Shown piece by piece: positions 1 through 64,000 of a stretch of 64,000 bases of DNA. The translations under genes and the position numbers were made by a program. The DNA lies in assembly GCA_945861715.1 (NCBI GenBank), contig CAMAVK010000004.1, positions 784 through 64,783 on the forward strand. The letters run 5' to 3'. The notes below the pieces were generated by a model, which did not search any database, was not told the DNA's origin, and saw only the letters and a program-made list of their open reading frames with translations. This DNA is from Candidatus Woesearchaeota archaeon. GTDB taxonomy: Archaea > Nanobdellota > Nanobdellia > Woesearchaeales > GW2011-AR9. Within the stretch, counting starts at the first letter, position 1, and each line of letters begins with the position of its first letter.

Positions 1-1
1 A

Positions 2-532
2 AAGGATGAGAATAGTAAACTGAAGAAAGAGATTCGAAGTTTTGGTAGACATTTTTCAAAGGTTAAGGGGGAAGCGAACCTTCAAGCAAATGTTACTGCT
101 CGTAAGGATGTTAGTTTGAGTTTGTTTGCGCTTAATGAAAAAATTCTGAAGACATCGGATAGTTTGGTATTAGCTGAGGAGGCACATATCTCTAAGGTTG
201 AAGAGATGCTTAAGTCTGTACGAGAGAAACTCAAAAAGGTTGCACGTGTGAAGGGTATGGATGAACTTCGGATGTTTTTTACGGAGCTCGAAGTGTGGAT
301 GGTGGATGCGGAGAGAGTATATGTTCCTCAGACTGAAGCGTTGCTTGAACAAATTGAGAAGGGAGGAGCGATGCAACTTGCAGCTATTTCAAAGAAGAAA
401 TCTATGTTTGATAAAATTGACGCATTGCAACAGGAGTATCAACGTTTAGTTGCGCAGAAACAAGCAACAGATGCGAGGAAGAAAGCTGAAGAAAAAGCAG
501 CGGTTGAAGCGGCTGTGGCGGCTGCGAAGTAG
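2..532 (+). CDS. Hypothetical helical/coiled-coil protein, 5'-partial
   Basis: The frame is open from base 2 to TAG at 530-532. The product is E/K/A-rich and helical, with no family motif recognised. Confidence 0.7.
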   Translation, partial: KDENSKLKKEIRSFGRHFSKVKGEANLQANVTARKDVSLSLFALNEKILKTSDSLVLAEEAHISKVEEMLKSVREKLKKVARVKGMDELRMFFTELEVWMVDAERVYVPQTEALLEQIEKGGAMQLAAISKKKSMFDKIDALQQEYQRLVAQKQATDARKKAEEKAAVEAAVAAAK

Positions 533-579
533 TTTTTATTGGACTTGTTGTATTTTTTTAAAATGAAAGGTTGCTTTTT

Positions 580-1575
580 TTATGGTGTAGTTGTTGGTAT
601 GTCTTCTTTGTCTTCAATTGGTCCAACTGGGGATTCCATAAACACTTTTTCTATCTTTAGGGCGATGCCTTTTGGTTGGCTGTTGATTTGCACGGCACTT
701 ATTACGGCGCTTCCAATTGCGATAAGTTCGCCTTTTAATGTCATGATGGCAACTGCTTCGTCTTTGTGGAAGTTTTCTAGTTTGACAATTCCAGGTACTC
801 CTAGTGCTCGGCCGTTTGTGAGTGAGAGAATTGCTGAGTCGTGTACCCAACATTTTTTTATGTAGGTGAGGGCGTTTTCTATTGGTTGCAAGATGTGATT
901 AAGGTATGTTGAGTCTTGTTTTTCGTTGTAGTAGTAGAGTGCTTCTTGGATGTCGTTTAATGTGACAAGGTCATGTTTTTCAGTGAATGGTCCTGCTTGG
1001 GTACGTCTGAGGTGGGCCATGTGTGCGCCTACTTTCATAGCTTGACCCCAATCATGGCAGAGTTTTCGAATATAGGTTCCTGCTTCGCATTTAACTCGGA
1101 AGAGAATGTCTTTTTCTTTGACTTCAAGGATTTCTAGCTCATAGATTTCTCTGGTTCGTTCTTCGCGTTTAATTGCGCTTTTTATTGGTGGCATTTGGCG
1201 AATTTTGCCAGTGAATTTTTTTGCGGTTTCGCGCATGAGTGTTTCGGGGACAACTTGATGAATGTGCATGACACATACGTATTCTTTTGGTGCGGTTAGT
1301 AAGTATTCCGCTATTCGTGTGGCTCTTCCTATTGCTACTGGTTGGACACCTGTTACTTGCGGGTCTAGGGTTCCTGAATGTCCTGCTTTGGGAACGTTTA
1401 GAAGTTTTTTGATATATTCAGCTATTTGATGACTGGTTGGGCCTTTTGGTTTGTCGAGGTTGATAACTGCGTAATTTAGTTTTTCTTCGAAGGTGCGCTC
1501 ACTTGGGATTTTTCCATATGTTCCTTGGACGTCCTTTTTTTTGATGAAGAGTTGGGTGGAGAGTTTTGGTAGCAT
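580..1575 (-). CDS. truB: H/ACA RNP pseudouridine synthase Cbf5 / tRNA pseudouridine(55) synthase
   Basis: Motifs INLDKPKGPTSHQ, GHSGTLDPQVTG (catalytic Asp), KEYVC, CEAGTYIRKLCHD and HLRRTQAG, followed by a C-terminal PUA-like region. Confidence 0.97.
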   Translation of the reverse strand: MLPKLSTQLFIKKKDVQGTYGKIPSERTFEEKLNYAVINLDKPKGPTSHQIAEYIKKLLNVPKAGHSGTLDPQVTGVQPVAIGRATRIAEYLLTAPKEYVCVMHIHQVVPETLMRETAKKFTGKIRQMPPIKSAIKREERTREIYELEILEVKEKDILFRVKCEAGTYIRKLCHDWGQAMKVGAHMAHLRRTQAGPFTEKHDLVTLNDIQEALYYYNEKQDSTYLNHILQPIENALTYIKKCWVHDSAILSLTNGRALGVPGIVKLENFHKDEAVAIMTLKGELIAIGSAVISAVQINSQPKGIALKIEKVFMESPVGPIEDKEDIPTTTP

Positions 1576-1658
1576 GCGAAGTGGTTAGAATGGGGTTTGT
1601 TTTAATAGTTTGCGGGTGGAATTGAGATGATGGGGCTGGTTGGGAGTTTGATTTTGGA

Positions 1659-1913
1659 TTATTTTTGTTTCTTTAGCCACCATTTTTTGAATAGTGGAAG
1701 AGAGAGGGTTGATAAGAGGAATCCTATACTTGGTATTATTGAATTGATAAATGGGTTTGGTAGTTTGGCTGCGAGGAAGAAAAGAGTGATTGTTATATAG
1801 GTGAGAAGGGCAATGATTATTTTTCTTGTCGTGCTGGTTTCCCAGGCTTTATCTGCTTCGACTCGGATGTTGCGTTGTTCGATTGATTCGAGGCGTTTGA
1901 GTAGGTCTTGCAT
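1659..1913 (-). CDS. Small two-helix membrane protein
   Basis: ATG start, two hydrophobic stretches, basic C-terminus. Confidence 0.65.
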   Translation of the reverse strand: MQDLLKRLESIEQRNIRVEADKAWETSTTRKIIIALLTYITITLFFLAAKLPNPFINSIIPSIGFLLSTLSLPLFKKWWLKKQK

Positions 1914-1960
1914 GAGGAAGGATGTAATTGCGTCTTTTTTTGTTTATTACTTTTTCAAGT

Positions 1961-2431
1961 TTATTGTCGTTGAACTTCTTCTAATATTTCAAATAGTTCG
2001 TCGATTTGAGTTTTTGCGATGATTTGGTTTTGTGTTTCTAGTAGACGAAATGTTTGTTGGTCGTCTTCTGAGAGTGCGTGAATTAGAGAGGTGTTTTCCC
2101 ATGTTTTCTTTCTTGTGTTTGGTTCGACACTAATTAGGTCAGTTAAAATGTAGAATCTATTAGTATTAGCGTTTCGTCCTTTGAGATATGTATGTACTGA
2201 AAGTGAGGTGATTTGAGTCTCTGTTTCTGGTATTATATAGTGTGTTCCTACATTTAATGGTTCAACGAAATATGCATGGGGAAAATCAGACACTCTTTTA
2301 GTGCGAAGATAAAGTATGGTTTCGTCAGGGGTGGGTTGAATGTTGGGTTTAAACCCGCTTTCGTTTATGATGTTGCATATGATTTGTCTATAAGTTACAT
2401 TTGGTTCGATTAGAAGAATTGTTTTTGTCAT
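1961..2431 (-). CDS. Hypothetical protein with degenerate receiver (REC)-like N-terminus
   Basis: Starts KTILLIEPNVTYRQIICNII, resembling the CheY-like beta1-alpha1 'ILLIEDD...R..I..IL'. The later conserved Asp/Lys residues are not clearly present. Confidence 0.5.
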   Translation of the reverse strand: MTKTILLIEPNVTYRQIICNIINESGFKPNIQPTPDETILYLRTKRVSDFPHAYFVEPLNVGTHYIIPETETQITSLSVHTYLKGRNANTNRFYILTDLISVEPNTRKKTWENTSLIHALSEDDQQTFRLLETQNQIIAKTQIDELFEILEEVQRQ

Positions 2432-2487
2432 GGTAGTCTTAGATTGGATCGCTAAAATGACAATGTTAAAAAAAGGAAATTAATAGC

Positions 2488-2859
2488 TTATTGTGTTTTT
2501 GCTGCAGTTGGTTTTGCTTCTGTTGCTTTAGGAGCGACTTTTTTAGCAGCTGGTTTTTTTACTTTTACTGCTGCTTCGTCTTTTTCACCATACAGTTTTG
2601 CTCGAACAACGCCTTCTGCATCTTTGTTTACGGTAATTTTGATGTGATGAGGAGGGTTTTTAATTCCGTGTTCCCACAATTTTTCGTTTAGGGGTTTACT
2701 GAGCTTAACCTCTTTGGATTTCATGTGTCTTACTAGAAACTCTTTTACAGCAGTTACTGCTTTTTCAGTTCGTCTCCAGTTTGCTACTTTGAGGTATTCT
2801 TTTCGCAAAGGGACGTTGTATGTTCGTTCAGTATTTTTTGATTCTTTTGCAGCTGCCAT
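2488..2859 (-). CDS. rpl31e: 50S ribosomal protein L31e
   Basis: Motifs ERTYNVPLR, RTEKAVTAVKEFLVRHMK and LNEKLWEHGIKNPP. Confidence 0.97.
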   Translation of the reverse strand: MAAAKESKNTERTYNVPLRKEYLKVANWRRTEKAVTAVKEFLVRHMKSKEVKLSKPLNEKLWEHGIKNPPHHIKITVNKDAEGVVRAKLYGEKDEAAVKVKKPAAKKVAPKATEAKPTAAKTQ

Positions 2860-2907
2860 ATGAATTGTTACCTATTGTTTGTTTTTATTGAGTGTGTGAT
2901 GTTACAC

Positions 2908-3081
2908 TTATGCGTTTGTTGAGGTTCTTCGCCAACTTCTTTTTACTTCGGTATGTTCACTTGGATGGAATTTTCGTCCTTTTCCATGTACTTTGAATAC
3001 AGTCCAAAAAGGAGCCCATTTTGTTTGTTTTGATAGTTTGATTAAGCGGTTCTTTTTTCCGACTGGTTTGTTTCGTGCCAT
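2908..3081 (-). CDS. rpl39e: 50S ribosomal protein L39e (57 aa, not in the ORF track)
   Basis: Manual translation gives MARNKPVGKKNRLIKLSKQTKWAPFWTVFKVHGKGRKFHPSEHTEVKRSWRRTSTNA. It lies in the expected position between rps19e and rpl31e. Confidence 0.93.
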   Translation of the reverse strand: MARNKPVGKKNRLIKLSKQTKWAPFWTVFKVHGKGRKFHPSEHTEVKRSWRRTSTNA

Positions 3082-3110
3082 AGTGTGATCCTTTATTCGT
3101 TGATTTCTAT

Positions 3111-3560
3111 TTATTGCTTACTTTCTTTATGTTCTTCTTTTGCCATTTGTACAGCGAGTTTGTCAAGAAGGGACATTCCTTTTGGTGTTAAAATTCTTCC
3201 TTTATGTCCTTCTTTTTCAGTTTGTTTAATTAAACCGGATTTTTCAAGTTGTTGAAGAATTGATCGGATGTGTGAGCCAGATGCTTTGTAACCTTTTCCT
3301 GGCTTGTGTCCTCGGTTTTTCTTTCCACCATATTTGGTTCGAAGTTTTTCAGTTCCAATTGGACCAAGGCGCGCAACAGTTCGAAGAATTGCTGCTGCTC
3401 GGATAAACCACCAATCTTCTTGGTCTGGTAATCGGTCTTTGTGATGACCGGTTTTTACGAATTTTGCCCAGGTTTCAGGAGTTACTAACTTTTGCTTTTT
3501 GAGCTCATCAGCGGTCTTTGAAACAAGATCAGATGGATTTACAAGTAAGATATGTGTCAT
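3111..3560 (-). CDS. rps19e: 30S ribosomal protein S19e
   Basis: Motifs PETWAKFVKTG, DWWFIRAAAILR, LRTKYGGKKNRG and IRSILQQLEKSGLI. Confidence 0.98.
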   Translation of the reverse strand: MTHILLVNPSDLVSKTADELKKQKLVTPETWAKFVKTGHHKDRLPDQEDWWFIRAAAILRTVARLGPIGTEKLRTKYGGKKNRGHKPGKGYKASGSHIRSILQQLEKSGLIKQTEKEGHKGRILTPKGMSLLDKLAVQMAKEEHKESKQ

Positions 3561-3619
3561 GTCGAGGTTAGAATTTGGGTTATTTATAAAGTTTTTGGGC
3601 TTAGCCGCTCATTTTCTTG

Positions 3620-4855
3620 CTATTTTTGAAGTGATTTTATGGCGGCGCGATGAGTTGTTGGTATATTCTCCTCGAGATAGTCTGTTTCTTCGGCGCTGAG
3701 ACTTAGTTCTACACTGAGTTGGGGGTTCTTTTTGAGCATGAATGAGAGGTACGGTACTTGGGTGAAAGCTATGTGTTTACTCATGTGACATTTTTGCGCA
3801 AGTTTTAGTGCGATTTCTTTTCGTTTCCCGTTTTTTTGTTTCATCTGCCAAATTTTGAGGAGGCGCATGGTTTGTTTGTATTGCACAAATGCGGTGTTCC
3901 GTTCTCCTTTTGCGCTTGAGATTCCTGCTGTGAGAAGGTTTGTTACATAACTTAGGAATCGCCAATGTTGTCTTTTCATAATACGACCCTGGAAGATGTC
4001 AGCTCGAGATAGAGATTCGTACGCTCTGGCTAGACTTTCTGCATTTGTGTATTCAAATGGGAGGTTGTAGTCGAGCCAGAGGAATACTTCATTCATTTCA
4101 ACGTCCATGTCGTCGAGTGCTGGTAAGGCATTTTCTACTTTTGATGATTTGAAGATGAGTGTTAAAGCATTGAAAATGGTTTCAGTGCGTTTTCTTGGGG
4201 TGAGCGTTGAGAGACGGTCATAGGTTACTTGACCACTATCGCTGAGGATTTGAAGGTCGATAAGTGCGCTTCGAAGGTCACCACCTGATTGTCTTGCCAG
4301 GGAGTTGATGGTTTTTTCGTCCGTTTTTATTTTTTCTTGTTCACAGACCCATAACAAGGTGTGGGCAATTGCTTTGTAGTCTAATTCGTTGTATTGTATT
4401 TTGAGACACGCTTTTTGGAGCGGTTTGAATTTGCTATCACTTGTGTCGTTTGCGGTTAAGATGATGGGAAATTTTGATTTGGTTATTGAATCTACTATTG
4501 CACTTACAGCACCACGATCAAGAGTTCCCGATACGTTATCAACTTCGTCGAGAAGAATTATTTTTGGACGGAAAAATAGTGATTGTTGGTTTAAGGAGTT
4601 GTTTAGAAATGATCGTACTGCTTGTTCACTGCGGTCTTCAGAGCTGTTTAATTCGAGAAGATCATAATCTAATTCTTTTGCGAGTGCTACAATACTTGCT
4701 GTTTTTCCACAACCATTAGGTCCCTCAATTAATATTGCTCGATATTTCTGTGTTTTGTAGGTACTTATGAAATTCTTGACTTGAGCTAAAGAGAGATCTT
4801 GACCAAATATCTGCGATGTGTTTTTTGGTTGATAGGTGGTAGTGAAGAGTGGCAT
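3620..4855 (-). CDS. rfcL: Replication factor C large subunit
   Basis: Walker A GPNGCGKT, ELNSSEDR, Walker B ILLDEVD, GGDLRSALIDLQ, and the C-terminal SRADIFQGRIMKRQHWRFL. Confidence 0.96.
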   Translation of the reverse strand: MPLFTTTYQPKNTSQIFGQDLSLAQVKNFISTYKTQKYRAILIEGPNGCGKTASIVALAKELDYDLLELNSSEDRSEQAVRSFLNNSLNQQSLFFRPKIILLDEVDNVSGTLDRGAVSAIVDSITKSKFPIILTANDTSDSKFKPLQKACLKIQYNELDYKAIAHTLLWVCEQEKIKTDEKTINSLARQSGGDLRSALIDLQILSDSGQVTYDRLSTLTPRKRTETIFNALTLIFKSSKVENALPALDDMDVEMNEVFLWLDYNLPFEYTNAESLARAYESLSRADIFQGRIMKRQHWRFLSYVTNLLTAGISSAKGERNTAFVQYKQTMRLLKIWQMKQKNGKRKEIALKLAQKCHMSKHIAFTQVPYLSFMLKKNPQLSVELSLSAEETDYLEENIPTTHRAAIKSLQK

Positions 4856-4878
4856 TGGGTGTTTTTGGTTTTGGATTA

Positions 4879-5337
4879 TTAAAATACTTTGTATCCATCC
4901 AATATTTTCATGATGGGTTCGATGTGATTTGGAAGTAGTGTGGTATGATATTTATTTCTTAGTCGCATTGACATTGTTGGCCATTCTCCTTTTTGGTTTT
5001 TAGGTGGGTTGTGCACTCGATGTTCTGGGTGCCAGTTTCCATTTTGGTTGGCGGTATCATAAAATCCACTAGGTGGTGCTGGAAGTTTTAGAAAGTCTGC
5101 ACTATCTGGAGAAAATTCAATGTAGTTCTCTTTTCCAGTTAGGTGATAATAACAGGAGCGAAATACTTTATCTTGCTGGGCAGGGGATAATTTAAACTCA
5201 GTGTCGTTTAGGTGTTTATCTAGTCCGTCTTCCAATTTTTGGTTGGGGTAGAGGAATAGTATGCCTTGAGGCGAGGTGTGAATTTTAGTGGTTAGGAAAT
5301 ATAGTGTTTCACTAATTGCAAGAGATGGATTATTCAT
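4879..5337 (-). CDS. Hypothetical protein
   Basis: 152-aa ORF with an ATG start, co-oriented with its neighbours. No motif recognised. Confidence 0.6.
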   Translation of the reverse strand: MNNPSLAISETLYFLTTKIHTSPQGILFLYPNQKLEDGLDKHLNDTEFKLSPAQQDKVFRSCYYHLTGKENYIEFSPDSADFLKLPAPPSGFYDTANQNGNWHPEHRVHNPPKNQKGEWPTMSMRLRNKYHTTLLPNHIEPIMKILDGYKVF

Positions 5338-5368
5338 TTTGTATTCCTTTTCTGATTTGTTATAATAT

Positions 5369-5578
5369 TTATAATTTTTTCATGTCGTATAATATGAGAC
5401 AAATGCTTAAAAATGAAAAAAATGCTGTTATTTTGCTTTGTTGCGAGTTGCTTAGGCCGATGTTGATTAATTGAAAGGTGGGATTTACAATTGATACGAT
5501 GAATAGGGTGCAAAAGAGGAGTAGAAGGACGGTTAGGAGGATGAATATTTTGTGACGGTACTTTTGATAGTCTTTCAT
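5369..5578 (-). CDS. Small membrane protein (frame choice uncertain)
   Basis: Two hydrophobic segments. An overlapping alternative frame (5334..5696) exists. Confidence 0.4.
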   Translation of the reverse strand: MKDYQKYRHKIFILLTVLLLLFCTLFIVSIVNPTFQLINIGLSNSQQSKITAFFSFLSICLILYDMKKL

Positions 5579-5941
5579 AATTTGTGAAGAGGGACTTATG
5601 GTTTATAAGAAAAGTGTTTCTTGAGGCTATATCTTGCAATGTTTGTTGTGTTTTTGTAATTTGATTTATCTTTATAGAGAACTTTGCATAATTCATAAAA
5701 ATTAGGCAAAGTTATCAAAGAGCACTTTGCAACGGCGCAGTTTAAGCAAATTTTTGCACCTCGTGGTGCAATTAAAATGTGACAAACTGCTTCACAAGAA
5801 AGGATATTCATCCTTTCTGTGCACAAATAAAGTCGCTGCTTTATTTTGTGTTTGCAAAGTTCTCTATACTTTTTATGATGTATACTTTAGTAGTAGCATA
5901 AGGGTTAAATAGTTCTTTGTGCGTTTTGAGATATCGGTGAT

Positions 5942-7372
5942 GTGTATATGAGAATTGGGTTGACGTATGCCGATGTTCTTCTTGTTCCTAAGCGAACACC
6001 TCTAGCTTCTCGAAGCGAAGCGATTACAAAAACGATGTTTACTCGAAATATAACTTTATCTATTCCTCTTGTGTCAGCTAATATGGCAACTGTTACTGAG
6101 CATAAGATGGCAATTGCACTTGCGCGGCATGGGGGAATTGGAGTTATTCACCAATTTGGATCGATTGAAGATCAGGTCCGTGAGATACAACTTGTGAAGA
6201 GGTCAACTAGTTCAATTATTGAGCGCCCACTATGTGGGGATTATTCAATTACTATTCGTGAGGCGATTACTCGGATGCAAACTGAGGGTGTTACGAGTTT
6301 GTTGATTATGAAAGATGGTGAACTTGCAGGAATTTTTACGTCTCGTGATTATTTGTTTGAAAAAAATTGGGATCGAGGAGTTGCGGAAGTAATGACACCT
6401 CGCGGTCGTTTGGTTACGGCTCCGTTTGGGGTTTCGCTTGAAGAGGCAAAGCATATTTTGCATCAACATCGTATTGAGAAGTTGCCTTTACTCGATACTG
6501 CATCTGGGAAAGTTATGGGTTTGATTACTACTCAAGATATTAAAAAATTGGAACAATGGCCGCAAGCGAGTCGAGATACGAAGGGTAGGCTTCTTGTGGC
6601 TGCTGCTATTGGTGTTAAGGATGCACTTGAGCGTGGAGAGGCGTTGGTTAATGCGGGTGCGGATTGTTTAGTTCTGGATATTGCGCATGCACATTCTGAC
6701 TTAGTGATTACTCGCTTACGTGAGTTAAAGAGTCGGTTTTCTTGTGATGTGATGGTGGGAAATATTGCAACAGCTGAAGCGGCCCGGGATCTCATTGAAG
6801 CCGGTGCGGATGGGTTGAAAGTTGGTATTGGTCCGTCTCCGGTCTGTTCGACTCGTTTGATGGCGGGTGCGGGGGTTCCTCAACTTACGGCGATTATGGA
6901 TGTTGCAGCTGTTGCGCGCTCTTATGGAGTTCCTGTTACAGCAGATGGTGGAGCGAAACATCCTGGCGATGTTGGTAAAGCGATTGCAGCTGGTGCGTCT
7001 ACTCTGTATTCTGGCTCATTTTTTGCTGGGTGTGATGAGGCTCCAGGTATGATAATTATGAAGGAGGGGAAACGGTACAAGAAGTATCATGGCAGTGCGT
7101 CGTATGAGAGTTCACATAAGCGCAAGGAGTTGGAGAAAGGAGTGGTGATTAAAGAGCGGTTTGACACCTTTGTTGAAGGTGTGTCAGTGCTTGTTGATTA
7201 TAAGGGGCCAGTTGCTGATGTAATCTTTGGTCTTATTCGTGGGTTACAGTCGTCAATGAGTTATTGTGGCGCGCGAACAGTATTGGAGATGCATGAGAAT
7301 GCGGAGTTTATGCAAATCACGGCTGCGGGTTGGGAAGAATCGAAGACGCATGGAAATAAGACGGGGGATTAG
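5942..7372 (+). CDS. guaB: IMP dehydrogenase/GMP reductase family protein with CBS pair (may be a GMP reductase)
   Basis: Motifs [35 protein letters not shown] domains (HRIEKLPL), [31 protein letters not shown] and ADGG. The start is probably ATG at 5948. Confidence 0.9.
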
Positions 7373-7503
7373 GGGAAGTTACAAAGAGAAAGAAAAAGAA
7401 TAGAGCACTGTGGATAATTTATTTTTTATGCTAAATGTCTCTAAAATATATCAGTTAGATATTAATATTGGATAAAATAAAAAAATAATTATAATTTGTT
7501 TGA

Positions 7504-8307
7504 TTACTCGGATTCTTGTCGTTTACGTAATATCAGTAATCCAATTATTCCACCTATTACCAATACTATTGCAATGATCCAAGGAGTATTACTTCTGGTG
7601 CTTTCGTTTTTGTTTATAAGCGAAGTAATTGTTATGTCTGCTTCTTGATCTTGAAGGTTTACACTATTTAGTGTTATTTGTAAATCGTTTGTTTTGTCTA
7701 GATCAATATCAATATCTTTTGACTCTTTTATGTTTAATGTTATTGTTTGTGGATTACTGCGAACGGTTATGGTTGCACTTGTGGGGGTAACCACATCTAT
7801 TGTTACTTCGTGGAGTTCTTCTATATTGGAGTTTGAGGTTGGGATGTTAAAATCCGCTTTTTCTCCTTGTTTAATAGAAGCTGTGACTTCTATAGTGTTT
7901 TCTGCTGCGATTGCGTTTCCTGCGGCTGCACGATTGTTGTTTTGATTATTAAATTGCAAATGTTGAATTCTTGGTTCTGTTGTTGGGGCAATTGGTGCTG
8001 GCGTATTTCCTTGAGTTGGTACTGTAGGTTGTTCAACAGCGGGTGCAGGAGTTGTCTTTTCAGGTGCTGGTTCGCTACTTGGTGTGGTGGTTATGTCTGC
8101 AGTGTTATCGGTGGTTGGTGATGAACTTGAACTGCTTGATGATCCTCCGCCACCACTAGAACTGCTTGATGAACTTGAACTGCTGCTTGAGCTGCTCGAT
8201 GAACTGCCTGAACCAGGTGAAGCTGGTCCATATGCGGCAAATACTACTCCACCAACTAATAGTGTGAGGATTAGATATGCTGCAATTTGTTTTAGTCTTG
8301 ATTTCAT
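7504..8307 (-). CDS. Secreted cell-surface protein: signal peptide, Ser/Gly run, Pro/Thr linker, beta domain, C-terminal TM anchor
   Basis: N-terminal hydrophobic signal, poly-Ser, PAPEKTTPAPA linker, and WIIAIVLVIGGIIGLLIL followed by RKR. Confidence 0.85.
   Translation of the reverse strand: MKSRLKQIAAYLILTLLVGGVVFAAYGPASPGSGSSSSSSSSSSSSSSSSSGGGGSSSSSSSSPTTDNTADITTTPSSEPAPEKTTPAPAVEQPTVPTQGNTPAPIAPTTEPRIQHLQFNNQNNNRAAAGNAIAAENTIEVTASIKQGEKADFNIPTSNSNIEELHEVTIDVVTPTSATITVRSNPQTITLNIKESKDIDIDLDKTNDLQITLNSVNLQDQEADITITSLINKNESTRSNTPWIIAIVLVIGGIIGLLILRKRQESE
8120..8215 (-). repeat. Low-complexity Ser/Gly codon repeat inside the surface protein gene
   Basis: Repeated gaacttgaactgc / gatgaact units on the + strand encode SSSS...GGGG...SSSS. 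Confidence 0.8.
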
Positions 8308-8308
8308 T

Positions 8309-9955
8309 TTAACATCCCCACTCTGCTGGCACTTGCCATATAGTGGTGTTTAGTGTTGTGTTGTACAATAACCTCGTTGAACTGGAAGTTTTGTTGGTAC
8401 AGTTTCCAAGGCTTGCTGAACATTGCCATAATTCACTTACATTACCTGGAATTCCAATTTGTAATTTTGTTGGTCTAAATGAGTTTATTAGCTCTTGACA
8501 TTTCGATGTTCCTAGACCAATGAATTTCCCAGTTGATGTGGAGTTGAAGGCAATGTCGTTTCCTGCTGTAAAGTTTTGGGCTGAGCTGCTTACTTTACTT
8601 CCCAGGCTTGCGTTGACTAATACTATACGCCAATATTGACTACCTGTTGAATTTGGATTCTCAATTATCATGTTGAAACTTTTGGATTGGGTGTAGTTTA
8701 GTTGTATACCTGTTGAGGTATTGGCATTCATATCTTGTTTTGTTCCATCTGGCAGTTCAAATGTAAATTTCATATTTCCCATTGGATCAGATGCTATAGC
8801 ACCATTTTGTGTTTGGAAGGGAAATGTAAACGTACTTGAACAAGATTTACAACTGGCAAAACTGTTTTTGGTCGTAAAATTTAAACATCCACTTATCGCA
8901 CAGTTACTTGAGATGTCACATACTTTGGTTTTTAAGTAATAAGTTGTTGCATTTGTCAAAGTATAAGGGAGACGTTGCGGGTTGAAGCTGTAGCTATCAA
9001 TTGTTCCATCATGCCATGTGTTGTAGTCTATTTTTCCTGAGTCTAGTAATCCATTGTCTAGAATCGTTGCGTTTAGGGTAGTACATGAACTATCGTTATA
9101 ATAAAATTGGATAGTACCATTTGCAGGTTCACTGGTATCATAGGTAATGAAGGCACTATCGGGAAATGTATCAGATTTAAACCATGTTATTTTTGGTGCT
9201 GTTTTATCGTTTGGATCAATTGCAAGTGTTCCACCACAAAAGAAGGAATCAGTTTTACAACCGGAATCAGTACAATCGGTTAAGCCGTCTGCGTCGTTAT
9301 CAATATTATCACCACATTGGAATCCTACTTCATTAGGAGTGTAACCAAATTTAAGAAAATTTGAGCAATCAGGATCCATACTGGCTATTAATCCATCACC
9401 ATCTGCGTCTCCACCGGAGTTTTCACAATCTTCAAATTTAAAGTCAAATGATCCTTGGGTGTAATAATATGGTCCGTCATTATCTACAATTAAACTATCA
9501 TTTGAACTGTTCCCAGAGGTAATATAGAGGCGGAGGTCTTTTGATTTATTGAACAAGTTTCTAAATTTGAATAATTCTGTTTTTTCAATTCCTATTACTG
9601 GTCCGCTTACTTTGCCACACATTAATTGTGAGCTTACACCTAATGGAATTGGCACTGGTCCCCATGAACCATTCACACATTGATATGATGCTTTGGTTTC
9701 TTGTAAATTGGTTGTCCATTTTCCAGAGTATTTAAATGAGAATTCGTACCCTGTATTGTTTGGATTATCTCGACTTGCACAATGGTTTGTGCTGTTTCCG
9801 TCAGCGTCAAAATACCAGATGTACGTTGCGTTTCTATCACCTGTTCCAGGTTGGAACATGAAGTTTCCACCGTCTCCATCAGAACCGGAAGGGCGCACTG
9901 GAATATTTTTACATGTTGCTGCTAAACTAAAATTACTTACAGTCATTCCAATCAT
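8309..9955 (-). CDS. Cys/Asp-rich surface protein, C-terminal part (Ca-binding-like DxDxDG motifs, FN3-like domain)
   Basis: Motifs DADGDGLIASMDPDC and CGDNIDNDADGLTDCTDSGC, plus FN3-like DSAFITYDTSEPANGTIQFY...TTYYLKTKVCDISSN. It is in frame with the upstream ORF. Confidence 0.75.
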   Translation of the reverse strand: MIGMTVSNFSLAATCKNIPVRPSGSDGDGGNFMFQPGTGDRNATYIWYFDADGNSTNHCASRDNPNNTGYEFSFKYSGKWTTNLQETKASYQCVNGSWGPVPIPLGVSSQLMCGKVSGPVIGIEKTELFKFRNLFNKSKDLRLYITSGNSSNDSLIVDNDGPYYYTQGSFDFKFEDCENSGGDADGDGLIASMDPDCSNFLKFGYTPNEVGFQCGDNIDNDADGLTDCTDSGCKTDSFFCGGTLAIDPNDKTAPKITWFKSDTFPDSAFITYDTSEPANGTIQFYYNDSSCTTLNATILDNGLLDSGKIDYNTWHDGTIDSYSFNPQRLPYTLTNATTYYLKTKVCDISSNCAISGCLNFTTKNSFASCKSCSSTFTFPFQTQNGAIASDPMGNMKFTFELPDGTKQDMNANTSTGIQLNYTQSKSFNMIIENPNSTGSQYWRIVLVNASLGSKVSSSAQNFTAGNDIAFNSTSTGKFIGLGTSKCQELINSFRPTKLQIGIPGNVSELWQCSASLGNCTNKTSSSTRLLYNTTLNTTIWQVPAEWGC

Positions 9956-10864
9956 CTATCTGTCGAAGTCGTCCATTAATCCTACATCTAACACATCTAA
10001 ATGGGGATAAATAGTATTATTTGAGCTGTCTGTTCCCAAAATTGTTGGTTGTTTGTTTCCAAGTTGGTTTACGAAGTTAGCATCTGATTTTGATTGACAC
10101 CATCCGGGGAATTCAGATGAGCTTACGTTGTTTGAGGCTTTTTGATCTACAAAGTAGGTACATGTGGTATTCATTTGACCATTACATTTTGTTTGATTTC
10201 CATTGCCGTTAAAACATCCTCCACTAAATGCGGTTGCTTCACATGTGCCTGAAATTTGTTCACAGAGTCCTTTGGTAATGGTGGTGTTTGCACAGCTTGA
10301 TGAACTTAGGCTAAAACAGGATGGTTGACAGTTACCAGCTGGGTTAAATTGTGTATTCCATGAACAGATTTGTGTTGGTTGTCCTGCAATACTAAAGTTT
10401 GCTTCACAAGCAGCTTGACTATTTCGCCTGCTTGCGTTGCTGTTACATTGTGAGAAGACTACTGGTTCACACCATCCACTTTGTCCTCCTGGTCCTGAAA
10501 AACCACTGCTTCCACTATTCCAACCACATGCGGTATTTGTTGTACATGCTGATAGGTTCTGGGATTGAAAACAGGAACTAAAGAGTGTTTCATTTTGCAT
10601 ACATAATGGTGTACTTGCGGTTTGGAATGAACATCCTGCAGTTGCGTTACATCCTGCAGAATTTCGCCCTTGTGCTCCACATTGAGCTCCTGGGAAATCA
10701 CAGTGACCTGAACTTCCTGCTCCGAATTGTTGATCAAATCCATCACGGAGCCATTGACATCCATTGGTTGTGAATTTCTTAATGTCGGAAGAATTAAATA
10801 TGCAGTTGAGGTAGTTATGGTATGCGATATCTTTCAAAACTTGGTGTGCGTGAAGTTCGTGCAT
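8309..10864 (-). pseudogene. Probable single large Cys-rich surface protein gene interrupted by one in-frame TAG (9956-9958) and lacking its 5' end
   Basis: The junction reads GAC TTC GAC AGA TAG ATG ATT GGA in one frame. The upstream part has Cys-rich modules, no signal peptide, and runs into the pgk start. Confidence 0.55.
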
Positions 10865-11979
10865 TACAAGATAAAATAGTTCTTTTGCGATGTGATTTGA
10901 ATGTTCCTCTTGTAAACGGTAAGATTACGGATGATAGAAAAATTAGGGAGTCTGTTGCGACGATAAGGATGCTACTTTCTTTTGGTTGTCGGGTGATTAT
11001 TATAACTCATTTAGGTGAGCCAAAAGGGGTAGATTCTGCCTTGTCTTCAAAGGTTCTTCTTGGTTCTTTGTCTTTGCGGTTGAAGAAAAAGGTTATGTTT
11101 TCTACTCTTGCTGATTTGAAGAAAGGTTCCTTTGGTATTTCTTGTGGATTTGATGTCGTCTTACTTGAAAATATTCGCTTTGATTCGCGAGAGGTTGCAG
11201 GTGATATTGGTTTTGCTCGTGAGTTGGTATTGCTTGGTGATGTATATGTTAATGATGCATTTGCTGTGTCACATCGGGCGCATGCGTCGGTATCGCTGTT
11301 GCCTACACTTTTACCATCGTATGGTGGATTGCTTCTTGAGAAAGAGGTTACTGCGCTGTCACAAGGGTTGTCTTCAGGTCGAGGTGTTCAACGTGGTTCT
11401 GTTTGGGTGATTGGTGGAGCGAAGTTGAGTAAGATAGGGATTATTTTGAGTGCTTTGAAAAATGCAGAGCATGTGTTACTTGGTGGAGCTCTTTGTTTAC
11501 CACTTATTAATCCGTGGGGTGTTGATGTTGAGACGTTGGGGTTAGTTGCGAAGTTACGTGCTTCACGTGGGTTTTCTAAAGTTGTGTTGCCAGTGGATTT
11601 TAATTGTTTGGATAAGATGACTGGTAAAGTTCGGGTTGTTGAGGCTGATTTGATTGATGATTCCGTTTTTGCATATGATATTGGTCCTGCCACTGTTGCG
11701 TTGTTTTCTCAGTATGTACATGGGGCGAAGACGGTGGTTTGGAATGGGCCTCTTGGTTATTTTGAGAAGAAGCCATTTCATATTGGTACAAAGAAGGTTT
11801 TGGGGTCAATACGGAGTGGAACGGTTGCTATTTGCGGTGGTGGTGAGACTTCAGAAGCGGTTCGGGTGTTGCGCTTAGGCTCTAAGTTTACTCATATCTC
11901 GACGGGTGGTGGAGCGAGTTTGGCCTTTTTATCAGGGGAAAAGATGCCTGGGTTAGTTGGATTGGAGAAAAGTGGATGA
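10822..11979 (+). CDS. pgk: Phosphoglycerate kinase
   Basis: Motifs LLRCDLNVP, THLGEP, LLENIRF, YVNDAFAVSHRAHAS, VIGGAKLSKI, DIGP, WNGPLGYFE and HISTGGGASL. Confidence 0.97.
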   Translation: MRYLSKLGVREVRALQDKIVLLRCDLNVPLVNGKITDDRKIRESVATIRMLLSFGCRVIIITHLGEPKGVDSALSSKVLLGSLSLRLKKKVMFSTLADLKKGSFGISCGFDVVLLENIRFDSREVAGDIGFARELVLLGDVYVNDAFAVSHRAHASVSLLPTLLPSYGGLLLEKEVTALSQGLSSGRGVQRGSVWVIGGAKLSKIGIILSALKNAEHVLLGGALCLPLINPWGVDVETLGLVAKLRASRGFSKVVLPVDFNCLDKMTGKVRVVEADLIDDSVFAYDIGPATVALFSQYVHGAKTVVWNGPLGYFEKKPFHIGTKKVLGSIRSGTVAICGGGETSEAVRVLRLGSKFTHISTGGGASLAFLSGEKMPGLVGLEKSG

Positions 11980-12025
11980 AAAACGATGAAAAAAAAGTGA
12001 GATAAAAAAATATCAAATTAAAATT

Positions 12026-12574
12026 CTACGCTGCTGCAGTTACTGCTACTTTCTTTTTTTCAACGACAACTACTCTGCATGGGCATGGCATTTTACTTGC
12101 TGCTCGTTGTAATGCGGTTCGACCCAATTTGGAGTTTACAGCGTTGATTCGTAGTTCAAAGATAGTTTGACCAGTAAATAGTCTTGCAGCACATGATATT
12201 GCTTTACCATATGCCTTCTGCATACCTGTACTGACACGATCTGCTCCTGCTCCGGTTGCGGCTGCATTTTCACGTAGTACGTGGAAAGGGTATAGTTTTA
12301 AGCGTAGATGGTAGTCTTTTCCTATTGCTTTTTCTAGAACTCGGTTGCAAACCATACGGCCTGACTCTAGAGCATTGTGCCGGATGTTTAGGTCTCTTGT
12401 GGTTACAAGTCGAATTGTTTGATCATATTCTTTTTGGGGGCTACCCATGTCGAATTTAATAATTTTAATGTGCGGGAATCCACCACGTACAAAGTTAAGC
12501 TTGTTGAACTTACTGATACGGGTGTACGGTCGTTTTAAATTTTGATATGCGCTGAATTTTCGAATACGTGCCAT
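12026..12574 (-). CDS. rpl10e: 50S ribosomal protein L10e (uL16)
   Basis: Motifs KRPYTR, QIRHN-like NIRHNALESGR, LYPFHVLREN, ATGAGADRVSTGMQKAYGK and ALQRAASKMP. Confidence 0.97.
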   Translation of the reverse strand: MARIRKFSAYQNLKRPYTRISKFNKLNFVRGGFPHIKIIKFDMGSPQKEYDQTIRLVTTRDLNIRHNALESGRMVCNRVLEKAIGKDYHLRLKLYPFHVLRENAAATGAGADRVSTGMQKAYGKAISCAARLFTGQTIFELRINAVNSKLGRTALQRAASKMPCPCRVVVVEKKKVAVTAAA

Positions 12575-12695
12575 AGCTCACAAAAAATGGGGGCCCTTTA
12601 TAAAGATTTCTAGTCATCGTTGATAGGGCAGCCAAAACTCATATAAATGCAAGTTGTGGTATTGCTTCAGCGTACGTAAGATTAGGTGTTTATTG

Positions 12696-13094
12696 ATGGT
12701 CCATACTCGATTTGTGCAGGCATACAGTAGTATAGCTATTGGTACGGGCGTGTTGAGTGTTCTTCATGACGTAATGCTTGTGTTTGTTTTCCAGAATAAG
12801 TACTTTGATTTGACGGTTAATTTTTTGTTCATTCTGTTGTTTTTTCTTTCAATACTTGCCATTGGGGTGTATCATTTTTGGCATGAGGAGAAGAAATTAT
12901 TTTATTTGCCACGGTTCTTTTTAGGGATGTTTTTTGTTGGGTTGATTGGTTCTATCTTGCTTCTTTCGTTCTCGGTTACAGTAGGGCTAGGTTATATTCT
13001 TACATTAAGTAGTATACTTTTTGCAGTTGGACTTGTTAGTTTAGGTGTATATAGTTTGAAATTTTCTAAAGAGAACTTTGCACACAAGAAATGA
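12696..13094 (+). CDS. Four-helix membrane protein
   Basis: Four hydrophobic segments. ATG at 12696 is preferred over the ORF-track start. Confidence 0.7.
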   Translation: MVHTRFVQAYSSIAIGTGVLSVLHDVMLVFVFQNKYFDLTVNFLFILLFFLSILAIGVYHFWHEEKKLFYLPRFFLGMFFVGLIGSILLLSFSVTVGLGYILTLSSILFAVGLVSLGVYSLKFSKENFAHKK

Positions 13095-13218
13095 ATTGTA
13101 GTTTATTATTTAAAAAAATCATAGATTTTCTGACCCAAAATAATCTGTTTTCCTTTTTTCTTGTTTTCGTACAGAAATAAACAAGTTCGAAGGAAGGTTA
13201 TTCTTCCCTCCTGCGTAT

Positions 13219-13238
13219 CAAAAGAGGACTCTCTTTTG
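13219..13238. terminator. Perfect 8-bp hairpin between convergent genes (possible terminator)
   Basis: caaaagag-gact-ctcttttg in the convergent intergenic gap 13095-13323. Confidence 0.35.
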
Positions 13239-13323
13239 TGCATGTTTATTTCTGGCAATTCATATTTTCATGGTAAAGTGCTCTAAAAAAGGCAAGTAAA
13301 AAAAAGATGATAAAAATAGAAGT

Positions 13324-14094
13324 TTATACTTGGGTTGTGAGCCACTTTATGTACGCATAGAGAACCACTGCAAGATTAATCATGCGAAAGTTAACTTGTT
13401 GCGCTCGGTCGACTCCTCGTTTGATGATGAGCATGTTTGCTCTAATCTTTTCTGCTTCTTCGAGGTGTTGTGCTGGGAGTCGCCGTTTAATGTCGGTATA
13501 TGATGATTTTTTGATTTCTTCTTCTAGGCTGTAGTGAAAGAGGAATCCTCGGTCCAGTGATTCGATTAAACCATCAACTGCCGCTATTTCTCCTTCATTT
13601 ACGAGATCGGGGTATTTGAAGACAAACTCGTCATTGCGAAGAATTTTTTTGAACATGTCTTTTAATCGGCTGTTAGCAAGGTTTTTTTGTTCTGGTGTTC
13701 GTAATTTGCTTAAGCTGTTTAAAAGAGGTGTTATTTCTTGGGTGAATTGTTTTTGCCAGTTGTGTACTTCATATACATACATGAGGCTGTTTTGGATGGG
13801 AACGGGTAATTCTCGTAAAATTTGAGCTGTTCTGATACAATTAGCGCTTTCGTGAATTTCGTTTTTCTCTTCGACTAACTTGTTTACAAGTTCGAGAGTT
13901 GGTTCAATGATTGGTAGTGCTTGTTCAATATGTGCTTTGTCTGTGTCGGATACTAAGAAGTCTGAGAGAAGTTCTTGTATTTGTGCGTCCTGAAATGGGT
14001 AAGGAGTTTTTTGTTTTAGTTCGCGGATAAGGTACACACTTTCTAAATCGGATGCTTTTTGATTGAACTGACTTAGTTTATGGATATATAGCAT
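13324..14094 (-). CDS. Hypothetical helical protein
   Basis: Long ORF with an SD-like gagggtga before ATG at 14094. No motif recognised. Confidence 0.75.
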   Translation of the reverse strand: MLYIHKLSQFNQKASDLESVYLIRELKQKTPYPFQDAQIQELLSDFLVSDTDKAHIEQALPIIEPTLELVNKLVEEKNEIHESANCIRTAQILRELPVPIQNSLMYVYEVHNWQKQFTQEITPLLNSLSKLRTPEQKNLANSRLKDMFKKILRNDEFVFKYPDLVNEGEIAAVDGLIESLDRGFLFHYSLEEEIKKSSYTDIKRRLPAQHLEEAEKIRANMLIIKRGVDRAQQVNFRMINLAVVLYAYIKWLTTQV

Positions 14095-14162
14095 TTTTTC
14101 ACCCTCTTTTTGCAACTAGTGGCTGAACGCACTGGTATTTTCTTTAGGAGTTGTGGTTCCTT

Positions 14163-14471
14163 TTAAATTCTTGCGATTTTATCTGATTTTCCACAATATG
14201 GGCAAACAAGGTTGTAGGTGATGTTCGCTTTGTTTTCGTCTACTTTGAATTCGTATTTGCAGCGTCTGCAATCGTATTTGAAGTAGTCCGAAGAAGGCAG
14301 TCTTGGTGCTCTGCTTGGAATGTCAGGATGAGTTTTTGTTCGTTTCGTTTTTTCAAGGCATGCTTCACAGAGAACCAAATTTCCACCCATCGGTTTTGGA
14401 TATAATCGTACCATTTCAAGAGGTACGTTTGCTTTACATTTATCACATGTTTTTGTTTTGCGGATGTCCAT
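14163..14471 (-). CDS. Small protein with two zinc-ribbon modules
   Basis: CDKC...CEAC and CRRC...CPYC, with an SD-like aggtga upstream. Confidence 0.8.
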   Translation of the reverse strand: MDIRKTKTCDKCKANVPLEMVRLYPKPMGGNLVLCEACLEKTKRTKTHPDIPSRAPRLPSSDYFKYDCRRCKYEFKVDENKANITYNLVCPYCGKSDKIARI

Positions 14472-14632
14472 ACTTTCACCTTTTTTTGCTATTGTCTCTT
14501 TTAGTTTGAGATATATTAAGTTTATTTCTGTTTTTTGTGTTTGGATATATTTAAAGATACCTTGACAAAGGAGGTGCTATTGTAGTGTGTATTCTGGAGA
14601 AGTTTGGTTGCTGTTATGAAGTGCAACATGAA

Positions 14633-15061
14633 CTATGGCATGTTATTTGTTGTTAATGTGCAATATCGGCTGATGACGGAATTGCTATATTGGGTTATTT
14701 CAGATTTGCTTAGAAAATAATTTTTATTTTGATCTATTTTTGGGAGACTGTTTTGGAGTACTTCCTCAATTTGTTTTGTATTGTATGGGTTTTTTATGAG
14801 TCTGAGACGACCAACACCTTGTACATCTCCTGTTATACATGTTGTGTTGAAGACGCCTTGGTCGATTGCACTTAAAACAATTATTTCTGCAAGTGATTCT
14901 TTAAGAGTTGTGTATTGTGCATTTACTCGTCCTATTTCCGGCATTTTTTGATATGTTAGGTTTGCATTTGGGTGTGGATTTACGTTTGATTGTGGATTTG
15001 TGATTATCGGAGTTTGGCTTGCACATGCTGATAGTATGAGGGGAAGGAAATATTGTTTCAT
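14633..15061 (-). CDS. Putative lipoprotein with an EF-hand-like loop
   Basis: Lipobox-like LILSAC and an EF-hand-like IDQNKNYFLSKSEI. Confidence 0.55.
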   Translation of the reverse strand: MKQYFLPLILSACASQTPIITNPQSNVNPHPNANLTYQKMPEIGRVNAQYTTLKESLAEIIVLSAIDQGVFNTTCITGDVQGVGRLRLIKNPYNTKQIEEVLQNSLPKIDQNKNYFLSKSEITQYSNSVISRYCTLTTNNMP

Positions 15062-15200
15062 TTGATTTAGTTGTTATTTGGGGTATTTAGAGTGTTGCTC
15101 TAGAGTTTTTTCAGGGTATTCACTGAGTATATGTTATTATGTGGTTGAATGTGTATTATTTCCGGAATCTTTTTGAATAGGTGTTTTAGTTTTGGTAATT

Positions 15201-15641
15201 ATGGATATTTCACGTCAATATGAAGAATTAGTTATTTCTGGATATGTTTGTGTTGTTATTGTGGATGAGCAGAGAGTTAAAACACTTGTTCGAGTGGCAA
15301 AGGATAGCGCTGAATTGGCTACCACACATATTGCTTCTTTGAAGAGCAAGGATAATTACTTTCCTATTCTGGTTCAAGTTAATGGGGTGTTGCAAGATTA
15401 TGCGCGCGCGTTGTTGTATTCTATTGGAGTTGAGGTTGATGATTCGCATTTGTATTTGGCACTTTGTGTGCGCTTTCCTGGGTTAGAGTTAGATTATACT
15501 TTACTTGAGAGTATTCGCGGTAAATGTGAGATGGGTGATGGAGTATTTTTGAAACAATTGGATTGGAAAAAAGTAGAGTTGTATGTTCGGATGTTTTTGG
15601 GTGTGATGTCTGAGTATTGCGATGAGAGGGGTTGGAAGTGA
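15201..15641 (+). CDS. Hypothetical helical protein, possibly a degenerate HEPN-like domain
   Basis: All-helical pattern ARALLYSIG..DSHLYLAL....ELDYTLLESIRGK. The assignment is by recollection only. Confidence 0.5.
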   Translation: MDISRQYEELVISGYVCVVIVDEQRVKTLVRVAKDSAELATTHIASLKSKDNYFPILVQVNGVLQDYARALLYSIGVEVDDSHLYLALCVRFPGLELDYTLLESIRGKCEMGDGVFLKQLDWKKVELYVRMFLGVMSEYCDERGWK

Positions 15642-16057
15642 AACAATTACTAGGTCATATTTCTGAGGGTACGGGACGATATTCTTTTTTAGTTGATTGT
15701 CTTGATGATGGTCATTTGTATGCACGTTTGGAGAGACGTTTAGGTAGTGATGCATATATTGAACGAGTTTCTTTTTGTCGGTTGCATGATTCGTTGTATG
15801 TGGACCTGGTTACGGATGATTTTCCAGCTCTGACTGAGTTTCGGTATCATGTTCGAGTTCCATGCATTGGATTGAGTTCTTTGGATGTTCTTCTTGCGGT
15901 TTCTGAGGATCCAGATTATCCATTTGAAGATTTGTTTGAAATAAAGAATTTTTGTGAAAAATATAGTTTTGAGCTTTCAGTGATTCGGGCGTTTGGGTAT
16001 GAGAATGAAGTGGAGAGACGATTTGGGAATGGCATGCGGTTATTGAAGAAGGAATAG
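15638..16057 (+). CDS. Hypothetical protein, translationally coupled to the previous ORF
   Basis: GTGA start/stop overlap at 15638-15641. The product is acidic. Confidence 0.55.
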   Translation: MKQLLGHISEGTGRYSFLVDCLDDGHLYARLERRLGSDAYIERVSFCRLHDSLYVDLVTDDFPALTEFRYHVRVPCIGLSSLDVLLAVSEDPDYPFEDLFEIKNFCEKYSFELSVIRAFGYENEVERRFGNGMRLLKKE

Positions 16058-16106
16058 TATGTTTGGATATTCGAAGGAAAAAAATAAAATTTCTATCATA
16101 GTTGGT

Positions 16107-17291
16107 TTAATCTAAAAATTCTTTGTTTTTAATCTTTTCAGGGAGGTATTTCTCTGAGATGAAGGAAATTCCTTTGGATGAGAGAGCTTGGATTTCTACT
16201 TTGTTGCCGAATTCTTTCATCATTTTGAATTGGCGTTGCCATTCTTTGTTTTTTTCAAACCATTCGTAGTTTTGCATTTGTTTTAGTCTGGCGGTATCTT
16301 GATCTGTTAGTTTGATGAAGTGGCGTTTAAGGTCGTAGTTGATTACGTCATCGCAGGTAATCCCAATGAATTTTACACCAGGGATGGCCATTTCTGAGGC
16401 CATATGAGCTAATGAGATTGATCCATATTTAATTACACTGTAGATGTACCATCCCCATGGGTCGTTATCAGCCAAGACAAAAATGGGTAATTTGTGTTCG
16501 TTACTTAGTCGTTGGAGAAGTCGTCTAATACCTCTTGTGGTTTGTCCTTGGGATGACATGATTAAACAACTTTGTTTTTCCCAGAATCGGTCTTCATGCA
16601 AACGTTCCCATACGGCAGCCTTTTCCATATACAAAATGTATTTGGCGTCTACTTTTTTGAATTTTATATTTTCTACGTTACTTGGGATTGACCATCCACC
16701 TGAACCTAATCTGGACCAATCAATGGTATCTCCTGAATCTTCAATGATTACTTTTCCTGCAACGGAGCCCATTTTGTTTGCGTTGACGTGCAGTTGTTCA
16801 CGACTGAAATTGGTGATTATTTCAAGGTCTTCAATTGCTTTATCAGATTCGGTTTGTTCGTCTACTACGTTTAATTTGGTATTTGGGATGGTACGCTTCG
16901 CCATATAAAATACGTCTCGCAGACTAGCATGTTTTTTTACATCAAGAAGATTTTTACAGATAGATGCCACTTCTATTGTTTGCAAGAATTTTTTTGTGTG
17001 GGATGCGTTAAAGAAGAATCGTTGTGCTTTTTTGTCCCCGAGGGTGAGGGTTTTATTTTCCTTGTCATAGATGACGTTGCTTAAGCCTCTTACTGATAAT
17101 TCAATTTTGGGATTATTTCCTAATTGAATATCTTTTACAATTTCTTTTCCAATATTGACGAGTTCTTTTGTGACGGGAGTGTTAGCTGGGATGTATGGGA
17201 CGTGATGAGAATCATCGCCCGTTTGGTTAGATGATGCTTTGGCTGGATCTAGTTTTTGTTGTCCATTTTCTTGCGTTTTTTTTGCTGCCAT
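16107..17291 (-). CDS. top6A: DNA topoisomerase VI subunit A
   Basis: Motifs SLRDVFY (catalytic Tyr), EQTESDKAIEDLE, TOPRIM YMEKAAV and LADNDPWG, and KVEIQAL. Confidence 0.98.
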   Translation of the reverse strand: MAAKKTQENGQQKLDPAKASSNQTGDDSHHVPYIPANTPVTKELVNIGKEIVKDIQLGNNPKIELSVRGLSNVIYDKENKTLTLGDKKAQRFFFNASHTKKFLQTIEVASICKNLLDVKKHASLRDVFYMAKRTIPNTKLNVVDEQTESDKAIEDLEIITNFSREQLHVNANKMGSVAGKVIIEDSGDTIDWSRLGSGGWSIPSNVENIKFKKVDAKYILYMEKAAVWERLHEDRFWEKQSCLIMSSQGQTTRGIRRLLQRLSNEHKLPIFVLADNDPWGWYIYSVIKYGSISLAHMASEMAIPGVKFIGITCDDVINYDLKRHFIKLTDQDTARLKQMQNYEWFEKNKEWQRQFKMMKEFGNKVEIQALSSKGISFISEKYLPEKIKNKEFLD

Positions 17292-17356
17292 GTTATTGTG
17301 TTAATTGTTTTTTTATTGTGTTAGGGTGAATAATTGACTTGTTACATATAACTCAT

Positions 17357-19033
17357 TTACATGTAATCTTCTTCTTCGCTGTTATGTTCTTTGTCATCTA
17401 GGGGTGTTTTTGGTTTACGTGTGAATTTGACCGCTTCTTGACTTTCATCGACTTCTCCTTTGAGTGATTCCATTTGGGCCATCTTTTCTACTATTGTTTC
17501 TTTTGCTGTCATTTCTTCTAGTTTGTCAATAAGCTCATTTTTATTTGCGCCAGTTAATCTTGCGAGGGCGTCTGCTACTTCTGGGATATATTTTTCAAAC
17601 ATATTTGCTCGTTCAAGGAGGGCTGCGGTTTTTTGCTTTTTATGGACATATGTTTGTAATTTTCGTCCTCCATCTTGGAGTGCAAGTTTGATTTCTTTTA
17701 TAATCTCAGGGTATGATGCGAGTGCTTCTTTGGATTCAGAGGTGAATGGAACCCATACTGATGCGATGTGGAGTAAGACAGTTAATGGACCAGTTGGAAG
17801 AGCTCCGTTGCTTTGTTGAAGGCCATATGGTTTCCAATTTGTGGTCACAACGGCTTTACTTAGTGCACATGCTCCTTGTTGGTAGAGTAGGGGTACTTTG
17901 TTTGCAAATCTAAATAGTGTTGCAAGTTCGTCTTTTGGTTGATTTCCACCATAGGCCATTCCCACTTCTATTTGAAATGGATTTCCTCGATAAACAAAAA
18001 CTGGTCTTGTGACGGCACAATAAAATTCCGCATTTATTTCTTTTTTGAGACTTTTTTCAAGTAATTCGTGTCCAATAGGGCTTAAACATTCTGTTGGAGG
18101 GGCTTGAATTTTACTTTTTTGAATTCCTTTGTATAATTGTTCAGCTTGTTCTCTGGACATTTTTTCGGGATTATTTGATGGTAATAGGGCTGAATTTTCA
18201 CAAATCTCTTTGGCAGTTCCGTCTGTTACTTTGGAGAATTCGATAATGAGAAATTCTTTGAGCGTTTTTGCTTTTGTTAAACTTAACATTTTGATTAAAC
18301 GACCAAGTTCTACTCCGTACGGGTGTGGTTTAATCTCTTTTGCTTCAGTTGGAAGGATGTCGGTTGCTCTGGAATAAATAGTTTGGGTTGCTTCTGGATT
18401 TGTATAAATAATTGTTAAGTGCGGATTGACAATTGCGGTTTGTTTGAGGTATTCATCTACTGATTGTCGTCCTTTTTGATAGGCGGAATCCATGTCTAAT
18501 TCTATTCTTATACCATGTGTTTTTCCGGGCCAATCAATGTCTCGTTCTTCGAGGATGATAGGATCATTTGTTTGGGTGTCTATTTTAAGTTTGATTAAGA
18601 ACGCTTCATTTGTACTTGCAATTTTTGATCGGATGGTTGCAGGTTTTCCACTGGTTAGTTGAGCGTAAAGAACGGCTGCTGAGATTCCAATACCTTGCTG
18701 ACCTCTTGTTTGGGAGAGTTTGTGAAATTTTGAACCGTATAATAATTTTGCAAATATTTTTGGAAGTTGTTTTTTGATAATTCCTGGACCATTATCTTCG
18801 ACGATGATTCGAAATCTTGTTTCTTCAAGTTGAATGAGCTCTACGTTTATTTCGGGTAGAATGCGCGCTTCTTCACATGCGTCCAGCGCGTTATCAACAG
18901 CTTCTTTGATGGTTGTTAATAGAGCTTTACGTGGGTTGTCAAAACCTAAGAGATGTCGGTTTTTTTCGAAGAACTCGGCTATGGAAATATCTCGTTGTTT
19001 TGTTGCTAATTCTTCAGCGCTCTTTTGAACCAT
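17357..19033 (-). CDS. top6B: DNA topoisomerase VI subunit B
   Basis: GHKL motifs [22 protein letters not shown] and [16 protein letters not shown], plus [15 protein letters not shown]. Confidence 0.98.
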
Positions 19034-19251
19034 GTGTTGGGTGGGATTGCGAGGGGTTTATAAAATTTTGTTTCGAGTAGTGGGTGAATATTTTTGGCGA
19101 ATTGAGCTTACTGAATGATTTGTCATGTTTTGTATTTAGAGTGAAATGTGGCGGTGATAGCGTCAATAAAAATGGCATTTGATTGGGTAATATTGAATGG
19201 ATATTGTTATTGATTAAGGTAATTTGATATCTCATTAGTTGTTAATTTGAT

Positions 19252-19791
19252 TCAACTTCCTTCAAACAGATTATCTTTACGGCGTTTTTCTAAGAATTGG
19301 TATACTGTTTTATGCATTGCACCGTTTACTAGCATAGCCATGGCTTCCCTTGCAGTTGATACGTTCATGGTGTCACCAATGATGGAAATTGTTTTTCCAT
19401 AAATTGAGATGTGGGTGTCAGTTAGGCGTTCTACTTCTTCACGTGCTTTTCCACCGGTTCCTATCACTCGTGATTTGAGACGTTCCATAACGTTTTTGTT
19501 TTTTCCTGCGGCGTCTTTTAGATTAATAATTTCTAATGTGTATTCAGTGTTGGTTAAGAGAAGAGCTGATTTTGGATTGAATCCTCTACCAATTGCTTGG
19601 ACCACTTCTCTAGCCGTGAAAAGGTTCATTCCGTCGTCACCAAGAATATTTACTTCACCTTCGGTTGTGATTTGAAGTTGAACTTTGAGTGCTTCTTCGA
19701 TTTCTTTTTTGGTTTCGCCTTTTGGGCCAATAAGTACTCCTACTCGTTCTTGTGGTATTTTTATGTCGTAGGAAAATTCGTCTGAAGCCAT
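19252..19791 (-). CDS. KH-domain rRNA processing protein (Dim2/Pno1/Krr1 family)
   Basis: Two KH GxxG motifs (LIGPKGETKK, VIGTGGKARE), AIGRGF and GAMHKTVY. It sits in the conserved rio1-KH-top6B order. Confidence 0.95.
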   Translation of the reverse strand: MASDEFSYDIKIPQERVGVLIGPKGETKKEIEEALKVQLQITTEGEVNILGDDGMNLFTAREVVQAIGRGFNPKSALLLTNTEYTLEIINLKDAAGKNKNVMERLKSRVIGTGGKAREEVERLTDTHISIYGKTISIIGDTMNVSTAREAMAMLVNGAMHKTVYQFLEKRRKDNLFEGS

Positions 19792-19871
19792 CTGTTCTTA
19801 CTTCTTTGCGATGACTTTTAAAGGTTTGGGTGGAGTTTTTGATAATTATTAAAAGTGTATTTAGAATAATC

Positions 19872-20651
19872 TCATACTAAATCTACTGGTCTGGATTTAT
19901 TTCGTTTTAGTTTTCGTGTTTCGGTGTCTTTTTGACGTGTGGCTCTGTCAGTCATCATTTGGTCGTAGATTTCTTGCGGGTCATTTTTTAGACCAAGTTT
20001 TTTGAAATGGTTACATACATTTTCAAGGTCACGTCTTAGAAGTTCTCGACAATTAGGTGTTTTTGTAAGAGTTGATTGTGAGAAGTCAATAAGAATTGGT
20101 TTTTCTTCATCGTTTAAGATGTTGAATGCTGAGAGGTCACCGTGCACGAGTCCTGCGATGTATAGTTTTTTAATTTGTACTATAGTTTGGTCAAAAAAAT
20201 CTTTGGGATTTTTTGGATCTTGATCTTTGAGAGTATTTGCAGGTTCGCCTTTTCCTACCATTTCTTCAATGAGAATATTTTGCATGAAATTGAGTGGTTT
20301 TGGTACGTTGATTTTTGCTGCGTAGGCTTTGTGGAGATTTTTGAATTCTCGTTGTGTCCATGCAAAAATGATTTGTCGTTTGTGACTTTTTAGATAATCA
20401 TACCGTGGATCTTTTCTAATATAATCATACATTCTGTTGAAGTCACAGTTTTGTAATCGGTAGATTTTAATGATGATATTTTTTCTTCCTTTTCTGGCTA
20501 CAAACACATTGGATTCCTTACCTACTTTGATGGGGATTAATGGTTCTTCAAAAACATCGCGTGACTGGAGTTCGAAGAGGTTTCGTTTGGTAAATTCGTC
20601 AAATACTCCTTTGTCTGTTTTGAATCGTTCCTGATATTTGAGAGTGACCAT
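19872..20651 (-). CDS. rio1: RIO1-type serine kinase/ATPase
   Basis: Motifs GKESNVF, IKIYR, WTQREFKNL, LVHGDLSAFNIL and IDFSQS. Confidence 0.96.
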   Translation of the reverse strand: MVTLKYQERFKTDKGVFDEFTKRNLFELQSRDVFEEPLIPIKVGKESNVFVARKGRKNIIIKIYRLQNCDFNRMYDYIRKDPRYDYLKSHKRQIIFAWTQREFKNLHKAYAAKINVPKPLNFMQNILIEEMVGKGEPANTLKDQDPKNPKDFFDQTIVQIKKLYIAGLVHGDLSAFNILNDEEKPILIDFSQSTLTKTPNCRELLRRDLENVCNHFKKLGLKNDPQEIYDQMMTDRATRQKDTETRKLKRNKSRPVDLV

Positions 20652-20833
20652 TTTTTTGTTTGATTCGTTGTTTGTGATGAATTGTTTGTATTGATTTGGT
20701 GGTGGTATGTGTATTGATATATGTATTGATATAGATGTTAGTATGGTGACTTCTTTTTAAAGTGATTGTTCTAGATATTTTTGTAGAGATTTCTTCTAGA
20801 TTTTCTTTTGGAATATTTTTTGAGAGTATAGGA

Positions 20834-23335
20834 TTATATCAGATTTAATTGTTGGTTTTGGGCCAATATTCTTTTGATGTCTGCAAATGTTCGTTCTGCT
20901 TTGGTTTGATATATATCTAAAGCAGGTGGATGTCCTTCATTTATTGGCCTTAGTATGGCACGGACTCCGGTTGTTGATTTGGTTGTGTGTATATGTTGTG
21001 TTCCAGCGGCGTAGGTTACGTACATGCTGGGGGGGTAGGGGTTGATTATTTTGTCATGCAGTTCTATGAGGTAGGCGTGTGCATAGATGTCTTTTGTTTG
21101 ACTTAGTATGACTTCGAGTTCTTTTTTTGCATCCGGTGAGAAATGGTCATGAATTCGATGTTTCATTTGTTGGAATGCTATTTTTGTTTCCGATGAGGCA
21201 GTGGAGGTGTTTAGGATTTGGTTGAATTCTTCTTTATAGAAACTTCGTGTTTTTTGAGTGATATAGTATGCTGCAATTGGGAGTTGTCCTGTATAATATT
21301 GTTCGAGTTGTTCGTTTAAGTTGTGGAGTATTTTTGGGTGTGACTCATGGTTGAAGAATTGGTCAATGATGGCTTGAAGTGTAACTTTTTCAAAATCTGT
21401 GCGGGTGTGAAAGGTTGCGTTTATTCCTTGATATATTCTTGGATATGGTGTTTGTGCTGCTAAGTTTATGGGGTGTGGATCCGTTACGAATCGGCCCGGT
21501 GAGAGGGATAGTACTGGGCCTGAACCCAGGTATACTCCCATTCCATTTTTTTCTAATGTACTGGCGTCAATTTCTTTTTCTAGCAGGTAGAGAAGAGGAC
21601 TTGAATTGATGTAGCCTTGTTGCTGAATTCTTGCATGCACACGTTGAATGTTGGTTGTGAGGTTAGTCATGAAGTTTTGTATTTGTTGAGGTTTGAGGCC
21701 GTAACGTTTGCTTAGATTTCGTAGCGCGTTGGTGATTTCGTCAGTTGGGACTTTGGTTTTGAGTCTGGTTGCTTGTTCAAATAATGGTCTTGTGATTTCT
21801 TGAAGGCTGTTGAAATAATCCATTTTTATTATTGGGTCGTTGGTTTCTTGCGCTGCGCGGTATAGGGTGGTGTTTTGCAGAAATTCTTGTGCTGCGTGGA
21901 GCGCGGGCGTTAGTGATATCACATATGCCGTTTCTATGAAACCTTGTTTGAATTTGAGTGCTTGTGTTGTTGTTGTTTTTTGGGTATGCGGGTGTGTTGT
22001 TTTTTCTTGGTTTGGTGTTGTCGTTGTTTTTTGTTCAATAGTTTTTTGTGTGTGGGTTAAGATTGCATTATGGATATATTCTTTCGCGGGGATATTTCGA
22101 ATTCCTGTGTGAATATTTTTTCTAGAAGGGTATCCTTTGGTGTAGAAATGTTGGCGTTCAAGAAAATCGTTTACAATGGTAGGATGTGATGTTGCACTGA
22201 TTGTATCGGGGTCTCGGCCGAAAAAATGAGCGAGGTTAGCCACGATTGGACGTATTTCAAGGGCGAGGTTTTGTGCGTGAATGCCATCCATGATACAATA
22301 TGTTGCGAGGGTTTCGAAAACCTGCTGGTTCCCTGCTTTTGCTTGAGCTAGAAGAATTTCTTGTTCGTCATAGTCTATGGTTTTTTCGAACCCTACTAAT
22401 GTTTCTAGTTTTGTGTTTTGAAATAAGGATCGGTGATTTTTTGCAAATTTGTGTGTGTCAAGGGTGAAGCGTCCTTGTGTTATTACTTTTCCTAAGCCTT
22501 GCACTGATTTGATAAGGGGGCGTTTTCCTTGCGTTCCTGGAGTGTAAGTTTTTGTGATGTTTCTTATTTTGATTTGGTCAAAAGACATGATGTTGTGGCC
22601 AAAGATCCATAAGGGGTCGTCAGTGTGTATCAGTTCGGTTAGAATTTCTCCGAGGTCCTGCTGCGTGCGATATCGGAGGAGGGTTATGTTTTCTAGATCA
22701 GGGCTCTTGTTTGCTTGTTGAATGGTTCTTAATTGTGTTTGGTTGAAGGGGAGATTGTGGAGGAGAATGTGGTGATTTTGTGAGAGGTAGATGGCCATGA
22801 AAATTTGGTCTTTTCCTTGTTTCCATCCATCGAGCTCGATGTCTAATGTGACATGTGTGTCGTTGATTATGGATTCTATTGGTGGGTGGAGGTTGTATTG
22901 GGGTGGGGTGATTATTGTGGGTGGAAGATGCGAGGGGTTTTCTATGGTGGTACAGGGTGGGTAGAGGTAGCGAAGATAGGTACTTGGGGGATATTGTAGA
23001 TGTCGGGTGTGGTATGATGGGTTTTTCGTTACGAATGGTGCGTCAAGAAGGGTTTTTGTGTCCTTTGCTGTATCTAAGGTAAGAATGCGATTTGGATAAT
23101 ATGGGATTTCATTGGTTGTGTATGGAGTGCCTTTGAGGAATTCTTGAAGTGATGTTTTGAGTTTGGTTGCTTCTATATCTGAAATTGGACTTGTGAAAAA
23201 ACGATGAGGGATGTTGGCAAGGAGGTGATACGTTGCACCAATCATTGTTTTAGGATTGAATTCTCGAATGGTGATTATTGTTTGGTCGCCTTTGATTGGG
23301 TGGGTTGGACGAATATTTGTAATGTACCAATGCAT
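20834..23335 (-). CDS. Family-B DNA polymerase homolog: intact 3'-5' exonuclease motifs, apparently inactivated polymerase
   Basis: ExoI LDIELD, ExoII GHNIMSFD, ExoIII YCIMD, and thumb-like RTDFEK and YVTY...LDIY. No DFxSLYP, KxxxNSxYG or YGDTDS is present. Confidence 0.8.
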   Translation of the reverse strand: MHWYITNIRPTHPIKGDQTIITIREFNPKTMIGATYHLLANIPHRFFTSPISDIEATKLKTSLQEFLKGTPYTTNEIPYYPNRILTLDTAKDTKTLLDAPFVTKNPSYHTRHLQYPPSTYLRYLYPPCTTIENPSHLPPTIITPPQYNLHPPIESIINDTHVTLDIELDGWKQGKDQIFMAIYLSQNHHILLHNLPFNQTQLRTIQQANKSPDLENITLLRYRTQQDLGEILTELIHTDDPLWIFGHNIMSFDQIKIRNITKTYTPGTQGKRPLIKSVQGLGKVITQGRFTLDTHKFAKNHRSLFQNTKLETLVGFEKTIDYDEQEILLAQAKAGNQQVFETLATYCIMDGIHAQNLALEIRPIVANLAHFFGRDPDTISATSHPTIVNDFLERQHFYTKGYPSRKNIHTGIRNIPAKEYIHNAILTHTQKTIEQKTTTTPNQEKTTHPHTQKTTTTQALKFKQGFIETAYVISLTPALHAAQEFLQNTTLYRAAQETNDPIIKMDYFNSLQEITRPLFEQATRLKTKVPTDEITNALRNLSKRYGLKPQQIQNFMTNLTTNIQRVHARIQQQGYINSSPLLYLLEKEIDASTLEKNGMGVYLGSGPVLSLSPGRFVTDPHPINLAAQTPYPRIYQGINATFHTRTDFEKVTLQAIIDQFFNHESHPKILHNLNEQLEQYYTGQLPIAAYYITQKTRSFYKEEFNQILNTSTASSETKIAFQQMKHRIHDHFSPDAKKELEVILSQTKDIYAHAYLIELHDKIINPYPPSMYVTYAAGTQHIHTTKSTTGVRAILRPINEGHPPALDIYQTKAERTFADIKRILAQNQQLNLI

Positions 23336-23679
23336 GTTATGTATAATGATTTCATTTTAAACTGGATTTGTGGTTTTGGAAAGATATTTCATAGCAAGCA
23401 TGTTTTAAGCAAATGAGGATTAGTTAGTACTTGAAAGTGACATATTTAGCAAAAGATTTATATAGTCGTTGTCTTTTGATAGTAGTTAACACCTAAAAAC
23501 CACCTCTTTTCCTCGGCGAACTGATTTATTAGTTTGCTGGGGTTTTTCCTATTTTTCTTGCTTTGTGATTTATTGTCAATCACTTCATTTTTACCTTTGA
23601 TTCACCAAATAAAGTTATATTTTGGTTTTTTCTATTTTGTACCGACACATTTATATAATAGGCTTTATTATACTCGTTT

Positions 23680-23757
23680 GCCCGGCACAGAGAGTACCTG
23701 TGGGAGCCTACGGCATGGTCCAAGTCATGAACGCAGGGGTTAGTGGTGCGGGCGTCA
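23680..23757 (+). ncRNA. Putative small structured RNA (long hairpin, H/ACA-guide-like architecture)
   Basis: GC-rich island in an AT-rich spacer. Pairings gcccg-gcac/gtgcgggc and cctgtg/cgcagg. TATA-like TTTATATA at 23650-23657. Confidence 0.5.
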
Positions 23758-24128
23758 TTTACCAAATATCCATAGTTACATTGTATAATTAGATTGACAT
23801 TTTTCAGTTTGGTTATACGATAATAAAAATAACAAATTTGTTTCGATTACGATATGTTGTTGTCATTGCTTGCAAAAAAAATAAATCCTTATCACATTCA
23901 TCATATATCATTGTAGTTCGTTTAGGTTAGTGTCAAGACGGTTAGAATTGGTATAGCTAGGTTTATTTTTTCTGGAAGTACTTTGTGGATTGTTTGGTTT
24001 ATGAAGGTATGGTTAGAACTATACCTATTAAACCGATTACACATGAGTATAATTTTGATTCATTTCCGTTAAGAGATGTTTTCATATTGTTTCATTAAAA
24101 TTTCGAGCAAGAGCTCGTGGAGGACTTT

Positions 24129-25610
24129 ATGGCAAAGATTAGCCCAGTTGCGGCAAAATATATTGTACATTCAACTATCACTATTGATGGTATTGTAGAT
24201 CGACCAGATGTTATTGGTGCGATTTTTGGACAAACTGAGGGATTGCTTGGTGCAGACTTAGAATTACGTGAGTTGCAGCGAAGTGGTCGAATTGGACGTA
24301 TTGAAGTTAATATGAATACGGTTTCTGGTAAGACAACTGGTGAGATTATTATACCAAGTAGTTTAGATAAGACTGAGACAGCAATTGTTGCGGCTGCTCT
24401 TGAGATTATTCAACGTATTGGTCCGTGTAACGCGAAAATTGAAGTTCATAAGATTGAAGATGTTCGTACATCGAAGCGACAATTCGTTATTGAAAGAGCT
24501 AAGGAACTTCTTCGTGAGCTTACTGAGGAAACTCTTCCAGATTCGCAAGAAATTGCAGATGAAGTTGCTCAATCAGTTCGTATGATGGAAGTAGGCGAAT
24601 ATGGTAAGGAACGACTTGCGTGTGGCCCGGCTATTGAAGAAAGCGATGAGGTTATTCTTGTTGAAGGTCGAGCAGATGTATTGAATCTATTAAAACATGG
24701 TTTCAAGAACGTTATTGCAATGAATGGAACGTCTGCTCCACAGACGATTCGTGAACTTAGTCGACGAAAGACGATTACCGTGTTTGTTGATGGGGATCGT
24801 GGCGGAGATTTAATTGTTCGTGAATTGCTTGCGAATGCAGAAATTGATTTCGTTACCAAAGCACCAGATGGGAAAGAAGTTGAAGAACTGGCGAAAAAGG
24901 AAATTCATAAAGCGATTCGTTCACGGATTACCGCTGAACAAGCTAAGATGGATTTGGGTATTGATGAGCATGGTCAACTTAAAGATCAAGAGGAAACTCT
25001 TCGACATCAACCTTTTAGAACGCAAAAGAATGTTGGGTCAGTTCAAATTAACCCGAATTACCACGCTCAAGCTGGTTCTGCTCCATCGCATTCACCAGTT
25101 GGTCAAATGGGATATGCTGCTCATTCTGCGCAGGGTATGGTTGCTGCAGTAAAGAAAACTGAGAAAGTTGATTCTACTCCAATGGTTGCTCCTGTAAAGC
25201 CGCAATCGAGTGTTGCTGTGAATTCTTCTCGAAGCGTTGGTGGGCCAGTTGTTCCTAATGGTGCTTCTCGACCCCGTGAGATGATTAAGGAAGTTGTTGT
25301 TCCTAAGAAGGCGGGTTTGTCTGATGAGGAAAAGAAGTTGTTTAAAGCAACACTTGAAGATATGTTTGGAACTCGAGGAGCTTGCATATTTGATCATAAA
25401 CTTGCAATTCTTGGAAAAGTTCCTTTGTCTGAACTTCCATCTACTATTAAGAGTTTGAATGGCGGTGTGTATGCTATTGCTCTTGATGGCGCGGTTGAAA
25501 CTGAACTTGTTAAGTTAGCTGAGAAGATTAACGTAACTTATCTTGTGTGTTCAAGTTCAAAGAATAAGGATCCAACGAAGATTCAGATTTTAACAGAAGA
25601 TAAGTTGTAG
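24129..25610 (+). CDS. dnaG: Archaeal DnaG (bacterial-type primase, exosome-associated)
   Basis: Motifs GIVDRPDVIGAIFGQTEGLLG, LRELQRSGRIGRI, TOPRIM ILVEGRADVLNL and FVDGDRGG, and APDGKEVEEL. Confidence 0.97.
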   Translation: MAKISPVAAKYIVHSTITIDGIVDRPDVIGAIFGQTEGLLGADLELRELQRSGRIGRIEVNMNTVSGKTTGEIIIPSSLDKTETAIVAAALEIIQRIGPCNAKIEVHKIEDVRTSKRQFVIERAKELLRELTEETLPDSQEIADEVAQSVRMMEVGEYGKERLACGPAIEESDEVILVEGRADVLNLLKHGFKNVIAMNGTSAPQTIRELSRRKTITVFVDGDRGGDLIVRELLANAEIDFVTKAPDGKEVEELAKKEIHKAIRSRITAEQAKMDLGIDEHGQLKDQEETLRHQPFRTQKNVGSVQINPNYHAQAGSAPSHSPVGQMGYAAHSAQGMVAAVKKTEKVDSTPMVAPVKPQSSVAVNSSRSVGGPVVPNGASRPREMIKEVVVPKKAGLSDEEKKLFKATLEDMFGTRGACIFDHKLAILGKVPLSELPSTIKSLNGGVYAIALDGAVETELVKLAEKINVTYLVCSSSKNKDPTKIQILTEDKL

Positions 25611-25721
25611 GAGTTTGATTGTTTTTTTTTAATTTTTTCTTTGATTTTTTTGTTAAAGTTTTCTTAAGAATTAATTTTATTTTCCTTGTTTTTGTACAAA
25701 AATTAAAAAGAAAAAAAATGA

Positions 25722-26429
25722 TTAGTTAAATCGACTCTTGCAGAGGATATCAAAGTTTATTACGTACATCCCGCCTGCAAAATTTTGTTGTACGATATTT
25801 CGGAAGATAATTTTTGTTCCATCTGCTAATGTGTGACTTTCTCCAATAGCTAAATTGAATTGTTCTCCATCCATCCAAAATTGCCATTGATTCTGTAATG
25901 TTATCGGATCAAAATTGCTGGGTGCTAGGTCGGTTGCTTTGATTAGATATCCTTTAGCACATGCTTTCTCTAATGTGAACTGAAATCTTCTGATTCCGCC
26001 CGCATAGGCTTGATATAAACCATCTTGGAGGGTGACTTGAAATCCTGAGGGTGATACATATCGATATCCAGTTGGGAGAGATAACGTATCTTGTTCATTA
26101 TTGATGGAGAGACTCATTTGAAAATCATTTCCTGCTTGTGGTGTTGGTTCAAATGCTGCGGTGATTTCATAATATTTTAATTCAGCAGGACAGGTTGGGC
26201 ATTTTGTCTTTTGGAGATTTAATTGTTGTCCTGCTTTGATTGCTTGACCTGCGAATGCGGTATCGTCTGTATTTGCTGATACTTCTAAGGATGCTTGTTG
26301 TGGTCTAGTATTGACAAATACGATTGCGATTATTGCTACGACTGCGACTATTCCGATTATCCAAACAATGTGACTCGTGCTTGTTGTTTTTGGTTGCTCT
26401 TTTTTGGATTTAACTTTTGATTTTGGCAT
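25722..26429 (-). CDS. Membrane-anchored extracellular protein
   Basis: Basic N-terminus, one TM helix (IVWIIGIVAVVAIIAIVFV), beta-rich remainder containing CPTC. SD-like gaggtg upstream. Confidence 0.7.
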   Translation of the reverse strand: MPKSKVKSKKEQPKTTSTSHIVWIIGIVAVVAIIAIVFVNTRPQQASLEVSANTDDTAFAGQAIKAGQQLNLQKTKCPTCPAELKYYEITAAFEPTPQAGNDFQMSLSINNEQDTLSLPTGYRYVSPSGFQVTLQDGLYQAYAGGIRRFQFTLEKACAKGYLIKATDLAPSNFDPITLQNQWQFWMDGEQFNLAIGESHTLADGTKIIFRNIVQQNFAGGMYVINFDILCKSRFN

Positions 26430-26616
26430 TAGTATGCACCTCTTTTTGGGAGAAGTAGGGGAAGTTTCGTTATAAAGATTTTTTACCCCCCCCAGGATTA
26501 AAAATTGATTTGGAGGGTGGTTTTTGATATAATTTGATCTTTTAGTTGTTACTTTTTTTGTATTTTTTCAAATATTTAGGGTAAGATTTATATGTTTAAT
26601 ATATTTTAAGTAATAT

Positions 26617-27273
26617 ATGATTATTTATAATCCTCGTAGTCAGCGATTGTTGGAAAAGCGTGTGAAGGTCGTGGAAGACATGTTTTCTCAAACGGGGGTT
26701 CCCCATTGTTTTGTCTCTGGATCATTTTTGTATAAAGAAAAATATGGCGATATTGATATTTTTGTTGTGAGTCGCACAAAGAAAAAAATTACATTCGATA
26801 ATTCAAAGGTTAATTTGACCGTTATTGATTTTAATGATCTTTCCTCTTTGTTTTATTATTCTGTTTCTAAGAGTTGTATCGCAAAAAATATTCTTCCAAA
26901 ACATACTTTGAAAGTGACACTTTCTGATTATTGGCATGTAATTAATGAAGCAATTCCTACTATTTTTAATCAGAAGGATATGTATCATAAAGATATTCGT
27001 TTTCTTATTCTTTATACTGAATATTTTAAGACGGGAAACGTGTTGGATACGTTCGAGTTGACACAGAAAATTGATTCTTTTCAAGGTTATGTTGATGTTT
27101 TGAATTATGTTCGTTGTGAGGTTCCTTTTATTTTTGCCAAGGGGGCTAAAATTTCCTATTTGAAACGTTTTTTTTATACCCAGGCTGGTTTCTATAAGGA
27201 TATGCGAGATTATAAGGCACAGGATTTCTTATATACTTTAACACATGAAATTGTTCTTGGTCGGGAGGTGTAG
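26617..27273 (+). CDS. Nucleotidyltransferase (Pol beta superfamily, MNT-like) with helical C-terminal domain
   Basis: FVSGSFLYKEKYGDIDIFVV matches the GS...DxD signature. Confidence 0.8.
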   Translation: MIIYNPRSQRLLEKRVKVVEDMFSQTGVPHCFVSGSFLYKEKYGDIDIFVVSRTKKKITFDNSKVNLTVIDFNDLSSLFYYSVSKSCIAKNILPKHTLKVTLSDYWHVINEAIPTIFNQKDMYHKDIRFLILYTEYFKTGNVLDTFELTQKIDSFQGYVDVLNYVRCEVPFIFAKGAKISYLKRFFYTQAGFYKDMRDYKAQDFLYTLTHEIVLGREV

Positions 27274-27276
27274 TGT

Positions 27277-27669
27277 GTGGTAGATTCTGCTGAATTTAAG
27301 AAAAATATTGAGTTGCTTCTTTCACAAGATTATAATGTAGAATTCTTAGGTGGTAATTTTGATCAGATTGTTCTATCATTAAGTGACGTTAAGGCAGAAA
27401 AAATGTATATTTGGATCCGAAGTGTTATTGAACGTGAGGTTCAGCCGATTCTGGTTGGTTCAACGAAACCGTATAAAGGTTGGAAGGTTAATGAGTTGCT
27501 TACGTTTCGTTATCCATTTAGCATTGAGAACACTGAATATCGAATTTTGTTTGTTAAGGTTAAAAATTCTATTTATGTAGAATTCCATCTTGGGGATCAT
27601 AAATATTATGATAAAGTGCGAAAAGATCTGAATTTGAAGGAAGATGATAGTTGTGCGGATTATGATTGA
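27277..27669 (+). CDS. RelE/ParE-like toxin candidate
   Basis: C-terminal EYRILFVKVKNSIYVEFHLGDHKYYD resembles the RelE-family 'YRI.Y.....v....G.H...Y' pattern. It starts 3 nt after the NTase stop and has an SD ggaggtg. Confidence 0.55.
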   Translation: MVDSAEFKKNIELLLSQDYNVEFLGGNFDQIVLSLSDVKAEKMYIWIRSVIEREVQPILVGSTKPYKGWKVNELLTFRYPFSIENTEYRILFVKVKNSIYVEFHLGDHKYYDKVRKDLNLKEDDSCADYD

Positions 27670-27698
27670 TTGTTAGCGAGGCAATTAAGAATGGGTAT

Positions 27699-28172
27699 TC
27701 ACATATCGTCTTCATCAGGTTTGCCGATAAGTTCGTCTCTTGCGTGTTCATAGAAGGCGTGTAAGAATTTTTCACAATTAGTTAAGGTGTCAATGGAGAT
27801 CTCTGCTGTTGAACTTTCAAGAGGAACAATTAAAGTCACGTGCCGTCTATATTCTTCGCGTTTGCCTTGGGGACTTTTTAAGACGGTTTTGAGAAATGTG
27901 TAGAAAGTGAGATATCGCAGCATGTTTTCGTCGTGTTCATACATTTCGGCTAATTTGGTTGAACGTAATGCAGGACTTTTTGGAAGGTTTTCGATTTTTC
28001 CTTCCAATTTTGCTTTTTCGAGGTATGCTTCGATGATTAAATCATATGTTGATGTCATACGATTGAGTGCGTTTAGAATGACGTCGACGGTTCTTGTATA
28101 CTTGAGGGATACATAAATTATGTGTTCGATGCGTTTTAATTCTTCTTTAGCTTCGAAAAGATATTCCTCCAT
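27699..28172 (-). CDS. Hypothetical helical-bundle protein (HEPN-like fold possible)
   Basis: Amphipathic helices EAKEELKRIEHIIYVSLKYTRTVDVILNAL. Confidence 0.75.
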   Translation of the reverse strand: MEEYLFEAKEELKRIEHIIYVSLKYTRTVDVILNALNRMTSTYDLIIEAYLEKAKLEGKIENLPKSPALRSTKLAEMYEHDENMLRYLTFYTFLKTVLKSPQGKREEYRRHVTLIVPLESSTAEISIDTLTNCEKFLHAFYEHARDELIGKPDEDDM

Positions 28173-28405
28173 TAATTTGACTACCCCCGTTAAGTAAGTA
28201 CTGTATATATGGTATTGCCTATTTATGCTTTTCTATTGAGAAGTTTGCATATTTTCTCAAAAATTAGGCAAACTGAAGAAAGATTGTTATCTTTCTGCAT
28301 AGAAAATGAGTCGCTGCTCATTTTCATATTATCAAAGAGAATTTTGCAATGGTTCCATTTGAGCTTATTCTTGCAAAGTTCTCTGTTATTTTGGATTATT
28401 TTGCC

Positions 28406-28816
28406 TTATTTTTGTTGGTTGTTTACGTTTTGGATGATTTGTTTTATTTGGATTATGATGTTTTGAATGTCATTTTTGTTGATGGTTGTTTTTTGTTGAA
28501 ATTCGTTGGTATACATAATTATATGATCTTTTGTGTTTATTTCAGTTGGACATGAGTGGTGTGTTGAGAGAAGGTTTTGAATATGACTTTGGATGGTTTT
28601 TAATTGGTTCAATAAAGTAGACTGATAGTTGTTATTTGTATTTTGGGGGGTGAGGGTGTGTTGTTGGATTATCTGGATTAATTCTTCAGTTATGTTTTGT
28701 AAGAGGGATAAGATGCTTAGAAATATTCGTGGATCTTCTGTATGTGGAAATATTTCAAGAAGAAGTTGCTCTGCACGTTCTAATTTGAATTGGATTTGCT
28801 GATATGTTGAATTCAT
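28406..28816 (-). CDS. Hypothetical helical protein, distantly similar to 27699..28172
   Basis: KLERAEQLLLEIFPHTEDPRIFLSIL parallels ELKRIEHIIYVSLKYTRTVDVILNAL. Confidence 0.65.
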   Translation of the reverse strand: MNSTYQQIQFKLERAEQLLLEIFPHTEDPRIFLSILSLLQNITEELIQIIQQHTLTPQNTNNNYQSTLLNQLKTIQSHIQNLLSTHHSCPTEINTKDHIIMYTNEFQQKTTINKNDIQNIIIQIKQIIQNVNNQQK

Positions 28817-28836
28817 TGCGAAGTAAATGGGTCTAA

Positions 28837-29178
28837 TTATTTTTTGAGGTTCATTATTGCTAGAGCCAAATCACCTTCGCTTTCTTCAAGCGCTGCTAAT
28901 GCTTTGTCTTGGTTCGCTCCGGTTTGTTCCATGACAGTATCGATGTCGTCTTGGGTAATTTCAATTGCTGCTACGATGTCATCTGAACTTCTTTCTTGCG
29001 CGTTTCCTACTACTTGGTATGTGACTTGTCCCATTGCATTTACTTTTGATACTTGGGGGTTGTCAATAACGAGTTCTTTATTTCCTTCAAGTTTGATGAT
29101 GACTTGTGTTGCTTTGACTTCCACTTGTTGGATGCCAAGTTGTTTCATCATTTGTTGCATTTGTTTTGGATTCATCAT
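28837..29178 (-). CDS. nac: Nascent polypeptide-associated complex protein (aeNAC)
   Basis: Motifs MNPKQMQQMMKQLGI, VIDNPQVSKV, YQVVG, and a UBA-like DIDTVMEQTG...ALEESEGDLALAIM. Confidence 0.97.
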   Translation of the reverse strand: MMNPKQMQQMMKQLGIQQVEVKATQVIIKLEGNKELVIDNPQVSKVNAMGQVTYQVVGNAQERSSDDIVAAIEITQDDIDTVMEQTGANQDKALAALEESEGDLALAIMNLKK

Positions 29179-29232
29179 GGGAATATCAATTTTTGAGGTT
29201 TATTTTTTATTTTAAAGGCTGATCTATTTTTC

Positions 29233-29409
29233 TTATTGTCCTATAAAATTATTTCCAAAGAAATGGAGTAGAATAATTATAGTCATGATCATAAGACAAA
29301 GGATGAATACAACGCCAGGTGAGAGCCTGAATTTTGAGACATTTTCGTTTGAGAAACGTGTTAATCCTCCTTGACCGGAGGGCATTTGGATTTGATTATT
29401 TTGAGCCAT
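29233..29409 (-). CDS. secG: Preprotein translocase subunit Sec61beta/SecG
   Basis: MPSGQGGLTRFSNE...LSPGVV followed by a single TM helix. ATG at 29409. Confidence 0.92.
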   Translation of the reverse strand: MAQNNQIQMPSGQGGLTRFSNENVSKFRLSPGVVFILCLMIMTIIILLHFFGNNFIGQ

Positions 29410-29584
29410 TTCGATATGACGAGACGGCACTTTTATATAGTTTTTGGAAAGTTTCTTCTTTTTTTGGCGGTTAGGTTCTTATTTGGAGTTTTTTGTTTAT
29501 GAAATCATCGTCTCTTCATATTCCGCTCGTTATTGGATATCATGTGGCTGTACCTGTTTTATCTCTTCAAGATTTAAAAAAAAT

Positions 29585-29952
29585 GGTAGGGTGGCGTAAG
29601 CCGCCTTTTGTTAGGCCCAAAGAAAAACCGTCATATATGTTTTTCCGATAGCCATTGAAAGCATTCTACTTAGCGTCGAATCGACTTGCACCAGGGGGGT
29701 TTCACCGTTTCATCGTTCCCACAAAAGACGTCGATGGGTTATCTCATGTATGTTGCCATACACTTCGCCAGGTCATTCCATTTTTGTGGACGTGTCGTGT
29801 CTGAGCCAGAGCCACGGAATTTCTCCGTCTGACATTGTATTCAGTCCCTTTTTTTAGGTGGGCGGACTTTCCTCACAGGCTAAATCATTTTACTGATCTA
29901 TGGGACTTATTGCATTCCCTAAAGCTTGCGTAAGCTTTCTGCCACTACTACC
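29585..29952 (-). ncRNA. rnpB: RNase P RNA
   Basis: The minus strand has GAGGAAAGUCCG (P4 5' side), GAAACGGUGAAAC and AACAAAAGGCGGCUUAC (P4 3' side). The termini ggtagtagtggc/gccaccctacc pair as P1. TATA-like CTTAAATA lies just upstream. Confidence 0.93.
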
Positions 29953-30089
29953 AATATGCTATTTTGGGGTGTTTTATTTAAGGATTTGTGCGGAAATTTA
30001 AAAAAATGTTATTAGTTCGTTTTATTGTTGTGTGGCAGGAGTGTTTTTTTATTAAACAGAAAAAAGTAAAAAAAAGTGTGCGGTTTTCT

Positions 30090-30869
30090 TTATTGAGATT
30101 TTATATACTCACTTATCATCTCCATTCTTTCATTAAAATAGGTGGTATTTTGTGAGCGCCATAACGGATTTTTTGCGGAGTTGGCTGCTATTCTAACTTC
30201 GTGATCTAACTCTTTGAGAGTACAGTCTAATTTTCTGGTTAGTTTTGGTGGGGTGTTTACCATGAAATCTTTTGCTTGATGAAAGGCTTGTACAATATCG
30301 TCAATTTGGTGAACTTCTGGGATTATATAGATTCCTTGTGAGGTTAATACTGGTTCGGTCAGATTATTTCTTGGCGCTAAAAGTGAGTAAAGACTGATTA
30401 TTACGGGTGATCTAATATTATCTCGTTCATCTACATTTCGATATTTCTCTAGGGTACTATCATGAATTCCAAGAGCTAGGATTCGGGTATCTGATCCTTG
30501 TGTTTCAGGATTTGGATATATTCTGATATTTGGGGTGAGTAGGTCTTTACGGCTGTCTCCTTCTAAATATGCAGGAATTAATCTTACGGTGTTTTTTGAG
30601 GGGTTGTCACCTGTGCTTATATTGACTGAGTATGTTGATGATGGGTTTTCTTGCACTATTTGAAATCTTACATAATCAGGAAGTAATTCCAACCATGCAG
30701 TCGAAAATTGTTCAAATGCTTTTGTTTTTATTGGTGGATTGTCACAAGGATATCGAGATAATCCTGAAATTTTATATCTTTCTGTAGAACTAAGTATGTC
30801 GATATTTTGTGCTTCTGTTGGTGTACATTTGAAAAGTCCTTGTCCGTTTCTTATTTCTTGTAATTCCAT
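30090..30869 (-). CDS. Hypothetical protein
   Basis: 259-aa ORF with an ATG start. No motif recognised. Confidence 0.7.
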   Translation of the reverse strand: MELQEIRNGQGLFKCTPTEAQNIDILSSTERYKISGLSRYPCDNPPIKTKAFEQFSTAWLELLPDYVRFQIVQENPSSTYSVNISTGDNPSKNTVRLIPAYLEGDSRKDLLTPNIRIYPNPETQGSDTRILALGIHDSTLEKYRNVDERDNIRSPVIISLYSLLAPRNNLTEPVLTSQGIYIIPEVHQIDDIVQAFHQAKDFMVNTPPKLTRKLDCTLKELDHEVRIAANSAKNPLWRSQNTTYFNERMEMISEYIKSQ

Positions 30870-30959
30870 TTTATTTCTCCGATTTGTATGATTTTTCTTA
30901 TTAGTATAATTAGAAAAAATGCGTTTTGGGTTTTAAGTATTTGTATTTGATGGTGTGTA

Positions 30960-31649
30960 TTAAATCACGACTTCGACTTTTAGTAATAATTCTTTCATGC
31001 CTTTGAGATGGCCTGCACCAACAATTACCATGATTTTTTTTTCGGGGTTTTTGCGCATTATTTGAATGAGTTTTTTGACCATGTATTTGTTTCGGTCTTC
31101 GATAATGGCCTTGTGGAGCGATGGATAGCGTTTTTCCATGTAGGTCATCATTTTTTCGATGAGTTCGTCTTCTGGGACTTTTTTGAGATCGAAATCAATC
31201 CCCATGAGTTCTGCTTGTTTTTTGGGTCGTACGAGGCCTTTTATGATGTCGGATGCGAATCTTCCTTTTTCTTTCCATCCAAATCCCCTTGATATGTTTT
31301 TGAGGGTGATTTCTATTGGTTGGTCGATTAATGCGATTTCTTTTTTGTTCTTGGCTGCGAGGTCTAGGCCCGCTTTCATATCATCACCTGCGTTTACCCC
31401 AACAGCTTTTCCTAGTTTTTGTTGGGCGCTTTGGCCAAGAAGAGCAAATAGATAGCCTGTGAGACCTAACTCAAAGATTGCTTTTGGTGAAAGGGTGGTT
31501 TTGTCTTGTTTTGGGTTTAAAAGTGCGTGAGCTCGTTTGATGTCTAACTCAATAGCTATGATGTCTGGAGCGAAGCTTTTGAATGCGCTTTCTATCTCGT
31601 CAATACTTTGTTTTGCAATATGGGATGTACCTATTATGTGGAGTTGCAT
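30960..31649 (-). CDS. TraB/PrgY (pheromone shutdown) family protein
   Basis: Motifs IIGTSHIAKQS, PDIIAIELD, GDDMK, LIDQPIEITL, EDRNKYM and VIVGAGHLKGM. Confidence 0.93.
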   Translation of the reverse strand: MQLHIIGTSHIAKQSIDEIESAFKSFAPDIIAIELDIKRAHALLNPKQDKTTLSPKAIFELGLTGYLFALLGQSAQQKLGKAVGVNAGDDMKAGLDLAAKNKKEIALIDQPIEITLKNISRGFGWKEKGRFASDIIKGLVRPKKQAELMGIDFDLKKVPEDELIEKMMTYMEKRYPSLHKAIIEDRNKYMVKKLIQIMRKNPEKKIMVIVGAGHLKGMKELLLKVEVVI

Positions 31650-31724
31650 AGCGTTAATAGAGCATAGAAAAGTATATAAATGTAGGGAATGGCTATTTCT
31701 CGATTAAAGTCGAGGTGAATTATC

Positions 31725-31997
31725 ATGTTAAAGATGAAGAAAGTTTCTGAAGTGTACGATTTAAGAGTATTTACTGATTCAGGTGACTATTTTGGCGATG
31801 TCGATGACTGCCTTGTTGCTGGTAATAAGATTTCTGGTTGGAAGATTCGAGCTACAAAGACTTCGTATTTGGCTCGTGTTTTAGGTTCGGCTAAAGGAGT
31901 AATAGTACCTCATCAGTTGGTTAAAGCAATTGGGGATGTATTGGTTATTTCTCGAAGTGCTGTTCCTTCTGGAAATCCTGAGGATTCATCAGAATGA
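31725..31997 (+). CDS. PRC-barrel domain protein
   Basis: Motifs VFTDSGDYFGDVDD and VPHQLVKAIGDVLVI. SD gaggtga upstream. Confidence 0.92.
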   Translation: MLKMKKVSEVYDLRVFTDSGDYFGDVDDCLVAGNKISGWKIRATKTSYLARVLGSAKGVIVPHQLVKAIGDVLVISRSAVPSGNPEDSSE

Positions 31998-32013
31998 GCT
32001 ATCACAAGTATGC

Positions 32014-32055
32014 TCAAGACCTCCTGAATTATCAATATGTTCAGGGGGATCTTGA
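32014..32055. terminator. 15-bp imperfect intergenic stem-loop
   Basis: tcaagacctcctgaa ... ttcagggggatcttga, with one G-U pair and one bulge. Confidence 0.4.
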
Positions 32056-32175
32056 CGAACTTGATTTTTCTTTTCATATTGCGGGATAGATGTTAGTGAC
32101 CAACGCGGGGGTGTTGTGTTAGCGAAGCTCTATTTTGCGATACTACTCTTCTTTTTCATAGTTTTTTTAAAGTGA

Positions 32176-33318
32176 TTGCTCTTTTTGCTTGTTATGGCTC
32201 TTTTACTTGATATGTTGCTTGGTTTTTGTCAGAATTATTTTGGTTTTACCTTTCTTGCTAATCAGTATTATGCTGCACTTTTCATTGTTGGCATGTTTGT
32301 TATTTTGGCACAAGTAATTTTGTTAGGTTTTAATATTTATTTACGACATCTCGCGAAGCGCACGACAACTCAATTTGATGATCTTATTTTTGATCAGACA
32401 AAACAACCGTTATTTGTGTTTATTTTAATTTTTGGAGTACGTCTGGCTCTTGAGCATGTTGGTGTCATTGGTTCTTTTACTAATTTGATTGATTCGGCTC
32501 TTGCCATGATTTTTTTGTATTTAGTTGTTCGTGTTACAGATGTTGCGATTCAAACGTGGGGTGATGTTGTTGCAAAGAAAACTGATACTCCAATTGATGA
32601 AATTTTATTGCCTTTCCTGCATAAGATTGTGAAGGCGGTTTTTGTCATTATTGGTATTATTTGGTTACTTCATATCTGGGGCGTTGATATTACCCCGTAT
32701 TTAGCTGGAGCGGGTATTGCGGGTATTATTTTAGGTCTTGCACTTCAAGATTCACTGAAGAATATTCTTGGTGGCATTAGTTTGCTTCTTGATAAGACGT
32801 ATCAAGTTGGTGATAAGGTAGCGCTTGAGAATGGTGAGATTGGTCAGATTTCTGATATTGGACTTCGTAGTACAAAGATGGTGACGTATGATAATGAAGT
32901 GTTGTATGTTCCAAATGGGTATATGGCAAACTCTCGAGTTCGTAATTATACCCGACCTGATCCGTCTGTTCGGGTCAAGGTTGATTTTGGGGTTGAGTAT
33001 GGGTCTGATGTAGGGCATGTTCAAAAAGTGGTACTCAAGGTGATTGATTCTATTGAAGGGGTTAAGAAAGAACCTGTTCCTGCGGTTAATTTTTTGTCGA
33101 TGGGAGATTTTGCCCTTAAATTTAGGGCTACTTTTTGGGTTGAGACGTGGGGGCTTGAGTTTCCTCGGAAAGTGGAAGCTACGGAGAAAATTTATAACGC
33201 ATTGAATAAGGCAAAGATTGGAATACCATTTCCGACACAGACGGTACTTTTGTCTAAAGCGGGTAGAGTTTCGCGTTCATCAAGAAAGTCTGTTCAAATT
33301 TTTAAGGTTAAAGAGTGA
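32176..33318 (+). CDS. mscS: Small-conductance mechanosensitive channel MscS family
   Basis: Motifs LAGAGIAGIILGLALQDSLKNILGGI, YQVGDKV, DIGLRST, VPNGYMAN, VDFGVEYGSD and GIPFPTQT. Confidence 0.96.
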   Translation: MLFLLVMALLLDMLLGFCQNYFGFTFLANQYYAALFIVGMFVILAQVILLGFNIYLRHLAKRTTTQFDDLIFDQTKQPLFVFILIFGVRLALEHVGVIGSFTNLIDSALAMIFLYLVVRVTDVAIQTWGDVVAKKTDTPIDEILLPFLHKIVKAVFVIIGIIWLLHIWGVDITPYLAGAGIAGIILGLALQDSLKNILGGISLLLDKTYQVGDKVALENGEIGQISDIGLRSTKMVTYDNEVLYVPNGYMANSRVRNYTRPDPSVRVKVDFGVEYGSDVGHVQKVVLKVIDSIEGVKKEPVPAVNFLSMGDFALKFRATFWVETWGLEFPRKVEATEKIYNALNKAKIGIPFPTQTVLLSKAGRVSRSSRKSVQIFKVKE

Positions 33319-33374
33319 TTTTTTCTATTTTTGAGTGATAATCTTTAAAAGTGGGCATCTTTTTTATTCCTAGT

Positions 33375-34118
33375 ATGGCACAATTAAAAGTATCTCTACC
33401 TAAATTTGGATTTAATTTGTTGCAACAGTTTGTTGCGGATCGAGGAAGTGGAAATTTAACCGATGACGCGGCAAGACGGGCGGTGTTATATTTAGAGTCT
33501 AATTTATGTTTATTTAAAGGAATGCCTGAAGAAGTTTATGTTCGTGCGCTTGCAGAACATTATCGAGTGGGTGAAATACGTGCAATTCAGTGCGAGTTAA
33601 CTGAAATTTATCATTTGCCCACTAGTCAATTGCCTGTGCCAAGTCGGGTTCGTACGTTTTTTGAAGATCATAAATTAAATCGGATTGGTTATGTTGTTCA
33701 GTTCTCTCGAAAAGATTTCGTTATGTCTAAAAATTTTGGGTTGGGAAGTTTTGCACAGATGATGGATGTGTTACATGGAATTGATTCTCGTATAGAAGTT
33801 GGTTCACCTATTACATATGTTCATGATTCGGATGCTTTTCAGGTAAGGACTTGTCTTGAGCAACCGGTCATTGATGTTATTATAAATCCTGAGACACGTC
33901 TTTTTCGTTTTTTTGAGCGGCAACGGGAGATGATTGAGAAAATAGAAAGGAATGTTCGAGTCGCTGATTTTGTGATTTTTCCTGAATCGGTTATTTCTAT
34001 GTCTGATTATCAACGACGCAACGCTTTAGATTCACTGAGGCATCTTCATCCAAGCATTCATTTTGGGATGGATAAACAGTATTTGAATGAGAAGTTGGGT
34101 ATTGAGTTTGCTCAATAG
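33375..34118 (+). CDS. Hypothetical protein with an RNA polymerase alpha-CTD-like (HhH) domain
   Basis: SQLPVPSRVRTFFEDHKLNRIGYVVQFSRKDFVMSKNFGLGSFAQMMDVL parallels the alpha-CTD 'L.LSVR..N.L....I..IGDLV......L....NFG.KSL.EI'. Confidence 0.65.
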   Translation: MAQLKVSLPKFGFNLLQQFVADRGSGNLTDDAARRAVLYLESNLCLFKGMPEEVYVRALAEHYRVGEIRAIQCELTEIYHLPTSQLPVPSRVRTFFEDHKLNRIGYVVQFSRKDFVMSKNFGLGSFAQMMDVLHGIDSRIEVGSPITYVHDSDAFQVRTCLEQPVIDVIINPETRLFRFFERQREMIEKIERNVRVADFVIFPESVISMSDYQRRNALDSLRHLHPSIHFGMDKQYLNEKLGIEFAQ

Positions 34119-34185
34119 TAATGAATATCTGCTGTAAGACTATTTCTCCATAATGTTTATATTATTTTGATGATTCTTTTAATTT

Positions 34186-34371
34186 ATGGATCCGTTTTTT
34201 ATTGTTACAATACTTATTGGGGTTATACTACTTGGCGTTATCGTTAAGATTATGCCTTTTTTGTTGAAGGCGCTTTTTTGGGTTCTTATTGTGGTTTTGT
34301 TGCTTGTTCTGATTTTTAGTATTTCTTGGAATGATGTTATGGGTTGGGCTAGCGGAATTAGTTTGTGGTGA
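34186..34371 (+). CDS. Small membrane protein
   Basis: Two hydrophobic helices, ATG start. Confidence 0.7.
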   Translation: MDPFFIVTILIGVILLGVIVKIMPFLLKALFWVLIVVLLLVLIFSISWNDVMGWASGISLW

Positions 34372-34452
34372 TACAGATGTACTTTATTTATATTTTTGTT
34401 TGTGGGATTTGATTCCCATAATCTATTTAAAGACCACAAGATGTGTAGTAGC

Positions 34453-35409
34453 ATGGAGTCAACTATTTGGACAGAGAAGTATAGGCCAAAACAATTTTCT
34501 GAGATTGTAGGTCAAAAAGATATTATTGCAAAGATTTCGGCGTTTGTGAAGTCAGGTAATATGCCTCATCTTATGTTTTCTGGTCCAGCTGGAGTTGGAA
34601 AGACTACTCTATCTCTTGTTATTGCACGTGAGTTGTTCGGCGAGAATTGGCAACAAAATACTCTTGAACTTAATGCGTCGGATGAGCGTGGTATTGATGT
34701 TGTTCGTGTGAAAGTGAAAGATTTTGCTCGTACACGGGCAATTGGTGATGTTCCATTTAAGTTAATTTATCTCGATGAGAGTGATGCGCTCACACGCGAA
34801 GCGCAGCAAGCTCTTCGTCGTACGATGGAAAATTTTACGAAAACGTGTCGATTTATTTTGTCATGTAATTATTCTTCAAAAATTATTGATCCTATACAAT
34901 CTCGATGCGCAGTGTTTCGGTTTAAGCCACTTGAAGTGGCTGATGTGAAGGTAGTTATTGATCGTATTGTTGTTCAGGAGGGATTGGTTATTACTGATGA
35001 TGCTCGTGCGGCTCTTTTTGAAGTATGTGATGGGGATTGTAGGCGACTTGAGAATATTATGCAGAGTTGTTCTGCCTTGTCTTCCACTATTACCGCTGAA
35101 GTGGTGTATTCCATGGCGTCGGTTGCAAAACCTAAGGAAGTTTTAGAGTTGCTATCTTTTGCAGTTCGTGGAAATTTTCTTGAATCTCGCAAGAAGTTGC
35201 TTGAAGTGATGCTTGAATATGGTCTATCTGGTCTTGATATTATTCGGCAGATTCAGAAGGAGATTTGGAATTTAGATCTAAGCGATCGCAAGAAAGTGGA
35301 GTTAGTTGATAAGTGCGGCGAAGTGGAATTTCGAATGGTTGAAGGGAGTGACGAGTATATTCAACTAGAAAGTTTTTTGGCGTTTGTGATGCTGGTTGGT
35401 AGTCGGTAA
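34453..35409 (+). CDS. rfcS: Replication factor C small subunit (no intein)
   Basis: Motifs IWTEKYRP, GPAGVGKT, ELNASDERGIDVVR, LDESDALT, QQALRRTME and IQSRC. Confidence 0.98.
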   Translation: MESTIWTEKYRPKQFSEIVGQKDIIAKISAFVKSGNMPHLMFSGPAGVGKTTLSLVIARELFGENWQQNTLELNASDERGIDVVRVKVKDFARTRAIGDVPFKLIYLDESDALTREAQQALRRTMENFTKTCRFILSCNYSSKIIDPIQSRCAVFRFKPLEVADVKVVIDRIVVQEGLVITDDARAALFEVCDGDCRRLENIMQSCSALSSTITAEVVYSMASVAKPKEVLELLSFAVRGNFLESRKKLLEVMLEYGLSGLDIIRQIQKEIWNLDLSDRKKVELVDKCGEVEFRMVEGSDEYIQLESFLAFVMLVGSR

Positions 35410-35486
35410 ATTGGTCTAATTTTTTTTGTATTTATCTTTGAAGTGAACGATAGGTTTATTATTGGATTTAGTGTCTGAGGGGTTAC

Positions 35487-36311
35487 ATGATTATTCGTAA
35501 AGCGTTTTTTGAATTTGAAGGTAAGAAGATTGGTGGATATTTCTATGTACCAGGTGAAGGTAAATACCCTCTTGCAATTGTTGTACATGGGTTTGGGGGA
35601 GGGACGTTTGAGAGAGGTAAGTCTGCGTTGTGCGTGGATTTGGCTAGGCGGGGGATTGCGTCGTTCTTTTTTGATTTTTATTCTCATCATTATGGACTAA
35701 CTGAATTTTCTATAGAAGACATGACTGTTTCTTTTCAAGTTAAGGTACTTGCTGCGGTGCATGATTTTGTGTGTTCGCAAGAATTTGTAAAGACGAAAAA
35801 GATTGCTATTGTTGGCCATTCCCTAGGTGGGTTAACCGGATACTTGTATTGTGCGTCTAGTGATCGTATAGCTGCGCTTTGTGTGTTAGCTGCAGTGAGT
35901 GATTTGAATTGGGATTTGGAACATTGTTTTGGGCCGCTTGATGATTGGCATGTTAATGGGATTAAACAGTTTGGAGATGAATGGGGGGGGATGAGTGTGA
36001 AGTGGGATTTTGTTATTGATGCTCGCAGTCATGATGTTATGTCAGTATTACCCACGATTACTTGTCCTACTTGTATTGTGCATGGGGATGCGGATTCTGT
36101 TGTTCCACTTGAGCAGGCGAAGGCGCAACATGCTGCGATTATAGGGTCTACTCTAAATGTGTTGCGTGGTGTTGATAATGATTTTAATGGGGAAGGATAT
36201 AATTTGATGCGGGAAGTGGTTTGTGATTTTTTATGTGATGTTTTAATTCTCGAAAAGAAGGTTACTATCTCTAAGTATGCTGATGATGAGCAATCTAAAG
36301 AGGAAGAATAG
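35487..36311 (+). CDS. Alpha/beta hydrolase
   Basis: Motifs VVHGFGG, nucleophile elbow GHSLGG and VHGDADSVVP. The catalytic His position reads GVDND, so the His is unclear. Confidence 0.88.
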   Translation: MIIRKAFFEFEGKKIGGYFYVPGEGKYPLAIVVHGFGGGTFERGKSALCVDLARRGIASFFFDFYSHHYGLTEFSIEDMTVSFQVKVLAAVHDFVCSQEFVKTKKIAIVGHSLGGLTGYLYCASSDRIAALCVLAAVSDLNWDLEHCFGPLDDWHVNGIKQFGDEWGGMSVKWDFVIDARSHDVMSVLPTITCPTCIVHGDADSVVPLEQAKAQHAAIIGSTLNVLRGVDNDFNGEGYNLMREVVCDFLCDVLILEKKVTISKYADDEQSKEEE

Positions 36312-36324
36312 GGGTTATTGAAGT

Positions 36325-36885
36325 TTATTTTCTTTGGACTTTGACATTCTTTTTTTCTTGGTCTGACGCTACAAAGAGTAATTCTTCTTGGTATTTGAAC
36401 ATTTTTGCGATGAGGGTGTCAGGAAAGATGGTAATTCTGGTGTTATAATTTGTGACGCTGTCGTTATAAAACTCTCGTCGGTCGGCGATTTGGTCTTCTA
36501 ATTCAGATAATCTTTTTTGAAGGCTGAGAAAATTTTCATTTGCTTGGAGTTTGGGATAGTTTTCAGCAACGGCAAATATTGTTTTGAGGGTTGAACTCAT
36601 TTCACCGCTTAATTGTGCTTTTTTGTTTATGGTTTGTGAGGTGGTGAGTTGTGTTCTTATTTTAGTTAAATCAAGGAGTGTTTGTTTTTCATGTTTCATG
36701 TATCCTTTGACAATTTCTACCAAGTTTGGTACTTCGTCGGAACGTTGTTTTAGAAGTACGTCAATGTTGGCGGAAGATTTTTTGATGTTGTTTTTGAGTT
36801 GTATGAGGCGATTAAAGATGCTTATGATGTACCCTATTACAATTATGCTGATGATAATAATGAGGTATGTTAGGTATGTGTTCAT
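36325..36885 (-). CDS. lemA: LemA family protein
   Basis: N-terminal TM, IDVLLKQRSDEVPNLV, AVAENYPKLQANENF and RREFYNDSVTNYN. Confidence 0.96.
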   Translation of the reverse strand: MNTYLTYLIIIISIIVIGYIISIFNRLIQLKNNIKKSSANIDVLLKQRSDEVPNLVEIVKGYMKHEKQTLLDLTKIRTQLTTSQTINKKAQLSGEMSSTLKTIFAVAENYPKLQANENFLSLQKRLSELEDQIADRREFYNDSVTNYNTRITIFPDTLIAKMFKYQEELLFVASDQEKKNVKVQRK

Positions 36886-36954
36886 AGTGAGTCACCGGTT
36901 TAGTCTTCTTTTTGTTTTAATTGTTCAGTGTTTTTTTGGGAGGTTATTCGATCT

Positions 36955-37797
36955 CTATTGAAAGAGGAAATATAGGGCGCCTGCGAAAAGGAGGACTGCA
37001 ATGGTCATAAAGATTGCTGTTTCAATGCTGTATTTTTTGGTCATGTTTTCTTCTTTTTTATTGCTGATAATAAAGGGAGTTCCTTTTTGAAATTGAAGTT
37101 GGAGTTTTTGTGTTGCTTTTGTTGGGGTGGTTTGTTTTGGAGAATTTTGGGTAAGGGGGGTTTGTGGCGGCGAAGTTTGTGCTGTGGTTGGTATACAGGC
37201 TTGTCCAAGAATATATACTTCAGTGTTTGGTTTTATGAGGTATTCTGTGTATCGCATAGTTTTGTTGATACCAAAGAGTCCTTCAAAGGATAGTTTGAAT
37301 ATGTTGTTTACGAAACCAGCAACTATCCCAGTTGTTGCTGTTGTTAATTCTGTTGTTTGTTTGTTGTGATTTTTGATAAATTCCTGGATTTCTTTTGGTG
37401 GGTCTTTACCTAGACCTGATTTATATTGAACGTTTTGTGGGATGTCAATTTCTGCATTTTTTGGGTTTACTTGCATGGTTCCTGAATCATCTTGTACGAG
37501 GAAGGGGGTAGTTGATTTTTCTTGTAGTATGATAACCCATTTTTTGGTTTTTCCTTGTTGTTTGAATTCTTCAATAGTGTAATGATAATGCACACAGTCT
37601 TGTTTTGTGAATGGGCTCTTTAGAATTGTGGTTAGAGGTGTGGTTTTTCCTTTTATTTCTGAGATGCCTACAGCTACACTGCGAATTTTAGATGTGGGGA
37701 GGTCTTGGATAAGTTTTTTGGTGTTGTATGCTCGGATGCCAATGTAACTCGATACTGCTCCCATAGTACCTAAAATGAATGTAAGTAAGATGTTCAT
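36955..37797 (-). CDS. GIDE-domain membrane protein (MUL1/MAPL-type intermembrane domain, no RING)
   Basis: TM, then IQDLPTSKIRSVAVGISEIKG, SPFTKQDCVHY, PFLVQDDSG, RYTEYLI and VYILG, then a C-terminal TM. Confidence 0.8.
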   Translation of the reverse strand: MNILLTFILGTMGAVSSYIGIRAYNTKKLIQDLPTSKIRSVAVGISEIKGKTTPLTTILKSPFTKQDCVHYHYTIEEFKQQGKTKKWVIILQEKSTTPFLVQDDSGTMQVNPKNAEIDIPQNVQYKSGLGKDPPKEIQEFIKNHNKQTTELTTATTGIVAGFVNNIFKLSFEGLFGINKTMRYTEYLIKPNTEVYILGQACIPTTAQTSPPQTPLTQNSPKQTTPTKATQKLQLQFQKGTPFIISNKKEENMTKKYSIETAIFMTIAVLLFAGALYFLFQ

Positions 37798-37962
37798 GGT
37801 TAGAACGGTTATTGTGTGGCTTTTTGAATGTTTTTGTTGATTTGCTTTTGGCGTTATTGGTTGGATCTGTGATATTTTATGTGATGTTCATGTGTGAGAT
37901 TATTTGTAGGATAGATTGGCTGCGTCGATAGGTTTATATTTGTAGTTTGTGTTGTCTAGATT

Positions 37963-38571
37963 GTGGTAGTGGTTAAAAAAACGGTGAAACGGACTATGCG
38001 TCGAGGTAGTCGGGCTGATGTTGATGGAGTTCTTCTTCATGAAGTTCGTGAGGTTAAGCGACGGCTTGGTAAGTTGGAAAAGGTTGATTCTCGCGTTGTT
38101 GCTGAAGAGAAGAAGATAGAATCCAAGGAAGATGTAATTGCAGCTAAGCAGAAGAAACTTGAGCAAGCGATGTTTCAATTAGGTAAATTCACATTTCGAC
38201 GTAAGCATATGCTTGAAGTTATTCGAGGTGTTGCGGGTTCATTTCTAGGGGTTGGTTTAGGTCGACAACTGCTGAATATGGAAGGGCTTGCTAATAGTCT
38301 TGCGTGGTGGAATATTTTTGGGATTTTAGTGTTTGTTCTTGCAATTTCGGCTTTGCTTTTGTATAAGAATGAGAAGGATTTTATTGCTCGAGATGGTCTT
38401 GGAGTGGTGTGGCGTAAACTTGCTTTTTTGTACGTGGTGGCACTTGCGATGGAAGTTCTTGCGCTGTTTTTATTTGGCGGGTTGCCTGCGTCAGGATTAC
38501 TTTTGTTTAAGGTTGTTGTCATTGGGTCATATAGTGCGATGGCGGGTGCGGTTAGTTTTAGTTTGATTTAG
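37963..38571 (+). CDS. Membrane protein with N-terminal coiled coil (DUF2391-like)
   Basis: Charged coiled-coil region followed by four TM helices. Confidence 0.7.
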   Translation: MVVVKKTVKRTMRRGSRADVDGVLLHEVREVKRRLGKLEKVDSRVVAEEKKIESKEDVIAAKQKKLEQAMFQLGKFTFRRKHMLEVIRGVAGSFLGVGLGRQLLNMEGLANSLAWWNIFGILVFVLAISALLLYKNEKDFIARDGLGVVWRKLAFLYVVALAMEVLALFLFGGLPASGLLLFKVVVIGSYSAMAGAVSFSLI

Positions 38572-38619
38572 AAGTTTTGTGTATTTTCTTGATATTTTGA
38601 TTTTATTTTTGTTTATTTT

Positions 38620-39084
38620 TTATTTAATGGGTGTATCTTTTTCTTGTAATTCTTGTAGGTATGTTCTTGATGTTGCTGCGAAGATGTTCGCGGCAAAGCT
38701 TGCGAAGAGTAATGGAGTGGTGTATGTCCATGCAGGGAGAAGGTCTGAGTTGTCAAGTATTATTTTTTCGAGAATGACTGCGGAAATGATGGCGATGCTG
38801 CTTGCGGCTAATAGTGCTGGGCGAAATGGTTTGTATAGAAGTGGATTTTGGGTGTTACTATCTTTTTCTTTTGATTTGAATAGTAAGTAGGTTCCATATC
38901 CAGCATAGAGGGTGCCAATACAGCCAAGAAGGGTGTTTGGCTCTTCTAAACCTATCATTATACTTGTTAACCCGACAGCTGTTGATGTTGTGCCTTCAAC
39001 TAGAACTAGTTTGTTTGAAATAGAGTTGTAATTTGGTTTAGAAGCTGTTTTGTATAATTCTAAGATGGTGCTGTCTAAGGTCAT
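38620..39084 (-). CDS. Membrane protein
   Basis: Four hydrophobic segments. Confidence 0.65.
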   Translation of the reverse strand: MTLDSTILELYKTASKPNYNSISNKLVLVEGTTSTAVGLTSIMIGLEEPNTLLGCIGTLYAGYGTYLLFKSKEKDSNTQNPLLYKPFRPALLAASSIAIISAVILEKIILDNSDLLPAWTYTTPLLFASFAANIFAATSRTYLQELQEKDTPIK

Positions 39085-39272
39085 ATTCTTTGGAAGCTTT
39101 GATTTTCTTTAAAAGTTTAGTTAGTATTTTTTTGGGAATTCTATATTTTTTTGGTATGACTTGTTGATTTCAAGATATTGTAAGTGTGGAACCATATTCT
39201 TTTAGAGTGAGGAAGGTTTAGTGGGGAAAAATCGAAGAATGAAAAAAATAAAAGAAAAAAAGTTTTACTTGC

Positions 39273-40187
39273 TTATTGTACCGTTTCTCTGATTCGTAAT
39301 TTTTCTTGAATTAATTCTTTGTATGTATATTCAAGGTTTAGTTTTACGGATCTTGTGTAGAGATCAGCTTCAGCGAGTGATTGTTTTAAGCGGCATTGAA
39401 CTTCTGCGGTTCCGTCTTCAGCTAATCGTGCTTCGTTTTCTCTTCCGCCTGATTTACATTCCCATTTTTCTGGTTCGTCAATGGTGAATCCAATTTGATT
39501 GAATCTGGTATCAAACTCTGCACCGGGTGTGGTTGATTTTCCAGTTCCTGCATTTTTAATTGCGATTCGAAGTACGATCACTCCTTTACCTGCTGATTCT
39601 TGGGTTACGGAGGTTACAGTTATTGGAGCGCCTGAGACACTAAATGTTTTTGCACCTTTTACTTCACATACGTTCTTGTCGGTTATGTCCCCTTTGAAAC
39701 ATGCATCGTCTACAATGAGATAGGTGTGATAATCATAGGCATATTCAAGATTCCAATTTACATCAGATATACCCGTTACTTTGTTTTTGTATTTTGCTCT
39801 TGATGATGTTGTAAAGGTAACTGTTTCTTCTCCTCCTGTTGGGTTGAATTCAGAAATTTTTTCGATGTTCTCTTTGTTTGGAATTGTCCAGCTTGGTATT
39901 CCATCATAATCTTGTGGGGCTGGTCCAAGGAGTCGTAGTGATACTTTACCCGGAGCTAGTGTGTCTTCACCTTTGTTTTTTAATAATACGTCAATTGGAA
40001 AATCTTCGCTGTCAAAGATGGTGAATACTCCGTCTTCTTTGATGCTAAATGGTTCAAATGATGCTTGTAAACCTTCTGTGCCACCTATGAACGCGTTACC
40101 GCCTTTTGGAGCAGGAGCTTGATTTGAACATCCTACTACAAAAAGACTGATTATTACTAGAAATGTAATTATTGCTTTTTTCATCAT
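39273..40187 (-). CDS. Secreted lipoprotein-like protein, Ig-like/beta-rich
   Basis: Lipobox FVVGC, AFIGGTEGL and conserved Cys residues. Confidence 0.85.
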   Translation of the reverse strand: MMKKAIITFLVIISLFVVGCSNQAPAPKGGNAFIGGTEGLQASFEPFSIKEDGVFTIFDSEDFPIDVLLKNKGEDTLAPGKVSLRLLGPAPQDYDGIPSWTIPNKENIEKISEFNPTGGEETVTFTTSSRAKYKNKVTGISDVNWNLEYAYDYHTYLIVDDACFKGDITDKNVCEVKGAKTFSVSGAPITVTSVTQESAGKGVIVLRIAIKNAGTGKSTTPGAEFDTRFNQIGFTIDEPEKWECKSGGRENEARLAEDGTAEVQCRLKQSLAEADLYTRSVKLNLEYTYKELIQEKLRIRETVQ

Positions 40188-40366
40188 ATCCCTCTTTTTT
40201 GATTATTTTGGCTATTTTCATTTAGCATGAATGCGATGCTGATTTTCTTGCTACTTGATATCTATTGAGGTAATGAGAAATCGCTATTTAAAGTTTTGGG
40301 CTTGGTGTCGGTGAGATTTGGTTGTTTTATCTAATTTTGAAGTAATTAAGAGAAATTAAACCTGGT

Positions 40367-41329
40367 CTATTCTGGTGTTCGGACAATTCTTACACTTTGT
40401 GTTGTTGATGTTTTGTAACCGTAACTTAGATCTATTATAAGGGGTGTTTCGTATGCTGCTCCACTTGGAACTTCAGCACTACAAATAATTTTTCCGTTGT
40501 TTCCAGCAAGTCGTACGAGTCCGTCTCGTGGTTTACAATCCAATGGTTGGCCATTTCCGAATCTCACGCTGTAGATCACTCGGTTTAAATCTTCAAAGTT
40601 CCAATTGTTAAATCCACAATTTTGAATTTCAGCTGAATTTGAGAGAACTGTACCGCCACCAAAGGATTGCACGTTGATATCAAATGTCGCTCGATGACCA
40701 GCCATGGTGACACCTACATATGATATCCCCACTGGTCCTCCTTGTCCGCCACCTAGACTTACTGCTCCGGGTGTACAGGCTTGTTGAGAGGTTTCGAAGT
40801 TGTAATTTTGTGGGTCAATACATACAGTTGCAGTTGCGGTTGAAGTGTAGCGGTAACAGGTATCAACTACTAAGTTTGGTGAGTATTCATTTACACCTAT
40901 TGGAAGGTTTATAGTTGAACTTTCCATTACTAGTTGGTTAAATGATCCATCTAGGTTGTAAATGTTTTTTCCATCGAGTGTTCCGTAGTTGTCTCCACAG
41001 GATCTTGGTACGTCAAGACCACCAGGGATGATATTGTGATCGAAGCCAGTTACGTGGATAAAACAGTCTTGAGGTTCTACGTTGGTTGAGCCTTTATTTT
41101 TTACTTCCATCATTAAGGATAGTTGTTGTCCGTCGAAGATAACTGATGGAAGATAATTTGGTACTGTTCGTGTTACAATTCCCTCGGTGCCACTTTGTGC
41201 TTCTTTCATTGCGCTTAGGGCATCTTGAGGAGTTGAGCCACTTCCTCCGGAACAACTTGTTAGTATTAGGAGTGTGAGTGTTAGGGTGATAAGAAGTATG
41301 GTGTTTTGACATCTAGACCTCTGTGACAT
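40367..41329 (-). CDS. Secreted lipoprotein-like protein, paralog of 39273..40187
   Basis: Lipobox ILTSC, SGTEGI, CYRYTSTA...VCID and GPVGIS. ATG at 41329 avoids overlap with the EamA gene. Confidence 0.85.
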   Translation of the reverse strand: MSQRSRCQNTILLITLTLTLLILTSCSGGSGSTPQDALSAMKEAQSGTEGIVTRTVPNYLPSVIFDGQQLSLMMEVKNKGSTNVEPQDCFIHVTGFDHNIIPGGLDVPRSCGDNYGTLDGKNIYNLDGSFNQLVMESSTINLPIGVNEYSPNLVVDTCYRYTSTATATVCIDPQNYNFETSQQACTPGAVSLGGGQGGPVGISYVGVTMAGHRATFDINVQSFGGGTVLSNSAEIQNCGFNNWNFEDLNRVIYSVRFGNGQPLDCKPRDGLVRLAGNNGKIICSAEVPSGAAYETPLIIDLSYGYKTSTTQSVRIVRTPE

Positions 41330-41424
41330 AGGGGTTAGGGAGAATGTAGGGATTATAAGATTTGTGGTTAGGGTGTGTGGATTTTGTGCGGTTTGGTTTG
41401 TTTGTTGTTTTACTTGTTTAAGGG

Positions 41425-42315
41425 TTAGCCTTTGAGAGTTAGGTAGCCTGCGAGTATCATGATTAGAAAAATCGTGCTTTTGTATGCTATTTGCTTTAGA
41501 TTTAGTTGTTCTTTGAAGTGGGGTATCCATCTGTGTAGGAGGATTGCATAGAACAGAGGGAAAAATACGCTAAATGATCCGACAGTTTCAATTAAGGTTA
41601 ATGGTGCAAGCCCAAGGCTGTACGTGTAGAGGGCCATGGCGATAAATGCGGCGAGTTCTAGGGTGATGAATATGTGAATTTTTTGTTTGAATTTTTTGTA
41701 ATTTGAGGTAATGTCTTTGCGGTGTTTTTTGATTAGCAATATTGGGAGAACGAGAAGTGTTGCGATGAATCCGCTGATGATAAATGCAGTTGCCCAGTTA
41801 AGATATTGATATGATATTTTGTAGAGGGTAATTTCGGCTGTGATGGCTAGACAACATAATATCATGTAGATGTATGACTTGTTGAATTGCATTTTTCGGA
41901 TGTCTTTTATCGTCAAAAGAGAGCTAGCTATGACAATAATTATGAAGCCGACGTATTGTGTTTTTGTTAGTGTTTCATCTAAAAATAGAAATGCGACAAT
42001 GGGAACGAATATTTTTCCTAAGGAAAATAATGCAACTACCGTTGATGTGTCGTCTAATTGGAGTGCACGATAATAGGGATAGAGAAAGAGAAGATTTGTG
42101 ATAGCTAGCCCTATTAAGATTGGCCAAGAATATAATGGAGGCCAAGTTGGCATTTGTATTAAAAGGATGAGGGGGGTAAATAGTAAGTTTAGAAGTGATG
42201 AGTAGAAAATGAGGGTTGGGATTCTTTTGAAGTGATGATTGGTTAGATAGTTGTCAAGGATGTTTGCGATACCAAAGAATGCGCCGCTTGTGAGGACTAG
42301 TATTATCCAATTCAT
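41425..42315 (-). CDS. DMT/EamA family transporter
   Basis: About 10 TM helices in two repeats, with YYRALQLDDTSTVVAL. Confidence 0.88.
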   Translation of the reverse strand: MNWIILVLTSGAFFGIANILDNYLTNHHFKRIPTLIFYSSLLNLLFTPLILLIQMPTWPPLYSWPILIGLAITNLLFLYPYYRALQLDDTSTVVALFSLGKIFVPIVAFLFLDETLTKTQYVGFIIIVIASSLLTIKDIRKMQFNKSYIYMILCCLAITAEITLYKISYQYLNWATAFIISGFIATLLVLPILLIKKHRKDITSNYKKFKQKIHIFITLELAAFIAMALYTYSLGLAPLTLIETVGSFSVFFPLFYAILLHRWIPHFKEQLNLKQIAYKSTIFLIMILAGYLTLKG

Positions 42316-42412
42316 GGATTTTGGTTGATTGAGTTGACTTATAGATTTTTGGGTTTAGGTGTTTTTAAAAATGGGGTTAGTTTCTTAAATATGGATTGTT
42401 TTTGGTGTACTA

Positions 42413-42649
42413 ATGGATAAGTATGTTGTAAAACATTTTCGGGACCAGTGTATTTCATGCGGAGCGTGTGCTGCACTTAGTCCTACGTTTTGGAAGATGG
42501 ATGAAGAAGGCATGGCTGAGTTGATTGGGAGTGTTAAAGTGAAGGATCATTTCGAGCTTGTGATTGTTACTGAAAGTGATAGGGTGGAAAATCAAGAGGC
42601 TGCTGATTGTTGTCCGGTGAATATTATTCATGTTGAGAAGAAAAAGTAA
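42413..42649 (+). CDS. Single-cluster ferredoxin
   Basis: CISCGAC ... AADCCPVNII. Confidence 0.93.
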   Translation: MDKYVVKHFRDQCISCGACAALSPTFWKMDEEGMAELIGSVKVKDHFELVIVTESDRVENQEAADCCPVNIIHVEKKK

Positions 42650-42675
42650 GGTCAATACGAGTTATTGTGATAGAC

Positions 42676-43257
42676 ATGGAACAACTTGATTTATTTAGTG
42701 GAGAAGTCAGTTCTGCTCTTTCTCGTGGATTAACTCATTATTCTCCAGAAACGTTGTATACTTTTCTGTCAACGCTCGATATGGTTGAGGTATGTCTTGA
42801 TGTTCTTGGAGACCGGCTTCAGAGAAGACCAATTAGCAAAAATTATGTTGGGGTATGCCCGTTTCATTCTGAACGAACTCCTTCTTTTTTTGTTCGACCA
42901 AAATATAATACCTGCCGATGTTTTGGGTGTGGCATAGAAATGGGACCATTACGGTTTAGTCTTGGGGTGGCGACTGAGGGTATTAGAGTGTATGGTGCAA
43001 CGCAGCAAAGTATCTATTTTGACTATCCTCTTTCAACTCCTCTTGAGATTTTATTTACAAATCCAAGTTTTCATCGCCAAAGAATTGTGGTTCCTTTTTT
43101 GGATGATATTGTGGCTTTGAGTGGATTACACTCAGTGATGGATTTAGATTATGATATTTCTGGGAGATCGATGAAAGAAACTTCTAACCCCTATCTTGGG
43201 GTGGTTAAACAATGTCTTATTGAAGAAGATGAATTACGTCAACGCGAAAGTATGTGA
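42676..43257 (+). CDS. CHC2 zinc-finger protein (bacterial primase-type zinc-binding domain, no TOPRIM)
   Basis: YVGVCPFHSERTPSFFVRPKYNTCRCFGCG. Confidence 0.85.
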   Translation: MEQLDLFSGEVSSALSRGLTHYSPETLYTFLSTLDMVEVCLDVLGDRLQRRPISKNYVGVCPFHSERTPSFFVRPKYNTCRCFGCGIEMGPLRFSLGVATEGIRVYGATQQSIYFDYPLSTPLEILFTNPSFHRQRIVVPFLDDIVALSGLHSVMDLDYDISGRSMKETSNPYLGVVKQCLIEEDELRQRESM

Positions 43258-43286
43258 GAATGGTTATTTCAATTATTTGATTTCAT

Positions 43287-43574
43287 TTATTTTGGAGCGT
43301 TATGTTCTACTCGTAGAAAATGTTCAAAGTTGAGATGGTGGTGTCTTAATTTGATTAGAATTTCGTTATGTTCTGCTGAGAGTTCATGAAGATGTTTTGT
43401 TGCTTTTTCGTATTCTTTATGACGTTTTAATTTGTCATAGGGGTCTGTTGTTCGCATGACTTTAGCCTGAAGTAAGTGCACATCAACTGACGCTTTCTTT
43501 ATTTTTTCATTTAGTTTGAGAAGTTTTCGTGCGTCGAGGTACATATAGGCTGCTTCTCGTTTAATGTTTGACAT
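43287..43574 (-). CDS. Small coiled-coil protein
   Basis: Heptad-like K/E/H-rich helices. Confidence 0.7.
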   Translation of the reverse strand: MSNIKREAAYMYLDARKLLKLNEKIKKASVDVHLLQAKVMRTTDPYDKLKRHKEYEKATKHLHELSAEHNEILIKLRHHHLNFEHFLRVEHNAPK

Positions 43575-43717
43575 AGTATGATTTTGATTTTTTGAGTGAT
43601 GTAGTGATGAGTGTTGTAGTGGTGTTAGGGTTTATTATGGTTTTGATTTGATAATAGTTTTAATACTACTTTTTGAGTGAAGGAATGTTTATATAGATTT
43701 GAGGCTGGTTTTCAATT

Positions 43718-44608
43718 ATGATTATTCCTGCTAAACCAGTTCCATTTGATGGTTCAATTCTCGTTACGGGGGCTACTGGGACAGTTGGTCGTCATGTAGT
43801 AGCTGAGTTGCTTAAGAGAGGAGTTCGAGTGCGAGCGGGTGTTCGGTCCGTTTCAAAGGCGGCGTTTCTTCGTAATTTGGGCGCTGAGGTGGTTGAGTTG
43901 GATTATGCTCGGCCAACTTGTGTTCGCTCAGCGTTTAAAGGTGTAGACCGGTTGTGTATCATTACTCCTGTTGATTCGCGTATGGTTCAGTTTACTGATC
44001 AACTTATTGTTGAGGCGCAACGTGTTGGTGTTCGTCATATTGTGAAGTTGTCAAGTGTTGGTGCGTCTCGAAATTCACTTCTTACTCTTGCAAAATTGCA
44101 TGGTGAAGCAGAGGAGATTGTATCAAACTCGGGAATTCCGTTTGCAATTGTTCGACCTACAATGTTTATGCAAAATCTTGTTACGATGTTTGGTGCGTCT
44201 ATAAAGAATGATAATGCGATTCATGCGCCGGCTGGTGAGGGTAAAATTCCGTGGATTGATGCGCGTGATGTTGCTCGAATTCTGGCTGAGATGATTGTAA
44301 AGAAACATACTGATCGAATTTATACTCTTACAGGGTCGGATGCGGTAAGTATGAATATTGTGGTGTCTCTTCTTTCAAAGCAACTTAAAAGAGAGATTGA
44401 ATATGTTCCAATCTCTCAAGAAGGAGCACGTTCTGGTATGGAAGGAGCAGGTATGTCTAAGTGGCATGTTGACGCTATGCTGGAGTTGTGGAGTGCAGTT
44501 CGTGCTGGAAATTTATCGGTTGTTTCACGCGATTATAAGACGGTGATGGGTGTTAATTCTGTTTCTTTGGTTGAGTTTACGCGCGACCATGAGAGTTATT
44601 GGAAATAA
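43718..44608 (+). CDS. NmrA-like NAD(P)H-binding atypical SDR
   Basis: Motifs LVTGATGTVGR, AFKGVDRL, HIVKLSSVG, IVRPTMFMQN and WIDARDVA. Confidence 0.93.
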   Translation: MIIPAKPVPFDGSILVTGATGTVGRHVVAELLKRGVRVRAGVRSVSKAAFLRNLGAEVVELDYARPTCVRSAFKGVDRLCIITPVDSRMVQFTDQLIVEAQRVGVRHIVKLSSVGASRNSLLTLAKLHGEAEEIVSNSGIPFAIVRPTMFMQNLVTMFGASIKNDNAIHAPAGEGKIPWIDARDVARILAEMIVKKHTDRIYTLTGSDAVSMNIVVSLLSKQLKREIEYVPISQEGARSGMEGAGMSKWHVDAMLELWSAVRAGNLSVVSRDYKTVMGVNSVSLVEFTRDHESYWK

Positions 44609-44749
44609 TTTTTTTCTGATTTAGATCTTTAAAAAAAGTAGATGCTCATTTTTTTTGGTTATATATCAAAAATGTTGAGTTAAAAAAATAGAATAAAATA
44701 AAATGGCTTGAAATAAAAATAATTATCATGCCCCATATGCTACTTGGGT

Positions 44750-46429
44750 TTATCTTCGTCTTGGTTTTCCTAAAGTTCGGTTTTCAAATGGTTTTTGTTT
44801 GAATCCTGCGCGACCAGCTGGTCGTCTTGAACGTCCACCACGTGCGTCTTGTGCTGCATTCCAATCTTTGAATGAGCTTCCACCTGTTTTGCCACTGGAT
44901 TCATTGTTTGTGGAATTTGTTCTCGGTTGCGCGGTGTTGTTGGAATGTGCTTGTGGCGGTGATGTAAATCGCTCTTTGGGTCTTGAATCCGATTGATGAG
45001 GGGCCCTTTGTTCAAAACGTGATGGTGTATTTGAAGCAAATCTTTGGGGTGGTCTTGATTCAAATCTTTGGGGTGCTCGTTCGTTAAATCTGGAGGGTGG
45101 TGCAGCATTTCTTGGTTCAAATTTGTTATCTCTTACCTCTGGTTTTGAGTTGAATGAGTTACTTTGAGCGTTTTCTCTCCTAGGGGAATTGTTTTCTTGA
45201 GGTCGTTTGGAGAATTGAGGACTTTCTCGACTGTTTGCGTGTTCACGATGTCCGCGTTCTTCGTTAAATGATGGTCGGTCCCGTCCGGGTGCGTATGGAG
45301 TTGGTCTTGATGAGTATGAGCGAATTTGTACAAATTCAGTATCTTGGGCTTGTCTTCGTTTTGACTTTCTATCTTCCAATTCACTTCTTTTTGAATCGTT
45401 AGGTCTTGCGTTTTGAGTTGATGGTTGTGGTTTTACAAATTGTGCTGGTACAACGTTATCACGTGGTTGGTATACATTCTCTTGTTCTGGTTTCTTTTTT
45501 TCAACTTTAAATTTTGGTTTTGATGGGTCTTTTGCTTGTATCTCGACAGGAGCGTTTTGAACGCGTTCTGCGTTGAAATATTTACTACTTTTTTCTTTTT
45601 GTTCGTTTGCCATTTGTTTTGCTTCTCTTTTTTTGATTGATAGTTTTTGTTCGCGGGGTTGGGTTTCTGTAGGGATAGATTTTGTTTCTGTTGCTCTGTT
45701 GTGGTTTGTTGTAATTGGACTTGTGTGTGTATGTTTTTCTTGGTTCATTGCTTTTGCACTCCCCGGTGCTTCGTTTTTAATGATGATCATGCAGTGGTCT
45801 TTTTCGTACGGATCTAAGTTTCGAAAATCTATTACCGTTAGTTTTTCTTCAATTTGTTTTCTGACTTCTTCAAATATTTGTTTGGATGGTTTTTTAGCGT
45901 CAATTGATCTGGCTTTTACTGCGAGTAAGCCGTAACCACCTTTTTTTAAGAGTGCACAGTTTTTGAGAAATATTTCTGCTTGGTTACGTTGGGCAACGTC
46001 TTGAATAATTATGTCTGGTTCACAGATTCTATTTTGATATTCTTCTGGGTGATTTGCGTCACAAAGAAGTGGGACAATGTTTTTTCTGTCGTGTGAGAGG
46101 AATATTAAGTCTCGAACAACGCGTGGAGCTGGGTCTACACCAAAAATAATTCCTTCGGAGCCAATCATGTCTGAGATGAATGACGCAGTGTATCCATGTG
46201 ATACTCCAAGATACAGTACAATATCACCTTTACGAAGACCAATGTTTGTGACTCCTTTTGCGATACATGCAGCGACTTTTGACCTTGTTGGGTCCCATTC
46301 GCGGAAGTCTATTGAACCCTCTTTGAAATGTTTTTCGTCAAAAGGATATTTTCCAGGAACTAGATTTTTGGTAAATAGTCGTCTTGAATCTGAGAATAGT
46401 TCAAATATTTTATGAGGTAAGATTGCCAT
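44750..46429 (-). CDS. flpA: Fibrillarin-like rRNA 2'-O-methyltransferase with ~340-aa disordered C-terminal extension
   Basis: Motifs FREWDPTRSK, VLYLG.SHGYT, DVAQRNQAEIF, VKARSID and LDPYEKDH within aa 1-218. The rest is low-complexity R/S/P/E/Q/N. Confidence 0.93.
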   Translation of the reverse strand: MAILPHKIFELFSDSRRLFTKNLVPGKYPFDEKHFKEGSIDFREWDPTRSKVAACIAKGVTNIGLRKGDIVLYLGVSHGYTASFISDMIGSEGIIFGVDPAPRVVRDLIFLSHDRKNIVPLLCDANHPEEYQNRICEPDIIIQDVAQRNQAEIFLKNCALLKKGGYGLLAVKARSIDAKKPSKQIFEEVRKQIEEKLTVIDFRNLDPYEKDHCMIIIKNEAPGSAKAMNQEKHTHTSPITTNHNRATETKSIPTETQPREQKLSIKKREAKQMANEQKEKSSKYFNAERVQNAPVEIQAKDPSKPKFKVEKKKPEQENVYQPRDNVVPAQFVKPQPSTQNARPNDSKRSELEDRKSKRRQAQDTEFVQIRSYSSRPTPYAPGRDRPSFNEERGHREHANSRESPQFSKRPQENNSPRRENAQSNSFNSKPEVRDNKFEPRNAAPPSRFNERAPQRFESRPPQRFASNTPSRFEQRAPHQSDSRPKERFTSPPQAHSNNTAQPRTNSTNNESSGKTGGSSFKDWNAAQDARGGRSRRPAGRAGFKQKPFENRTLGKPRRR

Positions 46430-46513
46430 GATTAGGGGGTTCGGGTTGTTTTCTGTTTTTTTTTGATGCTTGGGTGTTGATAGTTATTGTATTTTATGGA
46501 TGGGGTTAATGCT

Positions 46514-47458
46514 TTAGTTAGCAAGTCTCTTTTCAATATCTGCGCGATATTCAACTGCTTTGAATTCTCCTTTGAAATAATCCAAGCGTGCACAGAGGGA
46601 TAATTTGTCAGCTAAGAGTCGCGCTGCTTTTCCTTTGTTATCTTTTGAGGCGTTGGCAACAATTGGATGGTTTATTATGATTCCATATTTTGGTGAACGT
46701 GCTCCTGTTTTTATGTGACGGAATAATGCTTTTTCGGCGCCAAAGAGTTGAATTGTTGAAGCGGGTAGCATGGCTAAATGTTTTAATGATCTTGCAAACA
46801 TCAATAATTTTGCGGCTATATTTGGTCCAGCTAATTCGGTGAAATTTGGTGCGTATTTTACCATTACCTGTTGGATGTAGTTTTCAGTTTCTTTTCGTAG
46901 TTCGAAAAGATCCATTACCTGTTTTGAGAGGAGTCTAATCGGTGCTCGGTCAACTTCACTTAATTCATGGCCCAATAGATTTGGCAAATTTAATTCCTTT
47001 TCTATCTCTTGGTTTGTCTTGGTGTAAATAAGTCTTGCATAGAAGAAGTGATCTTGGGTTTTATCTTCTAGTTCGGGGTATGATAATGCGTGCCATTCTC
47101 GTAATCGTTTAGCTAAGATGTTTACTGCTTTGTCAATTTCGTCCATTAGACCTACTGCTTGGATAATGAGGAAATCTTCGTTAACAGTTGCTTTGATTGC
47201 CGTTGTTGTGGTTTGCTCATTTGCTACTTGATAGAGTGAGATGTATTTTCTTTCTTTTAGAGAGATTAGGATTTTTGAGATTATTTCAGCTGGTGCTGCC
47301 GGAGTTTTAGGGTGTTTTTTTTGCATAACGGCTGCGCATTGTGTTGTAGTTTGGGTTGAAGTTATGAGAACTTCTTCTGTTATAACTCCCGATTCTTCAA
47401 CGAGAAAGGAGCCGATGATGTGGTTGAAAATGTACATATAGTTGTTATTCTGCCACAA
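46514..47458 (-). CDS. nop5: C/D box RNP protein Nop5/Nop56
   Basis: Motifs RLREWHALSYPEL, YAPNFTELAG, PASTIQLFGAEKALFRH, SPKYGII and GKAARLLA. Confidence 0.96.
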   Translation of the reverse strand: MWQNNNYMYIFNHIIGSFLVEESGVITEEVLITSTQTTTQCAAVMQKKHPKTPAAPAEIISKILISLKERKYISLYQVANEQTTTTAIKATVNEDFLIIQAVGLMDEIDKAVNILAKRLREWHALSYPELEDKTQDHFFYARLIYTKTNQEIEKELNLPNLLGHELSEVDRAPIRLLSKQVMDLFELRKETENYIQQVMVKYAPNFTELAGPNIAAKLLMFARSLKHLAMLPASTIQLFGAEKALFRHIKTGARSPKYGIIINHPIVANASKDNKGKAARLLADKLSLCARLDYFKGEFKAVEYRADIEKRLAN

Positions 47459-47558
47459 TATATTTAAAGGTTGTTTTTGAATTGTTGTTTTGAATTAATA
47501 TGGTCTTAAGTTTTTTTATTGGTTTGGTTGTTAGGTTGTTGTCAGGTTGTGATCTTTG

Positions 47559-47804
47559 ATGGACCTTGGAAGAAAGCAATTTTGGGATGAGAAGTGTGCG
47601 TATTGCTCTATTGTATTAGATAGGGGTTCATGGAAATCTAGTTGGGAGAGAGATTATTTACATTATAAAGTGTGTAAATGTGGGTCATGCGGAAAAGCAA
47701 ATTCATTTCGGGTTACTTTTTTTGGTTCTGGACATGATTCTACTTTTATTTCTTCTAAATCAATTGATTCATTGGTGAAACGAGTGTGTGAAAGAGAAAG
47801 ATAG
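47559..47804 (+). CDS. Small zinc-ribbon protein
   Basis: CAYC ... CKCGSCGK. Confidence 0.7.
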   Translation: MDLGRKQFWDEKCAYCSIVLDRGSWKSSWERDYLHYKVCKCGSCGKANSFRVTFFGSGHDSTFISSKSIDSLVKRVCERER

Positions 47805-47847
47805 GAATTTGTTTTATTCTCTTTTTTTCAGGAATGTTTAATATGAA

Positions 47848-48510
47848 ATGGCTTTTTATATACCTATGACACAAAATACTATACTCCCTAGTTTGGGTGT
47901 GGCTGTTGGTACTTCTTCACACATTCCTATTCATACAATTGATTCTAGCTGTCATACTCAACGAGGTTTTGATTCTCGAGGATGTTTTGGAACGAATTGT
48001 CATGATGCGTGTTGTCAATATGGTGCGGATGTTGATTTAGCTAGTTATGCTCTTATTAAACAACATGCATCTTCTATTGGTGAGATTGTTCATTCTTCTT
48101 TTGACGCATGGTTTGAGTCTAGTCCCGTTGCGTTGTCGTCTGATTTTTTAGGTGGTGGTTCTGTTCGCTCCCGAGTTGGAAATGATGGATATTGTGTATT
48201 TCATATCCCAGATGGTAAGGGGTGTGCGTTGTATCAACTTGCATTTTCGGGTATTGATAAAGAGATAGTTCCATCTATTTGCCGGTTGTATCCTTTGAGT
48301 TGGGATGATGGTGTACTTCGTGCGGCTACTCATTTAGAGTCAACATGTAATTGTGTTGCTGATCCTGGTACTTTGAATAGTGATGAGTTTGGGCCTAGGA
48401 GAAGTATTTTAGAGACTCAAATAGAAGATGTGAAGGCTATCTTTCAGTTTGATAAGTTGTATACTATTGTTGAGCCTCGACGTAAAGAGAAAGTAGTTGG
48501 TGTAGTTTAA
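47848..48510 (+). CDS. Cys-cluster protein (YkgJ/FliB/DUF3109-like)
   Basis: CFGTNCHDACC, YCVF, GCALY and PSICRLYPL. Confidence 0.8.
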   Translation: MAFYIPMTQNTILPSLGVAVGTSSHIPIHTIDSSCHTQRGFDSRGCFGTNCHDACCQYGADVDLASYALIKQHASSIGEIVHSSFDAWFESSPVALSSDFLGGGSVRSRVGNDGYCVFHIPDGKGCALYQLAFSGIDKEIVPSICRLYPLSWDDGVLRAATHLESTCNCVADPGTLNSDEFGPRRSILETQIEDVKAIFQFDKLYTIVEPRRKEKVVGVV

Positions 48511-48611
48511 GATTATATTTTAATTTTGTGATTGTGTTTTAGGTAGGTGGTTGTGTTCCAATTCTTCGGTGGTCGCAAAAGGTTCTTATACCATGGTGGT
48601 ATGTTTATTGT

Positions 48612-49085
48612 ATGGTTGATTTAATTGTTGGTGATAATGCTCCTGAGTTTTCGTTGTTAGATCATAATTCTAATTTGCACACGCTTCGTGAAGTTAAAGG
48701 AAAGTGGATTGTTTTGTATTTCTATCCCAAGGACAACACACCTGGGTGTACAGTTGAAGGTATTGATTTTTCTCGTCTTAAAGTTGAGTTTGATTCGTTG
48801 GGGGTGGTGATTTGGGGTGTTAGTCCGGATAGTCCAAAGAGTCATTGTTCATTTATGGATAAACAAAATTTGAGTATTGTTTTACTTTCTGATGAATCAA
48901 AATCGATGCTGGAATTATATGGGGTGTGGGCTAAGAAGAAGTTTATGGGAAAGGAGTATATGGGAGTTCTTAGAACTACTTTTTTAATTGATCCTAAGGG
49001 GAGGATAGCATTTATTTGGCGAGATGTTGCAGTTAAAGGTCATGCTTTGGATGTTTTGGAGACGTTGAAAAGGTTGAAGAAGTAA
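48612..49085 (+). CDS. bcp: Peroxiredoxin Bcp
   Basis: Motifs APEFSL, VLYFYPKDNTPGCTVE, GVSPDS..SHC and RTTFLIDPKG. Confidence 0.96.
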   Translation: MVDLIVGDNAPEFSLLDHNSNLHTLREVKGKWIVLYFYPKDNTPGCTVEGIDFSRLKVEFDSLGVVIWGVSPDSPKSHCSFMDKQNLSIVLLSDESKSMLELYGVWAKKKFMGKEYMGVLRTTFLIDPKGRIAFIWRDVAVKGHALDVLETLKRLKK

Positions 49086-49235
49086 GTTACTTTTGTTTAT
49101 TTTGCTTGCTTTTGTTTACATTTTTTGTTCTTAATTCTCTTATTTCTTGTGCATAGGATGTTAACTTAGCTGGATGATTGATTATATTCTTCCTCTATTT
49201 TTTATTGGGGAAGGTTATGTTCCTATTGCGATAGA

Positions 49236-49243
49236 TTTATAAA
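49236..49243 (+). promoter_or_regulatory. TATA box candidate for the ribosomal superoperon
   Basis: TTTATAAA about 25 nt before the GC-rich leader begins. Confidence 0.5.
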
Positions 49244-49264
49244 TAAAACCCATTTTTGCAGGGT

Positions 49265-49482
49265 TACATAGGTTCGTTTCGACGAATTAGGTTCGAGCAT
49301 CAAGGATCTGACGCCTAGTGCGTCTTAGCGCGTCAATCACACTGCGTCTTTGGAAAATCCGGACGGAAATGGTTGAAAGCGATTGGCCTGAAAAAGTGAC
49401 CATCGAGGTTTATTCTTTGATGGGATCTCGAAATAGGCTGTTACACACGTAATGAGGAAGGGAAATATCCCTATATTTTACA
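49265..49482 (+). promoter_or_regulatory. Long structured 5' leader of the rpl3 operon (candidate r-protein autoregulatory leader)
   Basis: GC-rich non-coding stretch with hairpins ttcgt-ttcg-acgaa, gacgc/gcgtc, catcgagg/ctttgatg and aggga/tccct. Confidence 0.55.
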
Positions 49483-50445
49483 ATGCCAAAAGTAAGTCAT
49501 CCACGTAGAGGAAGTATGCAGTACTGGCCACGGGCTCGCGCAAAATATTTACTTGCACGTATTCGAACATGGGCTAAAGAGTCTAAGGTAAAACCTCTTG
49601 GGTTTATTGGGTTTAAAGCTGGAATGACTCACGTTATGGCTCAAGATAATCATCCTAAGTCAATGACTAAGGGAGAACAAATTGCGTTACCTGCAACGAT
49701 GATTGAATGTCCTCCAATGACAGTTATTGGTGTATCATATTATAAAAAGACTGAAAATGGTCTTCGTAAAGTTGGTAGTATTCTTGCTCCGACTCTTGCT
49801 AAATCTGTTTCTCGTTTGTTTCCTGTCCCTAAAGTTGCAGGGAAGGGAGTAGATAGTGTTACTGATTTTGATGATTTAAGAATCATTGTTGCTTCGGGGT
49901 CTGACAAGGTTCCAAGTATTCAAACTAAGAAACCAAAAGTAATTGAGATTGCTCTTGGTGGTTCTAAAGCAGATAAGATTGGTTATGCTAAGGAGAAACT
50001 TGGAAAGGAACTTACTATCAATGATGTGTTTGATCGTGGTGTAGCAGTTGATATTCACGGAATTGGTAAGGGTAAGGGATTTCAAGGTACTGTTAAGCGG
50101 TTTGGTGTTCCTATTCGTCAACATAAAGCTGAAAAGACAAAGAGAGGTATTGCAACTCTTGGTTCTTGGACTCCTAAACGAGTTGAGTTTACGGTTGCTC
50201 AATCAGGAAAGATGGGATTTCATCTTCGTACTGAATACAATAAGCGTATTTTGAAGATTGCGACTGGAGAAGAAGTAAATCCAACTGGTGGAATTATTCG
50301 ATACGGGGTTGTTCGAAATCCTTGTGTATTGCTTAAAGGATCAGTTGTTGGTGCACAACGAAGAGCAGTTATGCTTACTTCCACTATTCGACAAAATAAA
50401 CCAATTTTGAAAGATGGTTATGATGTTGTAAAGGTGATTAAATAA
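49483..50445 (+). CDS. rpl3: 50S ribosomal protein L3
   Basis: Motifs PRRGSMQYWPR, GFKAGMTH, GKGFQGTVKRFG and GFHLRTEYNK. Confidence 0.98.
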   Translation: MPKVSHPRRGSMQYWPRARAKYLLARIRTWAKESKVKPLGFIGFKAGMTHVMAQDNHPKSMTKGEQIALPATMIECPPMTVIGVSYYKKTENGLRKVGSILAPTLAKSVSRLFPVPKVAGKGVDSVTDFDDLRIIVASGSDKVPSIQTKKPKVIEIALGGSKADKIGYAKEKLGKELTINDVFDRGVAVDIHGIGKGKGFQGTVKRFGVPIRQHKAEKTKRGIATLGSWTPKRVEFTVAQSGKMGFHLRTEYNKRILKIATGEEVNPTGGIIRYGVVRNPCVLLKGSVVGAQRRAVMLTSTIRQNKPILKDGYDVVKVIK

Positions 50446-50528
50446 GTTTCGAGTGATGTGGAAATTACCTATTAAATACTGATAAAACACACTTAATATG
50501 TGTTAAGAAAATAATGAATGAGGATATC

Positions 50529-51335
50529 ATGAAAGTCGCAATTTTTGATACGCAAAAAAAGAAATCGGGGGACGCTGAATTACCTGCTCAGTTTAGTGAG
50601 GCATTTAGACCTGATCTTATTAAACGTGCTGTGCTTGCTCTTGCTAGTTCAGGGCGTCAAGCTTATGGTTCACATGTTGGTGCGGGTAAGCGTTATTCAT
50701 CGTCGGTAAGTAAGCGTCGACGTGATTGGAGAGGATCTTATGGTTTTGGTATCTCTCGTGTAAACAGAAAAGTATTGTCACATCGTGGTACTCGTATGTT
50801 TTGGGTTGGTGCAACAAGTCCACATACTCGAGGTGGTTTTAGAGCTCATCCTCCTAAGAGTGAGAAAGTATGGGAACAAAAAATCAATACCAAAGAGAAT
50901 CGAAAAGCAATTCGGTCGGCAATTGCTGCTACAGCTGTTGCAAAGATTGTAACTGCACGTGGTCATCATGTTCCTGTTGAATATCCATTTGTTATTGCTT
51001 CCTCATTTGAAGCATTGACAAAGACTCAAGATGTTCGTAAGGTTCTTGAAGGACTTGGTTTTACTGAAGAGTTGGCAAGAACAAGTGTTATTAAAGTACG
51101 AGCAGGACGAGGTAAGATTCGAGGTCGACGATATGTGACGAAGAAAGGTTTACTTATTGTTGTTGGTGAAATTTGTCCTTTAGTTAAATCAGCAGTTAAT
51201 ATTCCTGGTATTGATGTTGTTGCTGTGTCTGCGCTTAACGCGGCAGTACTTGCTCCGGGTGCTCTTGCAGGAAGAGTTACACTTTGGACACAAAAAGCGG
51301 TGGAGGCATTAGGGAAAAATAATCTCTATATGTAA
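50529..51335 (+). CDS. rpl4: 50S ribosomal protein L4
   Basis: Motifs FRPDLIKRAV, TRGGFRAHPP, KINTKENRKA and RAGRGKIRGRRY. Confidence 0.98.
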   Translation: MKVAIFDTQKKKSGDAELPAQFSEAFRPDLIKRAVLALASSGRQAYGSHVGAGKRYSSSVSKRRRDWRGSYGFGISRVNRKVLSHRGTRMFWVGATSPHTRGGFRAHPPKSEKVWEQKINTKENRKAIRSAIAATAVAKIVTARGHHVPVEYPFVIASSFEALTKTQDVRKVLEGLGFTEELARTSVIKVRAGRGKIRGRRYVTKKGLLIVVGEICPLVKSAVNIPGIDVVAVSALNAAVLAPGALAGRVTLWTQKAVEALGKNNLYM

Positions 51336-51340
51336 ATAAC

Positions 51341-51619
51341 ATGGCTACTGCAACTACATTTGATCCGTATTCAATAATCATTCGACCAGTCTCTTCAGAA
51401 AAAAGTATTCGACAAATTGAGTTTGAAAATAAACTTGTTTTTGTTGTTAATACTAAATGCTGTAAAGCAGATGTGAAGAAGGCAGTTGAGCAACTTTTTA
51501 AAGTACGAGTTGCAAAAATAAATATTCAAAATACAATACTCGGGGAAAAGCGGGCATACGTTAAACTTGCACCAGGAAATCTGGCAAGTGATGTTAGCGC
51601 TGATCTCGGTTTAATTTAG
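51341..51619 (+). CDS. rpl23: 50S ribosomal protein L23
   Basis: Motifs IIIRPVSSEK, NKLVFVV and KRAYVKL. Confidence 0.97.
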   Translation: MATATTFDPYSIIIRPVSSEKSIRQIEFENKLVFVVNTKCCKADVKKAVEQLFKVRVAKINIQNTILGEKRAYVKLAPGNLASDVSADLGLI

Positions 51620-51627
51620 GTGAACGC

Positions 51628-52344
51628 ATGGGTAAGAATCTTATTCAACAACGCCGTGGACGCGGCACAAAAACATATACTTCGCCTAGCTTTCGCTTTA
51701 AAGGCGAGGTTAAACATTATCCTGTAGATGCTGCAGGAACAGTGGTGGATATCCTTCATTGTGCAGGTCATAGTGCACCTCTTATGGCTGTGTCTTATGA
51801 TACTGGTGATGTTGGTTTACATTTTGCTCCAGAAGGAATTAAAGTGGGCGATGAATTGTCAGTCGGTGGGGTAGTTGATGTATCAATTAAACCTCGACTT
51901 GGGGATGTTCGTATGCTTCGTGATATTCCTGAAGGAACTCTTATTAATAATCTTGAATTACGACCAGGAGATGGTGGAAAACTTGTTCGAAGTTCAGGTG
52001 TGTTTGCTAAGCTTGTTTCAAAATCTGAGAAAGAAGTTAGAGTTTTACTTCCTTCACGAAAGGAGAAGATATTTACTCCTGATTGTCGGGCATCGATTGG
52101 GTTATTGTCCGGGGCTGGTAGAACGGAGAAACCATTCCTTAAGGCAGGTACTCGATTCTTCAGGATGAAGGCTAAGAATAAACTTTATCCAAGAGTTTGT
52201 GGGATTTCAATGAACGCAGTAGACCATCCGTTTGGTGGAAAGTGTTCACATATTAAGGGTCGCCCTACACAATCTCCGCGAAGTGCTCCGCCTGGACGTA
52301 AGGTTGGAAAGATTGCTCCTAAGAGGACGGGTAGACGACGATAA
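51628..52344 (+). CDS. rpl2: 50S ribosomal protein L2
   Basis: Motifs MGKNLIQQRRGRG, GDGGKLVRSSG and MNAVDHPFGG. Confidence 0.98.
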   Translation: MGKNLIQQRRGRGTKTYTSPSFRFKGEVKHYPVDAAGTVVDILHCAGHSAPLMAVSYDTGDVGLHFAPEGIKVGDELSVGGVVDVSIKPRLGDVRMLRDIPEGTLINNLELRPGDGGKLVRSSGVFAKLVSKSEKEVRVLLPSRKEKIFTPDCRASIGLLSGAGRTEKPFLKAGTRFFRMKAKNKLYPRVCGISMNAVDHPFGGKCSHIKGRPTQSPRSAPPGRKVGKIAPKRTGRRR

Positions 52345-52369
52345 ATTAATACTAACTGGTGAAAACTGA

Positions 52370-52750
52370 ATGGCAAAAGAAATAATTTGGCATGGGAAAA
52401 GTGAACAAGAAGTCCTTAAGATGGATATGAAGCAATTCATGCAACTTGTTCCTTCAAGAGCTCGAAGATCCCTTACTCGTGGATACACTCCTGCACAAAA
52501 GAGTCTTATGGCTCGTTTGGAAGCAGGTGATAAGGAGATTAAAACTCATGTTCGTGATATTATTATAACCCCAATTATGATTGGAAAGACTCTTAAGGTG
52601 TATAGTGGAAAGGATTTTTTCCCGGTTAATGTTACACTTGAGATGCTTGGTCATACATTAGGTGAGTTTTCACACTCTCGTAAAGTTGTGTCACATAGTG
52701 CAGCTGGAGTTGGTGCAACAAGGTCAAGTAAGGCGGTATCAGCTCGATAA
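52370..52750 (+). CDS. rps19: 30S ribosomal protein S19
   Basis: Motifs IKTHVRDIII, MLGHTLGEF and GVGATRSS. Confidence 0.98.
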   Translation: MAKEIIWHGKSEQEVLKMDMKQFMQLVPSRARRSLTRGYTPAQKSLMARLEAGDKEIKTHVRDIIITPIMIGKTLKVYSGKDFFPVNVTLEMLGHTLGEFSHSRKVVSHSAAGVGATRSSKAVSAR

Positions 52751-52765
52751 ATTAGTGGGGAACTT

Positions 52766-53272
52766 ATGGCTCAAATTCAAACAACAAAAAAAGTGGTACG
52801 AGCGTGCATGCTCGATTTGCCTATTTCACCTAAACATAGTGTTGAGATTAGCAAGGCTTTGCGATTTAGAACAATTACTTATGCAAAGAAAGTGCTTGAA
52901 GGTCTTGTTACACTTGAGAAACCAATTAAGTTTACTCGTTATGATCAAGATCTTGGTCATAAACCAGGTATTGGTGCTGGTCGCTTTCCTCAGAAAGCAG
53001 CTACTCATTTCATGAAGTTAGTAAACTCTGTTGAAGCTAATGCTCTTCATCTTGGGCTTAATACATCAAATTTGAAAATTATTAAATTAGTATCTAACAA
53101 GGGTGCTTGTCCTGCGCGTGCTGGTCGAATTCGAGGCACTCGAAAGCGAACAAACCTGGAAATTGAGGTTTGTGAAGTTGCTCCAAAGGCGAAGAGTGCT
53201 CCTCGAGCTGCTGGCGTTGCTGGTGCAGCAAAATCGAAATCAGCTCCTAAGGCTGAGAGTACCAAAAAATAA
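52766..53272 (+). CDS. rpl22: 50S ribosomal protein L22
   Basis: Motifs ISPKHSVEI, GRFPQKAA and RAGR. Ala/Lys-rich tail. Confidence 0.97.
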   Translation: MAQIQTTKKVVRACMLDLPISPKHSVEISKALRFRTITYAKKVLEGLVTLEKPIKFTRYDQDLGHKPGIGAGRFPQKAATHFMKLVNSVEANALHLGLNTSNLKIIKLVSNKGACPARAGRIRGTRKRTNLEIEVCEVAPKAKSAPRAAGVAGAAKSKSAPKAESTKK

Positions 53273-53290
53273 TATTAAGACGTGATACCT

Positions 53291-54151
53291 ATGATTGAGC
53301 GCGATTTCATTGTGCAGAAAACAAAGGAATACTATATTAAACAATACATTGAGCGTAAACTCAAGGGTGTTGGTATTTCCCAAATTAAGCTGAAAAAAAT
53401 TCCTCTTGGGGAAAAAATTATCTTGTACACGAGTAGACCTAGTTTACTAGTAGGTTCGCGTGGAGCAAATATTAAAGATTTAACTAAAGTACTCAAAAAA
53501 GAGTTTAAATTAGAAAATCCGCAACTTGAAATTAATGAAGTTAAGGACGTCTTTTTAGATGCTAAAATTGTCGCTGAACGTATCGCAAGTTCGCTTGAAC
53601 GCTTTGGATCTGCTCGGTTTAAGAGTATTGGTCATAAGATTATGGAGAACGTGCTTAATAGTGGGGCTCTTGGTGTAGAAGTAAAGATGTCCGGAAAAAT
53701 TCCGGGTGCTCGTGCTAAAAGCTGGCGATTTTATCAAGGATATTTAAAGAAATGTGGTGATATTGCTGTTGTTGGAGTTCGAAAAGCAAAAACTACAGCG
53801 GTATTAAAGACTGGTGTTATTGGTGTACAAGTTTCAATTATGCCTCCTGATTTAGTCCTTCCGGATTATGTAGGAGTGTTGGATCCAAGTACTCAAGCTC
53901 CGATTCATGAAGTTCATGTAGAAGATTTACCTGAGTCTGTTGATGATATGCCTAAAAAAGTAGTTCGTAAAGCAGCAAATCCGAAAACAGGATCTGAGAA
54001 AGTCGGGTCTGAAAAGGCGCCTGCTAAGAAGTCTGTAGCTAAGAAAACTGCTGTGCCTAAAACAGGAACGGATAAGGTAGAATCAGAAAAGATGTCAGCG
54101 AAAGCTGAACATGCTCCGCCTGTTGTTGTTAAGGAAGCATCACAAGAATAA
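53291..54151 (+). CDS. rps3: 30S ribosomal protein S3
   Basis: KH domain, SGKIPGARAK, GYLKKCG, GVIGVQVSIM, and a long K/A/E tail. Confidence 0.98.
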   Translation: MIERDFIVQKTKEYYIKQYIERKLKGVGISQIKLKKIPLGEKIILYTSRPSLLVGSRGANIKDLTKVLKKEFKLENPQLEINEVKDVFLDAKIVAERIASSLERFGSARFKSIGHKIMENVLNSGALGVEVKMSGKIPGARAKSWRFYQGYLKKCGDIAVVGVRKAKTTAVLKTGVIGVQVSIMPPDLVLPDYVGVLDPSTQAPIHEVHVEDLPESVDDMPKKVVRKAANPKTGSEKVGSEKAPAKKSVAKKTAVPKTGTDKVESEKMSAKAEHAPPVVVKEASQE

Positions 54152-54169
54152 GTATATGGGTTGATAATA

Positions 54170-54373
54170 ATGAAAGTTACAAAAACGCTTAGGGATTTGA
54201 GTGTACCAGAGTTGCAAACTCGTATGGCTGAAATGAGAAAAGAACTTATGAAGCTTCGAGTAAAGAGTGCTACTGGTGCTCTTGGTACTGAATCAGGTAA
54301 GGTTCGACAAACTCGGAAAAATATTGCACGGGCTTTGACTATACTTGGACAAAAAGGAGTTGGCAACCAATAA
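54170..54373 (+). CDS. rpl29: 50S ribosomal protein L29
   Basis: Motifs LRDLS, ELMKLR and RKNIARALT. Confidence 0.95.
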   Translation: MKVTKTLRDLSVPELQTRMAEMRKELMKLRVKSATGALGTESGKVRQTRKNIARALTILGQKGVGNQ

Positions 54374-54374
54374 G

Positions 54375-54683
54375 ATGGTGGGTGTTTGCAAAGAGTGTGG
54401 ATTGCCAGAAGATTTGTGTGTTTGTGAAACGATTGCTCGTGAACAACAGAAGATTACGGTCGGTGTTGAGAAACGAAAATTTGGTAAGAAATATACTATT
54501 GTTTCAGGTATCAAGAAAGAAGTTAATGTTGATGATATTTTGCGTCGGCTAAAAGCAAAGTTTGCTTGCGGTGGAACGGCAAAGACAGGTGAGATTGAAC
54601 TTCAAGGTGATCATAAGTCGCGTATGAAAGCGGTCCTTGTGGATATGGGTTTTCCCGAAGAAACAATTGATATTAAAGGTTAA
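54375..54683 (+). CDS. Translation initiation factor SUI1/aIF1
   Basis: Motifs CKECGLPEDLCVCE, LKAKFACGGT and IELQGDH. Confidence 0.97.
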   Translation: MVGVCKECGLPEDLCVCETIAREQQKITVGVEKRKFGKKYTIVSGIKKEVNVDDILRRLKAKFACGGTAKTGEIELQGDHKSRMKAVLVDMGFPEETIDIKG

Positions 54684-54719
54684 ACACGAGTTCAATGTGT
54701 TTTGAAAGTGAGTTATAAA

Positions 54720-54998
54720 ATGTTGAAGGTCCATCAAAAGAAAGATGTTTTGGTGGGGGGACGAACGCTTAAAGATGAACTTATTGGTTGCGCAATTGTT
54801 GTTGTGGAATCAGGAGTTTCATCTCTTGTTCATTTGCAGGGTATCGTGGTTGATGAGACGAGGGAGAGTTTGTCAATTCAAACAAATAATGGAATTAAAA
54901 TTATCCTTAAACACGATGTTGTGTTGCGGTTTAAAGACGGTTCATTGGTTTCGGGGTTGTCCTTGATTGGACGGAGCTCGGAGAGATTGAAGTATTAA
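54720..54998 (+). CDS. rnp1: RNase P protein component Rpp29 (Rnp1)
   Basis: Motifs ELIG, GIVVDETR and LIGRSSERLK. It lies in the expected position between SUI1 and S17. Confidence 0.88.
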   Translation: MLKVHQKKDVLVGGRTLKDELIGCAIVVVESGVSSLVHLQGIVVDETRESLSIQTNNGIKIILKHDVVLRFKDGSLVSGLSLIGRSSERLKY

Positions 54999-55093
54999 AT
55001 TAATTGTCTTTGATGATGATAATTTAAGTTAAGTTTAAATCAAACTTAAAAAACAAGATTTAAAAACAAAATAAAAAAAATAAAGGTATTCAC

Positions 55094-55498
55094 ATGAGAT
55101 CAGAAATCCTTGGCTTTAAAGCACCACAAAAGGAATGTACGGATAAAAAATGTCCGTTTCACGGTACTATTGTTCCTAAAGAAGAATTGTTTACTGGCGT
55201 GGTTGTACGTAAAGATGTTAATCATTCCGCAACTATTGAGTGGGCTCGTCGTAAATATGTTCCAAAGTATGAACGTTATGAACCAAGACGGTCTCGGATG
55301 AGAGTGCATAATCCTGCTTGTTTGAACGCAGAAATTGGTCAAGAAGTTGTTGCTGCTCGAACTCGACCGTTAAGTAAGACTAAAACTCACGTTATTATCA
55401 GTGTGGGTCATACGGTTGAAGTAGCTGAAGCAAAGGTTGCTGCAGCTAAGAATAAGTCTGATAAAGCGGAACAAAAGGATGTTAAAAAGAAAAATTAA
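55094..55498 (+). CDS. rps17: 30S ribosomal protein S17
   Basis: Motifs CTDKKCPFHG, VPKYERYE and RPLSKTK. Confidence 0.98.
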   Translation: MRSEILGFKAPQKECTDKKCPFHGTIVPKEELFTGVVVRKDVNHSATIEWARRKYVPKYERYEPRRSRMRVHNPACLNAEIGQEVVAARTRPLSKTKTHVIISVGHTVEVAEAKVAAAKNKSDKAEQKDVKKKN

Positions 55499-55581
55499 TG
55501 GGTTTTGATACCTATACGAAGATTATTAAAATTAATATTTAAAATCAAAATAAAAAAATAAAATTGCGAGCTGTTGATACC

Positions 55582-55983
55582 ATGAAAGCACTTAAAAGTC
55601 GGGTTACACGAGGATTGCCTTCCCAGGCGTATGTTCCTACGTGTGATAATTCAGGAGCTAAACTCCTTAAAATTATTTCAGTTAAGGGTTCAAAAACTAG
55701 TCGTGGTCGAATTCCGGCTGCAGGTGTTGGTGATCTTGTGCTTTGCTCTGTTAAAAAGGGAAAAATTGAAATGAGAAAAACAGTAGTTCCTGCAATCATA
55801 GTTCGACAAAGAATGGAGTATCGCCGTCCTGATGGAATGCGTGTTACATTTGAAGAGAATGCAGCAATTGTGTTGAAGGATGAGAAAGGAAATCCTAAAG
55901 GCACAATTTTCAAAGGACCAATTGCTAAAGAAGTAGCAGAGAGATGGCCTGCTGTTGCTAAAGTTGCTCGTATGATTGTATGA
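55582..55983 (+). CDS. rpl14: 50S ribosomal protein L14
   Basis: Motifs CDNSGAK, AGVGD and YRRPDGMRVTFEENA. Confidence 0.98.
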   Translation: MKALKSRVTRGLPSQAYVPTCDNSGAKLLKIISVKGSKTSRGRIPAAGVGDLVLCSVKKGKIEMRKTVVPAIIVRQRMEYRRPDGMRVTFEENAAIVLKDEKGNPKGTIFKGPIAKEVAERWPAVAKVARMIV

Positions 55984-56035
55984 GCATATTGGAATATAAA
56001 TTAAAAATATCATATTAAATATTAATGAGGAAAAA

Positions 56036-56539
56036 ATGGTAAAGTTTTCAACACATTGGAAGAGTAGCTCAAAACCTGGTAAGCAGCGAAAGTATAGGTA
56101 TAATGCTCCTCTTCACATTAGACAAAAACTAGTTCATGTTCATTTGAGTAAAGCACTTCATGAAAAATTTGGAGTGCGTTCTGCTCAGATTAAAGTTGGT
56201 GATAAGGTTAAAGTTATGCGGGGTTCATTTGCTCCACGTGAAGCGAAGGTTGAACGTGTTGATCTTCATCGAACACGGGTTTATGTTGTTGGGTGTGAGC
56301 GTGCTAAGAAAGATGGTAATAAAGTGAAGGTTCCAATTCATCCGAGTAATTTACTTGCTGTAGATTTAGATATGAGTGATAAGAGACGTGTTGCTTCGGT
56401 TACTAAAGCAAAGTCAGAGTCGACAAAGGTTGGTGCTAAGGGTGTCGTTGTTAAGTCTGCTGTATCTAAATCATCAACGTCAGTTGAATCCAAATCTACT
56501 GAATCTAAGACAACAAAAGTACGTGGGTCTACAAAATGA
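56036..56539 (+). CDS. rpl24: 50S ribosomal protein L24
   Basis: Motifs PGKQRKYRYNAPLH, GDKVKVMRG and IHPSNL. Confidence 0.98.
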   Translation: MVKFSTHWKSSSKPGKQRKYRYNAPLHIRQKLVHVHLSKALHEKFGVRSAQIKVGDKVKVMRGSFAPREAKVERVDLHRTRVYVVGCERAKKDGNKVKVPIHPSNLLAVDLDMSDKRRVASVTKAKSESTKVGAKGVVVKSAVSKSSTSVESKSTESKTTKVRGSTK

Positions 56540-57261
56540 AAAATCATCTAAAACGATTGGCCGCACCTAAAAATTGGGTGCTTGACAGACGAGTTACTAA
56601 ATATATTATCAAACCAAATGCTGGTGCTCATTGTCTTGAAAAAGGATTGGCTCTTGGATTTATTCTTCGGGATATTTTACATGTTGCTGAACGAATGGAT
56701 GAGATTAAGAAAATTCTTGCTACTACAGAGATTCTAGTTGATGGTGTTGTTCGACGAGAACATCGATTTATGGTTGGTCTATTTGATGTTTTATCCATCC
56801 CTGCTTTACAGAAACATTATAGAGTAGTATTGGACTCAAAGGGTAGAATTACTATTGTGGAAATTCCTGCTGCTGAATCCACAGTAAAGGTCTCTAAAGT
56901 TGTTGGTAAAAGTATTGTTGTTGGTGGTAAAGTGCAACTTCATCTTCATGATGGTCGAAATGTCTTATCTGATGTTAAAGTATCTGTAGGGGATTCGGTT
57001 GTTGTTAGTGTTCCTAAACTTGTTGTTAAAGAGGTATTGTCCGCTAAAAAGGGTATGTCTGTTTTCTTACATCAAGGAAAACATGCGGGTGATGTAGGCG
57101 TTCTTGAGGAACTTAAAGATGGATTAGCAGTGTATACTTCAGCTAACAAAACTCATGGAGCAGCTCACGCTAAAGTTAAAGGTAAAGTTATCACATCAGG
57201 ATCATATATTTTCGTCGTTGGTGCACAGGGTAAGCCTGTATGCACGGTGGTTCCTAAGTAA
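56536..57261 (+). CDS. rps4e: 30S ribosomal protein S4e
   Basis: Motifs HLKRLAAPKNW, GLFDVLSIP, LHDGRN and GKHAG. Confidence 0.97.
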   Translation: MKNHLKRLAAPKNWVLDRRVTKYIIKPNAGAHCLEKGLALGFILRDILHVAERMDEIKKILATTEILVDGVVRREHRFMVGLFDVLSIPALQKHYRVVLDSKGRITIVEIPAAESTVKVSKVVGKSIVVGGKVQLHLHDGRNVLSDVKVSVGDSVVVSVPKLVVKEVLSAKKGMSVFLHQGKHAGDVGVLEELKDGLAVYTSANKTHGAAHAKVKGKVITSGSYIFVVGAQGKPVCTVVPK

Positions 57262-57263
57262 AA

Positions 57264-57875
57264 ATGGCAAATACACAATCAATTACGTCTGAACAAAAGA
57301 CAACGGGGCAAAAGGCTGTTTCTACTGGGGCTAAAGCAGTTGGTACTAAGGCAAGTAGTGGAGTTGCAAATAGTATGCGACAAATTCGAATTGCGAAAGT
57401 AACTTTGAATATTGGTGCTGGTAAGAGTGAAGAACATCTTAAGAAAGGTGTAAAATTACTTGAGACTCTTGGGGCTCCTATTAAACCTGTTAAGACCGTT
57501 ACACAAAAGAGAATTCCTGGTTGGGGATTACGTCCTGGGTTAGCAATTGGATGCATGGTCACTGTTCGTCGTGAAATGGCGGAAAAATTACTTAAAAGAT
57601 TACTTTTTGCGAAAGGTAATCGGTTACCTGCGTCTTGCTTTGATACACAAGGAAGTTTTTCGTTTGGTATTCCAGAATATATTGAAATTGAAGGGATGGA
57701 ATACGATCCTGAATTGAAAATTATGGGTCTTGAAGTGGCTGTGACTTTAGATCGGCCAGGATATCGAGTTAAAGTTCGTAAAATTCGACCTACGCCAGTT
57801 GGTTTAGGACACCGAGTTACTAAAGAGGAAGCGGCTGTATTTATTGCGGATCGCTTTCATGTGGAGGTGTTCTGA
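57264..57875 (+). CDS. rpl5: 50S ribosomal protein L5
   Basis: Motifs KVTLNIGAG, GCMVTVR, SFGIPEYI and IMGLEVAV. Confidence 0.98.
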   Translation: MANTQSITSEQKTTGQKAVSTGAKAVGTKASSGVANSMRQIRIAKVTLNIGAGKSEEHLKKGVKLLETLGAPIKPVKTVTQKRIPGWGLRPGLAIGCMVTVRREMAEKLLKRLLFAKGNRLPASCFDTQGSFSFGIPEYIEIEGMEYDPELKIMGLEVAVTLDRPGYRVKVRKIRPTPVGLGHRVTKEEAAVFIADRFHVEVF

Positions 57876-57877
57876 AA

Positions 57878-58108
57878 ATGACGACAAGCGATTGGAAGAA
57901 GATGTTTACACAGTTGGACTTTAAGCCAATTAAGAAAGCAAAATATATCAAATTTAATTCACCTGCAGCACGATCATGTGGTCGGGCGCTTCGGAAATGT
58001 CAAAATTGTGGTCGTCTTGGCGCTCACATTAACAAGTATGGTCTTCATATTTGTCGTCAATGTTTTCGTGAGATGGCAGTTGGTCTTGGATTTAAGAAAT
58101 TTAGCTAG
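57878..58108 (+). CDS. rps14: 30S ribosomal protein S14 (Zn type)
   Basis: CQNCG...KYGLHICRQCFRE. Confidence 0.97.
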   Translation: MTTSDWKKMFTQLDFKPIKKAKYIKFNSPAARSCGRALRKCQNCGRLGAHINKYGLHICRQCFREMAVGLGFKKFS

Positions 58109-58196
58109 GACCTGAGGTATACGGATTCCGGGGACGGAATACCCGTACAAAACCAAAATAAAATAAAATAATGATGCAAAATCATGAGGATTCAAA

Positions 58197-58586
58197 ATGT
58201 TAAATGACCCGCTCGCAGCAGCAATGGCAAAGATAATGAACGCGGAAAAAGTAGGAAAGCGCGAAGTTGTTATTAGACCTACTTCGTCACTCCTTAAACG
58301 AGTTTTCGGTTTACTCCAAGAGCACAATTATATTGGTTCTTTTGAGGAAGTTGTTGATGGTAATGTAGCTGTCCTTCGTGTTAATCTCCTTGGTAATATC
58401 AATAAGTGCGGTGTTATTAAACCTCGATTTTCCACAAAAAGATTAGAGTATGAAAAGTGGGAAAAAAGATACCTTCCTGCTCGGGATTTTGGTGTGATTG
58501 TTGTTTCAACTCCCCATGGAGTTATGACTCATATTCAAGCTAAAGAAAAAAATACAGGTGGTAAATTACTTGCATTCTGTTATTAG
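58197..58586 (+). CDS. rps8: 30S ribosomal protein S8
   Basis: Motifs DPLAAA, INKCGVIKPRF, STPHGVMTH and GGKLLAF. Confidence 0.98.
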   Translation: MLNDPLAAAMAKIMNAEKVGKREVVIRPTSSLLKRVFGLLQEHNYIGSFEEVVDGNVAVLRVNLLGNINKCGVIKPRFSTKRLEYEKWEKRYLPARDFGVIVVSTPHGVMTHIQAKEKNTGGKLLAFCY

Positions 58587-58648
58587 ATGCGAATTCCTTT
58601 AGATTTCAATACAATAGATTAAAAAAATATACACATAGGTTACTGACA

Positions 58649-59194
58649 ATGAAAGAAGATATCATTCGAGAAATTCCTCTTATTAAGGGTGTTACTGCTG
58701 CATTTGTAAAGAATGTTTTAACGGTTAAAGGTCCAAAGGGAGAAGTTTCACGTGAGTTTGTTCATCCGCGTGTTCAAATTATGGTTGATGCGGAGAAGAT
58801 TGTTGTCTCTTCCTTAAAAGGGACAAAAAGAGAGAAGACTCAAGTTGGATCTTTTGAATCACATATCGTTAATATCCTTCAAGGGGTACAGGAACCACAT
58901 TTGTATAAAATGAAAATTTGCTCAGGTCATTTCCCAATGACAGTTACTACAGCTGGTCAAGAATTAATTGTTAAAAATTTTCTTGGTGAGGCTGTTCCTC
59001 GCAAAGTGACTTTTGCTAAAGGTGTTGATGTTAAAGTAACGGGAGCTGATATCGTTATTATTAGTTGCGATCGGGAATTAGCTGGTCAAACGGCCGGTAA
59101 ATTTGAACAACTGTGCCGTATCACAAATCGTGATCGACGTATTTTCCAAGATGGAATTTATATCACGCTTAAGGCGCACAAAAATACTGCTTAA
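58649..59194 (+). CDS. rpl6: 50S ribosomal protein L6
   Basis: Motifs VKGPKG, HFPM, NFLGE, GQTAG and DRRIFQDGIYI. Confidence 0.98.
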   Translation: MKEDIIREIPLIKGVTAAFVKNVLTVKGPKGEVSREFVHPRVQIMVDAEKIVVSSLKGTKREKTQVGSFESHIVNILQGVQEPHLYKMKICSGHFPMTVTTAGQELIVKNFLGEAVPRKVTFAKGVDVKVTGADIVIISCDRELAGQTAGKFEQLCRITNRDRRIFQDGIYITLKAHKNTA

Positions 59195-59204
59195 TGGTGT
59201 TATC

Positions 59205-59834
59205 ATGACAATAAAACAATTACTTTCACAACGAAATAAGGCGAAGAAACGAAAGCCTCCATTTGTTGATCGAGCATCGAATTATACTCGACGTATTAAG
59301 AAGCGGTGGAGATTACCTCGAGGTTTACACAGTGGAACAAGACAATGTCACAAAGGGAAACCTATTATGCCAAGTCCCGGTTTTGGATCACCTAGGGCAG
59401 TATATGGTTTAACTCGAAGTGGTGTGAAACCAATTTTGATTCGAACTGAGAAGGAACTTCTTGCAGTGGATGTTAAGACGGAAGCAGCAGTTTTAATGTC
59501 TGGTCTTGGTGGACGTAGTCGTGTTCGATTACTCACTCTTGCAACGGAGAAAAAAATTCCGGTACTATATGTTAAGGATGTTAGTGCTAAGATTACAGAG
59601 CTTAAAAATGCTGTTGCTTATCGCTCAAAGTCATCCAAAGATTTACGAAAGAAGAAGCAAGATCGTGAAAGTGAGCAAAAGCTTAAGAGTGAGAAGAGTA
59701 AGGAAGAGAAACAAGCTAAGGCAGCCGCTAGTTCGGATGCTGCTAAAAAGAAAGCTGCAGGTGCTGCTAAAACAGGCGCTGTTAAAGTTGAGACTGAAAA
59801 AGTTCAACCTGTTACAGGAGAAGAAAAGCAGTAG
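59205..59834 (+). CDS. rpl32e: 50S ribosomal protein L32e
   Basis: Motifs RWRLPRGLHS and PSPGFGSP...GLTRSG. Long charged tail. Confidence 0.95.
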   Translation: MTIKQLLSQRNKAKKRKPPFVDRASNYTRRIKKRWRLPRGLHSGTRQCHKGKPIMPSPGFGSPRAVYGLTRSGVKPILIRTEKELLAVDVKTEAAVLMSGLGGRSRVRLLTLATEKKIPVLYVKDVSAKITELKNAVAYRSKSSKDLRKKKQDRESEQKLKSEKSKEEKQAKAAASSDAAKKKAAGAAKTGAVKVETEKVQPVTGEEKQ

Positions 59835-59871
59835 GCGCTAAACGTTTATACTATACTATGAGTGATTAACC

Positions 59872-60402
59872 ATGAAACAAAAGAAAACCCTCGCAGCAAA
59901 GATCCTGAAAACTTCACCAGGAAAAATTCGTATTCAGTCAGGTGCTGAAAGCGATGTTGTTAAAGCTATTACCCGATCCGATATGCGTGGATTAATTGCT
60001 GTTGGAAAAATTTACGAAGTTGCACATTCACAACAATCTCGAGGCAGAGCTCGACATATTATGGAGCAGAAGAAGAAGGGTCGTCGAGCTGGTCGTGGTA
60101 CTAAGAAAGGTAAAAAATACGCTATTGTGCCTCGAAAGGAACAATGGATGGCGAGAATTCGAGTTCAACGAAAGTTTCTTGCTGAAATTAAGGAGAAGAG
60201 TCTTGTTTCGAAAGAGAGTTATAAGAACTTGTATGCTAAATCAAAAGGTGGCTATTTTCGTAATAGACGTCACATTAAATTGTATATTACTGAACACGAT
60301 TTGTTTTTAACTCCAGAGGGTAAGAAAGTATCTGTTGGTGACGATGGAGCTAAGGCTCGAGTGAAGTCGCTTGCTAAGGGTACTAAAAAAGTTACTAAGT
60401 AA
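59872..60402 (+). CDS. rpl19e: 50S ribosomal protein L19e
   Basis: Motifs AITRSDMRGLI, GRRAGRGTKKG, WMARIRVQR and KSKGGYF. Confidence 0.98.
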   Translation: MKQKKTLAAKILKTSPGKIRIQSGAESDVVKAITRSDMRGLIAVGKIYEVAHSQQSRGRARHIMEQKKKGRRAGRGTKKGKKYAIVPRKEQWMARIRVQRKFLAEIKEKSLVSKESYKNLYAKSKGGYFRNRRHIKLYITEHDLFLTPEGKKVSVGDDGAKARVKSLAKGTKKVTK

Positions 60403-60465
60403 ATAGTGGATAGTTATATTCACCACGAATAATCATAAAATCATAAAATAATGAGTGTGTAAACA

Positions 60466-61029
60466 ATGAAATCACTTAAACCAAGAACAGTTTATTATCG
60501 ACGAAAACGAGAACAGAAGACAAATTATCTTCGAAGACGACGACAGTTAGTAGGGGGTAAGCCTCGATTTGTTGTTCGATTTACTAATACTCGTGTTATT
60601 GCACAAGTAATTGCATTTACTGTTACTGGTGACACTGTTATAGCTGCAGTTGATTCCACACAGCTTGCCAAACAAGGTTGGAGTTATTCATTGAAAAATA
60701 CTCCTGCTGCTTATTTAACAGGTATTTTGCTTGCACGAAAAGCACAAAAAGCTGGTTGCACCGAAGCAATTTTAGATTTGGGATTCAAAACTCCGCTTAC
60801 TGGTTCCAAAATTTATGCAGTGCTTAAGGGCGCGCTTGATGGTGGTTTACAAGTTCCAAGTGGATCTGAAATTGCACCAAGTGAAGCTCGTCTTAACGGG
60901 GCTCATATTTCCTCGTATGTCGGAAAAGCTAAAGGAACACAGTTTTCACAATATTTAAAAAACAAGGTTCAAAGTGAACAAATGGCAAGTCAAGTTAAGA
61001 CACTTGCAGCGAAGTTAATTAAGGCTTAG
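60466..61029 (+). CDS. rpl18: 50S ribosomal protein L18
   Basis: Motifs RRKREQKTNY, RFVVRFTN, NTPAAYLTG and ALDGGL. Confidence 0.98.
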   Translation: MKSLKPRTVYYRRKREQKTNYLRRRRQLVGGKPRFVVRFTNTRVIAQVIAFTVTGDTVIAAVDSTQLAKQGWSYSLKNTPAAYLTGILLARKAQKAGCTEAILDLGFKTPLTGSKIYAVLKGALDGGLQVPSGSEIAPSEARLNGAHISSYVGKAKGTQFSQYLKNKVQSEQMASQVKTLAAKLIKA

Positions 61030-61165
61030 GTGTTGGTTGGTACATAAGTACTGATTGTGAATCATACATCTCAAGGTTTAAGAGTAAAATGAAATGTAAA
61101 AATTGAATTGAGTACTAAAAATAGAAAAAAATCAGATACAAAAATAAAATTAATTGGTCAAAAGA

Positions 61166-61942
61166 ATGGCAAAGATAATACAAAGAAAGGGAGCACATAC
61201 TGGCGAGCCAGAAGTTGGAATTGAAAAAGTTCCAGAGATGGCCAAAGAGTGGAAGCCAGTTACCGATCTTGGACGACAAGTAAAAGACGGAAAAATTACT
61301 GACATCGATCAAGTGTTTGATCTTGGATCGCCTATTATGGAGGCTCAGATTGTTGATAGCCTTGTTCCTGGATTAGAAGAAGATTTGTTGTTAATTGGTC
61401 AAGCTAAAGGTAAGTTTGGTGGTGGTCAACGACGAATTTTTAGACAAACACAAAAGAAGACAAAAGAAGGTAATAAAATCAAATTTACTACTCTTGCTGT
61501 TGTTGGGAATCGAAATGGGTATGTTGGTATCGGTATTGGAAAGAGTAAAGAAACTGTTCCAAGCCGTGATAAAGCTAAACGAAATGCTCGATTGGCTCTT
61601 ATTCGAATTCGAAGAGGATGTGGGTCTTGGGCAACCGATGCGCGGGAAGCTAATTCTATTCCGTTTGCTGTAACTGGTAAATGTGGCTCATGTAGAGTAC
61701 ATCTTATGCCTGCTCCTCCAGGAAAGGGTCTCGTTATTGAGCGAGAATGTGCAAAGGTTTTGGCTCTTGCTGGTATTAAAGATATCTGGAGTAGAACAGA
61801 TGGGCAAGCAAAAACAAAGTTGAATCAAGTTTATGCTCTTATCGATGCTCTTAAACAATTGTCCAAAGTTAAAATTCAACCGGGCGATGTGGCAAAACTT
61901 GGAGTTATTGAAGGTCGTTTGAGAGAAAATAAATTAAATTAA
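61166..61942 (+). CDS. rps5: 30S ribosomal protein S5
   Basis: Motifs WKPVTDLGR, VGNRNGYVG, IRRGCGSW, GKCGS and PAPPGKGL. Confidence 0.98.
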   Translation: MAKIIQRKGAHTGEPEVGIEKVPEMAKEWKPVTDLGRQVKDGKITDIDQVFDLGSPIMEAQIVDSLVPGLEEDLLLIGQAKGKFGGGQRRIFRQTQKKTKEGNKIKFTTLAVVGNRNGYVGIGIGKSKETVPSRDKAKRNARLALIRIRRGCGSWATDAREANSIPFAVTGKCGSCRVHLMPAPPGKGLVIERECAKVLALAGIKDIWSRTDGQAKTKLNQVYALIDALKQLSKVKIQPGDVAKLGVIEGRLRENKLN

Positions 61943-61998
61943 ATTTGTTAAGTAATTCAATATTCACAAAGGAAAATATCGGAGATGTATGATTTCAA

Positions 61999-62487
61999 AT
62001 GGCAGCAACAAAAACTAAAGAGCAGGTAAAGAGCGCAACAAGTTCAGTAGATGCTAGCGCAGCACCACGTGTTGCAGTAGTACTTGTTCGAAGTTGGTGT
62101 GGGGCTAATCCTGATTCGGTTAAGACTCTTGATTTGCTTCGATTACGGCGGAAGAATTATTGTGTTGTTGTTAAAGCAACTCCTCAATATATGGGTATGA
62201 TTAGGCTTGTTAAAGATTTGGTCACATATGGCGAGATTAATGACACTACTTTTGCTAGTCTTGTTGAAAAGAGAGGCGAAGATTATAAGGCGCCTCTTCA
62301 AGATAAGAAAGGAACAGTTAAATCGAAGGTTCTTGATTTTAATGGACGGAAACTTAAGCCATATTTTCGATTAAATCCTCCTCGGAAGGGTTTTGGGCGT
62401 AAAGGAGTTAAGATACCTTTTGGTGTTGGTGGCGCTCTTGGTTACCGTGGCGAGAAAATGAATGATCTTGTACTTCGTATGCTCTAG
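61999..62487 (+). CDS. rpl30: 50S ribosomal protein L30 (archaeal)
   Basis: Motifs TLDLLRL, VTYGEI, FRLNPPRKG and GALGYRG. Confidence 0.97.
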   Translation: MAATKTKEQVKSATSSVDASAAPRVAVVLVRSWCGANPDSVKTLDLLRLRRKNYCVVVKATPQYMGMIRLVKDLVTYGEINDTTFASLVEKRGEDYKAPLQDKKGTVKSKVLDFNGRKLKPYFRLNPPRKGFGRKGVKIPFGVGGALGYRGEKMNDLVLRML

Positions 62488-62564
62488 ATACGTTAGTGTA
62501 AGTATGTTACTTGCTGGATAGCATTTAAATTAAAAAAAAATTAAAATATTAAAAGGTTGAAATC

Positions 62565-63011
62565 ATGGTTGTTAATCGACAAAGGAAAGTAGCCAAATAT
62601 CGGGGACATAGTAACCACGGTGGTGGTATGAGAAAGAAGCGACGTGGTGCTGGTTCTCGTGGTGGTCGTGGTATGGCTGGTACTGGTAAGCGTGCAGGTC
62701 AAAAGAAGGCAGGTATGGCTCCAATGTTAGGTCGACTTGGTAGCAAGGGTTTTCTTCCTCGACGAGCAGTTATGAAAATTACCCCTATTAATGTTGCTTA
62801 TTTCACTCCAATATGTATTACTCGGTTGGTTGCTAAGGGTAAGGCAACCCAAGTTGGTGCGGTTGTTGAGATTAATTTGGGAGTGCTTGGGTATGGTGCT
62901 CTTTTAGGTACTGGGTCGGTTAAAGCGAAGTTGAAACTTCATGTTGCTCGGGCTAGTCCAAAAGCAATTGAAAAAATTAAAGCTGCAGGTGGCGAAGTAA
63001 TTGTTGAGTAA
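62565..63011 (+). CDS. rpl15: 50S ribosomal protein L15
   Basis: Motifs RGHSNHGGG, RGAGSRGGRGMAG, LLGTG and AIEKIKAAGG. Confidence 0.97.
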   Translation: MVVNRQRKVAKYRGHSNHGGGMRKKRRGAGSRGGRGMAGTGKRAGQKKAGMAPMLGRLGSKGFLPRRAVMKITPINVAYFTPICITRLVAKGKATQVGAVVEINLGVLGYGALLGTGSVKAKLKLHVARASPKAIEKIKAAGGEVIVE

Positions 63012-63129
63012 ATGATAATGAGGTATGCAGGGTTTTGCATATCTTTTTATATTAGTTTCATTTTTCTTTCTTATCATAATGGTTTATGTTCATACTGATT
63101 TATGTTCATAATAGTTAATCATCAGAACG

Positions 63130-63181
63130 AAACATAATAACTAAACATAATAACTAAACATAACAACTAAACATAACAATT
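63130..63181 (+). repeat. Four tandem 13-bp repeats aaacataa(t/c)aa(c/t)t upstream of secY
   Basis: Units at 63130, 63143, 63156 and 63169. Two inverted copies of the core (tttatgttcata) lie at 63083 and 63099. Confidence 0.9.
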
Positions 63182-63209
63182 AATAAAATCACATATAGGT
63201 GAATGAATC

Positions 63210-64000
63210 ATGGGATTACTTGATCGAATTGCAGTATTACTTCCGGAAGTTAAGGCTCCAACAGGACGTCTTGGATTTTCGGAAAAATTAAAATGGACAC
63301 TTCTTACATTAACGTTATTTTTTGTACTTGGTCGGATTCCTTTGTTTGGTCTAGGTGAGAACGCTCTTCAACAGTTTGAGTTTTTGTCGATTATTCTTGG
63401 TGCATCATTTGGGTCAATTATTAGTTTAGGTATAGGTCCACTTGTAACTTCATCGATTGTTTTGCAATTACTTGCTGGTACAGGTATGTTAAAGATTGAT
63501 ACGCATACACCTGAGGGTAGGCGAAGGTTTGCTGGCTTACAAAAGATTTTATCGCTTGTGTTTATTGTCTTAGAAGCAGGTATTTATGTTTTGATGGGTG
63601 GACTTGCACCTTCTTCTACTCTGATTGGAACGCCTGCTTTCGTTCAATTTGAGATGATTTTGATTTTTCAATTGATCCTTGGCGGATTGATGATTATGTT
63701 TATGGATGAGGTCATTTCTAAATGGGGTTTTGGCTCTGGTATTAGTTTGTTTATTGCGGCTGGAGTTGCGCAAGAAATTTTTATTCGAGCATTTAACTTT
63801 TTACCTTCACCAAATCAGCCTGATATTGCAGCTGGTGCAGTTCCGGCGTTATTTCAATCCTTATCTAATGGGGATGCAACGACTGCCGCACTTATGCTTG
63901 CTGCATTAGTTTCGACAGTGTTAGTGTTTGCTGTTTCGGTTTTTGCACAAGCAATGAAGGTGGAAATTCCACTTTCTTTTGGACGAGTTCGAGGGTATAG
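63210..64000 (+). CDS. secY: Preprotein translocase subunit SecY, 3'-partial
   Basis: Manual translation gives MGLLDRIAVLLPEV...EKLKWT...LGIGPLVTSSIVLQLL...SKWGFGSGISLFIAAG. SD aggtga upstream. The frame is open to the window end. Confidence 0.97.
   Translation, partial: MGLLDRIAVLLPEVKAPTGRLGFSEKLKWTLLTLTLFFVLGRIPLFGLGENALQQFEFLSIILGASFGSIISLGIGPLVTSSIVLQLLAGTGMLKIDTHTPEGRRRFAGLQKILSLVFIVLEAGIYVLMGGLAPSSTLIGTPAFVQFEMILIFQLILGGLMIMFMDEVISKWGFGSGISLFIAAGVAQEIFIRAFNFLPSPNQPDIAAGAVPALFQSLSNGDATTAALMLAALVSTVLVFAVSVFAQAMKVEIPLSFGRVRGY

Follow-up and report, generated by a model that had tools for sequence, protein, structure and literature searches.

Results

Genomic context of a divergent polymerase-like gene

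The 64,000-nucleotide stretch of Woesearchaeota DNA analysed here (the window) carries an intact open reading frame encoding an 833-residue protein, P0001, whose ATG start lies 7 codons past an upstream in-frame stop and which is the only ORF of the window above 560 aa. The gene had been predicted to lie upstream of, and co-oriented with, rio1 and top6 and to diverge from dnaG; Pfam matches to the neighbouring genes confirmed this arrangement, the downstream block from rio1 to top6A spanning 16107..20651 (-) (Table 1). An exhaustive search of database representatives matched P0001 to at least 94 clusters, defined at 50% identity; P0001 is therefore not a chance ORF. That search was needed because a word-indexed search, profiles included, returned only five relatives. 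All named family members are annotated as "hypothetical protein", and the P0001 sequence was also recovered in several lake-water metagenome runs.

Table 1. Features of the P0001 gene and its neighbours (window positions; residue numbers refer to P0001; counts refer to the alignment of 78 relatives).
Feature	Position	Strand	Evidence
PolB-fold protein P0001, 833 aa, exonuclease-intact, predicted polymerase-dead	20834..23335	-	ORF, AF2, Foldseek, profile vs PDB, hhalign
N-terminal domain, ~residues 1-130	22946..23335	-	model secondary structure; low-confidence hhalign
3'-5' exonuclease domain, ~residues 155-375	22211..22873	-	weak Pfam DNA_pol_B_exo1, E=0.0047; well aligned to Pfu 135-330
ExoI, D165-I-E167	22835..22843	-	both residues 78/78; Pfu D141/E143
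ExoII, G246-H-N248-I-M-S-F-D253	22577..22600	-	N248 73/78, D253 77/78; Pfu N210/D215
ExoIII, Y346-C-I-M-D350	22286..22300	-	both residues 78/78; Pfu Y311/D315
T/Q/K-rich low-complexity insert, disordered, residues 429-458	21962..22051	-	pLDDT <50 for 436-456; alignment gaps elsewhere
Motif A strand remnant, palm beta-strand G465-P477	21905..21943	-	ungapped profile scan to Pfu 394-407, z=4.0; hmmsearch agrees
Motif B remnant, E513-ITRPLFE-Q521	21773..21799	-	vs Pfu K488-LLANSFY-G; 'DPIIKM--DY' on Pfu 'DPIEKILLDY'; column counts
Motif C hairpin remnant, Y575-I-N577-S-S579-P...L585	21581..21613	-	hhalign; model beta-hairpin E575-578/E583-585
KKRY-like region, 'VLSLSPGRFVT', residues 608-618	21482..21514	-	HMMER pairs it with Pfu 'FFVTKKRYAVI', KKRY DNA-binding region
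Thumb domain, ~residues 634-826	20858..21436	-	'YQGI...FEK...' well aligned to Pfu 'TRGLEIVRRDWSEIAKE...'; helical in model
Short PIP / QLxLF-like tail, Q829-L-N-L-I833	20837..20851	-	C-terminal motif counts; hhalign; tail pLDDT ~51
dnaG (Toprim primase-like), divergent neighbour	24117..25610	+	Pfam Toprim; adjoins the gene in 10 loci
rio1, downstream	19872-20651	-	Pfam
KH/Dim2-like, downstream	19252-19791	-	Pfam
top6B, downstream	17357-19033	-	Pfam
top6A, downstream	16107-17291	-	Pfam

Related genome loci were retrieved with a 20-sequence core alignment. The order of divergent dnaG, the polymerase-like gene, rio1, KH, top6B and top6A is conserved across Woesearchaeota/Nanoarchaeota MAGs, and the segment from rio1 to top6A is identically ordered in loci L002, L004, L008, L009, L011 and L013. 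The gene is thus placed as a vertically inherited housekeeping gene. Across the syntenic loci, identity of the polymerase-like protein falls to 27-34%, compared with 60-78% for DnaG and 65-84% for Top6B; this faster evolution could reflect relaxed constraint. Searches against viral and defence families gave no PHROG or PADLOC match, and a number of short ORFs around the gene matched nothing in Pfam. The intergenic regions gave no Rfam match at E<=1 and folded, as single sequences, no better than shuffles. A tblastn search with Pfu PolB found no canonical PolB in the window or in ~190 kb of related loci, which are genome fragments only; the large ORFs seen there when searching for PolD or another PolB encode SNF2, lectin-like, P-type ATPase and intein-containing proteins.

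P0001 has the fold of a family B DNA polymerase

Searched on its own against Pfam, NCBIfam and the PDB, P0001 yielded only a sub-threshold match to DNA_pol_B_exo1; pairwise BLAST against Pfu PolB was empty, as was a search of the PDB with a 6-sequence profile. The family profile, in contrast, matched the PDB at E=7e-35, with the Pfu, Tgo and KOD PolB enzymes at E ~1e-34 and profile positions 148-665 aligned to residues 135-677 of Thermococcales PolB. Alignment with hhalign paired residues 1-833 of P0001 with Pfu 1-767 at a probability of 99.7. An AF2 model built from the 78-sequence alignment (pLDDT 90.8, pTM 0.91) has a complete PolB architecture; an earlier model from 6 sequences was poor (pLDDT 52) and was left unused. 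Foldseek matched the model to many PolB structures with probability 1.00, with ~920-940 aligned columns to Thermococcales PolB. Its top matches were all PolB, and the best TM-scores (0.56/0.61) were to DNA-bound P. abyssi PolB in editing mode. The domains follow the order of the PolB superfamily: N-terminal, exonuclease, palm, fingers and thumb. The alignment and the AlphaFold model thus support the original prediction of a full-length, 833-residue PolB homolog, including its thumb-like C-terminus, on which the model, Foldseek and hhalign agree.

The profile scored far more strongly on Thermococcales PolB than on Pol delta, Pol II or crenarchaeal B3. By sequence, P0001 is nearest to the euryarchaeal PolB3-type enzymes of Thermococcales, and the family is probably descended from a PolB of the PolB3 type. 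Near the N-terminus, 'WYIT' of P0001 pairs with 'DYIT' of Pfu, placing Y4 opposite Y7, the only residue of the uracil read-ahead pocket of Pfu PolB (Y7, P36, Y37, V93, F116) to find a counterpart; the remaining N-terminal alignment by hhalign is of low confidence. In the KKRY-like region R615 and F616 are retained, with R/K at 615 in 50/78 sequences. The low-complexity insert is long in P0001 and P0003 only, much shorter in P0002 and absent from other members, among them P0006 (HYX14_02100) and P0098 (MBS3124063.1).

The exonuclease site is conserved

LDIE (164-167), GHNIMSFD (246-253) and YCIMD (346-350) align to FDIET, YNGDSFD and YSMED of Pfu, so that the family B exonuclease signature DxE, Nx2-3(F/Y)D and Yx3D is found across the 78 sequences. 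All three DEDDy motifs had been predicted to be retained, and they are invariant or nearly so among the 78 full-length diverged relatives from which conservation was counted. Because the mean column identity of this alignment is 12%, conservation to this degree is, at the level of sequence, the signature of selection on catalysis.

This pattern bears on the possibility that the protein is a non-catalytic scaffold with a purely structural or regulatory part in the replisome, for example in bridging PCNA, primase or helicase, so that folding or DNA binding would account for the retained exonuclease residues. The dead polymerase site described below, the conserved synteny with dnaG and top6, and the faster evolution relative to the neighbours would all suit such a role, and the C-terminal half of Pol epsilon is an essential inactivated PolB module (PMC7544198, PMC2669801). 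In that half of Pol epsilon, as in Pol alpha, Pol zeta and PolB2, however, the exonuclease residues decay (PMC7544198), whereas here all five catalytic positions are conserved against a highly diverged background. We consider a scaffold unlikely, though it is the best placed of the alternatives to catalytic trimming.

The polymerase site appears to be lost

Regular expressions for D..SLYP, K...NS.YG and Y.DTD found no match in P0001 and none at the expected place in 97 relatives, bearing out the prediction that KxxxNSxYG and YGDTD are missing from the protein. None of the motifs of polymerase function, A (DxxSLYPS), B (KxxxNSxYG) or C (YxDTD), is present.

For motif A, 'ETAYVISLTPAL' includes a palm beta-strand whose best match is 'EKGLWENIVYLDFR' of Pfu (394-407), with S474 opposite D405; Asp occurs at positions 474-477 in 1, 0, 0 and 0 of the 78 sequences. 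The register differs between alignment methods (474, 476 or 414), and the alternatives, T476 and N414, are likewise non-acidic in P0001 and in the 20-member core family. Placement of the remnant at 414-425, as given by hhalign, gained no support from ungapped profile scans. Some distant relatives have Asp/Glu at 414 beside a conserved Phe, and this D/E-F at 414-415 may be a vestigial 'DF'. The earlier reading of motif A thus stands in that no catalytic Asp is present; its exact assignment probably does not, as the 'LTP' that had been likened to 'LYP' aligns better, within 'TPAL...', to IPGFIPSLL of Pfu, where the fingers helix starts, and probably opens that helix after the palm strand. The distance from the palm Gly to the tip of the fingers is 42 residues (range 29-48) versus 81 in Pfu. 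The region of the motif A helix therefore appears to be short of about 40 residues, the SLYPS helix among them.

At motif B the Lys, Asn and Tyr that bind dNTPs are gone, the Lys position being E513 in P0001 and A/E/S/G family-wide. At motif C, hhalign places I576-N577-S578-S579 opposite I540-D541-T542-D543 of Pfu. No sequence among the 78 has Asp at any of positions 575-579: N577 replaces D541 in 67/78, and S/G/N replaces D543. The predicted anatomy of a live-looking exonuclease and a dead-looking palm thus holds in P0001 and in at least 78 full-length diverged relatives.

Caution is warranted by precedent, since PolB2/Dpo2 was first predicted to be inactive and was later found to polymerise weakly (PMC7544198, PMC8764526), so that calls of inactivity from sequence have failed before. 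P0001 could similarly be a DNA (or RNA) polymerase with a remodelled site and non-canonical ligands, like PolB2/Dpo2 and the primer-independent PolB, each of which is without one canonical Asp; in the primer-independent PolB it is the first Asp of motif C (PMC7544198, PMC8764526). The strong conservation of N577, the conserved acids in or near the palm-thumb junction (E649 in 67/78, with Asp in 4 more; E595 in 41/78) and the dipeptide at 414-415 of distant relatives are compatible with such a site. PolB2 and the primer-independent PolB nevertheless retain an Asp at motif A and one of the two at motif C, whereas in this family motif C is non-acidic throughout and a motif A Asp occurs in 0-1 of 78 sequences; the dNTP-binding residues of motif B and the steric-gate helix are missing as well, and E649 pairs with an Ala of the Pfu thumb. 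Retained synthesis therefore seems slightly less probable still than a scaffold.

A clamp-binding-type tail at the C-terminus

Of the 78 relatives, 18 end exactly in Q..L[FW] (binomial P ~1e-44), and a relaxed form of the motif occurs in the last 9 residues of 32/78, compared with 2.3% of internal 9-mers. In the hhalign alignment, the terminal Q of the family coincides with that of the Pfu PIP box. The canonical 8-residue PIP box, Qxx[LIMV]xx[FYW][FYWL], is rare in the family; it is the short QxxL(F/W)-COOH that is strongly enriched at C-termini. P0001 itself has a weak form, QLNLI, which has no aromatic residue. The C-terminus of E. coli Pol II is a QLxLF-type clamp motif. These motif counts make the tail of the family a candidate for PCNA binding.

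The original prediction had included DNA scavenging among the possible roles, and this variant is the least favoured of them. DPANN archaea are generally reduced and salvage-dependent, and a DEDDy exonuclease yields dNMPs, so a nuclease turning DNA into mononucleotides could serve a cell with limited nucleotide biosynthesis. Such a function is improbable for a protein that keeps both the entire DNA-junction-binding scaffold and a tail of clamp-binding type, that is encoded amid replication, topology and ribosome-biogenesis genes and that gives no sign of secretion or bulk degradation. Finally, a decaying viral or mobile-element PolB remnant, or an annotation or assembly artefact, might be suggested by the extreme divergence (with no BLAST alignment to Pfu PolB), the unusual composition and the low-complexity insert, and is effectively refuted by synteny and conservation, with intact orthologues at the same position in many MAGs, a high-confidence model, no PHROG or PADLOC match and the same sequence in several lake-water runs.

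Discussion

Taken together, these observations favour, with a probability of roughly 0.6, a descendant of PolB (probably PolB3-type) that has turned into a PCNA-tethered 3'-5' exonuclease. Because the residues for synthesis are lost while the nuclease site and a clamp-type tail are kept, the protein most likely trims DNA 3' ends instead of copying DNA. The exonuclease activity, PCNA binding, substrate and cellular role that we infer for the family would fit together as follows. DNA synthesis would have been lost permanently, with the N-terminal domain, DEDDy exonuclease, palm sheet, fingers, thumb and clamp-type tail kept. The QxxL-type tail would dock the protein on PCNA, and the thumb and the KKRY-like/basic palm surface would grip the primer-template duplex in the manner of an editing-mode PolB. 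The 3' end of the primer would then enter the exonuclease site (D165, E167, D253, Y346, D350), where two-metal hydrolysis would trim it. Lacking a polymerase site to which the primer could return, the protein would be a dedicated, trans-acting 3'-end editor, and the trimmed end would be handed back to the real replicase. Its substrates may be 3' termini that enzymes lacking a proofreading function of their own leave with a mismatch, damage or a ribonucleotide; alternatively, it may process 3' ends in Okazaki maturation or repair. A more specific form of this proposal, to which we give somewhat less than even odds, is that in Woesearchaeales an ancestral replicative-type PolB became a dedicated PCNA-tethered trans-proofreader or 3'-end editor at the fork, working alongside another replicase, which would be PolD and/or the B7 PolB of bacterial origin.

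The PolB3-type enzymes of Thermococcales (Pfu, Tgo, KOD, P. abyssi) give the best profile and structure matches and share the five-domain fold and order, exonuclease residues identical in kind, the KKRY-like region and the thumb; the Pfu PIP box sits where the family has its Q-initiated clamp motif. They differ in keeping the catalytic and dNTP-binding residues of motifs A, B and C and the ~40 residues after the motif A strand, all of which the family is without. The link to dnaG echoes the polB3-dnaG neighbourhood reported in crenarchaea (PMC4104785).

PolB2 (Dpo2) and bacterial G2 are likewise divergent PolB paralogues once labelled 'inactivated'. PolB2 has an unconserved ExoI, lacks ExoIII and retains one Asp of motif C (PMC7544198), so the contrast drawn originally, that the present pattern is the reverse, is correct. 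Membership of PolB2/G2 was rejected, as all Exo motifs are conserved, no motif C Asp is present and the neighbours identified are dnaG, rio1, KH and top6; none of the identified neighbours is an arCOG07300/RadA-like partner of PolB2. The B7 (PolII-like) PolB of Woesearchaeota and Pacearchaeota, which is of bacterial origin, shares the host lineage. Its ExoII signature is 'GWN' and its polymerase motifs are conserved (PMC7544198), whereas in the P0001 family ExoII reads 'GHN' and the polymerase motifs are absent. At position 247, 52/78 sequences have His and others Tyr, Phe or Gln, with no Trp among the residues listed, and the profile matches E. coli Pol II at E ~1e-13, far more weakly than Thermococcales PolB; membership of B7 was therefore rejected as well. 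We found no account of the P0001 family in the PolB classification papers searched, and the supplement text of the classification by Kazlauskas et al. has no Woesearchaeota entries.

Other proteins offer partial parallels. The C-terminal module of Pol epsilon also retains the PolB fold after loss of polymerase function and is used in the replisome, but there, as in the exonuclease domains of Pol alpha and Pol zeta, the exonuclease site is lost too (PMC2669801, PMC7544198); the P0001 family, in contrast, is stand-alone and keeps that site. Some prokaryotic PolX enzymes combine a dead polymerase site with a retained PHP 3'-5' exonuclease, the same evolutionary logic of selection on the exonuclease while the polymerase site decays (PMC12926913), in an unrelated fold (family X with PHP versus family B with DEDDy). 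On the proposed reading, the protein would work like stand-alone DnaQ-type proofreaders such as E. coli Pol III epsilon, a DEDD-superfamily 3'-5' exonuclease that acts in trans at the fork and has a QLxLF-type clamp tether. Epsilon, however, is small, consists of a single DEDDh domain and is bound to its polymerase, whereas P0001 is an 833-residue DEDDy protein with its own DNA-binding scaffold in an archaeon with PCNA.

New here are the clamp-binding-type tail in many relatives and the conservation of the dnaG-to-top6A order across MAGs. The analysis also fills an annotation gap, as the named members are all hypothetical proteins with at most a sub-threshold Pfam exonuclease match. In known inactivated PolB modules (PolB2 as originally predicted, the C-terminal half of Pol epsilon, the exonuclease domains of Pol alpha and Pol zeta), the exonuclease is the first site to go or both sites are gone; a large family that is inherited vertically and shows the opposite pattern would imply that selection can act on the PolB scaffold for DNA-end editing alone. 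A natural PolB confined to editing mode may also serve as a model for how primers partition between polymerase and exonuclease sites. If the trans-proofreader reading is true, this would be the first natural case within family B in which polymerase function is lost but the exonuclease is retained, and an archaeal counterpart of bacterial epsilon in which a whole polymerase is locked in editing mode. The finding would thereby bear on how the tasks of replication and fidelity are divided among PolD, acquired PolBs and accessory nucleases in minimal-genome DPANN archaea.

Identification of a divergent PolB family

The gene under study (20834..23335, minus strand) is an intact ORF of 833 codons with an ATG start, preceded seven codons upstream by an in-frame stop. 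Searched alone, the encoded protein (P0001) matched only DNA_pol_B_exo1 in Pfam, below threshold (E=0.0047; 16.8 bits, cut-off 23), and had no relevant match in NCBIfam or PDB; a tblastn search of the window with Pyrococcus (Pfu) PolB also gave no match. A word-indexed protein search yielded five relatives (33-54% identity), the sole named one being a Candidatus Woesearchaeota 'hypothetical protein'. We then collected homologues from 1.84 billion cluster representatives by exhaustive search, obtaining 94 proteins at E<=1e-3 (51 of them at E<=1e-10, 21 at E<=1e-30), mostly 700-1000 aa long. All named cluster members, distant ones included, are annotated 'hypothetical protein [Candidatus Woesearchaeota archaeon]'.

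The profile of 78 full-length members matched Thermococcales PolB structures (Pfu, Tgo, KOD, 9°N and P. abyssi) with E values of 7e-35 to 1e-28, aligning profile positions 148-665 to residues 135-677; matches to other PolBs were far weaker (Pol delta, 5e-17; E. coli Pol II, 8e-13; P. calidifontis PolB3, 9e-8). An AlphaFold2 model of P0001 built from the same alignment was confident (pLDDT 90.8, pTM 0.91), with uncertainty only in a T/Q/K-rich insert (436-456), a loop (110-113) and the final few residues. The top Foldseek matches in PDB were exclusively family B polymerases (probability 1.00), aligned over nearly their full length (about 920-940 columns). The best TM-scores (0.56/0.61) were to DNA-bound P. 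abyssi PolB in 'edition mode', although the likeness of the model to an editing conformation is suggestive only. Finally, hhalign against a Pfu PolB reference 100% identical to PDB 3a2f_A paired P0001 1-833 with Pfu 1-767 (probability 99.7). Together these results bear out the original prediction of a true full-length PolB homologue, and the sequence is probably that of a PolB3-derived member of family B.

Retention of the exonuclease site and loss of the polymerase site

The three exonuclease motifs noted in the original prediction are present, as LDIE (164-167), GHNIMSFD (246-253) and YCIMD (346-350). Mean column identity in the 78-sequence alignment is 12%, and its sole invariant columns are D165, E167, Y346 and D350; N248 (73/78) and D253 (77/78) are nearly invariant. 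HMMER equates D165/E167, N248/D253 and Y346/D350 with Pfu D141/E143, N210/D215 and Y311/D315, respectively. This is the conservation pattern that would be expected of a working DEDDy exonuclease.

The polymerase palm had been thought to look dead, and a pattern search of P0001 found none of D..SLYP, K...NS.YG and Y.DTD. The motif C region adopts the expected beta-hairpin in the model (E575-578, E583-585), and hhalign sets I576-N577-S578-S579 against Pfu I540-D541-T542-D543. In 67/78 family members position 577 is Asn; position 579 is Ser, Gly or Asn, and Asp occurs anywhere at 575-579 in 0/78. At motif B, anchored by 'DPIIKM--DY' (Pfu 'DPIEKILLDY'), E513-ITRPLFE-Q521 faces Pfu K488-LLANSFY-G, where none of the motif's Lys, Asn, Ser, Tyr and Gly is retained. 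For motif A, ungapped profile scans with two alignments (z=4.0 and 3.4) best fit the long palm strand 465-475 to Pfu 394-407 'EKGLWENIVYLDFR', a pairing supported by a separate hmmsearch alignment. D405 thereby falls on S474, a position at which 50/78 sequences have Tyr and 1/78 has Asp.

The following residues, T476-P477-ALHAAQEFLQ, align with Pfu 'IPGFIPSLLGHLLEER', where the first fingers helix begins. In the family the palm Gly lies 42 residues from the fingers-tip Lys (range 29-48), versus 81 in Pfu. The simplest reading is that ~40 residues are missing after the motif A strand (Pfu about 406-447, in which the SLYPS helix, bearing the steric-gate Tyr, is followed by a hairpin). If so, the 'LTP' previously taken for the LYP of motif A belongs to the fingers helix. 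The original observation of retained exonuclease residues and a lost polymerase site is thus confirmed and its interpretation supported in part, whereas this assignment is probably incorrect. In global mode, hhalign instead placed a motif A vestige at 414-425, a register unsupported by the ungapped scans. There P0001 has N414, and an acidic residue occurs in 0/20 core-family members; in distant relatives, D or E stands at 414 beside a conserved Phe (33/78). In every register, the alignments leave P0001 with no carboxylate at any predicted metal-ligand position and the family with no conserved one. The observed asymmetry reaches beyond P0001 to a sizeable family.

DNA-binding elements appear to be partly kept: 'GRF' faces the 'KRY' of the KKRY motif, K/R is conserved at 645, and the thumb aligns well. 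In addition, Q..L[F/W] is the exact C-terminal end of 18/78 relatives (QLSLF, QLNLF, QLDLF, QLKLF and others), and a relaxed Q-x-x-hydrophobic-hydrophobic or PIP-like motif occurs within the last nine residues of 32/78, versus 2.3% of internal 9-mers. P0001 ends in QLNLI; hhalign aligns the family's terminal Q with that of the Pfu PIP box, and the model predicts a flexible tail. By position and form this is a putative sliding-clamp-binding peptide.

Genomic context

The window is archaeal chromosome, and its genes include those for Nop56/fibrillarin, RFC subunits and an operon of ribosomal proteins, along with an archaeal RNase P RNA. The neighbours are those originally described, with rio1 and top6 genes downstream and dnaG divergent. 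We compared 14 loci, found by scanning one genome per GTDB species, by tblastn with the proteins neighbouring P0001; their source MAGs are labelled Woesearchaeota, Nanoarchaeota or 'archaeon'. An upstream, divergent dnaG was found in 10 loci and downstream rio1-KH-top6B in six, five of which also have top6A (the sequence of one locus, L002, stops inside top6B). Identity across loci falls to 27-34% for the PolB-like protein, compared with 60-78% for DnaG and 65-84% for Top6B. Conserved synteny and divergence therefore indicate that the gene is chromosomal, old and vertically inherited and evolves fast, which speaks against the rival view of P0001 as a mobile-element remnant or artefact; the absence of any PHROG or PADLOC match agrees with a chromosomal gene. 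Sequence of the P0001 locus is also present in lake-water metagenome DNA runs.

Six loci (L001, L004-L006, L012 and L014) come from TPA-assembled MAGs titled 'uncultured Methanosarcinales archaeon'. Their gene order and the 60-78% identity of their DnaG to that of Woesearchaeota MAGs point to a placeholder or a misassigned title. Separately, large ORFs adjoining dnaG in L003 (640-2790, minus strand) and L011 (1136-3808, minus strand) carry a LAGLIDADG-endonuclease intein.

Features of the window.
Feature	Position	Strand	Remarks
ORF, 548 aa	8309-9955	-	no Pfam family at E<=1e-3
ORF, 302 aa	9956-10864	-	no Pfam family at E<=1e-3
top6A	16107-17291		downstream of polB-like gene, same orientation
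top6B	17357-19033		downstream of polB-like gene, same orientation
KH/Dim2-like gene	19252-19791		downstream of polB-like gene, same orientation
rio1	19872-20651		downstream of polB-like gene, same orientation
Low-complexity T/Q/K/H-rich insert (…THTQKTIEQKTTTTPNQEKTTHPHTQKTTTTQ…)	21962-22051	-	residues 429-458, predicted disordered
Candidate sRNA-1	about 23482-23547	+	cross-locus conservation
Candidate sRNA-2	about 23680-23756	+	about 77 nt
dnaG	24117-25610		upstream of polB-like gene, divergent
ORF, 304 aa	39273-40187	-	no Pfam family at E<=1e-3
ORF, 387 aa	40367-41530	-	no Pfam family at E<=1e-3
Fibrillarin fusion ORF, 559 aa	44750-46429	-	residues to about 220 = fibrillarin

Candidate small RNAs and other features

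The 781-bp intergenic region between dnaG and the polB-like gene contains two nucleotide-conserved blocks (23428-23767, plus strand), which recur there in L001, L003-L005 and L007-L012. The blocks are 71-82% identical across loci, versus 27-54% for the adjacent PolB-like protein. A TTTATATA box on the plus strand precedes each (23457-23464 and 23650-23657), so the blocks resemble a pair of small RNA genes with transcription running in the direction of dnaG; neither a tRNA call nor an Rfam match at E<=1 was obtained.

In candidate sRNA-1, a single-stranded stretch, AACACCU(C/A)AAAACCACCUCUUUUCC, is nearly invariant and in most relatives contains two CACCUC elements resembling the 16S anti-Shine-Dalgarno (the first is CACCUA in the window). 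A hairpin and a U5 run follow; by eye, the hairpin arms vary in sequence and length among loci while remaining complementary. The predicted architecture is that of a trans-acting regulatory RNA. Candidate sRNA-2 has a closing stem (GCCCG...CGGGC together with CAC/GUG). Its internal-loop strands, GAGAGUA and GGUUAGUG, are highly conserved and for the most part invariant; the upper stem (CCUGUG/CGCAGG) shows a few compensatory changes, and in L003, L007 and L009 the apex carries an insert that varies (23-43 nt). This hairpin-with-pocket shape recalls an H/ACA-type guide, although an ACA box is not evident and a conserved UCA stands in its place.

The two strands differ strongly in composition. 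Irrespective of gene orientation, the plus strand has more G than C, with a skew of +0.13 to +0.37 in all 2-kb bins except 8001-10000 (+0.04), which suggests a replication-associated mutational asymmetry that spans all 64 kb without a switch point. The coding strands of minus-strand genes, the polB-like gene among them, are therefore C-/A-rich and their proteins T/H/Q/P/N-rich, and the low-complexity insert of P0001 may be a by-product; it is long only in P0001 and its relative P0003, and much shorter in the relative P0002. The fibrillarin fusion ORF is unusually long and adjoins a Nop56/58-like gene (46514-47458); no Pfam family matches the about 340 residues that follow its fibrillarin part.

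Relation to known polymerases and possible function

Kazlauskas et al. 2020 (PMC7544198) divide archaeal PolBs into groups B1-B10. The exonuclease of B2 is decayed, and B7, to which the PolBs reported from Woesearchaeota and Pacearchaeota belong, is PolII-like with a 'GWN' ExoII signature and a bacterial origin; the group descriptions consulted include no exonuclease-intact, polymerase-dead group. Makarova et al. 2014 (PMC4104785) described PolB1, PolB2 and PolB3 and noted a polB3-dnaG neighbourhood in crenarchaea. A 2026 survey of bacterial polymerases reported an asymmetry of the same kind in family X only, whose members concerned have lost the polymerase site and kept a PHP exonuclease (PMC12926913). 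The limited literature searched contained no description of the P0001 family, an absence that does not prove novelty.

The strongest caution concerns a cryptic polymerase, as the predicted inactivity of PolB2/Dpo2 proved wrong (PMC7544198, PMC8764526). However, PolB2 retains the Asp of motif A and one of those in motif C, whereas the P0001 family has none of them. Further rivals are a non-catalytic scaffold, to be weighed against the invariant exonuclease residues, and a salvage nuclease, to be weighed against the putative clamp-binding tail. Neither the window nor the related-locus flanks contain a canonical PolB, and no PolD subunit was found among the subset of their ORFs scanned with Pfam.

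The most likely and coherent reading is that P0001 is a PolB able only to edit: the exonuclease site, the duplex-holding thumb and basic palm, and a putative clamp-binding tail are kept, and the metal ligands and dNTP pocket are destroyed. What the analysis shows is this anatomy; we infer the exonuclease activity, PCNA binding and substrate. PCNA would bring P0001 to a primer-template junction, where the 3' end would enter the exonuclease site, be trimmed and pass to another polymerase. Candidate substrates would be 3' mismatches and damaged or ribonucleotide termini left by non-proofreading enzymes (primase, translesion or acquired polymerases) or, alternatively, 3' ends that arise during repair or the processing of Okazaki fragments. 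We file P0001 as a protein that, judged from its residues, does not qualify functionally as a polymerase and would work like a stand-alone proofreader.

Follow-up and report, generated by a model that had tools for sequence, protein, structure and literature searches.

The stretch of DNA analysed here, 64,000 nt from a Candidatus Woesearchaeota archaeon (hereafter the window), contains a small-RNA locus in an AT-rich spacer with a PolB-like gene on one side and dnaG on the other. The RNA, a probable single-hairpin H/ACA guide of about 78 nt, occupies positions 23680 to 23757 of the plus strand. The dnaG gene, recognized by the Pfam Toprim domain, lies at 24117 to 25610 on the same strand; it is a conserved downstream neighbour and not part of the RNA. 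The GC content was 55% in 80-nt windows and 62% over the RNA itself, compared with 24-35% in the flanks. Three short ORFs overlap the hairpin region, and an RNase P RNA was located elsewhere within the 64-kb window. The window also encodes Cbf5, as an earlier sequence-only reading of this DNA had recognized: cbf5, the gene of the pseudouridine synthase expected to use the guide, occupies positions 583 to 1584 on the minus strand, and its product carries the Pfam domains DKCLD, TruB_N, TruB_C_2 and PUA.

The TATA-like box that the same reading had pointed out, TTTATATA, is present at 23650-57 and is preceded by a BRE-like ACCGACACA, the two making up a putative promoter at 23641 to 23657 of the plus strand. 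The RNA begins with a G about 26 nt downstream of the centre of the TATA box. Of the 17 family- and order-level orthologues displayed, 16 have (A)CCNAAnnaTTTATA(T/A)A or something close to it at this distance; in L016 it is TTTAAA, and the sole exception is the order-level orthologue L015. When a strict TATA regular expression was applied, 35 of 78 Woesearchaeota loci matched at -35 to -30 and 39 of 78 over the whole scanned range of -36 to -24. We infer that TTTATATA is used as the promoter of the small RNA and that the RNA is transcribed in the source organism; its 3' end probably falls within the U-run at 23758-60. No reads of three unrelated groundwater metatranscriptomes aligned to the small-RNA locus.

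The distribution of the RNA was assessed with a covariance model, R1, which was built from relatives and searched in a 401-genome sample of the phylum. R1 matched the window over its full length (23680-23758, 89.4 bits). Exactly one full-length copy per genome was detected in 318 of the 401 genomes, and a full-length copy was recovered in each of the 30 divergent genomes that were re-tested. The guide family is nearly universal and single-copy across the DPANN Nanoarchaeota. A strict descriptor scan of the genome gave no other convincing H/ACA hairpin; a loose version of the scan returned 211 matches and was uninformative.

The position of the RNA relative to dnaG is also conserved. The RNA lies 59-565 nt upstream of dnaG, on the same strand, in 79 of 80 dnaG loci, and the linkage was seen from the RNA side in 57 of 58 RNA loci; other orders contributed 30 of these loci, of which 29 were linked. 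The gene upstream of the RNA is not conserved. Such synteny would suit a hairpin that acts mainly in cis as a dnaG leader, for instance as an L7Ae-binding K-turn that controls dnaG expression, and with only a short U-run (UUU) behind the RNA, read-through into dnaG is possible. However, the spacer between the RNA and dnaG is AT-rich and variable over the range given above, no alternative structure was found, and complementarity to helix 69 accounts for the conserved loops. Moreover, the pocket strands, and not the K-turn alone, are the most conserved parts and both match and covary with helix 69 (H69) of 23S rRNA, an ANA box is conserved at the H/ACA position, and the homologue in Nanoarchaeum equitans is away from dnaG and accumulates as a discrete sRNA. 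Co-transcription with dnaG would itself be compatible with a guide function. We therefore regard a leader as very improbable and favour a guide. That the guide-dnaG tandem forms a real transcription unit is a separate proposition, which we hold to be unlikely; if it were true, the production of the only rRNA pseudouridylation guide would be tied to DnaG. DnaG has been reported as a subunit of the RNA exosome in other archaea.

The fold of the plus-strand RNA was examined across 69 sequences. The 5' strand of the lower stem, P1, spans 23680 to 23688, where GCCCG(G) pairs with 23748-53 and CAC (23686-88) with GUG (23743-45). Its 3' strand, 23743 to 23753, consists of this GUG, a bulged GU (23746-47) and GCGGGC. 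P1 thus comprises nine pairing positions (6+3) and a bulge of 2 nt on the 3' side; in the window only 8 form pairs because G23685 and G23748 are mismatched. Above P1, the pocket is formed by the 5' guide strand AGAGAGUA (23689 to 23696) and the 3' guide strand GGUUA (23738 to 23742). The upper stem, P2, pairs CCUGUG (23697 to 23702) with CGCAGG (23732 to 23737), and the apical part (23708 to 23723) comprises an internal loop CUAC/AA, a short stem GG(C)/(U)CC and a variable loop. The GC-rich hairpin and its upper stem had been located correctly from the letters alone. The symmetric 8x8 loop drawn between the stems in that reading did not hold; the comparative data give the asymmetric pocket AGAGAGUA/GGUUA, with CAC opposite the first GUG and GU bulged. 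The window alone permits both registers.

Covariation was seen in all four helices, and 18 of 20 pairs changed on both sides across the 69 sequences. In P1, 8 of 9 pairs changed on both sides and 94% of cells were paired, with compensatory combinations such as CAC/GUG, CAU/AUG and UAC/GUA; in P2, all six pairs changed on both sides (e.g., UCUAAG/CUUAGA in L016); and P3 covaried from G-C to A-U. When the helix partners were slid against each other, pairing fell to 26-41%. An unfitted MAFFT alignment still had 91.8% of cells paired and 8 pairs changing on both sides, and none of 500 shuffles was as good. RNAalifold independently found P1, P2 and P3. The thermodynamic stability of the plus strand was not significantly different from that of shuffles (z = 0.02), so the case beyond chance rests on conservation and covariation. 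Covarying homologues upstream of dnaG, for which the earlier reading had proposed a search, do exist.

We also considered whether the hairpin belongs to another known RNA class (a tRNA or tRNA-like RNA, a C/D box RNA, an SRP or RNase P fragment, or a riboswitch) or is a short coding region. ARAGORN found only 20 tRNAs in the genome, so some tRNA genes were probably missed; the GC-rich stem followed by N-UCA superficially resembles an acceptor stem followed by N-CCA; and the three short ORFs overlap the region. However, ARAGORN called no tRNA at the hairpin, and the Rfam scan that had been suggested earlier gave zero matches to 23680-23757 with any family, tRNA included, even at E<=10. The hairpin is without T-loop, D-arm or C/D boxes, and the RNase P RNA sits elsewhere in the window. 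A coding region is ruled out by the apical loop, which takes insertions of 25-50 nt in L017, L018, L028 and L092, and indels of 1-2 nt are likewise incompatible with coding. These alternatives are so improbable that we give them next to no weight. The new sRNA class or riboswitch that had been raised as an option was not supported either. Three chance-level Rfam matches were seen downstream of the hairpin, at 23800-23878.

The upper end of P2 leads into a K-turn. Its non-bulged strand (23703 to 23707) has G23703 facing A23731 and ends in the C-stem nucleotides GC (23706-07); its bulged strand (23724 to 23731) consists of the C-stem GU, the bulge CAU, the sheared G23729 and A23730, and A23731. 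The GA at 23704-05 facing (AU)GA at 23727-30, which had been noticed earlier and taken for the G.A pairs of a K-loop, is present in the sequence. It belongs instead to a true K-turn, in which tandem sheared pairs join G23704 to A23730 and A23705 to G23729, the C-stem has 2 bp (G23706-U23725 and C23707-G23724) and the bulge has 3 nt (CAU, 23726-28). On the non-bulged strand, G was conserved in 67 of 69 sequences and A in all 69; on the bulged strand, U was conserved in 67 and both G and A in all 69. The C-stem pair covaries (C-G, U.G or U-A), and in view of this covariation a standard K-turn was preferred over two other readings of the conserved loops, one as a sarcin-ricin or loop-E motif and one as a K-loop. 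Six base pairs lie between the pocket and the K-turn, and the stack up to the distal G.A pair counts 9 layers; the published values for archaeal H/ACA RNAs are 5-6 bp and 9-10 layers (PMC7991803; PMC7075261; PMC4652768). Binding of L7Ae to this K-turn is predicted.

The target of the pocket was sought in the rRNA of the organism itself (LSU positions are given in E. coli numbering). Its H69, GGGAG-UAACUAUAA-CUCUC-U, shows complementarity to each of the two pocket strands; U1915 and U1917 correspond to positions 1947 and 1949 of this LSU. The 5' guide AGAGAGU (A23689-U23695) forms a 7-bp duplex of -8.2 kcal/mol with A1919-U1925, the 3' strand of helix 69. The 3' guide GGUUA forms a short and weak duplex of 4-5 bp (-1.4 kcal/mol), in which A23742-G23739 pair with U1911-C1914 and G23738 is unpaired or in a wobble with U1915. 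GUUA of this guide was found in 68-69 of the 69 sequences, and the position before it holds G in 35 sequences or A in 30, either of which is compatible with U1915. U1915-A-U1917-A lies between the duplexes, and the first three of these nucleotides cannot pair, barring the optional G23738.U1915 wobble. The core target pattern occurred in only 0.9% of shuffled rRNA operons.

Canonical target searches, with two unpaired nucleotides and three registers, were run against 16S and 23S rRNA and the whole genome and gave nothing convincing: the best rRNA matches covered 9 of 12 positions, and the G.U-rich matches across the genome were indistinguishable from chance. The H69 target surfaced only once the half-sites were searched separately with a gap of 3-4 nt. 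The target predicted from the window alone, CUAACC-NN-UACUCU, had its half-sites roughly right and its spacing wrong, the real target being UAAC(U)-AUA-ACUCUCU; a literal search for the predicted form fails because 3-4 nucleotides, not two, are unpaired. Psi54/55, Psi35 of tRNA-Tyr, Psi13 and Psi38-40 were considered by hand as tRNA targets and rejected, since the residues beside those uridines cannot pair with the pocket.

Guide and target were compared across genomes. Among genomes with C1920 in the window's order, ten have the guide GAGAGUA and one exception has GAGAUUA; the N. equitans-like genome G096, also with C1920, has GAGAGUC. In thirteen genomes of other orders with U1920, the guide has A opposite U1920, and in G254 a target G1918 is matched by a guide C. 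Guide and target covary at 1920 (G-C versus A-U) and at 1918, through no more than some two or three independent events.

After the stem comes GUCAUUU and, as had been noted earlier, not a canonical ACA: a spacer G and then UCA (23754 to 23757, plus strand) stand at the position of the ACA/ANA box. Archaeal H/ACA guides have an ANA box, mostly ACA, in their single-stranded 3' tail; the window has G-UCA, which departs from it but keeps the C-A part. The box was UCA in 25 members of the window's family and CCA in one. In other families of the order it was ACA in 11 and UCA in 2, and in other orders ACA in 15, AUA in 11, AAA in 3 and GCA in 1, so that ACA, AUA or AAA was found in 40 of 43 orthologues outside the window's family (26 ACA, 11 AUA, 3 AAA). 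The last A of the box was found in all 69 sequences. In the window's family, U has replaced the first A of the ACA box. The distance from the pocket-closing pair to the box is 17 nt in the window (23738-23754), outside the canonical 14-16. Sixteen guide nucleotides (23739-23754) separate the last 3'-guide pair from the box, so that U1915 falls at n+17 and U1917 at n+19. The 2-nt P1 bulge is missing in 11 of 30 class-level orthologues, whose pocket-to-box distance is therefore 15 instead of 17 nt and whose target spacing is n+15 and n+17; one more orthologue keeps a single nucleotide of the bulge.

Given these departures, the RNA of the UCA lineages might be degenerate, or act only as a folding chaperone of H69, or guide one pseudouridine only. 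Of the 26 family members, 25 no longer have the first A of the box, a spacing of 17 nt exceeds the canonical range, and the ACA box was required for the atypical UNUN reaction in Haloferax volcanii, where the mutant was UGU and not UCA (PMC7075261). However, pocket, K-turn and final CA are under strong purifying selection within the UCA family, and the 17/19 spacing is functional in H. volcanii (PMC7075261). In addition, the accepted guides of Pyrobaculum include some with degenerate NCA boxes and one with CCA (PMC4652768), and the PUA domain of archaeal Cbf5 also binds the CCA end of tRNA (PMC7991803). An inactive or partly active RNA is, in our judgement, quite unlikely, and a functional guide with a variant box is preferred. 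With their UCA and CCA boxes, these RNAs offer a natural test of how far the PUA domain depends on the first A of ACA.

The partner proteins of such a guide were looked for in the genome. In addition to cbf5, genes for Nop10 (G000 C2:85842-85982) and L7Ae (C7:14099-14422) were found outside the window. The Gar1 model PF04410 gave no match in the genome; this absence is weak evidence, since the model failed its own cut-off in 2 of 4 archaeal control genomes and passed it in the other two. In Cbf5, the PUA motif HGAxL is changed to HGR/KxL in all 12 proteins of the window's family. Thirteen Cbf5 positions separate the UCA family from the ACA lineages; of these, residue 259 is the only one at which both UCA genomes outside the family have also lost the alanine of the ACA type: it is R, as in the family, in G028 and T in G035, although T also occurs in one ACA genome. 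G028 is an unrelated UCA-box genome that has the A-to-R change without the other 12 family-specific substitutions. Residue 259 may track the box; the events are too few for this to be more than a lead. The wider suggestion that box recognition by the RNP has changed in the window's family, as a natural re-tuning of the contact between PUA domain and box, is rather doubtful.

Collectively, the evidence makes a single-hairpin box H/ACA guide, with its own TATA promoter and directed to helix 69 of 23S rRNA, the likely product of this locus. The case is carried by the conservation of the RNA, its covarying structure, the match and covariation of guide and target, homology to an expressed sRNA and the presence of the partner proteins. 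The stand-alone variant H/ACA guide proposed in the sequence-only reading is borne out by ACA or AUA at the UCA position in orthologues, the invariant K-turn, the partners and the H69 match. The window RNA is a variant within a known class, the archaeal H/ACA guides, and is unusual only in its UCA.

In the mechanism that we propose, the guide would be transcribed from its TATA promoter and assembled into an RNP by analogy with characterised archaeal H/ACA RNPs: L7Ae would bind the K-turn, Cbf5 and Nop10 would join, and the PUA domain of Cbf5 would hold the lower stem and the 3' box. The pocket would then open helix 69 of the 23S rRNA precursor, GGUUA pairing with U1911-C1914 and possibly U1915, and AGAGAGU pairing with A1919-U1925. 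U1915-A1916-U1917-A1918 would be left unpaired before the active site of Cbf5, in the atypical UNUN/UVUN configuration with which one pocket of sR-h45 SL2 makes both pseudouridines successively. Pseudouridine would thereby be formed at one or both of the H69 uridines. The family fills an annotation gap, as it is missing from Rfam and from the annotation of these genomes. It also suggests that even very reduced archaea maintain the complete RNA-guided machinery, a guide with Cbf5, Nop10 and L7Ae, seemingly for the sole purpose of making the two pseudouridines of H69 that are universally conserved, which underlines the importance of these modifications.

Among known systems, the canonical Pyrococcus guides (Pf9, Pab91 and others) and the Pyrobaculum sR201/sR202 and H/ACA-like sRNAs have the same layout as the window RNA, with a lower stem of 7-9 bp, a 3' guide of 5-6 nt, a GA stem of 9-10 layers and a 3' box. 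They are without detectable sequence similarity to it, given that Rfam had no match, and, unlike the window RNA, they leave two nucleotides (U-N) unpaired, have 14-15 nt to the box and act on other targets.

The direct sequence homologue of the window RNA is stem 2, the 3' hairpin, of the H/ACA box sRNA of N. equitans (Randau 2012, Genome Biol 13:R63; PMC3491384). This sRNA lies at genome positions 339411-339574, was represented by 10,900 RNA-seq reads (Additional file 2 of that paper) and has its own box-A promoter and U-run terminator (PMC3491384). In the 0.5-Mb genome G096, the R1 match scored 51.6 bits and was identical to this stem 2, and the G096 pocket is complementary to its own H69 (UAACUGUAACUCUC). 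Stem 2 and the window RNA have in common the lower stem GCCCGGCAC, the pocket GAGAGU/GUUA, the K-turn and the box position. The N. equitans RNA differs in its length of 159-164 nt with two hairpins, in its ACA box and in its location away from dnaG; the window RNA is a single hairpin with UCA, upstream of dnaG. For stem 2, RNAsnoop had predicted 23S U614 and 16S U796 as targets in 2012 (PMC3491384); it missed H69, presumably since it works with the canonical two unpaired nucleotides. The present match revises the predicted target of stem 2.

An experimental precedent is SL2, the 3' stem-loop of H. volcanii sR-h45 (Majumder et al. 2020, RNA 26:396; see also Blaby et al. 2011), which makes Psi1940 and Psi1942 from an unpaired UAUG, as established by deletion, rescue and in vitro reconstitution (PMC7075261). 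In haloarchaea, modification of 1915 and 1917 is directed by Cbf5 together with an sRNA (PMC2584109). SL2 and the window RNA are alike in target, namely the H69 uridines that correspond to E. coli 1915 and 1917, and in geometry: both have a K-turn that contains tandem G.A pairs, a single pocket with four unpaired target nucleotides U-V-U-N, and 17 and 19 nt from box to target. SL2 belongs to an RNA of two hairpins with a canonical ACA box, in contrast to the single hairpin with UCA, and the unpaired target is UAUG in H. volcanii and UAUA in the window. The likeness is one of target and geometry, and the two may be homologous or merely analogous. With the window RNA and its relatives, the UNUN dual-site mechanism would be extended from one haloarchaeon to a whole class.

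A parallel also exists in yeast, where snR191 is a eukaryotic two-hairpin H/ACA snoRNA without K-turn or L7Ae. It guides Psi2258 and Psi2260 of 25S rRNA, which a table in PMC2584109 equates with E. coli 1915 and 1917. A report cited in PMC2377435 describes the rRNA pseudouridines made with snR191, in H69, as the two most conserved; they occupy the H69 sites predicted for the window RNA.

The candidate RNA (23680-23757, plus strand) lies in an AT-rich divergent/tandem spacer (23336-24116) between a PolB-like ORF on the minus strand (20834-23335) and the Toprim/DnaG ORF, dnaG, on the plus strand (24117-25610). This spacer holds a single GC-rich island, with 55% GC in 80-nt windows and 62% over the RNA against 24-35% in the surroundings. 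When the sequence was read directly, the elements described in the sequence-only reading were all present on the plus strand: the TATA box TTTATATA (23650-57), GCCCGGCAC as the 5' strand of the lower stem P1 (23680-88), CCUGUG/CGCAGG as the upper stem P2 (23697-702/23732-37), GA (23704-05) opposite AUGA (23727-30), and GUCAUUU directly 3' of the stem. The Rfam scan proposed in that reading gave no match in the island even at E<=10, and ARAGORN found no tRNA there. A tRNA-like RNA and a C/D sRNA were rejected on these results, and a riboswitch, which had been raised beforehand, is not supported. An archaeal RNase P RNA is located elsewhere in the window (29587-29950). Since the MFE fold stability of the hairpin was at the level of shuffled sequences (z = 0.02), the case for an RNA rests on comparative evidence.

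BLASTN recovered the 78-nt core in 17 of 40 relatives at 77-91% identity, nearly all with a BRE/TATA element about 25-30 nt upstream; the RNA is presumably transcribed in the source organism. A MAFFT alignment of 16 sequences backed four helices, with 91.8% of cells paired and both-sided changes at 8 pairs (0 of 500 shuffles as good), and pairing fell to 21-46% in a slid-partner control. P1, P2 and the apical stem P3 were independently predicted by RNAalifold. In a phylum-wide sample of 401 genomes, R1, a covariance model built from relatives, recovered one and only one full-length copy in 318, with matches extending to other orders of the class; 30 of 30 divergent genomes re-searched without strict filters had one copy each. 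The covarying homologues that had been proposed as a check were thus found: both-sided changes occurred at 18 of 20 pairs in 69 sequences, in an alignment that is model-fitted and leans towards the structure. In some orthologues, the loop above the K-turn carries partly self-complementary insertions of 25-50 nt, giving RNAs of 102-127 nt (L017 1504-1605, L018 1501-1625, L028 1242-1356 and L092 933-1059). These insertions, together with 1-2-nt indels, exclude a coding region. The locus is a genuine, conserved structured-RNA gene that is absent from the annotation.

P1 comprises 23680-85/23748-53 and 23686-88/23743-45 (6+3 pairing positions, 8 of them paired in the window), interrupted by a GU bulge at 23746-47 (+). 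Above it, the pocket is formed by AGAGAGUA on the 5' strand (23689-96) and GGUUA on the 3' strand (23738-42), followed by the 6 bp of P2 and a K-turn with a non-bulged strand G-GA-GC (23703-07) and a bulged strand GU-CAU-GA-A (23724-31). Of the 69 sequences, 67-69 retain the residues of the K-turn core (G, A / U, G, A), and covariation at the C-stem pair yields C-G, U.G or U-A. The apical stem (23712-14/23719-21) carries a variable loop, and a spacer G (23754) precedes the UCA box (23755-57). P2 places nine stacked layers between the pocket and the distal G.A; published criteria for H/ACA guides call for 9-10 layers in the GA stem and 5-6 bp between pocket and K-turn (PMC7991803, PMC7075261, PMC4652768). 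The H/ACA-guide-like architecture suggested from sequence is supported.

A target search with the canonical two-nucleotide gap gave nothing convincing in the rRNA and genome. Separate half-site searches led to helix 69 (H69) of the organism's own 23S rRNA, GGGAG-UAACUAUAA-CUCUC-U. The 3' guide A23742-G23739 pairs with U1911-C1914 (E. coli numbering), a G23738.U1915 wobble is possible, and the 5' guide U23695-A23689 pairs with A1919-U1925 (7 bp, -8.2 kcal/mol), leaving U1915-A1916-U1917-A1918 unpaired between the two duplexes. This core pattern arises in 0.9% of shuffled rRNA operons. A second LSU match was rejected as a pseudouridylation site, its gap containing no U. In the window's order, where H69 reads ...GAG-UAACUAUAA-CUCUC, the guide is GAGAGUA in ten genomes and GAGAUUA in one; in other orders, with ...GAA-UAACUAUAA-UUCUC, an A faces U1920 in the guides of thirteen genomes. 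In G254, with H69 UAACUAUGAUUCUC, a guide C faces G1918. Guide and target change together in these comparisons, in two or three evolutionary events only, each of them compensatory. We consider it probable that the RNA is a trans-acting H/ACA guide presenting U1915 and U1917 to Cbf5 in a UNUN mode, in which the pocket would hold H69 with both uridines unpaired before the enzyme and pseudouridines would form at these positions.

Several related genomes have a 23S gene interrupted right after ...UUAAGGU (E. coli U1931), a break 6 nt downstream of the stretch that the guide targets (L172, L173, L174/L178, L184, L185/L191, L189/L192 and L190). In the three cases where the remainder of the rRNA was located, it resumes about 300-700 nt further on. 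The pattern resembles rRNA introns inserted at one conserved position. The 23S gene of the window's own genome is uninterrupted there.

The ACA box noted as missing reads UCA in the window, and the ACA, AUA or AAA of relatives occupies the identical position. Within the window's family the box is UCA in 25 members and CCA in 1; other families of the order have 11 ACA and 2 UCA; other orders, 15 ACA, 11 AUA, 3 AAA and 1 GCA; and 79 dnaG-linked Woesearchaeota loci include 46 ACA, 21 UCA and 5 CCA. Since N-ACA, N-AUA and N-AAA prevail outside the window's family, the ANA box is ancestral and UCA a derived variant retaining C-A. The 2-nt bulge of P1 is missing in 11 of 30 class-level relatives, and one further has a single nucleotide; the pocket-to-box distance is the canonical 15 nt in the bulge-less relatives versus 17 nt in the window. 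The RNA belongs to the H/ACA guides, ordinary in kind, with a variant box (UCA) and extended spacing. The least certain part of the guide model is activity of the UCA box in this atypical reaction. An ACA box is required in H. volcanii, but only a UGU mutant was assayed there (PMC7075261); CCA ends are also ligands of the archaeal PUA domain (PMC7991803), and NCA/CCA boxes occur among accepted Pyrobaculum guides (PMC4652768). An RNA that is inactive or chaperone-only in UCA lineages is disfavoured, as pocket, K-turn and box CA all remain under purifying selection. Across loci L194-L225, residue 259 of Cbf5, within the HGAxL motif of the PUA domain, is alanine (A) in 10 of 11 ACA-box genomes, R or K (HGR/KxL) in 12 of 12 UCA-family genomes examined, and R (G028) or T (G035) in the out-of-family UCA genomes, neither of which has any of the 12 other family-specific Cbf5 substitutions. 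The PUA domain could have co-adapted to the changed box, a lead only, given too few independent events.

The guide gene and dnaG form a same-strand tandem (window 23680-25610 and loci L022-L159) with a gap of 59-565 nt (median ~230). This order holds at 79 of 80 dnaG loci in Woesearchaeota and at 57 of 58 loci of the RNA (29 of 30 in other orders). On the upstream side the neighbouring gene varies, and the linkage is missing only in the N. equitans-like genome (G096). The RNA may be co-transcribed with dnaG or functionally linked to DnaG, and synteny this striking suggests a dnaG leader element; such an element would leave the H69 match, the ANA box and the N. equitans case unexplained.

For the guide reading, partner genes are available: Cbf5, said beforehand to lie in the window, was found at 583-1584 (minus strand) with DKCLD, TruB_N, TruB_C_2 and PUA domains, and L7Ae and Nop10 are encoded outside the window in the same genome. 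L7Ae and Cbf5 would bind the hairpin. Gar1 (PF04410) was not detected in this genome, with a Pfam model that is weak even in archaeal controls; either the protein is too divergent or the RNP functions without it. A stricter descriptor scan of the genome gave no second convincing H/ACA hairpin. In the whole genome ARAGORN reported only 20 tRNA genes (17 with introns, none in the 64-kb window), many others probably being missed owing to unusual introns.

Our literature search found no published description of this family in Woesearchaeota. The R1 match in G096, a 0.5-Mb single contig, has the same sequence, letter for letter, as the 3' hairpin of the H/ACA box sRNA published for N. equitans (339411-339574; PMC3491384 and Additional file 2). 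That sRNA has 10,900 reads and a box-A promoter of its own, so the family has one experimentally detected member. RNAsnoop predictions for its stem 2 were 23S U614 and 16S U796, with H69 absent (PMC3491384). The G096 pocket (L141 1371-1573) matches its own H69 UAACUGUAACUCUC, again in a UNUN arrangement, and the four-nucleotide gap seems to be why the prediction overlooked this target. The window's RNA defines a class-wide DPANN family, probably aimed at H69. The universally conserved pseudouridines of H69, at 1915 and 1917, are made in haloarchaea by Cbf5 plus an sRNA (PMC2584109). In H. volcanii, both are formed one after the other by the 3' stem-loop of sR-h45, whose single pocket leaves UNUN (UAUG) unpaired; the targets lie 17 and 19 nt from the box, and the ACA box and G.A pairs are required (PMC7075261). 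The window RNA has the identical geometry, with an unpaired UAUA whose uridines lie at n+17 and n+19. N. equitans and H. volcanii each have a single H/ACA sRNA, which fits the lone convincing hairpin of the window's genome.

Follow-up and report, generated by a model that had tools for sequence, protein, structure and literature searches.

Can an enzyme, instead of a binding antitoxin, hold a RelE-like protein in check? The question is raised by two adjacent genes, A and B, in the window (the whole stretch of 64,000 nucleotides that was analysed), which an earlier note had read as a candidate toxin-antitoxin (TA) or defence module of a nucleotidyltransferase (NTase) and a RelE-like partner. 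Homologue clusters numbered 482 for A and 356 for B, at 60-87% identity, all from Woesearchaeota/Nanoarchaeota. Judged from sequence, both ORFs are genuine genes and the A-B operon is restricted to Woesearchaeota-type DPANN archaea. No Pfam or NCBIfam model of either family was found, every named database entry seen was annotated as hypothetical, and literature on related topics yielded no description of the A or B family. The observation of the earlier note on this locus was confirmed, including the orientation of the pair opposite to its neighbours: the flanking ORFs 25722..26429 and 27699..28172 are both on the minus strand. The features of the locus are collected in Table 1.

Table 1. Coordinates of the genes and regulatory elements of the A-B locus in the window.
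Feature	Position	Strand	Description
Upstream operator-like half-site	26548..26562		GTTACTTTTTTTGTA; family consensus RTTACYT-W4-TATA
BRE/TATA element	26580..26593	+	GGTAAGA + TTTATAT; centre ~27 nt 5' of ATG
Downstream operator-like half-site	26600..26614		TATATTTTAAGTAAT; between TATA box and ATG, ends 2 nt before start codon
Gene A	26617..27273	+	218 aa, ATG start
Shine-Dalgarno-like GGAGGTG	27264..27270	+	6 nt 5' of B's GTG, within A's 3' end
Gene B	27277..27669	+	130 aa, GTG start, opens 3 nt past A's TAG

Conservation of the pair across genomes was analyzed from both genes. Of the 73 species-level loci that could be tested from A, ~62 had B 3' of it, the two genes in most cases overlapping by 8 nt; seen from B, an A gene was adjacent in each of the 78 metagenome loci that allowed the test. 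The overlap (..cATGgtTAA) was present in 45/59 loci and marks the translation of B as coupled to the end of A. The pair is thus conserved and translationally coupled as had been claimed, and the check on its co-occurrence in other genomes came out in its favour. ATG is the start codon of B in 54/59 loci, and the junction in the window, with a 3-nt gap and a GTG start, is atypical compared with the other loci. There, a Shine-Dalgarno-like GAGGT/GGGG stretch is found ~10 nt 5' of B's ATG, inside conserved R-G codons at the end of A. The pairwise divergences of the two proteins are correlated (r = 0.70). Of 73 genomes, 72 carry one copy of the module, and one MAG possesses three divergent copies.

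In the window, the neighbours of the module are chromosomal housekeeping genes, and from genome to genome the cassette is situated in unrelated neighbourhoods with no other synteny conserved. Neighbour-gene profiling revealed no TA, defence or mobile enrichment in the flanks of A-B loci, no relatives of A were found on IMG/VR viral contigs, and PADLOC detected no system for A, B and their family. Genuine RHH-RelE and YoeB-like genes occur separately in the same genomes. The argument that high conservation indicates housekeeping was considered and dropped: genuine RelE proteins of these archaea form a family with the same degree of conservation, and a TA module is therefore compatible with high identity.

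The Pol-beta NTases have the textbook motif hG[GS]-x(9-13)-Dh[DE]h. In A, the corresponding motif is CF[IV][TS]G35-S36-x8-D45-I-D47-[IV]F, in which G35, S36, D45 and D47 are invariant among 38 aligned homologues; its spacer of 8 residues is 1 below the textbook range. The third carboxylate, D71 (in IDFND), is also invariant in the 38 homologues and lies at the end of a predicted strand (65-70). In the AF2 model (pLDDT 83.4), an alpha/beta NTase core of approximately residues 1-100 is followed by a six-helix C-terminal domain (102-214), while the N-terminal tail MIIYNP is invariant in the alignment yet predicted to be flexible. Foldseek of this model against PDB gave NTases for all of the top 35 matches (HalB, ANT(9), KNTase, AadA, HI0073, MntA), with HalB as the best one (E 6.5e-3, probability 1.0, TM 0.42, ~10% identity). 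These fold matches (HalB, KNTase/ANT, MNT) are weak but consistent. The window protein had no match in Pfam and NCBIfam at E <= 1, and no member of the family reached the curated cut-offs of NTase models in these databases; the matches were sub-threshold, to NTP_transf_2 (16/38, best E 0.012), DUF6932 (11/38) and Polbeta (8/38). The oligonucleotide cyclase model of PADLOC matched weakly in 5/38 members. No DUF1814/AbiEii signature was detected by Pfam and PADLOC in the window protein and family, no DNA-binding domain by Pfam, Foldseek and family profile searches, and neither single sequences nor profiles of A and B gave a meaningful match to PDB sequences. Taken together, the invariant motif, the model and the fold matches support the assignment of A as a Pol-beta-type NTase with an extra helical domain, as the earlier note had proposed from its GS...DID residues, and the residues and fold suggest that A is apparently catalytically competent. 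A fused MNT-HEPN protein was also considered for A and dropped, as no Rx4-6H motif was found.

B is basic and predicted to be soluble, with 130 aa here versus 121-125 aa in most relatives. In its AF2 model, an N-terminal helix of ~18 aa precedes a beta-alpha-alpha-beta-beta-beta-alpha core (extra helix 4-15; E20-23, H28-33, H37-51, E74-83, E86-95, E98-105, H108-117), a RelE-like topology in a mediocre model with a pLDDT of just 70.7. The family has the signature K-x-K-N..[YF]IEFHLGxHxYYD and a nearly invariant C-terminal block with YRILF (residues 88-92) and GDHKYY (106-111); the family alignment showed R89, K94, K96, H108 and Y111 to be invariant. The PADLOC model PD-Lambda-2_A, which is HigB-like (PMC9519451), matched 12/32 B-family members collinearly (best E 1.8e-4), residues 41-115 of B mapping to positions 21-93 of its 97 with an N-terminal offset of 20 residues. 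YafQ_toxin matched 1/32 members (E 0.016), and weak reciprocal HMM cross-matches were found between the B family and genuine RelE/YoeB-type ORFs of the same genomes. In hhalign, the alignments of the B family with the genuine ParE/YafQ-type family of the same archaea (probability 0.7%) and with the YoeB-like family (0.3%) were not significant. Nothing significant was obtained for B in Pfam, NCBIfam and PDB sequences, and Pfam, NCBIfam, PADLOC and PHROGs searches with the window proteins gave nothing beyond the weak PD-Lambda-2_A match of B.

The PDB contains many RelE-type structures. The Foldseek check of a RelE fold which the earlier note had called for gave no significant match: MqsR (3hi2_B; E 0.13, probability 0.63, TM 0.42) was the sole RelE-related PDB entry matched by the low-confidence model of B, and canonical RelE, ParE, HigB and YoeB were absent from the top 50 matches of this query; the three-dimensional comparison is limited because of the low confidence of the model. 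No significant match was found in BFVD. The HEPN motif Rx4-6H was absent on reading B and the C-domain of A, with no HEPN matches, and no recognisable DNA-binding domain was found in either protein. The B family is narrow, with 57 representatives among 1.84 billion proteins. The claim of a RelE-like protein with an N-terminal extension thus stands on the topology, the PD-Lambda-2_A matches with their offset and the C-terminal motif, and was not borne out at significance by Pfam, NCBIfam, PDB, Foldseek or hhalign. The evidence is suggestive of B being a RelE/HigB-superfamily domain with an N-terminal extension.

The upstream regions of 69 non-redundant loci were compared with the ATG of A as the common reference point. 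TTTATAT (26587-26593) lies 24-30 nt 5' of this ATG, and the BRE/TATA consensus AAGATTTATAAATA, also given as AAAatTTATAAA, shows position-specific conservation at -36..-23. As it is conserved at a fixed position in the 69 loci, TTTATAT is not a chance match in AT-rich DNA, and the TATA-like element noted earlier held up. The spacing between TATA box and ATG implies a leaderless mRNA, the predicted start of the earlier note; the sequencing runs which contain the locus are lake-water DNA metagenomes. The promoter is flanked by two operator-like half-sites, of which the upstream is an inverted copy of the downstream one. RTTACYT was found in 56/69 loci, beginning at -70/-69 in most, and ARGTAAY in 53/69, ending at -3/-2 in 36 of those 53, where the chance expectation of a half-site is ~5% per 120 nt. 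Both arms were identified in 43 loci, 38 of which share an arm-to-arm span of 66-67 nt. The downstream half-site is an exact match to the pattern TATAWWWWARGTAAY in the window. Over the 64 kb, the motif occurred in the two arms and at one likely chance site with 1 mismatch, situated between the L3 and L4 genes with no gene downstream. A general promoter feature was dropped as an explanation, the half-site being operon-specific in the 64 kb and the third site having no downstream gene. An RNA or DNA hairpin was dropped as well, since variable positions of the arms do not co-vary, which fits protein-binding half-sites. The half-sites are probably sites of a putative repressor, perhaps an A-B complex.

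In nine loci, B is affected by separate in-frame deletions, truncations or replacements. A was analyzed in eight of these B-loss loci: none had lost any of the five catalytic residues, and 47-49 of the 49 invariant positions were kept; therefore A alone is tolerated. Such one-sided loss, with B repeatedly destroyed and A kept, would be expected of a harmful or dependent B and a protective A. A seems constrained where B is gone and may serve a purpose independent of B. Two loci show the opposite: A is frameshifted beside an intact B in L098, and has lost the GS..DxD segment in frame beside an intact B in L147. If real, these two argue against strict dependence of B on catalysis by A. In L034 and L010 at least, the B deletion is bounded by short direct repeats, GAATT(T)C. 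A recombination hotspot or insertion site at the 'EFLG' codons of B was considered; L011 and L046 showed no remnant of B further downstream. The earlier claim of a TA or defence module held in part: repeated loss of B with A intact, and B never found without an A gene, are as such a module predicts, while nearly constant single-copy occurrence, housekeeping context, absence from viral contigs and flanks with no defence or mobile enrichment are not.

In the reading which we favour, at somewhat short of an even chance, A restrains B as a RelE/HigB-like effector. The operon's own BRE/TATA promoter would drive its transcription and, as the spacing suggests, the mRNA would be leaderless; a repressor, possibly the A-B complex, would bind the inverted half-sites around it. 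A would keep B, an RNA-targeting effector, off. The route which we favour is purely conjectural: A may nucleotidylylate B, for example at the invariant Tyr110/Tyr111 beside His108, on the model of MntA AMPylating HepT. The pair might then be a type VII-like TA pair turned into a switch for growth or stress that is stably kept on the chromosome, and not a mobile addiction element. This reading is supported by the invariant catalytic residues, the one-way obligate pairing, the loss of B, the resemblance to RelE/HigB, the correlated divergence, the changing neighbourhoods and the promoter-specific half-sites, and weakened by the unproven RelE fold, a context which is not TA-like, the persistence of A without B, L098 and L147, and the failure to find in A or B a DNA-binding domain to account for the operator. 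A bolder and unlikely extension is that B is a RelE/HigB-superfamily RNase held in check enzymatically, through nucleotidylylation of a C-terminal catalytic Tyr or through product gating, and not by a binding antitoxin, which would make it the first such case.

The closest known systems share parts of this reading. In HepT/MntA, a minimal Pol-beta NTase neutralises an RNase-type partner by (oligo)AMPylating a Tyr beside its active site. A-B has in common with it a small operon of a Pol-beta NTase and a small putative RNase-type partner, the proposed logic, and MNT proteins among the fold matches of A. However, B is not a HEPN protein and neither A nor B possesses Rx4-6H; A, with its six-helix C-domain, is twice the size of MntA, no sequence match of A-B reaches family thresholds, and modification of B is only proposed. 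With RelBE, HigBA and YefM-YoeB, the locus shares the predicted topology of B, the YRILF...HLGDHKYY motif, weak collinear HigB-like matches, inverted repeats over the operon promoter and a putative toxin lost more often than its partner. It differs from them in that the partner of B is an enzyme and not an RHH, HTH or Phd antitoxin, the gene of the putative toxin comes second and overlaps the first by 8 nt, B possesses an extra N-terminal helix, and B has no significant similarity to RelE-type families. Type II TA systems have a DNA-binding autoregulatory antitoxin of the RHH, HTH, AbrB or Phd kind, which A does not appear to be, though inverted operator-like half-sites are present.

Other explanations draw on the same observations. 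A housekeeping or regulatory two-subunit enzyme, in which A is a lineage-specific NTase acting on RNA 3' ends, a small molecule or a protein and B a non-toxic accessory subunit for binding of substrate or RNA, without any TA logic, is the main alternative and was judged less probable than not. The single-copy state and core chromosomal context without mobile or defence association fit it, as do the full-length conservation of A and its persistence where B is lost, hinting at a B-independent role; B occurring only beside an A gene is what an accessory subunit would show, B is not significantly assignable to any toxin family, and damaged A with intact B is tolerated at two loci. Against this, shifting neighbourhoods and an operator-flanked promoter of its own more commonly characterise autonomous modules, a useful subunit would not usually be destroyed time and again in independent events, one MAG has three divergent copies, the HigB-like matches and the basic C-terminal motif with its His and Tyr are signs of a RelE-superfamily protein, and the carriers found were 73 species-representative genomes, so the pair may not be universal in the order. 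KNTase ANT(4'), ANT(9) and AadA, which recur among the matches of A, likewise combine an N-terminal Pol-beta NTase core with a C-terminal helical domain, at low TM (0.3-0.4) and high rmsd; these aminoglycoside enzymes act alone on small molecules, whereas the gene of A is tied to that of a conserved partner. That the two are unrelated genes, adjacent through shared ancestry alone and without any functional link, is hardly credible given the overlap kept in 45/59 loci, adjacency in 78/78, correlated divergence and the lack of other conserved synteny.

A guard mediated by a product is a quite improbable account: a nucleotide or oligonucleotide made constitutively by A, possibly primed on the invariant Tyr4, would hold B inactive, and loss of the product, for instance to a viral nuclease, would free it. 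Its model is Hailong, where HalB makes oligo-dA which restrains HalA (PMC13434031). HalB is the best structural match of A and of similar size (216 vs 218 aa; PMC13434031), it is a negative regulator of its partner as proposed for A, MIIYNP is invariant yet predicted flexible, PADLOC gave the weak oligonucleotide cyclase matches, and the asymmetry of B loss applies here equally. Yet the similarity to HalB is weak in E value, TM and identity, HalA is a transmembrane ion channel unrelated to the small, predicted soluble B, the host is archaeal, and neither a Hailong match or other system in PADLOC nor a defence-island context was found. Reversed roles, with A as a MenT/AbiEii-like NTase toxin, for example a tRNA-modifying one, and B as antitoxin, are very unlikely. 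MenT and AbiEii are well-documented NTase toxins that possess a helical C-domain (PMC10435456, PMC11375011), the two-gene layout of MenAT and AbiE is shared, and the HigB-like component of PD-lambda-2 is not the toxin and neutralises its partner (PMC9519451). However, the NTase (DUF1814) of MenAT and AbiE is encoded second, opposite to the NTase-first order here, A lacks the DUF1814/AbiEii signature, and the eight loci with intact A and deleted or truncated B show that A is tolerated alone.

If A and B instead form a two-subunit enzyme, the pair would represent a lineage-specific NTase and its dedicated partner under an archaeal promoter-operator conserved to an unusual degree, and would therefore be a tractable model of DPANN transcription regulation. 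If the favoured restraint of B by A is true, type VII-style enzymatic neutralisation would not be confined to HEPN proteins and could govern RelE-type RNases. Were B in fact an enzyme-neutralised RelE/HigB RNase, type VII logic would be extended to the most widespread toxin superfamily, and a chromosomal growth switch would have become fixed in genome-reduced DPANN archaea. To our knowledge, Woesearchaeota are not yet culturable alone; for them, the favoured reading would provide a first handle on the control of growth and dormancy.

The window comes from a lake-water metagenome and represents part of an archaeal chromosome with low GC content. The nucleotidyltransferase (NTase) gene A and its downstream partner B are both on the plus strand, and both immediate neighbours are on the minus strand. 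Reading of the ORFs and strands from the sequence found all coordinates, motifs and orientations in the earlier note to be correct. Genes for Topo VI-B, RIO kinase, a KH/Dim2-like protein, MscS and the RFC small subunit are present nearby. RNase P RNA (downstream of A-B by about 2 kb), NAC, DnaG, RIO kinase, Topo VI-B and RFC together show that the pair is situated in core chromosome. Plus-strand GC skew was positive (+0.04 to +0.5) in every 600-nt window from 20000 to 34000 regardless of gene strand, and this stretch includes an 833-aa ORF without Pfam match.

Coordinates of the A-B pair, its promoter elements and other features in the window and in compared loci (L numbers)
Feature	Locus	Coordinates	Strand	Remarks
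ORF A	window	26617-27273	+	218 aa
MIIYNP tail of A	window	26617-26634		residues 1-6
ORF B	window	27277-27669	+	130 aa, GTG start
Upstream half-site RTTACYT-W4-TATA	window	26548-26562		starts -70/-69
Downstream half-site TATA-W4-ARGTAAY	window	26600-26614		ends -3/-2
ORF without Pfam match	window	20834-23335	-	833 aa
DnaG primase	window	24117-25610
NAC	window	28837-29178
Archaeal RNase P RNA	window	29587-29950	-	Rfam RF00373, 124 bits, full length
RHH-like and ParE/RelE genes	L015	2585-3080		directly after intact A
Interrupted A and following ORF	L079	6001-7272
YoeB-like toxin	L012	6774-7112
YoeB-like toxin	L055	5485-5850
YoeB-like toxin	L056	3041-3385
YoeB-like toxin	L075	2159-2512	-

Homologues aligning over full length formed 482 clusters for A (60-67% identity) and 356 for B (67-87%). 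All clusters with a source name were 'hypothetical', and the names were nearly all Woesearchaeota or Nanoarchaeota. In these archaea a true RelE/ParE toxin family (PF05016) is as conserved (70-93% identity across 377 clusters), so strong conservation by itself does not tell whether A and B are housekeeping or toxin-antitoxin (TA) genes. The B family is narrow, since an exhaustive profile search recovered only 57 representatives, many of them fragments, among 1.84 billion proteins. The 273-aa protein P0278, whose last 34 residues are identical to the C-terminus of window B (VKVKNSIYIEFHLGDHKYYDKVRKDLNLK) and whose N-terminal part resembles a CheR-type methyltransferase by eye, probably reflects a chimera made during assembly or gene calling. 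Scanning of species-representative genomes identified 75 A loci in 73 genomes. The MAG JAGVIO01 possesses three divergent A copies (L047, L066, L075; 48-55% identity to window A), two of them with B, representing either paralogues or a mixed bin. Many carriers were labelled 'uncultured Methanosarcinales', and one archaeal A-B module (L074, MHII01000033.1) is on a contig assigned to the CPR bacterium 'Candidatus Buchananbacteria'; these labels are probably binning or labelling errors.

The coupling of A and B and its conservation across genomes were upheld by comparison of loci. Among 75 A-anchored loci, 73 had enough room for B to be scored. B was directly downstream of A in 62 of the 73; A was intact with B degraded or absent in nine, both genes were damaged in one, and A was broken with B absent in one. 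Conversely, among 80 B-anchored metagenome loci, A was upstream in all 78 with room. Pairwise identities of A and B were correlated across 98 loci (r = 0.70). An 8-nt overlap (..cATGgtTAA) was found in 45 of 59 junctions and an ATG start of B in 54 of 59; the window junction is of a rarer type, in which 3 nt separate the genes and GGAGGTG lies 6 nt before the GTG start of B. The flanks are otherwise unrelated, as 263 neighbouring ORFs formed 225 clusters, with ordinary Pfam content (EF-1alpha, hydrolases, glycosyltransferases, a tRNA synthetase). In one subclade (L019, L020, L026, L058) the cassette has aEF-2 on one side and EF-1alpha/S10 on the other, in a neighbourhood of translation genes that is highly conserved.

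Alignment of 69 non-redundant loci on the ATG of A revealed a purine-rich BRE and a TATA box at -36 to -23 with the consensus AAAatTTATAAA. The conserved TATA centre at about -27, the spacing expected for transcription start at or adjacent to the ATG, gives comparative support to the predicted leaderless A-B transcript, as the earlier note had proposed. Two inverted half-sites, newly found here, flank the TATA box; each occurs in 53-56 of the 69 loci (chance expectation about 5%), with a fixed span of 66-67 nt. The variable positions of the two arms show no co-variation, so a hairpin was rejected and the half-sites look like protein-binding sites. Scanning of the 64-kb window detected the motif at the two places in the A promoter and, with one mismatch, at a single further site between the genes for ribosomal proteins L3 and L4, which is probably chance. 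The flanking pair looks like a putative dedicated operator.

A is judged to be a Pol-beta-type NTase that is probably active. G35, S36, D45, D47 and D71 are invariant, forming the hGS-x8-DhDh signature with a third carboxylate, and the AF2 model (pLDDT 83.4) has six helices after an alpha/beta core. The leading Foldseek matches are all nucleotidyltransferases (HalB, ANT(9), KNTase, AadA, HI0073, MntA), in agreement with the earlier assignment; HalB of the anti-phage system Hailong matched with E 6.5e-3, probability 1.0 and TM 0.42. Sub-threshold matches to NTP_transf_2 (16/38), DUF6932 (11/38) and Polbeta (8/38) recur in the family. The C-terminal domain lacks an Rx4-6H motif, which rules out that it acts as a HEPN RNase. 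At the N-terminus, the invariant MIIYNP is predicted to be disordered (pLDDT <50). HalB uses a tyrosine of its own as primer for synthesis (PMC13434031). The predicted flexible tail of A with its invariant tyrosine recalls such protein-primed or self-nucleotidylylating NTases and may be an interesting lead.

The RelE-likeness claimed for B is plausible rather than established, and B is somewhat more likely than not a member of the RelE superfamily. In its AF2 model an additional N-terminal helix precedes a predicted beta-alpha-alpha-beta-beta-beta-alpha core. W46, F77, R89, K94, K96, H108 and Y111 do not vary in the family, and the block NS.YIEFHLGDHKYYD is almost invariant. The PADLOC model PD-Lambda-2_A, a component described as HigB-like (PMC9519451), was matched by 12 of 32 members (best E 1.8e-4). 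The alignment pairs residues 41-115 of B with profile positions 21-93 of 97, and its 20-residue offset matches the N-terminal extension noticed earlier. One member matched YafQ_toxin (E 0.016). When the B-family HMM was run against small ORFs of the compared loci (about 3,000), the top non-family matches included a YoeB-like ORF (E 0.047) and, from L015, the canonical RelE (E 0.53); the RelE HMM in reverse weakly matched four B members. The YoeB-like family, encoded a few kb from A-B in four loci, has YoeB entries 8yxv, 2a6q and 6l8e as best PDB sequence matches, and its C-terminus ..EWFDHKEYEKRF resembles ..EFHLGDHKYYDKVR of B. Against this, B had no Pfam, NCBIfam or PDB-sequence match, hhalign with two genuine RelE-type families (one YoeB-like) gave non-significant probabilities below 1%, Foldseek returned only MqsR (E 0.13), and the AF2 model is of no more than moderate confidence (pLDDT 70.7).

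The nine loci where B is destroyed and A intact bear on which partner depends on the other. In L034 and L010, B has lost an internal segment in frame, with short GAATT(T)C repeats in direct orientation at the deletion ends; it is truncated after about 25 codons and followed by foreign genes in L011 (with a DUF433 gene) and L046, and persists as remnants of 9-44 codons in L020, L040, L068 and L075. In L015 it is replaced by a canonical pair, an RHH-like gene (weak Pfam RelB match, E 0.017) followed by a ParE/RelE gene (PF05016, E 1.3e-8). Eight of the nine were tested: in each, A keeps its five catalytic residues, and of the 49 positions invariant in the family it keeps 47-49. Thus A is tolerated by itself and seems to remain under constraint, which argues against A as a toxin needing B and makes reversed roles, with B as antitoxin, very improbable. 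The losses fit either a harmful, dependent B or an accessory subunit. In L079, which lacks B, the A gene itself is broken off after about 140 codons; the following ORF resembles a DNA methyltransferase by eye. Two counter-examples have intact B: L098, with a duplication-associated frameshift in the lysine-rich stretch of A, and L147, where a 111-nt in-frame deletion removes GS..DxD from A in a locus otherwise 100% identical to L140, which has intact A. Both could stem from assembly errors or be variants of very recent origin; if they are real, strict dependence on the catalysis of A becomes less likely.

The evidence for the TA or defence role proposed earlier is indirect and mixed. Loss of B beside intact A speaks for it, whereas by Pfam profiling TA, defence and mobile functions are not over-represented among flanking genes, and IMG/VR viral contigs contained no relative of A. 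A non-toxic enzyme A with B as accessory subunit, with which the nine losses are compatible, is possible at clearly below even chance. A Hailong-like control of B via the product of A is unlikely, and the absence of any functional link, set beside the conserved coupling, is hardly credible. Both families are uncharacterised, and the searchable literature yielded no account in which an NTase forms a pair with a RelE-type protein. The original observation on the pair is confirmed and its interpretation partly supported; the 8-nt overlap, the operator-flanked leaderless promoter and the restriction to one lineage extend it. On the reading judged most probable, though at somewhat below even chance, A may restrain a RelE/HigB-like effector B in a type VII-like manner, in a module domesticated on the chromosome.
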